A DNA stretch of 64,000 nt from the NCBI GenBank assembly GCA_951406725.2, contig OX597828.1:44516001-44580000 (forward strand). Reading direction: 5' to 3'. Positions 1-64,000 of this stretch are shown here, piece by piece. How positions within the stretch are numbered: the stretch's first letter is position 1; every line of letters begins with the position of its first letter. Origin of the DNA: Octopus vulgaris (Eukaryota). The notes beneath the pieces are model-generated. The model worked only from the letters and a program-made list of their open reading frames with translations, was not told the origin of the DNA and did not search any database. The translations under genes were made by a program, and so were the position numbers.

Positions 1-408
1 ATTAAAAGTGAAAGAATAAAAGTGAAACAATATTCACTTTTGACACGTAATACCGAAGCGAGTCAAACGTCGAAAACGTAATACATTCCTTCGTTATCAC
101 AACAGAAAATATATATATACTACACTGTTTGGACTTAATTACTTTTTTTTTTTTTACCGCAGCAGACATTCTTCGGATCTTACTGTTTTATAACTTTTTA
201 AGGCTTAGTAAGAAGAGGAAGGAGAGTGGATCCGAGACTGATGGAGGAAAGGAAAGAAAGGTTTACCGTTATTTTATTTATTTTTTTTCTTTTTCTTTTC
301 AGCTTGCTGAAAAACTGTAAGTAAACATGCGAATGAAATGAAAATGAAATACAAGAGAGGTGGGAAAGTAAGAAATTGAAGTAATACTGTATTTTAGAAA
401 AAGTGCAG

Positions 409-829
409 GGATCTTTTCGGTTTGAACGGCAGTTTTTTTCTAGCGGTGTCATATGAAATTGTCACCCATAATTATGACCCTAGTATCGATCTATTGCATT
501 TCAATCTTATCTTAGGGTTAGGGGTGGGGGAAAGGGTATCTTTTTTTTCTTTACAAATGTAAATAAACCCAATCCGTTTCTTAAACGAGGGACATATTCA
601 TACGGCACAGAATGTTTTTTTTACTTCAATAGACGTCATTGATTGGTTGAAATTGCAGAAATTGAAGAAAAAACAACAACAAATATCTTACAAACTATAG
701 AATTTTCTCAATAAAGCCAAGAGAAAAAGATGTTTTATAAACACATTCTACCAGTATACGAAGTTTAGAAGTGTTTAGTTAGGTGGAAATTATTTAAAAA
801 AAAACTGCCCGTTCAAACCGAAAAGATCC
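409..829. mobile_element. MITE with GG-starting TIRs and 8-bp TSD (Merlin-like)
   Basis: TIR GGATCTTTTCGGTTTGAACGGCAGTTTTT at both ends; perfect TSD AAGTGCAG at 401-408 and 830-837. Confidence 0.85.
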
Positions 830-1008
830 AAGTGCAGAAACTAAAGAATATAATTTATATAACATGAAAACATGATGTATTGAAATAAAAAACATAACAT
901 TTATAAGATTGCAAAAATAACGATTACTGAATTAATTCCCTCATATGTGTTCGTGGAAGTAGGATATGAATAAAACATTGCTCGAACCTCATAGTCAGTG
1001 CGGTTTCC

Positions 1009-1416
1009 GGATCTTTTCGGTTTGAACGGCAGTTTTTAACATAATTTCTAGGTAACTAAAAAATTTTAAACTTCGTATACTGGTAGAATGTGTTTATAAA
1101 TCATCTTTTTCTCTTGGCTTTATTGAGAAAATTCTATAGTTTGTAACATATTTGTTGTTTATTTTTCTTCAATTTCTGCAATTTCAACCAATTACTGACG
1201 TGTATTGAGGTAAAAAAAAACATTCTGCGCCGTATGAATATGTCCCTCGTTTAAGAAACAGATTGGTTTATTTACATTTGTGAAGAAAAAAAAGATACCC
1301 TTCCCCCACCCCTAAAACAGATTGAAATGCAATAGATCAATACTAGGGTCATAATTATGGGTGACAATTTCATATGACACCGCTAGAAAAAACTGCCGTT
1401 CAAACCGAAAAGTTCC
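1009..1416. mobile_element. Second copy of the same MITE, opposite orientation
   Basis: Same TIRs; interior is the reverse complement of 409-829; degenerate TSD cggtttcc/cagtttct. Confidence 0.85.
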
Positions 1417-2775
1417 CAGTTTCTTTTTAACCAATGTTCATTTTTCAACTGAATGCGTTTGAATGATGACATTATTTGGGTTCAGGTGTAAAAATTCCTT
1501 TGCATAATCCGACATGCAGTACTTAATACATCGCTTGTTGCTAGAATAAACGTTGACACCTGTTGTCGCAACATGATTTAAAGAGTATTCAGGAAATAAA
1601 TAGAGAAGTTACCCTCAGTTCTTCTGTATTTTATATTGTCGTTTTTTGACTTTTTTACTTTCATTGTTTTTTTTTTCTCGCATTTCACTTTCAGTTTATT
1701 TTTTCTTTTACGTGCTAAAATAAGACGTAAAAGCAACGGCGACACATTGATAGCTTCAGACTGGTGATATCGGTTATATATAAGAACAGATTAGGTAACT
1801 TCAAACTTTTGTTAAAAATTAAAAAAACTAAAAAAAAAACTGAAACATTAGATTATAAAGTGAAATTAACCAAACAAGCATCGACGTAAACTGAAAATCT
1901 GTCGATGTGTGAAATAAGGTCAGGTTAAAATGAAAGTGAATATAATTGTAATACGGTAGCATTGATTAAGTAAATTCTAGTTAAAGACATCGTAAACATC
2001 GAAATGCATGTTTTTTTTTTAAAACTAATCAGCAAAACATTTGAACAAATTTTGTAAACAAACAATAAAATTCATTTCATTATAAGAAAAATTTTACATA
2101 TGTTCGAAATAATTATAACAATAATAAAATAATAATTAATTTTAATAATAAATATTTATGCATTAATATTCTAACATTTTACAAAAACATCACCACTTTT
2201 GTTTACAGAAATAAAAGTTTATACGAAATAAACAAAGTCTATATTTGTAAACACATCCGCCACTGAGCGAAATTACGAATCAAATACAGGAAATGTATTA
2301 AAAAATCGATAACAATATTCTCTGATTTATATTTTTCAGTCTTATTTTTGTTGAAATATTCCAAAAATCCAAGTAAAACAAGCTCAAATTTACCAAGAAT
2401 TCTTTATAAAAACATTTCCGAATGTGATACGAATCTGTTAAAGCTAGGCTCTTGCTACTCGCAATGGCGTCAGGTGGGTATCAAAGTCGCTCGCGAGCAT
2501 TCACCCCTGTTTATGATGTGATTTCTCCACAGACTGGCGCCAATTTCAGGTGATTATTTATGCCATGCCTTTAATCTATCTTTACAATTTACTTGTGGAT
2601 TGATTTTTTAAAATCTGTCTTTGATTTTTTTTTTTTTTGTTATCCCAAACAATGTTGTTACACGTTCGTTGTTTTCTGGTTTGTTTTGTTCCATTCTTCC
2701 TCCACAGTCATCTCGTCTGTTAAAATTTAGGTCTTTGGCAAAACATCAAGACCTGGACACACACACACGTACTTG

Positions 2776-2825
<50 letters not shown>

Positions 2826-2911
2826 GGTGTATGTATATGTAAACACAAACATACAGCTTATTAGCATGAGCAAAATGTTCCTTTGGTGTGTGTGTGTGTA
2901 TATATGTATAT

Positions 2912-3347
2912 ATTCTTTTACTCTTTTATACTTGTTTCAGTCATTTGACTGCGGCCATGCTGCAGCACCGCCTTTAATCGAGCAACTCGACCCCGGGACT
3001 TATTCTTTTTGTAAGCCCAGTACTTATTCTATCGGTCTCTTTTGCCGAACCGCTAAGTGACGGGGACATAAACACTCCAGCATCGGTTGTCAAGCAATGC
3101 TAGGGGGACAAGCACAGACACACAAACATACACGCACACACACACACACACACACATGTATATATATATATACATACATATATACGACGGGCTTCTTTCA
3201 GTTTCCGTCTACCAAATCCACTCACAAGGCTTCGGTCGGCCCGAGGCTATAGTAGAAGACACTTGCCCAAGGTGCCACGCAGTGGGACTGAACTAGGAAC
3301 CATGTGGTTGGTAAGCAAGCTACTTACCACACAGCCACTCCTGCACC
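2912..3347 (-). mobile_element. tRNA-derived SINE family A (internal TA/TG microsatellite, GTAAAAGA-type tail)
   Basis: Near-identical copies at about 5271-5710(+), 24937-25290(+), 33431-33840(+), 41305-41700(-), 44312-44720(-), 49401-49806(+), 61848-62260(+); head has A/B-box-like TGGCTGTGTGG and GGTTCAGTCCC. Confidence 0.8.
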
Positions 3348-3349
3348 TT

Positions 3350-5240
3350 GTCTTATCTACAATTTCCATTTGATTTTTATTTTAATGTTGATGTACTTGA
3401 CTCAACAGGTCTCCTCAAGCACAGCAGGTTGCCTTACGATCCAAGGTTAGCACAGCAGGCCATCCTGTGAGCCATGAACTCACTTCATTTGTCGGGCCTT
3501 CACAGTCACAGCATATCTCAGGGGTCTCGGTCTTCATCATTTCCTCTGTGAGGCCCTACGTGCCACTGGCACGGGTATCACAACTACAAAATCCATACGA
3601 TTTTTATTTTGATGTTGATGAACTTGACACAATAGGTCTCCTCAAGAGCAGCAGGCCGTCCTGCAAGCCATGAACTCACTTCATTTGTTGGGTCTTCGAA
3701 GTCACAGCATATCTCCAGAGGTCTTGGTCTTTCGTCATAGCCTCTCTGAGGCTCAATGTACGAAGGTCATGCTTGACCACCTCATCCGATGTCTTCCTGG
3801 GTCTACCTCTACCCCAGATTCCTTCAACAGTTTGGGAGTAGCACTTCTTCACACATCTCTCCTCATCCATCCGTAGTACATGACCATACCAACGCAATCG
3901 TTTCTCCTGCACGCTGCATCCGATGCTTCTTATGCCCAACATTTCTCTCAGGGCGCTTACACTCTGTTGTGCATGGACATTGACATTACACATCCAGCGG
4001 ATCATGCTAGCTTCATTTCTTTCAAGTCTACGCATGTCCTCCGCAGTCACAGCCCATGTTTCACTGCCGTGAAGCATGGCAGTTCGCACACATGCGTTGT
4101 ACAATCTACCTTTTACTCTGAGTAAGAGACCCTTTGTCGCCAGTAGGGGAAGAAGCATCCTAAACTTTGCCAAGGCTATTCTTATTCTAGTGGTAGCACT
4201 CTCTGAGCATCCACCCCAGCTACTAACTTGGTTACCTAGGTAGCAGAAACTATCAGCTACTTCTAGTTTCTTCCCCAGGAGTGTAATGGAATCTGTTTTC
4301 TGAGTATCAATGGTGTTTATTGCTCCTCTGCATCTGCTGTGATGAGTTTGCCTTCCTACTTACTAGAACTTTGGTCTTTGCTACATTGACTCTAAGGCCT
4401 TTTTATTCTAAACCTAGCTTCCACACACAAAATTTCTTCTCTAGTTCCGTTAGTGATTCTGCTACGAGGGCTAGGTCATCAGCGTAGAGGAGCTCTCAGG
4501 GACAACCTGTCTTAAATTCCTCTGTTATTGCCTGAAGGACTATGATGAATTGAAGGGGACTGAGGGATGAGCCTTGGTGGATGCCAACTTCTACCCGGAA
4601 TTCTTCACTGTACTCATTGCCAATCCTAACCTTACTAACAGCCTCTCTGTAAAGGGCCTGTACAATCTCCAGTTTCTGCATTGCCCACCAGATAAGGGAT
4701 CGGGGGACTCTGTCAAAGGCTTTCTCCAAGTCCACAAAAACTATGTAGAGGGGTTTATCTTTGGCTAGGTATTTCCCCTGCAGTTGTCGAACCATGAATA
4801 TGGCATCAATGGTGCTTCTACCAGGCACAAAACCGAACTGCATCTCATCTAAGCAGACTCTCTCCCTGATGAGATGGGCTATGACCCTCTCTGTGACCTT
4901 CATTACCTGATCCAGCAGTTTGATACCCCTGTAGTTATTTCTATCTAGAGCATCACCTTTACCCTTGTAGCAGTTGACTATGGTACTGCTACGCCAGTCA
5001 TTGGGTATGACTCCATCATGAACTACCTGGTTTACAATGCGGGTGACTAGGCTGTAGCCCACACCACCAGATGTTTTAAGCTTCTCAGCAGTGATTCCTG
5101 ATGGGCCGGGGGCTTTTCCTGGCTTCATACCCTTAATTTCTAATTGTCTTATCTACTAGGGAGCTATCTATACGGATAGCTGGTCCTTCTACCGGGTCAA
5201 CATTTGGCAGGCTCTCCTCCTCCCATTCATTCTCCATATG
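3350..5240 (-). mobile_element. Degenerate RTE-clade LINE fragment (reverse transcriptase plus C-terminus)
   Basis: ORF 4496-5128 (KAPGPSG, YKGKGD, NYRGI, QFGF, DLEKAFD, QGS), LYADDL at about 4471-4488, ORF 3676-4173 ([17 protein letters not shown]); stops and deletions present. Confidence 0.92.
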
Positions 5241-6171
5241 TATATGTATATATACGCAGGAGTGGCTGTGTGGTAAGTAGCTTGCTAACCAACCACATGG
5301 TTCCGGGTTCAGTCTCACTATATACGCAGGAGTGGCTGTGTGGTAAGTAGCTTGCTAACCAACCACATGGTTCCGGGTTCAGTCTCACTGCGTGGCATCT
5401 TGGGCAAGTGTCTTCTGCTATAGCCCCGGGCCGACCAATGCCTTGTGAGTGGATTTGGTAGACGGAAACTGAAAGAAACCTGTCGTATATATGTATATAT
5501 ATATATGTGTCTGTGTGTGTGTTTGTCCCCCTAGCATTGCTTGACAACCGATGCTGGTGTGCTTACGTCCCCGTCACTTAGCGGTTCAGCAAAAGAGACT
5601 GATAGAATAAGTACTGGGCTTACAAGGAATAAGTCCCGGAGTTGATTTGCTCGACTAAAGGCGGTGCTCCAGCATGGCCGCAGTCAAATGACTGAAACAA
5701 GTAAAAGAGGTATATGTACGTGCGTGTGTGTGCATATACATGCATGTATATATCTATATACATGGTTACATTAAACAGTTCTCTTTGCAATCATAATGTC
5801 CCAGGTTTGATCTCATTGTCTCGTCGTCTTAGCCTTTGGGGCAACTTAAACCTTATGTGTAAAATTAGGGGAAAAGAAGCAGGAGAAGGCCGTTGAATGG
5901 ATTGTACCTGAAGTTCAACCTCATTACACAATGTGCCATCCTGATTCTGCCCAAGAATTACATTAAAGGATTAATGGTACATGTTTCTTTGGAATATTCA
6001 TTCTTACGCTCCATCTCTCTCTTTCTGTTTATATATGTAACTTAGTGGTTTGGCAAAAGAGACTGATAGAATAAGTACTAGGCTTACAAAGAATAAGTCC
6101 TGGGGTCGATTTGTTCAACTAAAGACGGTGCTCCAGCATGGCTGCAGTCAAATAACAAACAAATAAAAGAA

Positions 6172-6213
<42 letters not shown>

Positions 6214-6720
6214 TGCAGGAGTGGTTGTGTGGTAAGAAGCTTGCTTCCCAGCTGCATGGTTCCAGGTTCAGTCCCACTGTGTGACACCTTGTGCAAGTGT
6301 CTTCTACTATAACCTTGGGTCGACCAAAGCCTTGTGAGTGGATTTGGTAGACAGAAACTGAAAGAAGCAAGGCTTTTGCAGATGCAAAACCAGTAGTCCA
6401 CTATGACGAGGCATAAACTTAATTACTTTCAATATATATTTATATATAAGAAATAATTTAGATATATGTAGGCTATGTTATGTGAACAAAAATATTTTAC
6501 AAACAAAAGTGTTTAATATTTAATTTCATTTCCATGTTTATGTATCTGTGCGTACGAGTATGAAACTGATAAACTAAATATCGTTTACAGTAAAAATTTG
6601 CAGTTTTGATGTAACTACCAGCGTCTGTAGAGTAAAACTTTTGAAAGCTATCTGCCTGCTTTACTGCCTCTGACTGTCACTCACTCTCTATTTGTTGTTT
6701 TACTCTTTTTTCCCCTCTAG

Positions 6721-6756
6721 TGTGACCGACAGGACACACATTATGTTTCATTACAT
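6721..6756 (+). CDS. YTHDC2: Candidate upstream 36-nt exon of YTHDC2 with in-frame ATG at 6743
   Basis: Polypyrimidine tract plus ctag| acceptor, AT|gtaagg donor. ATG TTT CAT TAC AT ends in phase 2, matching the exon at 7398. No homology support. Confidence 0.4.
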
Positions 6757-7109
6757 GTAAGGTTACAGCTGTTGCTGACTTGACATGATGGGCTTCCATG
6801 CCGGTGGCACTTAAAAAGCACCCACTGATCGTGGCTGTTGCCAGCCTCCTCTGGCCCCTGTGTTGATGGCACGTAAAAGGCACTCACTACACTCACGGAG
6901 TGGTTGGCGTTAGGAAGGGCATCCAGCTGTAGAAACACTGCCAGATCAGACTGGAGCCTGGTGCAGCCTCCTGGCTTCCCAGACCCTGGTCGAACCATCC
7001 AACCCATGCTAGCATGGAAAACGAACATTAAATGATGATGATGATGATATCATGGCGGCTACTTCCCGAGCTGCCGCGCTTCGTTTTTAAACGTGTGTCG
7101 TCGGTATAA

Positions 7110-7340
7110 GGCGGCGAGCTGGCAGAAACGTTAGCACACCAGGCGAAATGCTTAGCGGTATTTCGTCTACCGCTACGTTGTGAGTTCAAATTCCGCCGAG
7201 GTCGACTTTGCCTTTCATCCTTTCGGGGTCGATAAATTAAGTACCAGTTACGCACTGGGGTCGATGTAATCGACTTAATACCTATGTCTGTCCTTGTTTG
7301 TCCCCTCTATATTTAGCCCCTTGTGGGTAATAAAGAAATA
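7110..7340 (+). mobile_element. tRNA-derived SINE family B (GGCGGCGAGCTGGCAGAAACGTTAGC...GCCTTTCATCCTTTCGGGGTCGATAAATTAAGTACCAG...AAGAAATA)
   Basis: Repeated at about 11379-11610, 18519-18748, 25709-25940, 47812-48041, 50410-50640(-), 53718-54540, 57401-57615; B-box-like GAGTTCAAATTC. Confidence 0.8.
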
Positions 7341-7397
7341 GATATCATATGTATGAAAATCCTTTTACTTGTCTCTGTTTTTCTCCGCCACCACCAG

Positions 7398-7585
7398 AAA
7401 TGGATCTTCACACAACAATACCTCACCACATTATTACAAGGGTGTCAAGAACGGCCTCCCTACAGGCATTGGCAGGAACAGTAACCATGGACCACGACCC
7501 GGACAGGCTATCTGTATTGGGGAAGAAGTGAAAATTGCAGTTCATATGGCAATCGATAACTTCCGCAGTAATGAATGCCAGAAAG
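7398..7585 (+). CDS. YTHDC2: YTHDC2 exon (N-terminus, start of R3H region)
   Basis: ...[25 protein letters not shown]; cag| acceptor, |gtgag donor. Confidence 0.88.
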
Positions 7586-10500
7586 GTGAGTTTCCAACAT
7601 TCTTATTTTCTCTTTTGTCTTTTACTCGTTGCAGCCATTTGTAGACAGCACTTAACCAACGTACCATGGAGTGGGACTGAACCTGGAATTGTTTGGTTGG
7701 GAGGTTGACTTGTTGCTACATCTCTTTTAAGAGTAACATCATCCAGAGTAATAATAAGTCTTTCCACTTGAACTTCTGCCTTGAAGAATTTTTTTTTTTT
7801 TAGTCGAAGGAACTGGTTCCAATACTTGCTTTTTTATCTTTCCAGGCCTGGTCCTTATTCTGTCAGTCTCTTTTGCTAAACTGCTAAGTTATGGGCATGT
7901 AAACACACCAACATTGGCCATCAAGTATCAATGGAGGACAAACACTGACACAAAGACACACACACACACACACACATGTATGATGGACTGCTTTCAATTT
8001 CCTCCTACCAAATCCACACGGCTTTGGTTGGCTTGAGGCTGTAGTACAAGACACTTGTCCAAGATGACACGCAGTCAGACTGAACCTGGAACCATGTGGT
8101 TAGGAAACAAACTTCTTACTGCACCACATTTAAGAGAAACACCATCCATCATTCTGCCTGAATAATAATTTTTCCTGCTATAGGCACAAAGCCTGAAATT
8201 TTGGCGGGGTGCGGGACTTGTTGATTAGGTGGATCAAGTCTGATTTGGTATGATTTCTACTGCTGGATGCCCTCCCTATCGCCAACCACTTTGTAAGTGT
8301 GCAACGGGTGCATTCACATGGGTGCCAGCTGCATGATACCAGTATCTGTCATGATGACTATGATTTCATTTGGCTTGTTAGGGCTTCTTCTCATGCATGG
8401 CATATTGCCAAGGGCCTCAGGCTTTTGTCATTTCCTCCATGAGGACCAACGCTCAAAATGTGCTTTTACATGCCACTTGCACAGGTGCTTGTTATGCAGC
8501 ACCAGCATCGGTCACCAAAATCGGGAATTCTTCACGGGATCTCTGTGTTGCTGTAGATTACAGAATTCTGTACTGCAACATCATTTTCAGTTCATGTTCT
8601 GTTGTTTCATCACTCGGTTTAATCAACTGCTTCGTCTTAAACGTGTTTGAACCAGTTTGAAATGTTACTGGTTTTTTTTATTTTTAGAGTTGGAGTTTCC
8701 TTCTTCCTTGAATGCTTCAGAGAGGGCTTATATACATCGGCTTGCTGAAAGTCTTGGACTGAAATCTAAAAGTCGAGGGTAAGTAAAATTTTTCCCTTTC
8801 AGCATTCATTTGTTTCAGTGGCAATGTACGTGTGTGTGTGTGTGTGTATAATATTTATATATATATATATATAAAAGCACCATCCGAATCGTGGCCGAAG
8901 CCAGTGCTGCTTCGACTGGCTTCCATGCCGGTGGCACGTAAAATGCACCAATCCGACCGTGGCCATTGCCAGCCTCGCCTAGCACCTGTGCGGGTGGCAC
9001 GTAAAAAGCATCCACTACACTCACGGAGTGGTTGGCGTTAGGAAGGGCATCCAGCTGTAGAAACATTGCCAGATAAGACTGGAGCCTGGTGCAGCCTTCT
9101 GGCTTCCCAGATCCCCGGTCGAACCGTCCAACCCATGATAGCATGGAGAACGGGCGTTAAACGATGATGATGATGATATATATATATATATATATATATA
9201 CATACATATAGTTCATAGATGACAATTAGATATTCTCTGTATGGAATACACTTACTAAGTGTATATATATATATCAGAGGCAACTCCAGGTCTTCTGCAT
9301 TACTTGGGCTCATCACAGATTTCGCCTAAGACACATGCCTGCTCGAAGAATTTCATGTTTTACTGCAATATTTCTAGCCCTAAATGGCTTATTTATCTAT
9401 ATCTAGCACTATGTCTTTCTCCATTTCTTAGTTAAGGGTAAAAAAAAAAGTAACCTTGCAAGACGTAATTGATCTTTACATACAGACACACAGAATAATA
9501 GCAAACAAATAACGACAGTGGAGTGCAAACAAATATTAGCGATCTGACTGTCGCCTGTACTCTTGACAAGAGATGCCAATAAGTTTTTAACTCTTATCCG
9601 GCTCGTTCGTATTAGCCTGAGTTGCTGGATAATTTTTTGTTCCTTTAACAATATTGTAGAAAAGAAACTTTTCATAGATTGCTATTTAAATTCTAATCAT
9701 CGTTTAACGTCCGCTTTCCATGCTGGCATGGGTTGGATGATTTGACTGAGGTCTGGCGAACCAGATGGCTGCACCAGACTCCAATCTGATCTCGCAGGGT
9801 TTCTACAGCTGGATGCCCTTCCTAACGCCAACCACTCCAAGAGTGTAGTGGGTGCTTTTGCGTGCCACCAGCACGAGCACAAGTCAGGTAGTACTGACAA
9901 CGACCTCGCTTGAATGTTTTTTCATGTGCCACCGGCACAAATGCCAGTAAGGTGATGCAGGCAACGATCACGCTCAAAGGGTGCTTTTTACGTGCCATCA
10001 GCACGGAGGCCAGCTTGTTGCTCTGGCTACAATCATGCTCATATGGTACTCTTAGCTCTCCACTAGCACGGATGCCAGTCATCGAACTTGATTTCGATTT
10101 CCTCAACAGGTCTTCGCAAGCAGAGTTTAGTGTCCAATGAAGGAAAGGTATGCATAAATCCTAATCTCTATAGAAATTTCTTGTTTCAAGAAAACATTGA
10201 ATTTGAATTACTTTTAACTTATACGATTATAGATAACAACTCAGGCTGTAACTTCTGAGCCCAAGTCAGGTGCATGTGAACGATGTCGAGAGAACGTATG
10301 CTACAAATATTTTCTGACACCAGGCACTTCTAAGACACCGGCAATTGCTGAACGAAAATAAATGAACTGTGACGAGGTTCAATAAAAGGAGCCCTAGTTA
10401 TTGGCTGAAATTACATATTTGAAGTCAGTGTTGGTAGAAATTAGATCAGCTTGCAAATACACGTTCACTTCATTAAATTTATACTTGGGCTAAGCCCAAA

Positions 10501-13500
10501 CAGCCCAAGTGCCAGAGTTGCCACTGATACACACACACACATATAAAGGAGTGGTTGGCATTAGGAAGGGCATCCAGCCATAGAAACATTGCCAGATCAA
10601 ACTGGGCCTGGTGCAGCCTTCTGGCTTCCCAGACCCCAGTTGAACTGTCCAACCCATGCTAGCATGGAAAGCGGACGCTAAACGATGATGATAATACACA
10701 CATATATAGTGGTGCTCCAGCATGACTACAGCCACGTGGCTGAAATGAATAAAAGAATAAAAGTCAAGAGTACACACACATATGATGAAGCTGGCATGGT
10801 TGTGTGGTTTAGTAGTTGGCTTCCCAATCACATTGTTTTGGGTTCAAGCCCCTTGTGTGGTGCCTATTTTATTTGTTTTTTTTGTTTTTTTTCCAGGAAA
10901 AATTCAAATCGGTTCCTTACCGTTACTAAGAAGAACAACAATGTCACACAACGCCAAGTTGCCACTTTCAACCTGGAAAAGAACTCAAGACAGCACATAA
11001 GAACCCTAATGCAAAGATATCCCCTCACAAACAAAGAACGGCAAGATTTATTTCCCAAGCCTGAGAAATCCTTGGGTGATGGTAAGTAGCTACTAATTCT
11101 TCGTTACTTTACTTTATTACTCAGCTAATTAGCGCCTCTTTGCTGTTATTTTTTTTTCATTTCTCTTAACACCAACCCATCATGAAACTTACCTAGTACT
11201 ACAATCTTTAAACAAAAGACCAAGAATTGGTAATAATACCATCTGCACATTCGTGACTGAGTGGTTGTGTAATTCATTTCTCAACCATGTGGTCCGGAGT
11301 TCAGTTCCACTGCACTGCAACTTAGACAATGGGACTGGACCCAAAACAATGTGATTGGGAAGCCAACTTCTAAACCACGGCGAGCGAGCTGGCAGAAACA
11401 TTAGTGCGCCGGGCGAATTGCTTAGCGGTATTTCGTCTGTCGTTACATTCTGAGTTCAAATTCCGCCAAGGTCGACTTTGCCTTTCATCCTTTCGGGGTC
11501 GATAAATTAAGTACCAGTTACGCACTGTGGTTGATGTAATCGACTTAATCCGTTTGTCTGTCCTTGTTTGTCCCTTCTCTGTTTAGCCCCTTGTGGGTAG
11601 TGAAGAAATAGGTTGTGAAATTCATTTCTCAACCATGTGGTCCGGAGTTCAGTTCCACTGCACAGCAACTTAGACTATGGGACTGAACCCAAAACAATGT
11701 GATTGGGAAGCCAACTTCTAAACCACCCAACCATGCCAGCCTCATCATAACTAGCTGGCGGAATTGTTATCATGCTGAGCAAGATGTTTAGCTGTATTGT
11801 GTCTGTCTTCACATTCTGAGTTCAAATTCTGCTTAGGTCAGCTTTGAATCTCATCCCTTCGGGGTTGATAGAATAAATACCAATTAAACACTGAGGTTGA
11901 TGCAATCGACTCACCCCATCCCCCAAAATTGCTGGCCTTGTGCCAAAATTTGAAATCATTATCATTATTATTATTATTATTTGGCGAGCTGACAGAATCA
12001 TTTGTCTTCGTGTTCTCAGTTCAAATTCCACCAAGGTCGACTTTGCCTTTCATCTTTTCAGGGTCGATAAATTAAGTACCAGTCAAGTACTAGGTCCGAT
12101 GTGATCAACTTACCCAAAAATTTCAAGCCTTGTGCTAACAGTAAAAAGGATTATTATTATTATTATTTTTGAGTGAGAGAGCAGTTCATGCCATCAAAGT
12201 GACACTGGGGTAAAATATACGAAGCCCAGTATACCCATCATGGCTACCCGTCTGATAAGGGTACACCAGGCACATGCATCACAACCATATGTGCACGACA
12301 TGGTGATCTCATCAAGATAAACAGCACATGACCTTGCAGGTGGGGCCCAGTTAAAATTTTCTTCTGGTCGAGTAACCCATCCCACTCAAACGGTCCCTGA
12401 ATAAGGGTTGTTTAAGGATGTTGAACGAAACACCCATGTTTTCAGTGGTGAGTTATTCAAACCCCAAAGAATCCTTCTCAACACATGGCTATGATGCTCC
12501 CCCACTACTTCTGCTCATGATCAGAGATGCACATATCGTCAGCCACTTAGGGACATGCTCATATTATCATTATTATTATTATTATCATTACTATTATTAT
12601 TATTATGATTGTTCTTCTTGTTCTCCAGGCAGAGACATCATGAAAACTTCAGTTGGTCGCCTCAGTAACGGCGTGCCACAGGTTCCTCCTAAAAGTGGAG
12701 AATCTACAGTGTCAGGACTTCGCGAGACGTTACCCATCTACCAACATTCTGATGAAATTCTACAAGCACTGGACAGCCACCAGGTTGTGTTAGTAACGGG
12801 TGAAACTGGTTCTGGAAAAACCACCCAGGTTAGATGATATTTTTATGTATGGAGGGGTACTGCCAAGTTCCAGGCTTTGGGTAAAAGGAAATACAGGTGG
12901 ATCAATTAATTACGATTTTATTCAACATATTCCCCTGATTCACACACTTATTGCAGCGGTCCTTCAGTTTTTCTAAGCCCTGTAAAAGAACTCAGAATGT
13001 TAGGCCTCCAATCAGGCCTTTTGTGATACCCTTTAAGCCATGAACTTTTCGGCATCCCCTTGTGTATATCATCATCATCATCATCAGCATCATCGTTTAA
13101 CGTCCGTTTTCCGCGCTAGCATGGGTTGGACGGTTTCGACCAGGGTCTGGGGAGCCAGGGGCTGCCCCAGGCTCCAGTCTGGTCTGGCAGTGTTTCTACA
13201 GCTAGATGCCCTTCTTAACGCCAACCACTCCGCAAGTGTAGTGGGTGCTTTTTACGTGCCACCTGCACAGGTGCCAGAGGGGTCTGGCATCGGCCACGGT
13301 CAGTTGGTGCTTTTTATGTGCCACCTGCACAGAAGCCAGTCGGGGCGGTGCTGGCATCGGCCACGTTCGGATGGTACTTTTTATGTGGGGGGGTGCAGAA
13401 ATATAGGGGAGCACCAGTGGGGAGGGGTGTTCGGAGAAACGATGACAGGTTCTAGACAAGTAGAACGTAGGATATCACGAGAGGGGTAATGCATGGTGAA

Positions 13501-16500
13501 ATAGCGTATTGAAGAGGGGGGTTCGAAGAGTAGACACCTATAATGGTGGTGGGAGAAGCGACATCCGGTATAGATGGAGCAAAAATATAGAGATATCCGG
13601 TATTGGTGGTGGGGGTGGGCAAGGGCGGGTGCACCGCGAATACGCGAAGGTTGAAAGACGAGAGAGCGAGGACTTGGACGGGCAAAATTAATAAAGGGAC
13701 GGTGGAGAAATGGAGAAATTATCGGCACATAATGATGAGAGGAATTAGGGAATACTATGACAACTGCTTAAGCGTATTAGTAATTAGTAAGTAGATAAAA
13801 TAGATAGATAGATAAAAACATAATCAAGAAATGAGGCACGTTAATGACGGGCTGGCTTAAAAATGCTCTTAGCAATGCAAGGGGGAAGGAAGAGGGGGAG
13901 GGCAGACAACGTAAAAGAGGGAGAGAGAGAAAGGGAATAGTGGAACCCTGCGAAAATCGGCCGCCATTGAAAACCCCTGTATGGAGAAACTTAAATATCT
14001 ATTCTGTATTTAGCGAGACACGAGGCCGGAACTGATGGTCAACGATAACTAATAAATTATACATAATATGCAATACGAGGCGAAGCTGAAAATAATAATA
14101 ATAAATATATATATATATACATGCGGTGGTGTTGAAAAGTTTTAGTCTTTGAGTAAAAGAAAATACAGGATGATCAGTTAATTATGATTTTATTCAACAT
14201 ATTCCCCTCTCTGATTCACACACTTATTGCAGCGGTCCTTCAGTTTTTCTAAGCCCTGTAAAAGAACTCAGAAGGCTGGGCCTCCAACCAGGCCTTTCAT
14301 GATACCCTTAAAGCCAGGAACTTTTCAGAACCCCATCATATCTTTGCCTTTATTACCTGTGTGTGAGTTAGTAATAGTAGTCGTCATAATAGGAATAAAT
14401 ATCTCTATATATATAAACGGCAAAATGTCTGTGTGCGTGTCCTTTATACAAATCCATAATTTTTCAGTTAGAGGGCTTGCACTTTCTATGGTCATTCAAA
14501 ACCGTCCAAGGGTGGTCGTGCACATCTTTACATTTCCCCAGTCACCCCGCAAAGCCATTAAAAAATCAATAGAAGTGACTTTTTTGTGAATTTTCTATCC
14601 AAAACCCAATCAAAATGCCCGAAACTTGATACGCCAATTGAATGCCAGCGAGCTGTATGTGATTGGTCGGAGATTTGGACAGTACTCGCGTGTATTTGCG
14701 CATGCACGGAGCTGTATATGCATGCACTAGCACTATGACCCGGCAACGCCAGGTCATAGTGCTAATCTTATATATTCATGAATGTGGTTCAAGGAAGAAG
14801 TGATCGACATTAGTTAAGTGGCAGGGGGGTGGGGACTGCACAGAATGGAGAGGCAGTGGAACAGATGTCCTTATTTGTGTTACTTTGAAGAACTTCAATC
14901 TTTATATGTATTGAGCAGATTGGTGAGTTGCTTGAATTAAACAGGTTGTATCCCTCTACAAATGCTACAGCACTGTCCCTGTGAGCAGACAACTTTCAGT
15001 ACCTTAGTGGGATTGGACATTCCCAACCACCCTGTGGTTGCTTCCCAATGGCATTGTTTTGAATTCAGTCCTACTGTGTGGCTGTTATAGCCCAGGCCTT
15101 GTGACCCCCAACCCTCAGACCTTGTGAGTAAATTTGTTAGACACAGACTGAAAGAAGCCCTGTGGCTTTATCATCATCATCATCATTTAGTGGCCATGCT
15201 GGCATGGGTTGGATGGTTTGACTGGGGTCTGGGAAGCCAGGAGGCTGCCCCAGGCTCCAATCTGATCTGGCAATGTTTCTACAGCTGGCTGCCCTTCCTA
15301 ATGCCAACCACTCCGAGAGTGTAGTGGGTGCTTATTATGTGCTACCTGCACAGGAGAGAGTCAGGCGGGCCTGCACTGGTCACGTTCGGATAGTGCTTTT
15401 TACGTGCCACTGACACGGGGGTCAGTCAGGAGGTACTGGTATCGGCCACGTTCAGATGGTGCTTTTTACGTGCCACTAGCATGGGAGCTAGTCAGGGGGT
15501 ACTGGCATCAGCCATGTTCGGACGGTGCTTCTTACGTGTCACTGCCAAGGGAGCCAGTCAGTGGGTACTGGCATCACCCACATTTGTATGGTGCTTTTTC
15601 CGTGTCACCGGCATGGGAGCCAGTCAGGCGGACCTGGCATTGATCACGTTAGGATGGTACTTTTTACATGCCACTGGCATGGGAGCCAGTCAGGAATCAC
15701 TGGCTGTAAATAAATGTCACTCTCATACAAGCAGTGTCGTTTATTTGCAGTCTCCCATTATATCATGTCCAGCCATTATACTGTTTGTATTCAAAGGACT
15801 GAGGAAAACATTACTTTCGTTGGAAACATGTGAATGTTTACAAGAGGAAGGGCACCTGGTGATAGAAAATCTGCATCAACAAATCCTGTATGAGGGTGAT
15901 CTAATTCATTTGCCTGAGTTTCCTGTCAAGCCCTCCTGTCTAATCTGTTTTCATTACTAATCTGTCTCTCTCTTCTGCCCATCTAATCCAGTGGTTCTTA
16001 CCTTGGGCTGTAAAACACTCTTGGAAATGTTGTGAGATCACAAGGGGTTGCTGGGTGTTTAGAAGTTGGAGTGCCTTGATTTTTTTTTTTGTTGGAAATA
16101 AAATATTTAAACCAGATAAAAATACAATAAAACCTTAGTTTATGAAGACCTGCTTTACAAAACCCTGGGTTTACAAGTTTTATTTTCCAAGCACAAAATC
16201 CAAATTTGAATGAAATGCAAAAGTTTCTACTACCATAACAAATGCTTCTGTATGTTACTGAGAAATTTATAGAGAGCAAAAAGAAACCTTCTTCTAAACA
16301 AACAACTCAAGACTGTTTCTTTTGTCCGTCTACGAGAGAATGTGAATCGGCGATCGCGTCTACAAGTGATGCTGTGCGTGAATCTAGTGTGAGTGAAAGT
16401 GATTCAGAAAATGATTATAATAATAATAATATTTTTTATTATAGATGGTCTTTATATTCTTTTTACTTTACATAAAATATTCTTTACATTCTACTTTTGT

Positions 16501-19500
16501 TTTATTGCCATTTATTTATGAGTATTATAAATTTTACAGGTAAAATATTTTTCTGAGAACGAATTATGATTTATAAACATTGCCACTATGGGAAATTGTT
16601 GCTCTGCTTTACGAGTTTTCACTTTACAAGCGGTCTCTGGGAACCAAATTAACTCGTATATCAAGGCACCACTGTCCTTGTGTTTCAAACATAGTTTTTT
16701 TTTAGGGTTAAAATATGAACTGGACAGGACCTTATGTTACCAGGGAACAGCTGTAGTAAAGAAACACCGTTTTGACCCTGTGCTTGAGGAGATCCATTGA
16801 GTCAAGGACACCAACATCAAAAATCAATGGAAACTGCAGTTGTGATCCCTGTGCCAGTGGCACATAAAAAGCACTATCCGAATGTGGCCGATGCCAGCGC
16901 CGCCTAGACTGGCTTCTGTGCCGGTGGCACGTAAAAAGCACCAATCCGATCGTGGCCATTGCCAGCCTTGCCTGGCACCTGTGTCGGTGGCACGTAAAAA
17001 GCACCTACTACACTCACGGAGTGGTTGGCATTAGGAAGGGCATCCAGCTGTAGAAACACTACCAGATCAGACTGGGGCCTGGTGCAGCCTTCTGGCTTCC
17101 CAGATCCCCGGTCGAACCGTCCAACCCATGCTAGCATGGAGAACGGATGTTAAATGATGATGATGATATAGATCTTTGCTTTCTTTAATAGCTTTGTTAA
17201 AAGTTTAACACCATTCCATGCAAATATCTAATAGGTGTCACTGGATGGGTGAGTTTGCCAATCCATATCATGAGCTCTTAACACATTGCTGGAATCTTAG
17301 GTGCACCATCATGATATACAGCCAGCATATTTTGTGCACTTTTTAACCTGCTGCAGCCAATGCTGTTTCCTGTTCTGGCTGTAGTCAATTTCTTCCTTGT
17401 CAGTGAGAAAGAGATGAACAGCAAAATCAAAGAAAGAGGTTAGAGAAAGGAAATATTGACCACAGTACAGGACCGGTGTTTGATTTATTGACCTTGGAAA
17501 GATTAAAAGAAAAGTTGTCCTTTGTGGAATTTGAACTCAGAGCTGAGAGAATTGCAGTTATTACTGCAAAGCAGTCTATCTGGCTTTAATGCCTCTGCTA
17601 ATTACCAGTTGGGATAACATAAGAAAATAATTAACTTTTGTATCATTTAAATAATTTGTTGTTTTTTTCTTGCAAAAGCTGCAAAGGGGTCGTTTTTGAT
17701 AAAAGGTGGCAGTGGAATACAAAGCATTAAGATCTACTGATCTAATTCTTCCAGATAATCCATTTGTTGATCTGACCTTACTGTTTAATCCACTGGCCTA
17801 ACGTGTCTTTCTCTATCTTCTCATATTACTTTAGGTGCCACAAATAATTCTGAATGACCACCACAATAAAGGGAAGCTGTGTAGAATATTCTGTGCCCAA
17901 CCACGCAGAATTGCTGCCTTATCTATTGCCGAGAGAGTTTCTGCTGAGCGAGGGGAAAAGATTGGCCAGATTGTCGGCTATCAGATACGTCTTGAAAGCA
18001 AGTAAGAACCACAAACTGGATGTACATTTTTACACTGCAGGCTCAAAAGACACATAAATACATATTCTTATATGTGTATTCTTTTGTTCTTTCAGTCCTA
18101 AGGCTGTGGCCATGCTGGGGCACTGCCAGTGAAAATATTAACGTTGCCGATAGGATTCGAACCTATGCAGGGAGATCCCAATGGATTTCTAATCCATCAC
18201 CTTAACCACTCGGCCGTGTTCATCATCATCGTCATCATAATTATACTTTGTTTTTCCATTCTTGTATGGATTTTATGTATCTTTTCCAGAATTGTGTCTT
18301 GGAATTAGTGATATCTTTTGTGAGATTTAGCTTCATGAGGTCACCTTTCACTACTTCTTATGTCTATCCCTCTTTTGCTTCTGCAGGTTCCTACTGTTTC
18401 CATTACTTTACACTATCATCCTTCATATGTGTCATATGTCTGTACCTTATTACCCACAAGGGGCTAAACATAAAGGGGACAAACAAGGACAGACATAGGT
18501 ATTAAGTCGATTAATAAAGGCGGCGAGCTGGCAGAAACGTTAGCACACCGGGCGAAATGCTTAGCGGTATTTCGTCTGCGTTACGTTGTGAGTTCAAATT
18601 CCGCCGAGGTCGACTTTGCCTTTCATCCTTTCGGGGTCGATAAATAAAGTACCAGTTACGCACTGGGGTCGATGTAATCAACTTAATACCTATGTCTGTC
18701 CTTGTTTGTCCCCTCTGTGTTTAGCCCCTTGTGGGTAATAAAGAAATAGGTATTAAGTCGATTACGTCGACCCCAGTGCGTAACTGGTACTTAATTTATC
18801 GACCCCAAAAGGATGAAAGGCAAAGTCGACCTCGGCGGAATTTGAACTCACAATGTATGTCTGTACCAGTGCAGTCTTCTAATTCGTCTCAAACCCCTAT
18901 TTTCTCTCATCTCCTTCATGCTTCAGCTTCCAGATGCATTAACATTACAAATTCAGCTTGTATGTTTGTCTTATTTTCTCCAACTTTCTCACATCCTCTG
19001 CATTCAATATATCCATGTTTTTCTGCTCTGCAACTTCACACTTTATACACAAGCACCATACAATCTACCCTCGAATAGGATAGATAATCCCTGTGTTGCT
19101 AGCAGAGATAATAGCGCTTTGAACTTATCCCGCCCATTTTTATTCTAGTTACAATACTTTCACAACATAGGTGTAGGAGTGGCCGTGTGGTAAGTAGCTT
19201 GCTTATGAACTACATGGTTCTGGGTTCAGTCCCACCGCGTGGCAACTTGGGCAGGTGTCTTCTACTATAGCCTTGCTCTAGTGGTTAGAGCAGTGGATTC
19301 GCGGTCGAGGGATTGCGGGTTCGAGTCTCAGACCAGACGATGTGTGTATTTATGAGCAAAACACCTAAGCTCCACGCGGCTCCGGCAGAAGGTAATGGCG
19401 AACTTCTGCTGACTCTTTCGCCACAACTTTCTCTCACTCTTTCCTCCTGCATCTTGCAGCTCACCTGCGACGGACCAGCATCCCGTCCAGGTGGGGAACC

Positions 19501-20510
19501 TATACCATGAATAATATAGGCAAATTATTTTTTACACCTTTATCTAGTCGAAAGTAATTAAGTGGTGGGGAGTAGGGAGTTTTCTTTGTATACATAGTGT
19601 AATTTATAGAGTTTTCATTTCTTTCTTTTGCAAGGGTGTCGCCACGAACTTTGTTGATTTTCTGCACCACTGGAGTATTGCTGAGGACCCTTATGGGAAG
19701 TGATGCTGCTTTGAACACTGTTACACACATCATTGTCGTAAGTTGGTATTATTTTATATTTACATACTCGTCTGGCACCTGTGCCAGTGGCACGTAAAAA
19801 GCACCCAATACACTCACGGAGTGGTTGGCGTTAGGAAGGGCATCCAGCCGTAGAAACATTGCCAGATCAGACTGGGCCTGGTACAGCCATTTGGCTTGCC
19901 AGCTCACAGTCAAAATCGTCCAACCCATGCTAGCATGGAAAGCGGACACTAAACGATGATGATGATGATGATACATCTCTCTCTCTCTCTCTGGGTGGAA
20001 TTCCAACCATGTTTGGTGGTTTGCTACCTCAACAGCTCCTTTATAGGATCCACTGGTGAAAGACATCACCAGGAGGAACCACGTCTGGTTTCGGCCCCTA
20101 CTCCTCTACCGTTTCCTATGTGGCGGGGCCCCCATTTTCGGTGATGTCTTCAGCTCTGGTGTTGAGTGCGTTTCTTCTTTCTCCTTTTTTCTCTTGTTCT
20201 TTGGTTTTCTCCAATGCAGCATCAATGAATGTCAGCAGGCGAATGACCATCCTGCCAAATTTCCCTTTAAATACTCACCAGTAGGCTCCACCAGCCAGCA
20301 ACAGCTAACCATCATGCAACACTGTCTAAGCTTCAACTGACCAATGGAGTTTTGACTTGCGCCCTCTCTAAACCTGCCTTCCAACAGTGTTGTGTTACTT
20401 TCAGTTTCAGCAGCCAGAGCCGACCAGCTGTTTGGTGGTTCAAACCTTCGAACCAGGAAGAGGGGGCGCTATGAACAAGATCGCTACCTTGGCCTACCTG
20501 TCAATCCCCT

Positions 20511-20574
<64 letters not shown>

Positions 20575-20970
20575 ATATATATATATGTATGTATATAAAC
20601 ACAGGTTAGCGAAGCAAGGTGACAGAATAGTACTCGAATACCAAAGGTAGAGTAATCTGCTTTTTATTAAAGCTTCAAAATTATCACAAGACTGTTACTC
20701 AGAGTTTCATATTCCCTTTCATCAGTGAGTTGTGATGAAAACACACACACACACACATGCACACATATATGTATGTATATAATAGCGAGAGAGAGAAATA
20801 CATATATACACATATATATATTGCCAAATCAAGCTTAGAAATTCTAGTCAAACTGTCTAATCCATGCCAGGATGGAAACTGGCTGTTAAATGATGATGAC
20901 GATGATTATATATACAGTAGCATTTCAGTTTTCGAACTCTGATCATCAATAAATCGTGCTTTATATATAT

Positions 20971-21034
<64 letters not shown>

Positions 21035-24000
21035 GGGTTGGACAAAATAATGGAAACACCTAGTATCATAGCATCATAATTTTGAAATATCTATAAAACC
21101 GTCAAAAGCTTGTTTATTTTTATGTTTTTTTTATTTATCATTAGTGTTGCTTAATATGTTTTGCTAAAATTGCTGTTTCTTTTCAGATATCATCAGAAAA
21201 AGTTAATTAAAATTCATTAAAATGACAGATCTATCAGACTTTCAAAGCGGTTGAATTGTTGGTGTATCAAGAAGTACTGTCTTGAAAGTAATAACAGCCT
21301 TTGAGTAAGAGGGAAAAACCTCCTCGTCGAAACTAAACTCCGGAAGAAAACCTAAGCTTTCAGTTAGGGACTGTCGGGCTCTTATGCGAATTGTTAGAAA
21401 GGCTCACAAACGTACAGCTCCCAAAATTACTGCAGGGTTTAATGACCACCTCATGAACCCAATTTCCACAAAAACTGTTTGCCAGGAGCTGCACAAAGCT
21501 GGATTTCACAGGAGGGCTGCAGTAAGAAAACTACTACTTTCAAAAGCAAACGTTGCAAAGCATTTAGAGTGGAGTAAAAACCTACAGAATTGGTCCCTAG
21601 AGCAGTGGAAGAATGCTACTTTATCAGACGAGTCATCCTTTACCTTATTTTCGACCACCAGCCAAGTATACGTGTGGAGATAGCCAAAAGAAGCATTTGA
21701 CCTAGACTGCCTTCCAACTGTTAAAATGGAGAAGGGTCTGTGATGATCAGGGGCTATATCTTGGAAATCTGCTAGCCCAATGGTTTCCCTTCATGGCAGA
21801 ATTAATAGCCAGGTCTATTTAAGCATTTTATCTGATCAAATCCATCATATGGTTACGGAACTGTTTCCGGAGGGAAACACAATCTTTCAGGATGATAATG
21901 CACCAATTCACACAGCTAAAGTTGTTACTGAATGGCACGAGGAACGTTCTAGTGAACATCTTATCTGGCCACCACAGTCCCCAAATCTCATTATCATCGG
22001 ACATTTATGGTGCATTTTAGAAAAAACAAGTAAGGAGTCAATATTCTCCACCATCATCACTACAAGAACTGGAGACTGTTTTAGCTGAAGAATGGAAAAA
22101 ATTCCTTTGGAAACAATTCAAACTTTGTACGAGTCCATACCTCATAGAATTCAAGCAGTAATTACTACCAAAGGTGGTGATCCTATCCCATATTAAAATA
22201 AATTTGTTTGAAATTTTAAGGTGTTTCCATTATTTTGTCCAACCCCTGTATATTGATGTAAAGCATGGTTTATTTGTGATCAGAGTTGTTTGTAAACCGA
22301 GGTACTACTGTATATGTTATTTGAAATGACTTGATTTGGCTTCTAGCTGTTTAGTTCCTTATGGAGACGCAAATGCTACGATTACCAAGATGTATTGTTA
22401 CAGAAGTAAGTGAAGCACTAAATAAAAAAAAAAAAGAGGTACTTTTTGAAAAGTCACCCGTGGAGATGCATCTGTACCTACATCACATCTGTACAGCATC
22501 TCATTTGCAAGGTACTGGTGCATGATGGGTCAAAAAGACCGTAGTGCTTCAGAATAAAGAGTCTTGTAACCACATGTGAATCATTGGCGATATTTTTTTT
22601 TTTTTCTGTTTTCCTTTTTTCTTGGACTTTTATCTGCCTTCTGTTTCTGAAGAAGAGCTTTGCTCGAAACATAAAACCACCTTGCTTTCCTTCCCTGAGC
22701 ATCTACTAATACTTTGCATGTACCACATCCTCATGTTGTTTTTCCTCTTGTGTTCTTTGTTTTTTAGGGAATTTACTATATATATATATAGAGTGGTTGT
22801 ATACTGTCAACTTAACGTGACAGTCCCGTAAGGGAATTACACCACCGCTGTTTAGCCCTAAGAAGCAGTGGTGGTGTAATTCCCTTACGGGACTGTCACG
22901 TTAAGTTGACAGTATACAACCACTCTATTGCTCCACCACCGTACATATCTCTATGGGATATTTAGAAAATTAATATTTCTGATATATATATATATATACC
23001 CTAGCTGTCATCGTTCCTCACCCCAACCCTCCCCACTGGTGCTTCCCTATATTACCTGCACCCCCAAAAAGCACCATCCGAACGTGACCGATGCCAGCGC
23101 CGCCTTGGCTGGCTTCCGTGCCGCTGGCACGTTAAAAGCTCGAACCGATCGTGATCGATGCCAGACCCACCCTGGCACCTGTGCAGGTGGCACGTAAAAA
23201 GCACCCACTCCACTCGCGGAGTGGTTGGCGTTAGGAAGGGCATCCAGCCGTAGAAACTCTGCCAGATCAGACTGGAGCCTGGAGCAGCCCCTGGCTTCCC
23301 AGACCCCGGTCAAACCGTCCAACCCGTGCTAGCGCAGAAAACGGACGTTAAACGATGATGATGATGATGATGATATATATATACATGCATACATACATAT
23401 GAGGGTGTACTGAAAAGTTCCTGGCTTTGAGGGTATCATGAAGGACCACTGCAATAAGTGTGTGAATCTGAGGGAAATATTTTGAATAAAATCATAATCA
23501 ACTGATCCTCCTGTATTTTCTTTTACCCAAAGCCAGGGACTTTTTGGCACTCCTTTGTATCTATCTATTTACCTGTTTGTCTGTCTTCTGACGTGCAAAC
23601 CTGTCTATCTGTCTATCTAGCCAGGACCTTTTCAGCACGCCCTTGTATACACACTCACATATGTTCGTTTATTTTATGTTCATTTTTTTCCATGTTAGCA
23701 TGGGTTAGATGAGTATATACTATTGGGACATTGTTTTACAGCCAATTGCTCTTCTTATCACTAATCCTTAACTACTTTCGTTATGAGTGATTTTTGCATT
23801 ACATTGATCTTTGAAAGCATGGCACTCCCAGAGGATTTGTTGGCTGAGAAATGTCATATTTGTGATTCAGAGTGTAAATATTCACACATAAAAGACATGC
23901 GCATAACCGGACATAAGAGGCTTCCTGCAGTTTCCATCTGTCAATTTTATCACAAAGCATTCTGCAGCACCAAGAGTGTTGGTGCTGTAGAACACACTTG

Positions 24001-24372
24001 ACCAGTAGCACTGAACACCAGACCACATGACTGATAAAGGAACTTCTTGACCCCCACATACATGCCTACACCTATACACATACACACACATGATGGGCTT
24101 CATACAGTTTCCATTTACTAATTCTTGCACAAAGCAATGCTTGATGTCGAGCTGTAGTTGAAGATACTTGAGAATATTTGCTTTTTTCTTGTTTCAATCA
24201 TTAGACTATGGCCATGCTGGGGCAGTGCCTTGAGGAATCTTTAACCACAGTACTTCTTTTGTTTTTAAGCCTGGTACTTATTCTATCAGTCTCTTTTGTC
24301 AAACTGTTAAGTTATGGGGATGTAAGCACACCAGCAGTGGTTGTCGAGCAGAGGTGAGGTGGACAAACAAAG

Positions 24373-24438
<66 letters not shown>

Positions 24439-25056
24439 ATAGAAATGGTAAGACAACAAAAGAATGAAAGAGACCTCGATATTATGTAAATAAAGGAATT
24501 TATCTGTAATTGTAATATGTGACAGTTATTCGGTAGCCATGATAAAACTCCGAGATTCGGATGTCGGCGTGGAAATCCATGCCGCCATCTCTTCAGTTAT
24601 CCGGCTATCAGAAAAAGTGCTATGAAAATTACCCCTGCAATTTTCTCCAAAAGTTTCTTAGAGTATAGTTCCCTTGATGGTATAGGTATGTTTTTCATAG
24701 AATAATTGATGTAGAAGGCATCCACATTGAATTCTTCTGCGGGGCAGAGTCCTCAACCGATGTCTGGCGATTTTCCAAAATGGTCATTTTCATAGAATTT
24801 TTTCCGATGGCCGGATAACTGAAGAGATGGCAACGTGGATTTCCTCCCTGACATCCGAAACTCAGAGTTTTATCATGGCTACCAAATAATTGTCACATAT
24901 TACAATCATAGATATATACATACATATATATATGTATGGTTCCGGGTTCAGTCCCACTGCGTGGCACCTTGGGCAAGTGTCTTCTACAATAGCCTCGGGC
25001 CAACCAAAGACTTGTGAGTGGATTTGGTAGACGGAAACTGAAAGAAGCCCGTCGTA

Positions 25057-25096
<40 letters not shown>

Positions 25097-28000
25097 TGTG
25101 TTTGTGTGTCTGTGTTTGTTCCACTATCATTGCTTGACAACCGATGCTGGTGTGTTTATGTCCCCGGCAAAAGAGACCAATAGAATAAGTACTGGGCTTA
25201 CAAAAGAATAAGTCCCAGGGTCGAGTTGCTCGATTAAAGGCGGTGCTCCAGTATGGCCGCAGTCAAATGACTGAAACAAGTAAAAGAGTATATATATATG
25301 ATGGGCTTTCTTCAGTTTCTTTTAACTAAGTCCACTCACAAGGCTTTGGTCAGCCCAAGGCTGTAGCAGATGACACTTGTCCTAGGTGCCACAAAGTGGG
25401 ACTGAACCTGGAACTATGTGGTTGGTTGGAAAGCAATGTCTGCACCTATGCATATTTGTATGTATGTATGTGTGTGTGCTTAAAAGTATTTATATTGTTG
25501 CTGTTCATTGTTACAGGATGAAATTCACGAAAGAGACAGATACAGTGACTTCCTGCTTATAACCTTACGAGATGTACTTCCACGTTTCAAGAATCTGAAG
25601 TTGGTTTTAATGAGTGCAGCATTAAATACTGAACTGTTTATTAATTATTTCAGCAACTGTGCTTTCGTAAGCAGTAAGTACTGTTTTTGCTTTAACTATA
25701 TTCCTCAAGGCGGCGAGCTGGCAGAAACATTAGCACGCCGGGTGAAATGCGTAGCCGTATTTCGTCTGCCGTTACGTTCTGTGTTCAAATTCCGCCAAGG
25801 TCGACTTTGCCTTTCATCCTTTCGGGGGTCGATAAATTAAGTACCAGTTACGCATTGGGGTTGATGTAATCGACTTAACCCGTTTCTCTGTCCTTGTTTG
25901 TCCTCTCTGTGTTTAGCCCCTTGTGGGTAGTAAAGAAATATATATTCCTCATCTGAACAGTTATATGAAGCATTGATGATAAACAGGCCCCGCTTCATGG
26001 CACTGGGTCAGTCAGAGGCCTCAAATGACAACCACAACTCCTCACCATATGCTATAGACTCCTGCTGTAACCATACCCTTTGACAAGATCTTCCCTGTCC
26101 AGTCCCTGATGTCATTGCTCCATCTTCGTCTTTGTTACCCATGATCTTGTTTTCTGTTCACTCAAATCTTGTAAATTTGAGCATGGAGGTTCTGGACCTT
26201 GATAGTGTCATCATCAACATCATCATCATCGTTTAACATCTGGTCTCCATACTGGCATGGGCTGGACAGTTTGACATGTAGCTGGCTAGCAGAGAGCTGT
26301 CCGAACTCCAACTGTCTGTTGTGGCGTGGTTTCTATGGCTGGATGCCCTTCCTAATGCCAACCACTTGACAAAGTATGCTGGGTGTTTTTCTATGTGTAA
26401 CCGTCATGAGGACGTTTATGCAGCACCAGTATGGGTGTGTTTGATGCAGCCCTGGCATGGGTACATTTTTAAGTGGGGCCGTTGCCAGCACCGCCCCGAC
26501 TGGCCTCTGTGCCAGTGGCATGTAAAAAGCACCATCCGATCGTGGCTGTTGCCAGCCTCACCTAGCCTCCTTGCCGGTGGCACATAAAAAGCACCATCCG
26601 ATCGTGGCCGTTTGCCAGCCTTGTCTGGCACCTGTGCTGGTGGCACATAAAAAGCACCCACTACACTCACGAAGTGGTTGGCGTTAGGAAGGGCATCCAG
26701 CTGTAGAAACACTGCCAGATCAGACTAGGCCTGGTGCAGCCTTCTGGCTTCCCGGACCCCAGTTGAACCGTCCAACCCATGCTAGCATGGAAAGTGGACG
26801 TTAAACAATGATGATGATGATGATGACCAACTTGTGTGTGTAGAAGACAGCAATTTTATTGTTTGACATGTCTTATCAAATGTGGCCAAAATATTTCAGT
26901 TTTTACCCTCTGACCCCATTGTTGGCAGCTTTATTCCATTTTCTATCTCTTCGAAGACCAAATTGCATTAACTCTTTTAATGCCAACCCACCTGAGATTG
27001 CTTAGTGGTATTTCCTCTGTCTTTACATTCTGAGTTCAAATTCCACTGAGGTTGACTTAGCCTTTCATCATTTCGAGATCGATAAATTAAGTACCAGTTG
27101 CATACTGGGGGCAATCTAATCGACTGGTCCCCACTCCCCCAAAATTTCAGGCCTTGTGCCTAGAGTAGAAAAGAATATATTGCTTTTCTAAAGTAGTAAT
27201 CTGGCAGAAACGTGCCTAGAGTAGAAAAAAATATTGATGGAGAGTTGTCAACCCTTTCTAGAAGCTCCTTTCTTGACTTATAGTAGTAGTTGTTTAACCC
27301 CTGGTGTGTCTTGATTGAGCAGACCTATGATTAGAGATAGTCAAACCGTGATCATTCTGTCTTTGTTAAAAGTACAACACATCCAAGGCTACCTTATCCT
27401 GGCTCCACATACATCCTTCTTTGTATAGATGGGTAGGATATGACTTGAGGGAGATTGGGCTTCTGTTTCTAGCAATTCCAGCAAAATATTCAGGCTCCTT
27501 TATTGTTTTGTATATTTATATTACTATGGTGATTCTCTCTATGATACTGCTCTGTAGAGCAATACTTAGTGGGAATCCAGAATTTACAAAGAAATACATA
27601 CCAAAATTCCCCATTTGTGAAGAAGCTCAATATTGTGGATTTAATTAAAAACATTCGTTTTCATGTGTATGAATGTGTGTGAGAAAACTAAGTGTAATCT
27701 ATTACTGTATTGTCTATTTATCTGTTCACAGTTCCAGGGACATTATTTGAGGTGAAAGAATATTTTTTAGAAGATGTATTGAAATGGTGAGTTTATTTTC
27801 TGTATTATTTTTTCCTAAAAACAGCAAATTCTCAGAGAAAGCAGATTTAAAACTGATGAGGATGATCTTGTTGTGACCTCAGTTCTTAACCAAATGGAAA
27901 ACTATTAGCATTTTTGAAGAGGACTGGTCCCTAGCTACATCCTGAACTTTTCCAAGTGTAGTTACTTTGTCCTGTTCTTTTTCCGATTTATAATCTTAAG

Positions 28001-30637
28001 AATATTATTTCTCTTGCTCTCATTTTCCCATGTAATATATATATACATATATATATATATTTGTGAAGGCGCAATGGCCCAGTGGTTAGGGTAGTGGACT
28101 CGCGGTCGTAGGATTGCGGTTTCGATTCCCAGACCAGGCGTTGTGAGTGTTTATTGAGCGAAAACACCTAAAGCTCCACGAGGCTCCGGCAGGGGGTGGT
28201 GGCGATCCCTGCTGTACTCTTTCGCCACAACTTTCTCTCACTCTTTCTTCTGTTGGCCTGCTCGCTTAGCCAGCGGGGTGGCATCATTTGAAGGCTAAAA
28301 CAATGCGAAGCGCATTGTGACCAGCGATGTGTAGCAACATCTGATAGCCTGGTCGGTCACGGTGATATATATATTTAGGTCTTGCTAGTTATAAGGTGAC
28401 CTTATTTGTGCTGGTGCCATGAGAAAAGCACCTGATACACTCAGTAAAGCATAGTGTAAGGAAGGGCATCCAGCTGTAGAAAGTATGCCAAAACTGGGAC
28501 ATTATAACGCAAGTGTGGTGCTCCAACTCCTTTGGTCCTGTTGAATTGCTCAATCTTTGCCGGCATGGAAGGTCGATATAAAATGATGATAACCGTGATT
28601 GTCTGTACAACCCTGTGCATGTGTGCACACACAACACAGCCACACACTCACACACTCCTTCAGATTGTAACCAAGCGGTTAACTTCAGTTTGATTGGTGT
28701 TATTTCCCCTTGCATTACACAAACTATATTTATGCACAACAGCATCTATTATATGAGTGATAAACTATTTTCAGGACCAACTATTCCACAAAAGCAATGG
28801 AGAGATCTAAAAGAGAATTATCAAATGGTGAGTATTCTTTTCTTTTTTATTTTGAATTTCATTTTAGTTAGCACCATTCCAGCTTTTACACTTTTGGTGA
28901 ATCAATTTATTTTGACAAATAACAGCTGTGTGGTTAGAGAGTTCGCTTTGCTACCATGTGGTTTTGGGTTCAGTCCACTGCTTAGCCCCTTGCACTAGTG
29001 TCTTTGTTTATAGCCTGCGGCTTATAAAAACTTAGCGAGTGGATTTCATAGAAATGAGGGAAACTGATTGTGTGTGTGTGTGTATATATATATTGAGACC
29101 CCCCTCGGTCATGACTGACCGTGGGATTGACCCTCCCAGGCACAAGTCCAGGCAAGGTTGTTTATGGAAGGCCAGCGGTCGCCCGTGCATGCCGTTCTCC
29201 CCTCTCCACGTCACCGATGTTATCCAATGGAAAGGCAACAGCAGATACAGCTTGGCACCTGTGACGTCGCAACTCATTTCTACAGCTGAGTGAACTGCAG
29301 CAACATGAAATGAAGTGTCTTGCTCAAGAACACAACACACAGCCCGGTTTGGGCTTCAAACTCACAACCTCACAATCGTAAGCTCGACGCTCTAACCACT
29401 GAGCCATGCGCCTATATATATATATATATATATAGGTGCACCCCATGTGGTGTCACATAAAAGCACCTATGCGGACACACTCTGTAAAGTGGTTGGTGTT
29501 AGGAAGGGCATCCAGCCATAGAAACCATGCCAAAGCAGACTGGAGTCTGGTGCAGCTTGCCAGCTCTAGGTCAGACCATCCAACCCATGCCAGCATGGAC
29601 AACAGACTTTAAATGATGATTATTACGGCGATGATGATGATGATGGTACGTGGCTGATATTTCTCTTGTTGACCCTGGAAGGATGAAAGGTAAAACTGGC
29701 TGCTTGTATTGGTGATTGTATTCTTTTGGTCATTACTTAACATTCCTGACCATTGATGAGAAGAGACATAAAAACTGAACTGAAGATTGCAAGTTTGGCT
29801 ATTTTACCATTCTCTCCACTTCTGAAAATCAAATGCCGGAGCTGATAATTTACCGTGTCAGCCTCTACAATTTAAGCATCCAATTCATCCTCCTGGTTCA
29901 TCATCATCATCATCATCGTTTAACGTCTGCTTTCCATGCTAGCATGGGTTGGATGATTTGACTGAGGACTGGCAAACCAGATGGCTCCACCAGACTCCAA
30001 TCTGATCTGGCAGAGTTTCTACAGCTGGATGCCCTTCCTAATGCCAACCACTCCGAGAGTGTAGTGGGTGCTTTTACATGCCACCGGCACGATGGCCTGT
30101 CTGGTGGTACTGGCAACGGCTGCACTCAAATGGTGTTTTTTACATGCCACTTGCACAGGAGCCAGTCCACCTTAAAAGAAAAATAATCATGTTGCATTTT
30201 ATTTTTCCTTCTTTCTAATGTAATTATAATGTAGTAATTTGTTTGCACTGTTTCGTGTCTTTTAGTGGAGAAACAACAGAAGCAATTAAGTGACTGGTGT
30301 AGCAGAAAATTAAGCCTGACTAACGAATCTGAAGACAAGCCTTACCGAACTAAAATGGCTGGTAAAAACTTGGAAGTATTAGATAAAGCCCTTGAGGTAA
30401 TTATTTTTTGTTAATATTTTAATAAGCGGTGAGCTGGCAGAATCATTAGCACACCGGGCTAATTGCTTAGTGGCATTTCATCTGCCTTTATTTCCTCTGT
30501 TCAAATCCCACTGAGATCAGCTTTGCTTTTCGTCCTCTTGAGGACAATAAAATAAGTACCAGTTGAACACTGGGGTCGATGTAACCGACTCATACCCTCC
30601 CCCAAAATTGCTGCTCTTGTGGCAAAATTTCAAATCA

Positions 30638-30672
<35 letters not shown>

Positions 30673-33601
30673 GTTATTATTATTATTATTATTATTGTTA
30701 TCATTATTATTATTATTATTGTTATCATTATTATTATTATTATTATTATTTTCATTGAGTGAGAGAGCAGTGCATGCCATCAGAGTGACTCTGGGGTAAA
30801 ATATACGAAGCCCAGTATACCCATCATGACTGCCCGTCTGATAAGGGTACACTAGGCACATGCATCACAACCATATGTGCGCGACATGGTGATCTCATAT
30901 CAAGATAAACAGCACATGACCTTGCAGGTGGGGCCCCATTCTTCTGGTCGAATATGGATAGTTTATCCTGTTCATGCTATATTATTAGTATTATCCTGCA
31001 TTTGAGAATGTCAATGTGTGTTTTTATGTCAAGTTATATACAAAAACAATTTAACATTGAGGTGAATGACTACTCAAAACTTCTTAGAATAGGACAGGTT
31101 TAATAAACTTTTAGTTTCGGCTTACTCATCTTTGTCAGACAATCTAACGACAGGTAAGCATGCCAACACTTCAAAGTCACTATGAAACTTTTGCATGTAA
31201 TTGTTTAATGTATGTATCATGCTGGCATGGAAAACTAATGTTAAACAATGACAATATGTATAAATGTATATTCTTTGATAAGTCTGTTACCATGCTGGAG
31301 CACCATTGTCATCATTTAACATCCATTTTCTATGCTGGCATGGATTAAATCTATCTATCTGTCAGTTTGTCTATGTATGTAGTTGCCATGATTGATCATT
31401 AAATCCACAAGTTTTTTTTTTTATTCTCTCTCTACTTATTTCTGTGTTCCTTTCTGTTGAAGAGCATAGGCTTGAAATGTAAAAGACTTTCTCACTTTCT
31501 CGAACATCAAACTAATACACCTGTTTGTTGTTTATACACCTGTCTTCGTCTTTTGTTTTTCTGTAAATTTCAACTATATGTATGTGTGTGTATATATGGC
31601 TCCCTTGTTGGTGGCATATAAAAAGTATCCACTACTTTCCCGGAATGGTTGATTTTAGGAAGGGCATCGAGCTGTAGAAAGATTGCTAAATCAGATTGGA
31701 GCCTGGTGCAGCCTCCTGGCTTGCTAGTCCCCAGTCAAACCGTCAAACCCATGCCAGCATGGAAAACGGACGTTAAGTGATGATGATGATGATATATATA
31801 ACCTAGCCAAAACCAAAGTTCTAATAAGTAGGAAGGTAGACCAATCACAAACGCCTTCAGGTAGATGGCCCTGCTCGATCTGTAGAAAAGGTGTAGGTAG
31901 AAACTCTATAAGATGCACCAAGTGTAAGCTATGGACACATAAGAGGTGCAGCAATGTCAAAGGAAGGCTAACTAGGAAGATGGTTTTTGTAAGTGGCAGA
32001 TGCTCAGGAACAATAAACACTTAAAATGCTCTGAGACCAACTTCCGTCACTTTCCAGGGAGAAAAACTAGAAGTAGTTGATAGTTTCCGCTACCTAGGTG
32101 ACCAAGTCAGTAGCGGGTGTGCTGAAAGTATAACCGCTAGAGTAAGAATAGCCTGGGCAAAGTTTAGAGAGCTCTTACCCCTGCTGGTGACAAAAGGCCT
32201 CTCGCTCAAAGTAAAAGGCAGACTGTATGATGCATGTGTACGTACAGCCATGCTACATGGTAGTGAAACTTGGGCTGTGACTGCTGAGGATTTGCGTAAG
32301 CTCGCAAGAAATGAAGCTAGTATGCTCCGATGGATGTGTAACGTCAGTGTTCATAATCGACAGAGTGTAAGTACCTTGAGAGAAAAGTTGAACCTAAGAA
32401 GCATCAGTTGTTGTGTGCAAGAGAGACGTTTGCGCTGGTATGGTCATGTGATGAGAATGGCTGAAGATAGCTGTGTGCGAAAGTGCCACACCCTGGCAGT
32501 TGAGAGGACCTGTGGAAGAGGTAGACCCAGGAAAACCTGGGTCGAGGTGGTGAAGCACGACCTTCGAACTTTAGGTCTCACCAAGGAAATGACCAGTGAC
32601 CGAGACCTTTGGAAGTATGCTGTGCGTGAGAAAACCCGGCAAGGCCAGTGAGAACAGTCAAAATCAAAATCAAACCAATATCAGAAAGCAGAACCAAATT
32701 GAGGTCGATCAACATCAGGGCCCCGTGCAGGTGACACGTAAAAGCACCATCCGTTCATGGCCGTTTGCCAGCCCTGTCTGGACCCCGTGTCGGTGGCACG
32801 TAAAAGCACCATCCATTCGTGTTCGTTGCCAGCCTGGCCTGGCCCCTGTGCCGGTGACACGTAAAAGCACCATCCGTTCGTGGCCGTTTGCCAGCTCTGT
32901 CTGGCCCCCGTGCCGGTGACACGTAAAAGCACCATCCGTTCGTGGCCGTTTTCCAGCCCTGTCTGGCCCCCGTGTTGGTGGCACGTAAAAGCACCATCCG
33001 TTCGTGTCCGTTGCCAGCCTCGCCTGGCCCCCATGCCGGTGACACGTAAAAGCACCATCCGTTTCGTGGCCGTTTGCCAGCTCTGTCTGGCCCCCGTGTT
33101 GGTGGCACGTAAAAGCACCATCCGTTCATGTCCATTGCCAGCTTCGCCTGGCCACGTGCCGGTGACACGTAAAAGCACCATCCGTTCGTGGCCGTTTGCC
33201 AGCTCTGTTTGGCACCTGTGCGGGTGGCACGTAAAAAGCACCCACTACACTCACGGAGTGGTTGGCGTTAGGAAGGGCATCCAGCCGTAGAAACACTGCC
33301 AGATCTGACTAGGCCTGATGAAGCCTTCCAACTTCACAGACCTCAGTTGAACCGTCCAACCCATGCTAGCATGGAGAACGGACGCTAAATGATGATGATG
33401 ATGATGATGATATATATATATATATATATAGGCGCAGGAGTGGCTGTGTAGTAAGTAGCTTGCTAACCAACCACATGGTTCCGGGTTCAGTCCCATTGCG
33501 TGGCATTTTGGGCATGTGTCTTCTGCTATAGCCCCGGGCCGACCAATGCCTTGTGAGTGGATTTGGTAGACGGAAACTGAAAGAAGCCTGTCGTATATAT
33601 G

Positions 33602-33632
<31 letters not shown>

Positions 33633-34746
33633 CTGTGTTTGTTCCCCTAGCATTGCTTGACAACTGATGCTGGTGTGTTTACGTCCCCGTCACTTTGCGG
33701 TTCGGCAAAAAGAGACTGATAGAATAAGTACTGGGCTTACAAAAAGAATAAGTCCCGGGGTCGAGTTGTTCGACTAAAGACGGTGCTCCAGCATGGCCGC
33801 AGTCAAATGACTGAAACAAGTAAAAGAGAGAGTAAAAGAGATATATATATATATACACTTATAAGAATAGTTAGTGTGTTTAATGTATACAGGTGAATGT
33901 TTAAGTGGGTATGTCTGTGTGTTTGCATTCAAATTGAGATCTAACTATATTCTTTTTCTCTGTCTGTTCTTTTCTCTGTTATTCATCCCAAGAAGTCTGT
34001 AGAGGAGAAAGACGAACTTGAACCCTGGTTGATTAAAGAAATGGATCAGCTTCTCACAGATGCTTGGCTCACTGACAGTGAAGAAGCTTTTGAGCAGATC
34101 TTCAATTTAATCATTAACGAGAGCATCAGTGGTAAGGATCCTTAATTTGCTTTTCTTTTACCTGTTCACTTGTAGTCTGTTCACCATTAGCAATTCCGTT
34201 TCTTGGTTTCAGGTTCAGTTCCACTCCGTGGCACCTTAGGCAAGTTTTCTTTATTATACGCCCTGAGGTGACCAATACCTTGTGACTGGATTTGGTAGAT
34301 TGAAACTGATGAAAGAATATGCTGTCATCATCATAATCCTCACCATCATCATTTAACATCCACTTTCCATGCTGGCATGGGTTGGATGGTTTTACAGGAG
34401 CTGGCGAAACAGAGAGCTGCACCAGGGTCCACCTGTCTGTTTGGGCATGGTTTCTATGGATGGATGCCCTTCCTAATGCCAACCACTTTTTATGTGCTTT
34501 ATATGTGGGGCCAGCAGAAGTTCTTTATATGTAGCACTAGCACAGGTGCTTTATTTGTAACACCAGCACACACACACACACACACACATTTATCTATGTA
34601 CATATATATATGTGTATGTTTATGTCTCTTTATCTTTGACATTGTGTGATGGTTGTAAATGATTGCCTCTGTCATAGACCCTGATCAGTCCTTCAGCTGG
34701 TTTGCCAACCCATGTAGTATGGAAAATGGATATTAACTGATGATGG

Positions 34747-34786
<40 letters not shown>

Positions 34787-37700
34787 CTGGGAAAATTAAG
34801 TACTAGTTATGCACTGGGGTCGATGTAATTGACTTAATCCGTTTGTCCTTGTTTGTCCCCTCTGTGTTTAGCCCCTTGTGGGTAGTAAAGAAATATGTGA
34901 CAGCGTGTGTACCGTTGGCGATTTTTTTCCTCCATCTTCCCTTCTCTGGATCTTTCCTTTTCCTATGTTTCTGACGAAGAGCTCCGCTTGAAACATAAAA
35001 TCCTCCTTCTTCCCTTCCTTCCTAAGCATCCAATAATACTATATTTGTTCCACGTCCTCGCATTGTTGTGTTTTCTCTTTGGCACGTAAAAAGCACCATC
35101 CAACCGTGGCCGCTGCCAGCTTCGTCTGGTCCCCATGCCGGTGCACATAAAAAAGCACCATCCGATCGTGGCCGTTTGCCAGCCTCGTCTGGCACGTAAA
35201 AAGCACCCACTACACTCACGGAGTGGTTGGCATTAGGAAGGGCATCCAGCTGTAGAAACACTGCCAGATCAGATTGGGCCTGGTGCAGCCTTCTGGCTTC
35301 CCAGACCCCAGTTGAACCGTCTAACCCATGCTAGCATGGAAAGCGGACGTTAAATGATGATGATGATGATGATGATGATATATTAATAGTTATTGTCATG
35401 CTAACATGGCAGTCCAGAAAAATAGGATGAATGCTGCCTTTGATTAGCTCCAAGAGACCATCACCTCTAGCTATGTGACACATGAACCTGTGTCCATTAT
35501 AACCTTCGAACAGGGGAGGTCAGCTGCTTTCCCTTGCTGGTCTGGCATCTACGGACTAGTTTCAGGGTATTTGCCCCTCGTCAATGTAGAGCAGCCGAAC
35601 CAAGCAGGCGTTGAGATATAGATATGTGGGTTGAACAGTTTGACAGGAGCTGACCAGCTGAAGGGCTGTTCAGACTCCATGCCTGTTTTAGCATGGTTCC
35701 TACAGCAGGATGCCCTTCCTAACGCCAACCACTTTACAGAGCGTACTGGGTGCTTTTATGTAGCACCAGTAGCTATGAGCCCCACAAGATTAGAGATGTT
35801 CAGCTGGAGGGGGTTGCAAGGGACGGGCCTCTGTATGGAAGGGCAACCATACTTTTACTTAGCTTTACATGTCTTTTCAAGCACAGCAAACCACCAGGCA
35901 TCTTGGTTCTCTGTGATCCCCTATGTGAATCCTAGTGACTGGCTTCTATGCAGTTTCCATCTACCAAATTCATTCACAAGACGTTGGTCAGCCAAGGGCT
36001 ATTGTAGAAAACATTTGCTCAAGGTACCAAGTAATAGGACTTAACCTAGAACCCATGTTGTGAAGTGAGATTCTAAATGCCACCAATGCCTCTTTTTTTT
36101 TTTTTTTTTTTGGTGGGGCGGGTTCCTTTATTTTTGTTTTGTCATCATTTCTCATGTTTTCCCTTCTGTTTGTCGTAGTTGACTACAAGCATTCTGAAAC
36201 CAGTGCAACAGCGTTAATGATAGCCACTGGTCGAGGCTACTTCGATGTAGTCGAGAGGCTGTTGAGTCTGGGAGCAAGTGTCAATGTCCAGGCATCCAAT
36301 GATTGGACTGTCTTTGAATGGGCTAAGAAATTCCAAAGAGCTGAGATTCTGGAGCTTCTGGAAAGTTATCGGTAAATATAATTTTTGTACTTGTTTTATC
36401 TATTTGTCTTTTACTTGTTTCGGTCATTTGACTGTGGTCATGAGGAGTTTACTGGTCATGAGGAGTTGACTGTGGTCATGAGGAGTTTACTGGTCATGAG
36501 GAGTTGACTGTGGTCATGAGGAGTTTACTCCTGGTCATGAGGAGTTTACTGCCTTGAGGAGTTTACTCAAACCAATCAACTCCAGCACTTTTTTGGTAGA
36601 GGCACCTTCTACTATAGCCTCAGGCTGACTAAAGCCTTGTGATTAGATTTGGTAGAGGGAAACTAAAAGAAGCTCGTCGTATGTATATATATATATATTT
36701 ACGTATGTGTTTGTCCCCACCCACCATCACTTGAGAACTGATGTTGGTGTGTTTAGGTTCCCATAACTTAGCGGTTTGGCAAAAAAGACCGATGGAATAG
36801 ATACTAGGCTTGCAAAGGATAAGTCCTGGGGCTGATTTGTTTGACTATGGTTGAGTGAACTGGTGTAACATGAAATAAAGTGTCTTGCTCAAGAACACAA
36901 TACACCGCCCTGTCCAGGAATCGAACTCACTACCTCATGATTGCCCAATACTCTGACCACTGAGATTTATAGCTTTGAGATTTTGATAATATGTTTATTT
37001 TTTGAGTGACATTGTTGGGTAGGTGTAAGAGGCTGGATCTGACCAGTTTGAACTTAAAACAGGTGGAATATTTTGTTCCGGTATGGCTGGTTTAAATACG
37101 AAAGGGTTAACACTATAACTTTTTACTTGGTACTAAGTCCACTATGTTGATATTTGGGATACCTCAGTACTTGCATGTTTCCTTTTATTTCTGTAACCAT
37201 TTTCTGCATTGTGTGTGATAGGAATTCTCCAGAGGACAATGTCACATCGGACACAGTTCTAGTGAAGTCTTCTGAGAATATGACACCCCAGGACAGAGAA
37301 CTTTTGAACATCTACCACCAGTGTTTTGATGATGACAAAATTGACAAAGACCTCATCATGTGTCTTATCCATAAGATATGTACTACTTCTTCTGAAGGTA
37401 AGTTGTTTTTTCTAATTTAACTCAGACTGGGCCTGATGCAGCCTTCTGGCTTCACAGACCCCAGTTGAACCGTCCAACCCATGCTAGCATGGAAAGCGGA
37501 CGCTAAATAATGATGATGATGATGAACTCAACCATCTCAGTTCATCTCTACTTGGATCAAATGACATGCGGATAACTAGTTTTGTGGAGCAGAAACTGTT
37601 GTAGTAGCCGGAGAAAATGTGGAGTGAGGAGACCTCACATCTGAAGACGAAGACCAGATGTTGGCGAAAGACTTCTTGTAAATGAATCATGTTGGTCCCT

Positions 37701-40700
37701 TTTGGAGTTTCAGATACAACCACATTATTCAACTTATTCTTTTATTAGACAAGTGATATTTGAGGGAGATTTGGTTGCTCTGTCCAGAAGGTGAAGCGAT
37801 CATGTAACCTCCTGCATTGATTCAGCGTGATAGAGTTTGCACAGAAAGTAAAACTGTGAAAGGAAATAATTTGAACTTCAGTTAAACTAACTATTAGTTA
37901 CTGGCTGTGTGATTAAGAAGATTTGCTTGTCAACCACTTGGGTTTTGATCTTGTGTGACACCCCTATCAAGTACCTTCTGCTATAGCACCAAACCAACCA
38001 AATCCTTGTGAGTTGATTTGGTAGAGGGAAACAGAAAGAAGTCTTTGTGTGTATGTATTAAAAGCGATATGGATTTCATTTTTTATATTTTTATTTTTCC
38101 AGGTGCTATTCTTGTTTTTCTTCCTGGCTATGAAGATATTGTTGGTGTGAAAGAAAAAATTTTGGAAGAGAAAAGATTTGAGAGTATCAGGTAGGTAACA
38201 TACCATCCTGCCCCCTAATCTCTGTCTCATCACTCGCTCTCTCCCATTTGAAAACAATATATATCATCGTCATCGTTTAGTGTCCGTTTTCCATTCTGGC
38301 ATGGGTTGGACGATTTGCTGAGAACTGGCTAGCCAATAGGCTGCATCAGGCTCCAAACCACATGTTAAGAGTAAAAGATGTTTTATATGACATATTCTAT
38401 CAGTGTCCGAAGTTTGAAAGTGTTTAGTTACAAAAATTTTTTTAAAAATCTGTTGGTCAAAAGGTAAAGATCCGGATAGTATTACATATAGCACAGCACA
38501 TACCACAACACATAGCATATAACATATGTAATGCAATTTTTAAAACTAACAATTATAGTTACCATACTTTAATTTCTGTGGTGGAAATTAATTTTGGTGT
38601 CATATCTGTTGTAAACTTACCCTCCAGGATTAAATATAAAAAATCATAGGATATTATGTTATATTGTAAATTATATTGCATTACATATATGCTATGTTCA
38701 GTAGTTGATAAAGAGATAAATGAATTATAAATGAATTACAACCCTATGACCCCACTCTGCTCCATGCGATTCTTAGAAGTTGTAGTCTATTCTTAGCTAC
38801 AATAGCGACAACATGAATTTTTTCCATCTTCTTGCTCTGTTGAAATATTGGGGAAAATTATATTAAAATTTTCTACTTGTTAGAATTCCATTTATATATT
38901 TGTGCAGCTGAAGATGGTCCTGCATTGAAATTGATGTAATGATTGCATTGTTCAGTTAAATAAAGCCACTTGAAATGGGCATACAGCATTACTACTTGAT
39001 ATCCTGTTGCTTAATTTAATTTTATATCTATATTCTTTTCTGTTGAAGAGCAAAGACTTGAAACATCAAACACTTTTCCATTTTTCCTGAACATCAAACT
39101 GAACATCAGGCTCCAAACTGATCTAGCAAAGTTTCTATATCTGGATGCCCTTCCTAACGCTAACCACTCCAAGAGTGTAGTGGGTGCTTTTTACATGCCA
39201 CTGGCACTGGAGCCAGTCAGAGGGCATTGGCATCAACCATGTTCAGATTGTGCTTTTTACATACCACCAGCACGGTAGCCAGTCTGTGTGTGTATGTATG
39301 GTTCAAAATTGTACAAAAAGCAAAAACAAAAGACAGAGACAAGAGAAGGCAGGTGGCTCGTAAAAAGCACCATCCGACCGTGGCCGTTTGCCAGCCTCGT
39401 CTGGCACCTGTGCCGGTGGCACGTAAAAAGCACCATCCGACCGTGGCCGTTTGCCAGCCTCGTCTGGCACCTGTGCCGGTGGCATGTAAAAATCACCCAC
39501 TACACTCACGGAGTGGTTGGCGTTAGGAAGGGCATCCAGCCATAGAAACATTGCGAGATCAGACTGGGCCTGGTGCAGCCTTCTGGCTTCCCAGACCCCA
39601 GTTGAACCATCCAACCCATGCTAGCATAGCATGGAAAGCAAACGCTAAATGATGATGATGATGATGATGATAATTATCCTGTTTATTTGTCGTTTGTCAT
39701 TAACCATTTCCATGTTCATTTTGATTTTTCACATATATATATTTACGACCTATTTTCAGATATATTCTTTTTATGTTACACTCCTCTATGCAGTCACTGG
39801 ATCAGAAACGAGTTTTTAAATCATCTCCACCAGGAGTGAGGAAAATTGTACGTAACCTATTATTTCTATATGTAACCTTTTGACATTTAAACTGGCCACA
39901 TTCAGCTCAAATATTCTAGTTGTTTTTATGTTCAGGCCAGCTAGCCCTGCCCTCACACACTTTCCCTACAATATCATTTTGAAAATATGCAATCACATCA
40001 ATCAAATACTCTTTTACTTGTTTCAGTCATTTGACTGCGGCCATGCTGGAGCACTGCTTTAGTCGAGCAAATCGACGCCATGACTTATTCTTTGCAAGCC
40101 CAGCACTCATTCTATCGGTCTCCCTTGCCGAAATGCTAAGTTACGGGGACGTAAACACACCAGCATTGGTTGTCAATCGATGTTTTGGGGGATAAACACA
40201 GACACACAAATACACACATCATCATCATCATCATCATCATCGTTTAACGTCCGTTTTCCGTGCTAGCACGGGTTGGACGGTTTCGACCGGGGTCTGGGGA
40301 GCTCGGGACTGCCCCAGGCTCCAGTCTAGTCTGGCAGTGTTTCTACAGCTGGATGCCCTTCCTAACGCCAACCACTCCGCGAGTGTAGTGGGTGTTTTTT
40401 ACGTGCCACCTGCACAGGTGCCATATACATATATACGACGGGCTTCTTTCAGTTTCCGTCTACCAAATCCTATCGCAAGGCTTTGGTCGGCCCGAGGCTA
40501 TAGTAGAAGACACTTGCCCAAGGTGCCACACAGTGGGACTGAACCCCTAACCATGTGGTTGGTAAGCAAGCTACTTACACACAGCCGCTCCTGCACCTAT
40601 TATGTGACACTTATAACACCTAGGTTTCCCAAGCAGTCACCCATCTAAGTACTAACTAGGCTCGACGTTGCTTAACTTTGGTGATCGGACGAGAACCGGT

Positions 40701-43700
40701 GCTTTCAACGTGATATTGCCGTAAGCAAATCTTGAATCTTTGAGATAATCCATGATTAATCCAAAACAATGTGAACAAATAAGCATTACTTTTTTTGAAA
40801 GAATAATCTGAATGCTCAAGGGAGAAGATAACTTTAACCCTTTAGTATTTATACCGGCCATATCCGGCCAAAATAGTTAATCTGTTTTATGCTCAAACTG
40901 ACCAGATCCAGGCCCTCACACCTACCCTACAATGTTATTCTACATTAAGTAATTACACCATCAAGATCTTGAAGATATGAGATAATGCATGATTAATTCA
41001 AATCAATGGGAATCAATAAGCATTATGTTTGATAGAATAATCTGAACACTAAAGCTCTTTTCTTTTTCCTGAACAAATTTTGTCAATTGTTATTTTGCAT
41101 GCAAGAGGAGATAACTCCTTAAGAAGGAACAGATTCAAAGATTATTGAATTATGTAGTTGACAGTGGTACTGTGGCAGTAAATTTGGCCACACTTCTTCA
41201 TCCAGAAGGCCATTCGTTGGTTGTACAGGCAGTTGTTAACCAGTGTTATATTCAGTTATTGGTATTTTGATGATGCTTCCTTTATTCACTTATCCATTTC
41301 TTATTACTCTTTTACTTGTTTCAGTCATTTGACTGCGGCCATGCTGGAGCACCGCCTTTAGTCGATCGAGCAAATCGACCCCGGGGACTTATTCTTTGTA
41401 AGCCCAGTACTTATTCTATCGGTCTCTTTTTGCCGAACCGCTAAGTGACGGGGACGTAAACACACCAGCATCGGTTGTCAAGCAATGCTAGGGGGACAAA
41501 CACACACACATACACACATATATATAAACATATATACGACAGGCTTCTTTCAGTTTCCGTCTACCAAATCCACTCACAAGGCATTGGTCGGCCCGGGGCT
41601 ATAGCAGAAAACACTTGCCCAAGATGCCACACAGTGGGACTGAACCCGGAGCCATGTGGTTGGTTAGCAAGCTTCTTACCACACAGCCACTCCTGCGCCT
41701 ATTATTATTTTATTTTAATTTTTTTGACATTTATGCATGTTTTTATTTATTTATTCCTCAGATTCTCTCAACAAACATTGCTGAAACAAGTCTCACCATT
41801 AACGATGTTGTCTATGTAATTGACTCAGGGAAAATGAAAGAGGTTAGCATCCTTCTCCTCCTCCTTCTCCTTCTCTTCCTCCTTATCCTTCTCCTCCTCT
41901 TTGCTTGCTTGTTTTGTTTATATAACTTAATATTATTAATTGTGGGGCCTCATCGAGGCAAGGGACAAGGTGGTGGTTCTCCAAATGTTGGGTCTCACGG
42001 AGGCAATGACGAGTGATTAAGACCTTTGGCAGTTTGCTGTGCTTGCAAAGACTCATTGAGCCAAGTGAAATCTTCGCTGTGGCCGTTACTGGCGTCATGT
42101 AAACGGTACCTATGAAATCATTGTTGTGGCCATTGCTGGTGTCATACATTGGCACCTGTGCCAGTGGCACTTAAAAAGCACCCATTACACTCTTGCTGCG
42201 GTTGGCATTGAGAAGGGCATCCAGCCATAGAAACCATGCCAAATCAGACTGGAACCTGGCACAGCTCTCCAGCTTGCCACTTTCCATCAAACCATCTAAC
42301 CCATGCCAGCATGGACAGTGGACGTTAAATGACAATGATGATGATAATAACACATGTACCATATGATATGAAATGACGCACATTCATCGTCAACATATTG
42401 TCCTTCTACTTATCTTGTTGGCATGGATTTTACTGGAGCTTGTGCTGGTGGCATGTAAAAAATCCAATTCGAGCGTGGTCATTGCCAGTGCCGCTGGACT
42501 GGCTCCTGTGCAGGTGGCACATAAAAAGCACCATTTGAGCATGGCCGTTGCCAATACCGCCCGACTGGCCCTCGTGCTGGTGGCACGTAAAAGCACCCAC
42601 TACATTCTCGGAGTGGTTGGCATTAGGAAAGGCATCAGGCTGTAGAAACACTGCCAGATCAGATTGGAGCCTGGTGCAGCCATCTGGTTCGCCAGACCTC
42701 AGTCAAATTGTCCAACCCATGCTAGCATGGAAAGCGGACATTAAACAATGATGATGATGAAGATGATATAGCCTCCTACAGATCAGACAACCATTTCTTG
42801 CTTAAACAACTATTTTGATATGGTTTTGGTACAGCAGGATGTTCTTCCAAATGCCAACCCCTTTAATCTTGAAATGGCAGACTTCATGAGAGAACAGTGG
42901 ACGTCATCAATTGATGTTTTTCAAACTTTTACATAGATACAATTATAATTTTGGCACTTATTTAAAGTGAAAATAAGCATAAAATTTACTCATCAGAAAA
43001 AGAGAGTTTTTTTGTTTTTTTTTTATGTTTATGCATTTGTTTTGCAAGATTTTTAAACAACATCACAGTTTTCCAAAGTAAAGTTATGTTATGATGGTCA
43101 TTCTTAAGCAACATGTTGATTTTGTTTTTTGCCCCCTTGGCATGCACTCTCATGCAAACCTTCCACCATAACCACCAAAGTATACTGAGTGCATTTGTTT
43201 TTCTTTTTTTTTTTTTTTCATTCTACCAGCATTAGAGAGATTGTCAAGGCCCTTGGTAAAACTCAAGTATCTTTTCAACCCTGTATTGTCTTTGTTGGAT
43301 TTGTCCTTGCCATTCCCTCTCCTCCACTGTCGGAAAAAACAAAAGAGAATCTAATTTAAGCTTGTCTTTATTTTCCAGAAATCCTTTGATGCATTTTGTT
43401 CTGTGACCATGTTAAAAACTCATTGGGTTTCCAAAGCAAATGCTTTACAGAGAAAGGGCCGGTAGGTATCATCAATTTACCATTTTTATTTGTTCACGGT
43501 GTCTGCTTTCTGGTCTCTGTTGCTGAAGAAGAGATGAACACTCTGAAATGAATGCATCCAGCAGTCTGGTTAGGGTGTTCCGTGATCTGACTCAGTGTGC
43601 TCACCCCTATTTGTATACAGTGAGAAATTTTCTGTGTGACAAAACAGATTCAGATATGCCTCAAGTATATTTCAACTGGCAACAAATTTGTATTTGTTCA

Positions 43701-46700
43701 CATCACTGTTTGGTGTTGTCACCCCGTATTTTACTTACAGTGAGCTGCTGAATAGGGCAACTAGTCACTGAGCAGTACTGGGAATATCATAAGAGGGACC
43801 TGTCTCTCATCACTCTGCAGTATCTGTTGCTGAAGAGTAGATAACTGCTATGAAATGCATGCATCCAGCTTTTAGGGGAGGTTGTGGACCGATTCAGTGT
43901 ATTTACACCTATTTTTCTTCAACAAGAAATTCTCTTTATGACAAAATACAGTGACTGGCTTTCTTATATGGGTTCAAATACACCTGAAGCATATTTGAAC
44001 TGGTAACAAGTTTGTATTTTCATTTGTGTCCTCCGTCCTTTGTTTTATTCAGCATATGGATACGGTACTCTTATATCCATCTGCTTAAGAAGTTAGTTTC
44101 TCAACCAAGTAATTCTAGATTTGATTTCTATGTGTGGCATTTCCAGCAAGTGTCCCCCACTGTACTTTCCTCTTAGCCAATGCCTTGTGTTTGGAATTTG
44201 GTAAATGGAAACTCTGTGGGTACCTGTTGTGTGTGTATTCCTTTTGCTGCCGACTTGCCTGAGAATTCTCCTGGTTCTGTGGTACGAACTTCTTGTTTTC
44301 AAGAGTCTTTACTCACTCTTTACTCTTTTACTTGTTTCTGTCATTTGATTGTGGCCATGCTGGAGCACCGCCTTTAGTCGAGCAATTCGACCCCAGGACT
44401 TATTCTTTGTAAGCCCAGTACTTATTCTATCGGTCTCTTTTGCCGAACCACTAAGTGACGGGGACGTAAACACACCAGCATCGGTTGTCAAGCGATGTTG
44501 GGGGCACAAACACAGACACACAAACACGCATACACACATATATATATACATATATACGACAGGCTTCTTTCAGTTTCCGTCTACCAAATCCACTCACAAG
44601 GCATTGGTCGGTCCGTGGCTATAGTAGAAGACACTTGCCCAAGATGCCGCGCAGTGGGACTGAACCCGGAACCATGTGGTTGGTTAGCAAGCTACTTACC
44701 ACACAGCCACTCCTGTGCCTATCAAAATTCATGTTAATTTTGTTCCAAAACTCCAGTTTAATAACGACAAAGTATTTTTCTAGGTTTCTCATTATTTTCC
44801 AAATTAACTGAAATAAATGCAAAATATTTCAATAGAAATTTGGCTTCAAAACAGTGATCTGGACTGAAACCTTCCCTCAAGAATTCATGTCAATTTATGT
44901 TTCAAACACTAGTTTAATAATAGCAAAGTTTTGTATTAAATTCTTAATTATTTTCTAAATTAATTGAAGCAGAGACTGTATTTCAACTGAAATATAATAA
45001 AAATGCTTAAGTTAGTTTATTGAGTATTATTTTCTAAATTAATTGAAGCAGAGACTGTATTTCAACTGAAATATAATAAAAATGCTTAAGTTAGTTTATT
45101 GAGTTGTAGCCATTCCCGGCACCAGAGTAAAATAAGTATCAGAACTTATATGATCAACTAAAACCCTATTAGTTATCTTCTGTCATGTTAATCTTCAGGA
45201 CAACTGGTAGCCAACATTTGGGTTAGTATTCTCTCATCTAATAGTCATCATCTCTTGTGGAGGCGCAATGGCCCAGTGGTTAGGGCAGTGGACTCGCGGT
45301 CATAGGATCGCGGTTTCGATTCCCAGACCGGGCGTTGTGAGTGTTTATTGAGCGAAAACACCTAAAGCTCCACGAGGCTCCGGCAGGGGATGGTGGCGAT
45401 CCCTGCTGTACTCTTTCACCACAACTTTCTCTCACTCTTACTTCCTGTTTCTGTTGTACCTGTATTTCAAAGGGGCCGGCCTTGTCACTCTCTGTGTCAC
45501 GCTGAATATCCCCGAGAACTACGTTAAGGGTGCACGTGTCTGTGGAGTGCTCAGCCACTTACACGTTAATTTCATGAGCAGGCTGTTCCGTTGATTCGGA
45601 TCAACCGGAACCCTCGTCGTCGTAACCGACGGAGTGCTTCCACGCTTCCACTAGTCATCATCTCTCTCATTGTCTCTTTCAGTGCCGGACGAGTTCAACC
45701 AGGTGTTTGTTATCACCTGTTCAGCAGAATACGTCACGACAACCTGGAACAATACCAAGTCCCGGAACTGTTACGGCTACCCCTACACGTAAGTGGGATT
45801 TTGTTCAGCTGTGTAGTCCTTGTCATTGTTATCATCTCATTACTTATTGTCATCATCACCACAGCTGCCTTTTGAGCGTTGGACCTCATGGAGGCATAGT
45901 GGCCAAGCTCCTTTTGAGTGTTGGGCCTCATGGAGGCAATGACCAAGACCATTTTTTGGCATTATGTCACGGTTGAGAAAAAGACTCATCAAGCCGAGCA
46001 AAATCACAGACGTGGCAGAGACCGGTGTCACGCAAATGGTACCGATGCCAGTGGCACATAAAAGCACCCATTACGCTCTTGGAGTGGTTGGCATTAGGAA
46101 GAGCATTCAGCCATAGAAAACCATGCCAAATCAAACTGGAGCCTGGCGCAGCCCTCCAACATATTAGCCCAGTCAAACCATCCAACCCATGCCAGCATGG
46201 ACAATGGATGTTAAATGATGATGGTAATATATACACACACCACTCACACAGTCTTCACTGTTTTATCCTCATTTTATTCTTTATTTCAGGAACTGTGTTT
46301 GCAAACCAAAATGATAGCACCTTCAAACACATCCATTGCTGACTTTCTCTCCAATGCTATCCAAGCACCCAGTTTCCTTATCATCCGCAATGCTCTCCAG
46401 CTGTTGAAGGTAACTACTGTACTGCTAGCAATATTTCTCTAACAACAATTGAAACCATGCTAAATCTTGTCTTCTTTTTTACTTTTTTTTTTGTTTTTCT
46501 ATTTGCCCCAGGTATAACTTGATAATGAGATCTGTCGGGGTACTCCTACTCCTTTGTGGATCACAGCGTTCAATTATACTATATTAATTTATTGGGCACA
46601 TAAAAAGCACCATCCGATCGTGGCCGTTTGCCAGCCTCGTCTGGCACCTGTGCCGGTGGCACGTAAAAAACACCTGGACTACACTCACGGAGTGTTTGGC

Positions 46701-49700
46701 GTTAGCAAGGGCATCCAGCTGTAGAAACACTGCCAGATCAGACTGGGCCTGGTGCAGCCTTCTGGCTTCCCAGACCCCAGTTGAACCGTCCAACCCATGC
46801 CAGCATGGAAAGCAGACGTTAAATGATGATGATGATATCAAGGGTACAGGTATAGCTTTTTGGTCGACTGATTCACTTTGCGGCTCTCTCTCATGCATAA
46901 TCACTCCCACATTAGCAATCCTTGCAGAGTGAACAGGCAAACTGATTACACCGTTAATTAATATAGAGTAATGGGTAAATCTAGGCTATATCAGGCTACT
47001 GCTGGAGGGGACCGTTTAATGCCTATTGGTTTTTGCTCATATCACTGACTACTTGATGCTGATTAAGCTCTCCCTCAAAAGCACCATCCGATTGTGGCTG
47101 TTTGCCAGCCTCGTCTGGCACATAAAAAGCATCCACTACACTCATGGAGTGGTTGACGTTAGGAAGGGCATCCAGCCGTAGAAACATTGCCAGATCAGAC
47201 TGGCCCTGGTGCAGCCTTCTGGCTTCCCAGACCCCAGTTGAACCGTCCAACCCATGCCAGCATGGAAAGCGGACGCTACACGACGATGATGATGATGATG
47301 ATGATTGTTGTCCACTGAGCAACACGAAGCAAAGTGCTTCCTGGATCAGGAATTGAACCCCTGATTGAGAGCCCACCTACTTAATCCCTAGGCCATGCCC
47401 CCTCTCTATTGATTTACCCTTTTGTTATAAAATCTTTGTTTAAATACACTGTTTCAATTAATTTTGAAAATAATGAAGCGTTCAATATAATAACATCATT
47501 ATTGAACTGGCGTTTGGAACATAAGCTAATATGGAACTTTTGTTACTATATTTCTGTTGAGATGCTCTGTGTTCCTTCCAATTAATTTTAAATACAACAA
47601 AGAATTTAGTAAAATAACTTAGTAACCATTAAGCTAGTGTTAGGAACATAAATTGCGACTAAGGTTTGGTGGAAGATTTTAATTCAGAACTTTTGAAAAC
47701 AAACATTTGTACTACAGAGCCAGATGCAGTTTCAGCAAGAAGGGTTTATTGAAAGAAACATAGACTATTTCAACAGAGATATGGTAACAAAAGGGTTAAT
47801 GGTATTGTGAAAGGCCACGAGCTAGCAGAAGCGTTAGCACACCGGGCAAAATGCTTTGCAGTACTTCGTCTGCCGTTACGTTGTGAGTTCAAATTCCGCC
47901 GAGGTCGACTTTGCCTTTCATCCTTTCGGGGTCGATAAATTAAGTACCAGTTACGCACTGGGGTCGATGTAATCGACATAATACCTATGTCTGTCCTTGT
48001 TTGTCCCCTCTGTTTAGCCCCTTGTGGGTAATAAAGAAATAGGTATTGTGAAAGGCCTAGCTGGAGGCTTTAACCCTCTGAGTTCTTCTACAGGGCTTAG
48101 AAAAACTGAACGACTGCTGCAATAAGTTTGTAAATCTGAGAGGGAAATAATGTTGTATAAAATCACTATTAACTGATCCTCCTGTATTTTCTTTTACCCA
48201 AAGCCAGGACCTTTTCAGCACCCCCTCGTACACACATACACACATTTCATTATTGTCATTAAGTTCCGTTTTCCATACACATACAAACACACACACTCAT
48301 ATATATGTTTGTACATAATGGGCTTCTTTTAGTTTCCATTTACCAAATTCACTCACAAGTCTGTGGTTTGCCTTGGGCTATAGAACAAGATAGTTGCCCA
48401 AGTTGCTACACAATGACACAGAACTAAAAGACATACAGTTGCGGTTCGGCAAAAAGAGACCGATAGAATAAGTACTGGGCTTAGAAAAGAATAAGTCCCG
48501 GGGTCGAGTTGCTCGACTAAAGGCGGTGCTCCAGCATGGCCGCAGTCAAATGACTGAAACGAGTAAAAGAGTTGAGAAGCAGACCTCTTAACCCCCGCAG
48601 TAAATGTAAAAAAAAATAATTAATTAATTAATTTAATGAAAATATTTTTTTTAAAAAATGAAATCCCAGCTAGATTTCAGTTTTCTAAATTTGATTTCCT
48701 CTTCAGCAAATCGATGCCTTAGATCCTTGGGAAGATCTAACTGAATTGGGCCATCATTTGGCAGACTTCCCCATTGCTCCGTCTCTTGGTAAAATGGTAC
48801 TTTATTCTGTGGTCTTGAAATGTCTGGATCCAGTGTTGACCATTGTTTGTTCCCTTGCCAACAAAGATCCTTGTAAGTATAGCTTTTCTCCATTTCCGGT
48901 TGCTTTTTTGTTCTCTCTTCCCTCCTATTTTATTTTCCATATGTAAATTAGTGTTAAGGCAGTTTGCATCTGCCAAATCCCCTCACAAGGTGTTCAGCAC
49001 AAAGCTTCTATATAGTCCAAGATGTTGACCCTTAAGTGACACACAGTGGGACTGAACCCATAGGCTTGTGATTGGGAAGCAAGCTTTTCAACCACCGACA
49101 CACACGCACACACACACACACACAGATAGATAGGTAGATAAAAAGATGATAGACAGATATACAGTTTTTTTGTGTGTACCAGTTCCACTTAGAAGGCATT
49201 GGTCAGCTGAAGGTTATAGTAGAAGACATCTGTCCACTGTGTTGTATAACAGAAACATACTTGAAGCCATGTGTTTGTGGACAGGACTTCTTGACCACAC
49301 CCATTTTTGTGCCTCACTTTCAGTTTCGCTTTTCAACATTCCATATGTAAGTGTGAAAGTATATCTGTGTGTATTTAGATATTACTGTTTCTTTGTATTT
49401 AGAGTGGCTGTGTGGTAAGTAGCTTGTTAACCAACCACATGGTTCCGGGTTCATTCCCACTGCGTGGCATGTTGGGCAAGTGTCTTCTGCTATAGCCCCG
49501 GGCCGACCAATGCCTTGTGAGTGGATTTGGTAGACGGAAACTGAAAGAAGCCTGTCGTATATATGTATATATATATATATAAGTGTGTGTATATGTTTGT
49601 GTGTCTGTGTTTGTCCCCCTAGCATTGCTTGACAACCGATGCTGGTGTGTTTACGTCCCCGTCACTTAGCGGTTCGGCAAAAGAGACCGATAGAATAAGT

Positions 49701-51296
49701 ACTGGGCTTACAAAGAATAAGTCCCGGGGTCGATTTGCTCGACTAAAGGCGGTGCTCCAGCATGGCCACAGTCAAATGACTGAAACAAGTAAAAGAGTAA
49801 AAGAGTAAATATCTCTCTTCCATTTTGCGTGCCTCTATGTGTTTGTATATTTATTCCATTTCATTATTTTCTGTCTCTCTACATATATTCTACTCTGCCA
49901 CTGTTTGTATTGTAAACAATCTATTTGTATTTTTAAATAACCATTTGCGAATTTATCTTCCTCCCCACCTCTCTGTCTGACAAAAAGTGAGTATTTACCG
50001 TTTTGTACCTTTGATGTTTATAGTTTTAATTCCTGGTCAACCATCTCAAAGAAGAGCTGCCAATTTAGTTAGGAAGAAACTATCTGCCAACACATACAGT
50101 GAGCATATGATTCTACTCAGAGCCTTTCAGGTGAGTTACAGTGTTATTCATCAACCCTTCTTTACCTGTTTCTGGTTTATGATTGTGATGCATGACTAGG
50201 GGTGATATATATACAAGCAGCATCTTACCATCTTCTTATTAAAAGAAAAAAAAAAGCAACAGAAATTTGCTTTTGCATCTGGTTTGCAAGATTCTTGATG
50301 TGAATTTGTGTGTTGAAACAAATTTTAGGGAGAGTCATTATGCCAATGTTATTAACACACACACTGGTTCGGTTCCATTCCTTTATTATGACTCAATTGG
50401 TTAAATACCTATTTTCTTTACTACCCACAAGGGGCTAAACATAGAGAGGACAAGCAAGGACAGACATAGGTATTAAGTCGATTACATCAACCCCAGTGCA
50501 TAATTGGTACTTAATTTATTGACCCCAAAAGGATGAAAGGCAAAGTCGACCTCGGCGGAATTTGAACTCACAACGTAACGGCAGACGAAATACCGCTAAG
50601 CATTTCGCCCGGCGTGCTAACGTTTCTGCCAGCTTGCCGCTTTTTACATTGGTTAAATACCATCATCTTTGTCATTTAATGTCTGTTGTCCAGGCATGGG
50701 TTGGATGGTTTGACCAGAGTGTGCAAGCTGGAAGGCTATACCAGACTCTAGTCAGATTTGGCATGATTTCTACAGCTGGATTCCCTTCCTAATGCCAACC
50801 ACTCCAAGAGTGTAATGGGTGCCATGTGTGTGACACCAGTATCTGCCACGACTACAATTTCGCTTGGTGGGTCTTCTTTAGCATGACTTAATACCAAAGA
50901 TCTCGGTCATTTGTCAATGCCTCTGTGAAGCCCAACACTTGAAAGATACTTTTTATGTGCCTCTGTGAGGCCTAATGCCCAGAAGGCGCTTTTTACGTTC
51001 CACCAGCAGAGGTGCCATTTCTGTGACACCAGCCTTGGTCACAACTACGATTTCATTTGGCTTAATCAATTACTCTTTACTCTTTTACTTGTTTCAGTCA
51101 TTTGACTGTGGCCATGCTGGGGCACCGCCTTTAGTCAAGCAAATCGACCCCAGGACTTATTCTTTGTAAGCCTAGTACTTATTCTATTGGTCTCTTTTGC
51201 CAAACCGCAAATTTACGAGAATGTAATCATACCAGTAGCGGTTGTCAAGTGATGTTGGGGGGGACAAACACAGACACACAAACATATAAACGCACG

Positions 51297-51348
<52 letters not shown>

Positions 51349-52421
51349 GTTTAAATGTTTTGAACTTATAACCACCTATCTGCTTTGCTTTCCTTTTCTT
51401 TCTACATGCCACCCTAAAAACATCGCCATTCTCGCCCGTTTCTCTAAAGTTCAACCTTCGCATATTCCCTTTAATTCGATCTCCACCATTCACTATCATT
51501 TCTTCCCCTGGCTTACAGCGATGTCCATGAGCAGGCTAAGATTTCTCCCTTCTTTTTTCATACATACATACATACATTTGTCTACCGTTTAAATGTTTTG
51601 AACTTATAACCACCAATCTGCTTTGCTTTCCTTTTCTTTCTACATGCCACCCTAAAAACATCGCCATTCCCGCCCGTTTCTCTAAAGTTCAACCTTCGCA
51701 TATTCCCTTTAATTCGATCTCCACCATTCACTATCATTTCTTCCCCTGGCTTACAGCGATGTCCATGAGCAGGCTAAGATTTCTCCCTTCTTTTTCATAC
51801 ATACATACATACATTTGTCTACCGTTTAAATGTTTTGAACTTATAACCACCAATCTGCTTTGCTTTCCTTTTCTTTCTACATGCCACCCTAAAAACATCG
51901 CCATTCCCGCCCGTTTCTCTAAAGTTCAACCTTCGCATATTCCCGGTGCACCCGCCCTTGCCCACCCCCACCACCAATACCGGATATCTCTATATTTTTG
52001 TTCCATCTATACCGGATGTCGCTTCTCCCACCACCATTATAGGTGTCTACTCTTCGAACCCCCTCTTCAACACGCTATTTCACCATGCATTACCCTCTCT
52101 TGATATCCTACGTTCTACTTGCCTAGAACCTGTCATCATTTCTCTGAACCACCCCTCCCCACTGGTGCTCCCCTATATATTTCTGCATCCCCCCCCACAT
52201 AAAAAGCACCATCCGAACGTGGCCGATGCCAGACCCCTCTGGCACCTGTGCAGGTGGCACGTAAAAAACACCCACTACACTCGCGGAGTGGTTGGCGTTA
52301 GGAAGGGCATCCAGCTGTAGAAACACTGCCAGACAAGACTGGAGCCTGGGGCAGTCCCGAGCTCCCCAGACCCCGGTCGAAACCGTCCAACCCGTGCTAG
52401 CGCGGAAAACGGACGTTAAAC

Positions 52422-52454
<33 letters not shown>

Positions 52455-53602
52455 ACATATATACGACGGGCTTCTTTCAGTTTCCGTCTACCAAATCCAC
52501 TCACAAGGCTTTGGTCAGCCCGAGGCTATAGTAGAAAACACTTGCCCAAGGTGCCATACAGTGGGACTGAACCCGGAACCATGTGGTTGGTAAGCAAGCT
52601 ACTTACCACACAGCCACTCCTGCACCTTGTTTAATTTGCTTTTTTTTTTGTTGTTTAAACAATCGATTAATTAGTTGGATATTTAACCATTTAACTAATA
52701 ATAAAAGAATAGAACTGAACCGATGTGTGTATCTCTCTCTATATAAACGGCAGTTTGTCTGTGCGTGTTTCTGTGTGTCTGTTTGCTTGTACCCTCACCC
52801 TGACCACGGCTTTCAACCGATTCTGATGAAACTTGACACACACATAGCCCAATGTCATAATTCAAAACTAACACAGCGAAAATTTTGAAAACTTCCCCCA
52901 GTTCTGAAAAAAATTGATAAATTCGACATGGGGTCGAGAATCAGAAACACGAACCACAAACTGTCTAGGGGACGCAACTCCACCTTTTTTAAATCTCAAA
53001 AAAAAATTTACCATCATTTTTTTCCATTTTTTTGCTGTTTTTTGGCTATAACTCTCTAAAAATGATTTATAGTTATTTCCCTTACAAACCTGAGCAACGC
53101 CGGGCGATACTGCTAGTTAATTATAAAGGCATATTGTTTTTAGACACAGCATAAATTTGTTCCACGCTACCATCCTGAATACTGTGACCCAGCCTTTACA
53201 AACTCATTCAAGAACAAATTCCGTAATTGAGTGAAGGGAAATTTCATTTTGTTCAGAACATCATGATAATCACAAAGATATTAGCTCTTTATAAAACGTA
53301 AGATTGTTTCTTTTCTTTTCTTTTTTTTTTGCTTCTTTTTTTTTAAATGAGTCAGTGCTGCAGCTTCTACTTTTGTGGCTTGACTTTTAGAAATAACAGC
53401 CACATCTTGGGGAAATTGCTTTAGGCATTGGACTGCAGCCATGCTGTGGCACTGCCTTGAGCTTTAGTCTGATGAATCTACTCCAGTTCTTATATTTTTT
53501 TTTAAAGCCTGGTATTTATTCTGCCAATTTCTAATGCTGAACTGCTAATTGGGACATAAACAAACCAACAACAGTAGTCAGGTGGTGTTTAGAGACAAAC
53601 GA

Positions 53603-53651
<49 letters not shown>

Positions 53652-56600
53652 ACAGACCTCCACACAGTTTCTGTCTACCAAATCCACTCACAAGGCTTTG
53701 GTCAGTTTGGGATTATAGCGGCAAGCTGGCAGAAACGTTAGCATGTCGGGCGAAATGCTTAGCGGTATTTCGTCTGCGTTACGTTGTGAGTTCGAATTCC
53801 GCCGAGGTCGACTTTGCCTTTCATCCTTTCGGGGTCGATAAATTAAGTACCAGTTACGCACTGGGGTCGATGTAATCGACTTAATACCTATGTCTGTCCT
53901 TGTTTGTCCCCTCTGTGTTTAGCCCCTTGTGGGTAATAAAGAAATAAGTATTTCATCTGCCATTATGTTCTGAGTTCAAATTCCGCCGAGGTCTACTTTG
54001 CTTTTCATACTTTCGGGGTCGATAAATTAACCCTTTAGTGTTCAGATTATTCTGTCAAATGTGATGTTTGTTTATTTTAAATGGTTTGAATTAATCATGC
54101 ATTATCTTGTAGTTTAGAGATTTCGGTGATGCTATTTTTTAGTTTTAGAACGACATGGTAGGGCTGAGATGAAAGGTGAGATCTGGTCAGTTTCAATATA
54201 TAACAGGTTAAATATTTTGGCCAGATATGGCCGGTTTGAATGCTAAAGGGTTAAGTACCAGTTACACACTGGAGTCGATGCAATCGACTTAATACCTATG
54301 TCTGTCCTTGTTTGTCCCCTCTATGTTTAGCCCCTTGTGGGTAATAAAGAAATAGGTATTTCATCTGCCATTATGTTCTGAGTTCAAATTCCGCCGAGGT
54401 CGACTTTGCCTTTCATCCTTTCGGGGTCGATAAATTAAGTACCAGTTACACACTGGAGGTCGATGTAATCGGCTTAATCCCTTTGTCTGTCCTTGTTTGT
54501 CCCCTCTATGTTTAGCCCTTGTGGGCAATAGAGAAATAAGTTTGGGGTTATAGTTGAAGACATTTGCCCAAGATATCCATCCATGCTGTGGGACTGAACT
54601 GGAACCATGTGTTTGGGAAGCAACCTTTCTACCACACGGCCACACCCATTTGTTTTTATTATTGTGAGAGGTAACACCTGCTTAAATATGCACACCTGTA
54701 CCTGAAGAAAGAGACTACCACTTCTATTTCTAGGCTTGGCAAAAAGCTCGAACCGAAGGCTGGGAGAAGACCTTTTGTGAGAAACACTTTCTGTCTTCAG
54801 CATCAATGGAAATGATAATTGGAATGAGGTCAGTCTTTGAGCATTCTCTTTCTCTCTCTTTTTCACTCTGACTCTCTCTTTTTCTCTCTTTTTCACTCTT
54901 TCTCTCTCTTTTTTTCTCTGACTCTCTCTTTCTCTTTCTTTTTTTCTCTGACTCTCTCTTTCTCTTTCTCTCTGACTCTCTCTTTCTCTTTCTTTGACTC
55001 TCTCTTTCTCTTTCTCTCTCACTCTCTCTTTCTCTCTGACTCTCTCTTTCTCTCTGACTCTCTTTCTCTTTCTCTCTGACTCTCTCTTTCTCTTTCTTTG
55101 ACTCTCTCTTTCTCTCTCTTTTTCTCTCTGACTCTCTCTTTCTCTTTCTTTGACTCTCTCTTTCTCTTTCTCTCTGACTCTCTCTTTCTCTTTCTTTTTC
55201 TCTCTCTTTCTCTTTCTCTCTGACTCTCTCTTTCTCTTTCTCTCTGACTCTCTCTTTCTCTTTCTCTCTGACTCTCTCTTTCTCTTTCTCTCTGACTCTC
55301 TCTTTCTCTTTCTTTTTCTCTCTGACTCTCTCTTTCTCTTTCTCTCTGACTCTCTCTTTCTCTTTCTCTCTGACTCTCTCTTTCTCTTTCTCTCTGACTC
55401 TCTCTTTCTCTTTCTTTTTCTCTCTGACTCTCTCTTTCTCTCTCTATCTCTCACTCTCGTTTTAAATTTTTCTCATAATTTTATTTAATCTTTCCTTTTC
55501 ATTTTTAATGATGATAATGAGGAGTGGCTGTGCATTATTGCTTATGGAGATACATGACAAATGAGGTTATGCCAGTCTGCTTAAATATGTAAAGATATTT
55601 AAGCGTGATCGTCATCCAAGTGTGATCATTGCCATCCGAGCATGATCTTTGCCCAGCTGAGTGTGATTGTTGCCCATCTGGACGTGATCGTTGCCTATCC
55701 GAGCGTGATCGTTGCCCATCTGAGTGTGATCGTTGCCAGGGCTGTTGACTGACTCCCGTACTGGTGGCACATAAAAAGCACCATTCGAGTGTGATCATTA
55801 CCAGTGTCACCTTACTGGCACTTGTGCCGGTGGCACGTGAAAAACAACATTCAGGAAAAGTCGTTGCCACTACTGCTGGACTGGCTCCTGTGCAGGTGAC
55901 ATGTAAAAAACACCATTTGAGCATTGCTGTCGCCAGTACTGCCTGACTGGCCCTCGTGCCGGTGGCATGTATAGGCACCTACTACACTCGGAGTGGTTGG
56001 CGTTAGGAAGAGCATCCAGCTGTAGAGACTCTGCCAGATCACACTGGAACCTTGTGCAGCCATCTGGCTTGCCAATCCTCAGTCAAACCGTCCAACCCAT
56101 GCCAGCATGGAATGCGGACGTCAAACAATAATGATGATGATGATGATGATTTAAATCCCTATCTCTATTCCTTTTATTAAAAAAAATGAATTCCATTAAT
56201 CCCTTAAAATTTCTAAATACTGATTTCAGTTTTCTTTTTGTCTTCATTTTCTGCTTTTTCTAAAACAATTTTTTTCTAGAGCCCAACTTCTTGGACAATT
56301 GCGTGCTTCAGGGTTTGTGAGAGCACGAGGCGGAGGTGACATAAGAGACTTGAATATAAATTCCGAGAAATGGTGTGTTGTGAAGGCTGCCCTCTGTGCA
56401 GGTTTATATCCAAATGTACTTAGGATTGATCGTGTTACAGGACAGTTATTATCAGCGTAAGTAGTAGCTGCTGCTTGTGGCTGCACGTTGTCTTATTCCA
56501 CTTCATTTTGTCTGTAGATCCAGACTTTTTTGTTTTATGTTAGATTTTATTATATTTTCTTGGAACTGGTGTTGGAGGCAGTCTAGTTTGGAGAAGGGTA

Positions 56601-56772
56601 TTTCCAAAACAGATTTTCTGAATTGAGGCTGGAGGCAGCCTTCCCTCTCTTTACATTCTGTGTTCAGATTCCGCCAAAGCTGACTTTCGGGGTTGATAGA
56701 ATATAGTACCAGTCAAGTACTTGAGTCACTGTAACTGAAACTGCTGGTTTTGTGCCAAAATCTGAAGTCCTG

Positions 56773-56816
<44 letters not shown>

Positions 56817-58087
56817 GTAAGACAGTGAGCTGGCAGAATTGTTAGCATGCCAGGCAAAATGCATGCTAATCAACTATCAACTACCAGATGTAATCAACTA
56901 TCTCCCTCCCCATCAAATTCCAGGCCTTGTGCCTGTACAAGAAAGGATTATTATTATCATTATTATTATTATTATTATTATTAAGGCAGCAAGCTGGCAG
57001 AATCATTAGCATACCAGACAAAATGCTTTGCAGTATTTCTTGTGGCTCCTACATTCTGAGTTCAAATTCCACCAAGGTCTACTTTACATTTCAACCTTTT
57101 AGGGTCAGTAATATTAAGTGCCAATTAAGCACTGGGGTCGATGTAATCGATTAACCCACCCCTCAAAATTTAAGGCCTTGTCCCCAAAATTAGACAATTA
57201 TTCTTATAGTTGTTGTTATTTACCAGGGCTGCAGAGTTGAAACACAAAACTTCGACTCTGACTTCGACTCCTCTACTATTAGCACCTCTGACTCTCTGAC
57301 TCTTCTTTATGTAATTAAGTGGTTCTGGTCTACATATCTCATAAAGCATATGCATACGCTTGTACTTTGAGTAGGCCTATATGTTATGGCTATATGTTAA
57401 GGCGGCGAGCTGGCAGAAACGTTAGCATGCTGGGCGAAATGCGTAGCCGTATTTCGTCTGTCAAATTCCGCCGAGGTCGACTTTGCCTTTCATCCTTTCG
57501 GGGTCGATAAATTAAGGACCAGTTATGCACTGGGATCGATGTAATCGACTTAATACCTATGTCTGTCTTTGTTTGTCCCCTCTGTGTTTAGCCCCTTGTG
57601 GGTAGTAAAGAAATATAAATATATGTTATGACTGGTTTATTATATTAAAGAATTAAGATATTGTGTGTTGGAGTTGGTATACTTTTGCCAACTCTGACTC
57701 TAGCTGCCCCTTAATTGCTTCCAATTCTAACTCCATGACTTTGACTCCACAGCTCTTGTTATTATTATTATTATTATTATTGTTGTTGTTATTGTTTTTA
57801 TTTCAGAAAAGAGATGAAAATTCGATTGCACAATTTGTCCGTGTTCAGTCCTAATTTGTCGGCGAGCCAGCGTAACACTGACCTCTCTTCATTCCCTTCG
57901 GACTGGATTATCTACGAGGAGATGTCACGTAACAGTAGTTTGGCCTTTGTACGCTGTTGTACAGTCATCTCGCCCATCACCGTCGCCTTATTTGCAGGGC
58001 CTGCCAAGTTGTCCCCAGAGGTCATTAAAGAAGCAGAAAGTGGACAGATTGGTGAGGGTCATTAGTTTTTATTTGTTTTACAGTTGA

Positions 58088-58119
<32 letters not shown>

Positions 58120-61100
58120 CTAACTTCTTCATGCATATGTGCAACTCATCCAACCCATGCCAGCATGGACAATGGATGTTAAATGATGATGATGGTGATG
58201 TGTATGTGTGTGTACATGTGTGTGTGTTTTACTGCTATAGAACTTTACTTTTGGTCTTGCTGCAAATATTAACCCATCAGTGAATTAAATAAATTAAAAT
58301 TAATTTTTTGGACAATTTACTTCATTAATTAACTCTTTAGAGAGGAAAGTAGATACAGTATGGCTAAACAATTATGAAGTTCTCTTTGCAATTACCAGAT
58401 TCAACCCCAGTGCTCAAAATCTCAAACATGAGCCTTTTTTTTTTTTATTTGAGTTGGCCCAAGGCTTGTTCGTGAAACTGGTAAATAAAACCTGTGCAGA
58501 AACCTGCTGTTTGTATTGTACCTGTTGAAGAAAAGGAGGGCAATATTGGGCTGGCCAAAGGGGGCAATGGATGTAAAAAAAACCCCAAAAAATCCCAGAA
58601 AAATAGGTTTTTTAGGTTAAGAATAATTATTCTTTTCAGTCATTTGACTGTGGCCATGCTTGAGCACTGCTTTTAGTTGAGCAAATTGACCCCAGAACTT
58701 ATTCTTTGTAAGCCTAGTTCTTATTCTATCAGTCTCTCTTGCCAAACCGCTAAGTGACAGGGACGTAAACACACCAGCATCAGTTGTCAAGCGATGTTGG
58801 GGGACAAACATATACATATATATATATATAGTAGAAGACACTTGCCCAAGGTGCCACGCAGTGGGACTGAACCCGGAACCATGTGGTTGGTAAGCAAGCT
58901 ACTTACCACACAGCCATTCCTGCGCCTAATTAGGTTAAGTTTTATTAGTGAAATCCAGTTGTTTTGAATTTGCTGTAGAATATGGTTTAAATTTGTGGTG
59001 ATGAGTTGGTGGGTGTGGTGCTAGGCATATGGCCTGGGTGCCAAGGGGGCGGCACCCTAAAATAAATTTGGGAACCGCTGATTTAAAGGAAGCTGGCAGA
59101 ATTGTTAAACCATTGGAAAAACTGCCCTGTGAGTATTTAGTCTGCCTATTTATGTTCTGAGTTCAGACTCTGTTGAGGTCAGCTTTGCCTTTCATCTTTT
59201 CGGGGTCAATAAAATGATGTACCCGTCTAGAACTCTGGAGATGACGTCGATTCTCCTTTAAATATTTGTCAATGAATTCCTCCACTCACAAGAATTTGGT
59301 TTACCTGGGGCCATAGAAGAAGACACTTGCCCAAGGTGCCAGGCAGTGGGGACTGAACCTGAAAACAAGTGGTCTGGAAGCAAAGTTCTTAACCACACAG
59401 CCATGTCTGCACCCATACAATAATTATTTAATATTATTCTGTTATTTAAGGCAGTGAACTGGCAAAAGTGTTAGCACTCCAGGCAAAATATTTCATGGCA
59501 TTTCGTCCATCCTTACATTCTGAGTTCAAGTTCTGCTGAGGGTGATTTTTGCCTTTCATCCCTTTCGGTGTCAATAAAGTAAGTCCCACTTGAACACCAT
59601 CGTCTATGTAATTGGTTTAAACCCCTCCCCCAAAATTGCTGGCTTTGTGCCAAAATTTGAAACCGATATTATTGTTTGTTTTTTTTTTCCATATAGATGA
59701 GAGAAAATGCCATGATTTCACCAGGCCCCATGATCTTGATAATGTCAGTGACAGTGGAGAGGAGGAGAATGAGGAAATGAAGAAATCTTCGCTTCGTCTC
59801 GATGAATGGTTATCTTTCCAAGTTGATTCTGAGGTAGGATTTCTTTTCCCCATACAATTTTGATGACTCCTTATGTTGTCCCATGTCCTGAGATTGACCT
59901 AAAACAGTCTAAACACACACATGCATACACACCATATTTATGAAGTCTAGTATCAAGTGTGGCTGTCAGTTTGAGCTAGAAAAGGGCAACATACTCACTG
60001 ACAGGACTTGAGCCACTGGACAACTCTACTAAATGCACTCTGAATGCCTGTTAAATAGCATATTTTGCTGGTGCTATCTGACTGCTGGGCAACTCTATTA
60101 CCAAACACACAAAGTGCCTGTTGAATAGCATATTTAACTAGTGCTGACTTCTGGACTACCTTATTATCAAATGTATACAGTGTGTCTGCTCAATAGCATA
60201 TTCTGCTTGTTCTGACTGCTAGACAACTGTATTACCAAATGCACACAGAATTCCTGTTAAATAGCATATTCTGCTTGTTCTGACTGTATTACCAAATGCA
60301 CACAAGAATTCCTGTTAAATAGCATATTCTGCTTGTTCTGACTGTATTACCAAATGCACACAGAATTCCTGTTAAATAGCATATTCTGCTTGTTCTGACT
60401 GTATTACCAAATGCACACAGAATTCCTGTTAAATAGCATATTCTGCTTGTTCTGACGACTAGACTGCTGTATTTCGAAATGCACACAGAATTCCTGTTAA
60501 ATAGCATATTCTGCTTGTTCTGATGACTAGACTGCTGTATTTCGAAATGCACACAGAATTCCTGTTAAATAGCATATTCTCCTTGTTCTGACTGTATTAC
60601 AGCTGTATTACCAAATACACTCAGAATTCCTGTTAAATAGCATATTCTGCTTGTTCTGACTGTATTACCAAATGCACACAGAATTCCTGTTAAATAGCAT
60701 ATTCTGCTTGTTCTGACTGTATTACCAAATGCACACAGAATTCCTGTTAAATAGCATATTCTGCTTGTTCTGACGACTAGACTGCTGTATTTCGAAATGC
60801 ACACAGAATTCCTGTTAAATAGCATATTCTCCTTGTTCTGACTGTATTACAGCTGTATTACCAAATACACTCAGAATTCCTGTTAAATAGCATATTCTGC
60901 TTGTTCTGACTGTATTACCAAATGCACACAGAATTCCTGTTAAATAGCATATTCTGCTTGTTCTGACTGTATTACCAAATGCACACAGAATTCCTGTTAA
61001 ATAGCATATTCTGCTTGTTCTGACGACTAGACTGCTGTATTTCGAAATGCACACAGAATTCCTGTTAAATAGCATATTCTGCTTGTTCTGACGACTAGAC

Positions 61101-62013
61101 TGCTGTATTTCGAAATGCACACAGAATTCCTGTTAAATAGCATATTCTCCTTGTTCTGACTGTATTACAGCTGTATTACCAAATACACTCAGAATTCCTG
61201 TTAAATAGCATATTCTAACAATGCTGACTGTTTGACAACTGTATTAGCAAACGCACACAAAGTGCCTGTTGAATAGCATATTCTGCTAGTGCTGACTGCT
61301 GGGAAGTTGGTATTACCAAATGCAATCAGAATACCTGTTGGATAACATACCTTGTGAATGCTCTTTGACTTCTCAGGAAACCCTTGTCATCATTATCGTT
61401 ATCATCAATTTGTAACTTATCCTCTAATGTTGTTGATTTTGCTTCCAGAGTTCTTCCTTAGTTCTTCAGTTGAGACAGAAGTGGTACAGTTTGTTTATCA
61501 GACGAATGCGAGCTCCGTCAAAACCTTGGACTCAAACTGATGAGGTAAATATTTCTGTAGATGTTGTTGTCGTCTTATTAACACATATTTACACAACCAC
61601 AGACTTGCCCACACTTCTCTCATTCTTCCTTTGTACCATTGAATGCTCACTACTTCTACATTTGTAACTGCATGTATATTATTTCTCTCACCCACCTCTG
61701 ACTAATGTATGTAGCCATGTATCTGCTAGACTACAAGAAACCTAGGGTCAATGTAATTGGTTAACATCCTCCCCCAAGATTTCAGGCCTTGTACAGAAAG
61801 TATTATTACTCTTATTTTTTGGATAAAGTGGTGATGAGTTTATCCAAAGGCGCAGGAGTGGCTGTGTGGTAAGTAGCTTGTTTACCAACCACATGGTTCC
61901 GGGTTCAGTCCCACTGCGTGTCACCTTGGGCAATTGTCTTCTACTATAGCCTCAAGCCGACCAAAGCCTTGTGAGTGGATTTGGTAGACGGAAACTGAAA
62001 GAAGTCCGTCATA

Positions 62014-62058
<45 letters not shown>

Positions 62059-63746
62059 TTGTGTTTCTGTGTTTGTCCCCCTAGCATTGCTTGACAACCG
62101 ATGCTGGTGTGTTCATGTCCCCGTCACTGAATGGTTTGGCAAAAAGAGACCGATAGAATAAGTACTGGGCTTACAAAGAATAAGTCCCGGGATCGAGTTG
62201 CTCCATTAAAGGTGGTGCTCCAGCATGGCCGCAGTCAAATGACTGAAACAAGTAAAAGAGAGAGAGAGTTGGCAAAATCATTACTATGCAAGACAAGATG
62301 CTTAGTGACATTTCGTGTTTTTATGTTCTGGGTTCAAATCCCACTGGGACTGGCTTTGCCTTTGATCTTTATGAGTTTGATAAATAAGTACCATTTGAGC
62401 ACTGGGGTTGATTTAGTTGACTTGACCCCATCCTCCAAAACTGCTGGCCTTGTGCCGAACTTTGAAGTCATTACTGTTATCATCATCATCATCATTGGAA
62501 CAAGGTGGTTATTTGGTAGTTTCCGTAAAGCAATCAACAATCTGCTGTTTAGTTATGTATCTTCAGGTTTTGAGTTCAAACACAGCAAGTGTCGACTTTG
62601 ATCTTCATTCTTTCAGGGCCAATACTAGAGTCAAAATTTAATGAACTAACCATCCCACCACTGTCTACCTAAGAATATTTCTCACCTTTTGCCTTTGTTG
62701 AAGCATTTTTTAAAATGAAAAACATGTAAAGGTCTATGCTTTCCTTATTGTTGTCTCTCTCTCTCTGCCTTGTCAGGCTATCGTACGATCTATTGTTGAA
62801 GTGTTGGTAACAGAAGAGAGAGAACTTGGCTTGCAACAGCCTGCTGGTATTGGACAAAGACCCATTTCAATGGGTAAGTATTGCTTCGTCTAAAACATAC
62901 TGAAGGACGATACCCCAGTTATTGTCACAGTTCAATGATGGAAATAAGTACAAAAAGAAAATTACAAAACAAAAAAAAGTACACTGATCAATGGAACAGC
63001 CTACTTGGGAAATTAACATGAAAGTGGCCGAGCACTCCTCAGACATGTGTACCATTAATATAAGTTCTCAGGGAGATTCAGTGTGACACAGAATGCAACA
63101 AGGCTGGCCCTTTGAAATACAGGTTCTGGAAAATACAATATAGTTGTTATAATGATGGTGATAGATCAGTATTTTTAAAATTTTTTTATATCAAATTGCA
63201 TCTAGATTAAAAATGGTGATTAATGTCTTTGACTATTAACCTCAAATTTGTTAGCAATATTTATGTTTATACTGTCTTCAAATATCATCAAATGATTTAT
63301 CCCTGGATGTATACTTATTACCAGATTGGATTTGATCTTGGTTTCGAAATGAACTTCCTTCATTTGAACCTAGTCTGTTATCATGTATGAAGATGAGCTG
63401 AGATCAAACTGATCAGACCATAGTGCAGATGTAAATACTAAAGAAACCCTTTCATTTTTTTTTCTTTTATTTTTCATCTCTGAAAAATGAGGTTAATTAA
63501 TAATTTGAATAATTGTAGTCTTAATTAATGATTGGTCTCAGACATTTAAACATTTCGAGCCAATAATGCTTTGTAACCATTCCTTGAAATATTCTCTTTA
63601 TTTGCATTCTTCAGCTGCGGAATCAATTCTCTCTAGTGTTGGTAACCAAAGTTGTATTGATTCTGAAGACCCGAATGACGACCGGTCGCGGATGGCAAAG
63701 CGAAGTTCAGCACTAAGTGCATCTTCCAAAAAGAAAGATTCCACAA
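7398..63746 (+). CDS. YTHDC2: YTHDC2-like 3'-5' DExH RNA helicase; spliced gene with 28 coding exons traced, 5' start uncertain, continues past window end
   Basis: Manual splicing of 28 GT-AG exons gives one frame (3656 nt) with consistent phases. Motifs seen: R3H (ERAYIH), [19 protein letters not shown], ankyrin insert, STNIAET, QRKGRAGR, HA2, and YTHDC2-specific stretches ([39 protein letters not shown]). Confidence 0.95.
8688..8778 (+). CDS. YTHDC2: YTHDC2 exon (R3H)
   Basis: [31 protein letters not shown]; tag| and |gtaag. Confidence 0.93.
8875..9177 (+). mobile_element. Isolated RTE 3' tail (representative of more than 20 copies in both orientations)
   Basis: GGTGGCACGTAAAAAGCACC...GGTTGGCGTTAGGAAGGGCATCCAGC...CCCATGCTAGCATGG...(GAT)n, same as the end of the 31800-33410 element. 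Confidence 0.85.
10897..11081 (+). CDS. YTHDC2: YTHDC2 exon
   Basis: [12 protein letters not shown]...[16 protein letters not shown]; cag| and |gtaag. Confidence 0.92.
12170..12560. repeat. Interspersed repeat adjoining an (ATT)n tract, probably a retroposon 3' end on the - strand
   Basis: Near-identical sequence at 30757-30950, also next to a long (ATT)n run. Confidence 0.65.
12629..12828 (+). CDS. YTHDC2: YTHDC2 exon (Walker A, motif I)
   Basis: [11 protein letters not shown]...[14 protein letters not shown]; cag| and |gttag. Confidence 0.94.
12848..13063. mobile_element. Mariner-type MITE (~215 bp)
   Basis: TIR-like GAGGGGGTGCTGAAAAGTTCCTGGCTTT with TA flanks; related copies at about 14120-14340, 23399-23559, 48057-48230. 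Confidence 0.7.
14402..14765 (+). mobile_element. Non-autonomous Helitron-like element
   Basis: A|TC...TATATAAA start, subterminal hairpin CCCGGCAACGCCAGG, CTAA|T end. Confidence 0.7.
17835..18001 (+). CDS. YTHDC2: YTHDC2 exon (motif Ia)
   Basis: VPQIIL...[40 protein letters not shown]. Confidence 0.94.
18142..18215 (-). pseudogene. tRNA-Ser(AGA) pseudogene
   Basis: Minus strand reads GGCCGAGTGGTTAAGGTGATGGATTAGAAATCCATTGGGATCTCCCTGCATAGGTTCGAATCCTATCGGCAACG: D arm, AGA anticodon, long variable arm and T arm present; 5' acceptor strand missing. Confidence 0.85.
19635..19737 (+). CDS. YTHDC2: YTHDC2 exon (motif Ib)
   Basis: [34 protein letters not shown]; aag| and |gtaag. Confidence 0.93.
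21032..22248 (+). mobile_element. Full-length decayed Tc1-family DNA transposon
   Basis: 30-bp TIR CAGGGGTTGGACAAAATAATGGAAACACCT; transposase fragments ([24 protein letters not shown]) broken by stops and frameshifts; sits at the end of a (TA)n tract. Confidence 0.93.
22643..22677 (+). ncRNA. Minimal type I hammerhead motif (Penelope-type)
   Basis: GUUU-CUGAAGA-A-GAGC(UUU)GCUC-GAA-ACAU-A-AAAC; related copies at 31450-31485, 34967-35001, 39037-39070. Confidence 0.6.
22788..22928. repeat. Near-perfect inverted repeat (63-bp arms, 15-nt loop)
   Basis: 22788-22850 is the reverse complement of 22866-22928 with one G-U-compatible difference. Confidence 0.95.
24509..24906. mobile_element. Penelope-like remnant: ~125-bp inverted arms, each with a hammerhead motif
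   Basis: Arms 24509-24633 and 24782-24906; hammerhead motifs at 24541-24602(-) and 24814-24874(+). Confidence 0.65.
25517..25673 (+). CDS. YTHDC2: YTHDC2 exon (motif II DEIH, motif III SAA)
   Basis: [14 protein letters not shown]...[17 protein letters not shown]. Confidence 0.94.
27732..27786 (+). CDS. YTHDC2: YTHDC2 exon
   Basis: [18 protein letters not shown]; cag| and |gtgag. Confidence 0.9.
28775..28827 (+). CDS. YTHDC2: YTHDC2 exon
   Basis: [18 protein letters not shown]; phases fit both neighbours; |gtgag. Confidence 0.82.
29095..29412 (-). mobile_element. tRNA-derived SINE with CORE-like TTGAGCAAGACACTT segment
   Basis: Minus-strand head GGCGCATGGCTCAGTGGTTAGAGCGTCGAGCTTACGA... is tRNA-like; fragments at about 36850-36963 and 47315-47400. 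Confidence 0.65.
30266..30396 (+). CDS. YTHDC2: YTHDC2 exon
   Basis: [12 protein letters not shown]...LDKALE, comparable to vertebrate EKQQTTLTEW. Confidence 0.85.
31800..33410 (+). mobile_element. 5'-truncated RTE LINE: RT end, PHD-like finger, C-terminus, tandem-repeat 3' UTR and (GAT)n tail
   Basis: NLAKTK...[14 protein letters not shown] 32187-32651 ([18 protein letters not shown]), ~60-bp unit array at 32720-33245, tail ending in GATGATGAT. Confidence 0.92.
33993..34131 (+). CDS. YTHDC2: YTHDC2 exon (tandem acceptor, start 33993 or 33996)
   Basis: [26 protein letters not shown]...IINESIS; |gtaag. Confidence 0.9.
36179..36371 (+). CDS. YTHDC2: YTHDC2 exon (ankyrin repeats)
   Basis: [20 protein letters not shown]...[14 protein letters not shown]...LELLESY. 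Confidence 0.94.
36428..36568. repeat. Minisatellite, ~18-20-bp unit (TGGTCATGAGGAGTT core)
   Basis: About six direct repeats visible. Confidence 0.9.
37222..37397 (+). CDS. YTHDC2: YTHDC2 exon
   Basis: ...[30 protein letters not shown]. Confidence 0.92.
38103..38190 (+). CDS. YTHDC2: YTHDC2 exon (motif IV)
   Basis: [26 protein letters not shown]. Confidence 0.93.
39760..39847 (+). CDS. YTHDC2: YTHDC2 exon
   Basis: [29 protein letters not shown]. Confidence 0.93.
40609..40726 (-). pseudogene. Dispersed full-length 5S rRNA copy, probable pseudogene
   Basis: Minus strand GCTTACGGCAATATCACGTTGAAAGCACCGGTTCTCGTCCGATCACC...GTTAAGC...TTAGTACTTAGATGGGTGAC...; 118 nt; several transitions and no downstream T-run terminator. 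Confidence 0.9.
41762..41842 (+). CDS. YTHDC2: YTHDC2 exon (motif V)
   Basis: [27 protein letters not shown]. Confidence 0.94.
43379..43461 (+). CDS. YTHDC2: YTHDC2 exon (start of motif VI)
   Basis: [28 protein letters not shown]. Confidence 0.93.
43517..43564 (+). ncRNA. Type I hammerhead ribozyme, intact core
   Basis: Stem I CUGUUG/CAGCAG, core CUGAAGA, stem II AGAG/CUCU, GAA, stem III AUG/CAU, AUC triplet with predicted cut after 43558. Confidence 0.8.
43824..43869 (+). ncRNA. Second tandem type I hammerhead ribozyme
   Basis: Stem I GUUG/CAGC, CUGAAGA, stem II GUAG/CUAU, GAA, palindromic AUGCAUGCAU, predicted cut after C43865. Confidence 0.78.
44947..45104. repeat. 79-bp direct tandem duplication within an AT-rich DNA-element remnant
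   Basis: ATTATTTTCTAAATTAATTGAAGCAGAG... occurs at 44947 and 45026. Confidence 0.85.
45259..45641 (+). mobile_element. tRNA-derived SINE family C (tRNA-Arg-like head)
   Basis: GGAGGCGCAATGGCCCAGTGGTTAGGGCAGTGGACTCGCGG...GTTTCGATTCC; related heads at 28065 and about 19277. Confidence 0.75.
45683..45788 (+). CDS. YTHDC2: YTHDC2 exon (end of motif VI)
   Basis: [35 protein letters not shown]. Confidence 0.94.
46290..46409 (+). CDS. YTHDC2: YTHDC2 exon (winged helix/HA2)
   Basis: [20 protein letters not shown]...[10 protein letters not shown]. Confidence 0.93.
47417..47795. mobile_element. TTAA-type (piggyBac-like) MITE, family 2
   Basis: CCCTTTTGTTA...TAACAAAAGGG|TTAA termini; interior related to about 44720-45000. 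Confidence 0.6.
48707..48872 (+). CDS. YTHDC2: YTHDC2 exon (HA2)
   Basis: [22 protein letters not shown]...[18 protein letters not shown]. Confidence 0.94.
50024..50130 (+). CDS. YTHDC2: YTHDC2 exon
   Basis: [19 protein letters not shown]...[11 protein letters not shown]. Confidence 0.92.
51346..51945. repeat. Tandem repeat, ~238-bp unit, about 2.5 copies
   Basis: ACCGTTTAAATGTTTTGAAC at 51346, 51584 and 51821. Confidence 0.92.
52732..53116 (+). mobile_element. Non-autonomous Helitron-like element
   Basis: A|TC start with TATATAAACGGCA, subterminal GC hairpin (GCAACGCCGGG), CTAG|T end; termini shared with 14402-14765. Confidence 0.75.
54031..54250. mobile_element. piggyBac-like MITE inserted into a family B SINE
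   Basis: TTAA|CCCTTTAG...CTAAAGGG|TTAA splits the SINE motif GATAAA-TTAA-GTACCAG; other copies at about 40838-41054 and 36960-37106. Confidence 0.85.
54734..54828 (+). CDS. YTHDC2: YTHDC2 exon
   Basis: [32 protein letters not shown]. Confidence 0.93.
54845..55455. repeat. ~610-bp polypyrimidine compound microsatellite (GACTCTCTCTTTCTCTTTCTCTCT-like units)
   Basis: Directly visible. Confidence 0.95.
56280..56456 (+). CDS. YTHDC2: YTHDC2 exon (start of OB fold)
   Basis: [25 protein letters not shown]...[13 protein letters not shown]. Confidence 0.95.
57224..57758. mobile_element. Degenerate hAT-like MITE with GACTCC-type subterminal repeats, interrupted by a family B SINE
   Basis: CAGGGCTGCAGAGT start and ACTCCACAGCTCT end; multiple GACTCY repeats. 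Confidence 0.5.
57807..58051 (+). CDS. YTHDC2: YTHDC2 exon (OB fold)
   Basis: KEMKIRLH...[10 protein letters not shown]...[18 protein letters not shown]. Confidence 0.92.
59697..59833 (+). CDS. YTHDC2: YTHDC2 exon
   Basis: ...[29 protein letters not shown]. Confidence 0.9.
60020..61350. repeat. Minisatellite with 57/67/69-bp variants and a 250-bp higher-order repeat
   Basis: Unit GTATTACCAAATGCACACAGAATTCCTGTTAAATAGCATATTCTGCTTGTTCTGACT. Confidence 0.93.
61449..61544 (+). CDS. YTHDC2: YTHDC2 exon
   Basis: [32 protein letters not shown]. Confidence 0.94.
62777..62873 (+). CDS. YTHDC2: YTHDC2 exon
   Basis: [32 protein letters not shown]. Confidence 0.93.
63615..63746 (+). CDS. YTHDC2: YTHDC2 exon (low-complexity linker before the expected YTH domain)
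   Basis: Phase-1 compatible open exon [12 protein letters not shown]...KKKDST; cag| and |gtaatt; little homology support. Confidence 0.7.
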
Positions 63747-64000
63747 GTAATTGCAATTGTTCTAATTGTTGTTGCTGCTGCTGTTGTTGCTGTTTGTTTT
63801 GTTGCTGCTATTTCATTATGTCTTTCTTTGGTTCTTGCTTACATTTTGGAACTAATTACAATTAGTGATCTTCAAACTTCAGACTCACAACCCACATTCC
63901 ATTTTGGAGTAACATATCTAAAATTCCTTAAAGCCTTCTAATACATGATAATCTCTAACACATGATAATCTCTGCTGTTACTTCCCTGTGTGTGTGTGTG

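Follow-up and report, generated by a model that had tools for sequence, protein, structure and literature searches.

In the 64,000-nt stretch of Octopus vulgaris DNA analysed here (the window), the host gene is YTHDC2-like, with R3H and ankyrin exons that score above the Pfam cut-offs, and one of its introns splits helicase motif VI (QRKGR|AGRVQPG), in agreement with the original prediction on both points. Two hammerhead folds lie on the sense strand within this intron (Table 1), the first of them starting 56 nt past the exon end at 43461, as had been claimed and as the coordinates confirm. Contigs of two assemblies, X15 (depth 18) and X16 (depth 16), which are taken to be RNA by guess only and which leave 43462–43608 uncovered, join 43461 straight to the next exon, and an uncut intronic contig of X15 (depth 2.9) crosses 43865. 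The YTHDC2 message appears to be spliced normally, and severing of the intron as its main fate, which had been suggested, is not borne out by these joined contigs.

Table 1. Positions of the host gene segments and of the repeat-derived features, numbered within the window.
Feature	Positions	Strand	Remarks
YTHDC2 exon with the first half of helicase motif VI (QRKGR) at its end	43379..43461	+	Spanned by RNA-type contigs in both X15 and X16
Host intron, GT..AG, 2,221 nt	43462..45682	+	X15 and X16 contigs pass from 43461 to the letters of 45683 onward
Putative retrozyme insertion, ~1.5 units, 5′-truncated	43491..44019	+	5′ edge approximate, clear from 43506; tail absent
Hammerhead fold 1, type I	43517..43564	+	Predicted site after 43558; 10.1-11.1 is A-U; stem III palindrome broken at 43551
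Stretch between the two predicted sites, 307 nt, 42% GC	43559..43865	+	Hypothetical monomer/circle
Hammerhead fold 2, type I	43824..43869	+	Predicted site after 43865; 10.1-11.1 is G-U; 5-nt deletion leaves a 4-bp stem I
Hairpin directly before the family's shared 3′ end	43967..44005	+	Fold −11.3 kcal/mol; inverted self-matches
Next YTHDC2 exon	45683..45788	+	Joined to 43461 in X15 and X16 contigs

The two type I hammerhead folds are confirmed as complete and intact in their cores, and they lie where they had been placed originally. A descriptor search of both strands of the window finds these two folds only, and 100 dinucleotide shuffles yield no matches with the tight descriptor and three with the loose one. 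Fold 1 is made up of a 6-bp stem I (CUGUUG/CAGCAG), CUGAAGA, stem II (AGAG/CUCU), GAAA, stem III (UG/CA) and UC. The original description of fold 2, with a stem II that differs yet still pairs (GUAG/CUAU) and a palindromic stem III (AUGCAUGCAU), also holds; its stem I has only 4 pairs (43826–43829/43866–43869), not 6. The G10.1-C11.1 pair, highly conserved in hammerheads (PMC4209133), is absent from both folds. The Rfam model, by which the prediction was to be checked, gave no hammerhead match, whether judged by the gathering score or with E values allowed up to 10, and the identification therefore rests on the descriptor and the family alignment. In the folding model the monomer folds lie 10–18 kcal/mol above the ensemble, against 5–7.5 for the three best other copies.

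The insertion stops at a 3′ end shared by the repeat family, 155 nt past the second site. The proposed 307-nt repeat unit stands as the distance from site to site but not as the unit of the family, which is ~345–347 nt; the 307 nt represent a unit shortened by deletions of ~20 and 17 nt. No ORF of at least 120 aa is found over the element. The insertion is old. Visual inspection of its ends, 43491 and 44019, shows no target-site duplication (>4 bp), and this locus has neither an inverted neighbour copy nor a tail. The hairpin preceding the shared end is a candidate signal for a borrowed reverse transcriptase.

Related units are dispersed through the genome. Among 40 scored of 1,280 candidates there are 48 family matches (67–82% identical), and 23 exact 30-mer matches give a low estimate of ~450 units; the genome holds several hundred to more than 1,000 copies. 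Of 94 segments that reach the shared end, 35 terminate at that point, another 36 continue for 7–47 nt and 23 enter the next unit; as the queries ended at this point, reaching it is partly by design, although stopping there is not. Microsatellites follow 26 of 71 family ends (background 13%), and an inverted segment is seen at 10 of 73 loci (72 places, one locus being a duplicate that is still in this count and in that of core changes below, and is left out of later ones). The terminal unit is preceded by a further unit, in arrays of up to ~2.5 turns, and not by coding sequence. The shared 3′ end, short tails, 5′ truncation, partial tandems and inverted copies are marks of the Penelope type. 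In the best-match set of 30 loci, 8 were places already collected and were counted with their first group.

Family copies are 75–87% alike, the best non-self match is 86%, no young copy was found, and the divergence of 22.7% between the two units at the YTHDC2 locus equals that between units from different loci. The family appears to be extinct. An exact pattern for the stem II of fold 2 matches the YTHDC2 locus alone, in a search that old copies would mostly escape. The repeat combines a type I hammerhead with an intact core, a tandem unit within 150–450 bp, a GC content below 50% and non-coding sequence with the lack of a linked reverse transcriptase (RT), many copies, and Penelope elements in the same genome. 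Its original identification as a retrozyme is upheld by the family copies, the unit structure and the insertion marks, and these support its assignment to the non-LTR retrozymes. Outside subscription journals and bioRxiv supplements, we found no publication on this locus or family.

Conservation of the cores amid diverged flanks had been taken as a hint of retained activity. This hint is weak, as all core letters are also kept in 7/22 and 17/43 other family units, and it is further weakened by comparison with random pairs: the YTHDC2 pair carries 1 + 2 defects, which 9% of random pairs equal (3% in the ribozyme-free set), so that chance should supply such a pair somewhere in the genome. The full fold is found in 1/22, 1/43 and 0/9 other units. 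In 22 units from the ribozyme-free query there are 22 core changes where 30.9 are expected (p=0.06), which suggests roughly neutral decay of the cores throughout the family.

Four other organisms carry orthologous sequence, seen as long, close pieces. The base-by-base analysis covers the most distant of them alone, organism E (35 of 38 differences listed), because the likeness-80 search was swamped by paralogues and differences could not be placed. Positions 43512–43532 and 43616–43645 are unreadable there, and with them the state of CUGAAGA in fold 1. The ribozyme regions of organism E are changed at 4/76 positions and the flanks at 30/316 (p=0.17), so the expectation that cores would be better conserved than flanks in orthologues finds no significant excess to support it, and the activity hint loses further weight. 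None of the 18 readable core positions is changed (p=0.17), fold 1 has lost one stem II pair, and there is one disruption where 3.3 are expected (p=0.14). The pair 43838–43850 of fold 2 is U-A here and C-G in organism E, changed on both sides with pairing intact (p=0.06 for any readable pair); most family copies have G-C there, unlike either of these. This compensatory pair, together with a swapped ribozyme that is intact in organism E (copy 2 contributing the 5′ strand, the core and stem II, and copy 1 the site and the 3′ strand), is the one result that favours retained activity.

We consider the element to be an old, 5′-truncated retrozyme insertion of ~1.5 units that probably persists as a neutral relic. 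Reverse transcription of a multimeric or circular RNA would have begun at a fixed point, ~155 nt past the cleavage site, run through 1.5 units and then stopped, with a borrowed Penelope-type enzyme likely writing the copy into the YTHDC2 intron. The family would later have died out and its copies would have been decaying since, the predicted ribozymes here cutting too seldom to compete with splicing of the YTHDC2 pre-mRNA. In Xenopus, 42–44% of retrozyme copies are intronic and one of nine tested dimers cleaved (bioRxiv 10.64898/2026.07.22.740005). Several observations sit less easily with a relic. Both units pass a strict full-fold test that is passed by only 2/74 unselected other units, the pair 43838–43850 stays paired in organism E, and the swapped ribozyme is without defect both in organism E and here, where only 1.5% of random unit pairs do as well. 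For the other swapped half (core 1, site 2) the prediction is 6–8.5 kcal/mol above the ensemble, a value similar to those of the best family copies, and no Penelope partner sharing family sequence was found at the loci searched. Moreover, partial cleavage is compatible with a spliced message, and the RNA nature of X15 and X16 is a guess.

It is unlikely, in our judgement, that the swapped double hammerhead has been co-opted, such that cleavage of the pre-mRNA after 43558 would compete with splicing and adjust YTHDC2 output, much as the CPEB3 ribozyme acts on its own gene; we are equally doubtful that a dead retrozyme dimer has become a domesticated split hammerhead, with its catalytic core in copy 2 and its site in copy 1, 97 nt past the donor, in which a pairing that spans 260 nt would race splicing and set YTHDC2 levels. 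The swapped half would have a 6-bp stem I with 3- and 4-bp extensions, a 4-bp stem II and a stem III of 6 straight pairs; every one of these is kept here and in organism E, the compensatory pair included, and the clear defects (the copy 2 stem I deletion, 43551, and 43533 in organism E) all fall on the other half. Neutral simulation keeps the swapped half in organism E in 8% of cases and keeps it with a compensatory pair in 0.6%; any of four folds is kept with such a pair in 2% (p ~0.02, post hoc). Dimeric folding is the accepted mode of metazoan type I hammerheads (PMC4209133), and the CPEB3 ribozyme offers a precedent (PMC10274809). However, the model was framed after organism E had been seen and concerns one species pair, the freedom from defects of the swapped ribozyme here follows in large part from the way in which the locus was chosen, and ribozyme regions show no significant extra conservation over flanks in organism E. 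The swapped half also lies 14–18 kcal/mol above the ensemble in linear RNA according to the folding model, its 10.1-11.1 pair is G-U, and double changes to a Watson-Crick pair in a single event are seen in 6/83 family units.

It is quite improbable, in our view, that the repeat is the pseudo-LTR of an extinct autonomous Penelope element, which would be equally inert today, and not a self-standing non-autonomous retrozyme. The insertion marks match Penelope elements, Xenopus retrozymes are homologous to pseudo-LTRs (bioRxiv 10.64898/2026.07.22.740005), and the genome carries thousands of GIY-YIG candidates as well as intact 781-aa frames. Against this, what precedes the terminal unit is the unit itself, for up to 2.5 turns, and not coding sequence, and an RT and GIY-YIG frame between pseudo-LTRs, as in an autonomous Penelope-like element, is absent from the element and the family loci searched. 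Nineteen Penelope protein pieces match 1/72 family loci (L092, ~1.3 kb away) and 0/18 further loci, 30 GIY-YIG loci (of 148 matches) have no meaningful DNA in common with the unit, and the ribozyme is canonical (4-bp stem II, 6-bp stem I) and not of the minimal Penelope type.

Least probable, and very unlikely, is a living retrozyme source that is cut at both sites, severs the intron and releases a 307-nt piece that circularises: both cores are intact, the piece gives a stable predicted circle (−87.4 kcal/mol, z=−3.6 versus base shuffles) whose junction would rebuild the cleanest ribozyme half, and mussel, coral and axolotl retrozymes produce circles (PMC7229834), but with neither a young copy nor another match to the stem II of fold 2 the locus is without detected offspring, stem I of fold 2 has 4 bp, fold 1 is damaged in organism E, and there are spliced contigs and one uncut intronic contig. 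Neither of the two RNA-type contig sets shows a back-joint from 43865 to 43559, although such sets are unable to prove that it is absent.

If the locus is a neutral relic, the known molluscan retrozyme families grow by one that bears Penelope-type marks, fitting the proposed helper, and an intact-looking intronic hammerhead pair is by itself no proof of function. If the swapped ribozyme were active and selected, it would offer a rare instance in which a retrozyme has become a regulatory element, here within the gene of a germline RNA helicase, and a true split hammerhead would be a CPEB3-like switch of retroelement origin in an invertebrate.

Units of metazoan non-LTR retrozymes measure 350–390 bp in mussel and 330/350 bp in axolotl (Cervera and de la Pena 2020, PMC7229834). 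The octopus family resembles them in its canonical type I hammerhead, short palindromic stem III, non-coding, GC-poor unit a few hundred bases long, dispersed and tandem copies and accompanying Penelope elements, but differs in that it seems extinct, has arrays of only ~2.5 units and is known from sequence alone. Retrozymes are described as non-autonomous derivatives of endonuclease-bearing Penelope-like elements (bioRxiv 10.64898/2026.07.22.740005), whose insertions show 5′ truncation, partial tandems, inverted adjacent copies, a 30–40 bp tail and microsatellite-rich sites (PMC8557442). Truncation, tandems, inverted copies, tails and microsatellite landing are all shared by the octopus family, although, unlike those elements, the repeat is without an RT or GIY-YIG frame and no sequence-sharing partner was found. 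Like the CPEB3 HDV-like ribozyme (PMC10274809), the pair is a predicted self-cleaving motif on the sense strand of an intron in an RNA-regulating gene; unlike it, the pair is one of hundreds of repeat copies and is 7% diverged from its most distant orthologue. The octopus folds are without significant excess conservation, and their activity is only predicted, which sets them apart from host-conserved intronic ribozymes. Amniote intronic hammerheads are ribozymes of that kind, and the octopus pair resembles them in that its orthologous place is kept in several species.

The YTHDC2 intron carries a real hammerhead pair within an old non-LTR retrozyme insertion, and we consider it likely that this pair is inert. 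Searched with a structure descriptor, the 64-kb window yields type I hammerheads at exactly two places, confirming the folds of the original prediction; among 100 shuffles the tight descriptor gives no match and the loose descriptor three. The proposed check against the Rfam hammerhead model did not bear this out, as a search of the window reported neither fold, although the structure descriptor does find both. The intron splits helicase motif VI, as had been claimed, and the gene also has R3H and ankyrin exons; this domain order is that of YTHDC2.

Hammerhead pair, host intron and other features (window positions)
Feature	Position	Strand	Remarks
Retrozyme insertion	about 43491-44019		about 1.5 units
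Fold 1	43517-43564		predicted cleavage after 43558
Fold 2	43826-43869		predicted cleavage after 43865
Host intron	43462-45682		2,221 nt; hammerheads on sense strand
5S rRNA copy	40608-40726	-	97.5 bits; within another YTHDC2 intron; several substitutions
tRNA-like match	18150-18215	-	36.1 bits; probably SINE head
Broken LINE-type reverse-transcriptase frames	3676-5152	-	presumably RTE-like
Broken LINE-type reverse-transcriptase frames	32025-32651	+	presumably RTE-like
Transposase-like fragment	21309-21683	+	presumably resembles Tc1/mariner
68-nt array	60027-61339		about 20 copies
238-nt tandem	51345-51944		2.5 copies, 99% identity

The insertion belongs to a family of dispersed repeats (a first look gave 1,280 candidates, of which 40 were scored to give 48 matches at 67-82% identity; 1,002 candidates with a second, ribozyme-free query), for which 23 exact 30-mer matches give a low estimate of ~450 units. 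The family unit is about 345-347 nt rather than the 307 nt previously proposed, the 307-nt spacing here having arisen through two deletions, one of about 20 nt and one of about 17 nt. The duplicate of some 150 nt that follows each ribozyme is explained by the shared 3' end of the family, 155 nt past the cleavage site. Among 94 segments reaching this end, 35 stop, 36 have an extension of 7-47 nt and 23 continue into a following unit; 26 of 71 ends have a microsatellite after them (background 13%), and an inverted segment is present in 10 of 73 loci. These marks of end, tail, microsatellite and inversion match Penelope-like insertions as an excerpt of PMC8557442 describes them. Four family insertions (L129, L132, L143 and L125) have two opposed arms, each finishing at the shared 3' end.

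Every testable sequence-level feature of non-LTR retrozymes, as set out in part of PMC7229834, is present, which upholds the retrozyme identity, and an excerpt of bioRxiv 10.64898/2026.07.22.740005 derives such retrozymes from Penelope elements. Penelope-type elements with 781-aa frames are present in the genome; the 30 fetched GIY-YIG loci share no meaningful DNA with the family unit, and Penelope protein pieces match family loci at only 1 of 72 and then 0 of 18. L049 and L054 (G000 C16), together with many further places, hold a young family of Penelope type, which has intact 781-aa frames of RT plus GIY-YIG and a CxxC linker; on its minus strand, near position 3021, L054 carries a complete and separate type I hammerhead.

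No young copy of the repeat family was found, the best non-self match being 86%. The two units of the insertion diverge by 22.7%, the mean between loci, and have 4 non-majority letters in common, where the background averages 3. Covariation across copies is seen at one stem I pair: it is paired in 52 of 73, whereas shuffles average 42.7 and reach that level in 15 of 5,000. This fits a ribozyme that worked in the source elements. Core changes number 22 against 30.9 expected (p=0.06), and the cores have undergone roughly neutral decay since insertion. In three unselected sets all core letters are kept in 7/22, 17/43 and 1/9 units, so that intact cores, originally read as a hint of activity, say little about it; the full fold is kept in 1/22, 1/43 and 0/9. 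Among the family tandems seen, L004 (G000:C25:26268201-26268741, minus strand) is the least decayed, its units being 87% alike; both of its cores are intact, and stem II carries a double change of its own. It offers a natural reference for cleavage assays.

The YTHDC2 locus was originally chosen for its looks. Both units pass a strict full-fold test, which is rare. Counted over 12 core positions and 13 pairs, they have 1 and 2 defects, a score matched by 9% of random unit pairs (by 3% within the ribozyme-free set). Of 57 unselected places, with a duplicate removed, 7 carry two complete ribozymes in tandem; from this we roughly infer that the genome holds tens to about 150 such loci, so that one or more as clean as this pair is expected by chance. 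Both folds have lost G10.1-C11.1, CpG decay being usual in the family; fold 1 has also lost the stem III palindrome and fold 2 the outer stem I. Folding models, which leave out tertiary contacts, place the monomer folds 10-18 kcal/mol above the ensemble, compared with 5-7.5 for three of the best other copies.

Sequence of this stretch, whole or partial, is present in 20 of 24 listed runs, under five organism labels; B, C, D and E each have long, close pieces that cover the exon and element. In E, the most distant, one contig from two studies covers 43400-43915; it shows 38 differences plus 8 gap letters. Using the 35 differences listed, and with CUGAAGA of fold 1 unreadable in E, changes affect 4 of 76 readable ribozyme positions versus 30 of 316 in the flanks (p=0.17) and 0 of 18 readable core positions (p=0.17), with 1 fold disruption against 3.3 expected (p=0.14). 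Fold 1 loses its closing stem II pair (43533). In fold 2 the pair 43838-43850 is U-A here and C-G in E (p=0.06 for any such pair), both differing from the family's G-C.

Co-option as a switch like that of CPEB3 (comparison from part of PMC10274809) seems to us improbable. In the dimeric fold of metazoan hammerheads described in an excerpt of PMC4209133, each core cuts the site of the other copy. The half formed by core 2 and site 1, which the junction of a 307-nt circle would rebuild, favours co-option in having no defects here (equalled by 1.5% of random unit pairs) or in E, and in its compensatory pair; neutral simulation keeps this half in E in 8% of cases, with a compensatory pair in 0.6%, and any of four folds with such a pair in 2%. 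The opposite half has three defects here, to which E adds a fourth. However, this swapped-ribozyme test was framed post hoc and draws on a single pair of species; in the folding model the core 2/site 1 half lies 14-18 kcal/mol above the ensemble, versus 6-8.5 for the opposite half.

Spliced contigs of 4,586 and 3,653 nt (depth 18 and 16), from two runs guessed to be RNA, join 43461 to the exon at 45683, and contigs of depth 2.5 to 2.9 cover parts of the intron, one continuing uncut through 43865. As RNA-type contigs may contain DNA and cannot reveal ends, they are evidence only that the spliced message exists.

A literature search found no paper on the YTHDC2-intron locus or the repeat family. 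In Xenopus, according to part of bioRxiv 10.64898/2026.07.22.740005, 8 of 9 predicted dimers failed to cleave and 42-44% of retrozymes are intronic; by analogy, an intronic location is ordinary for the retrozyme class.
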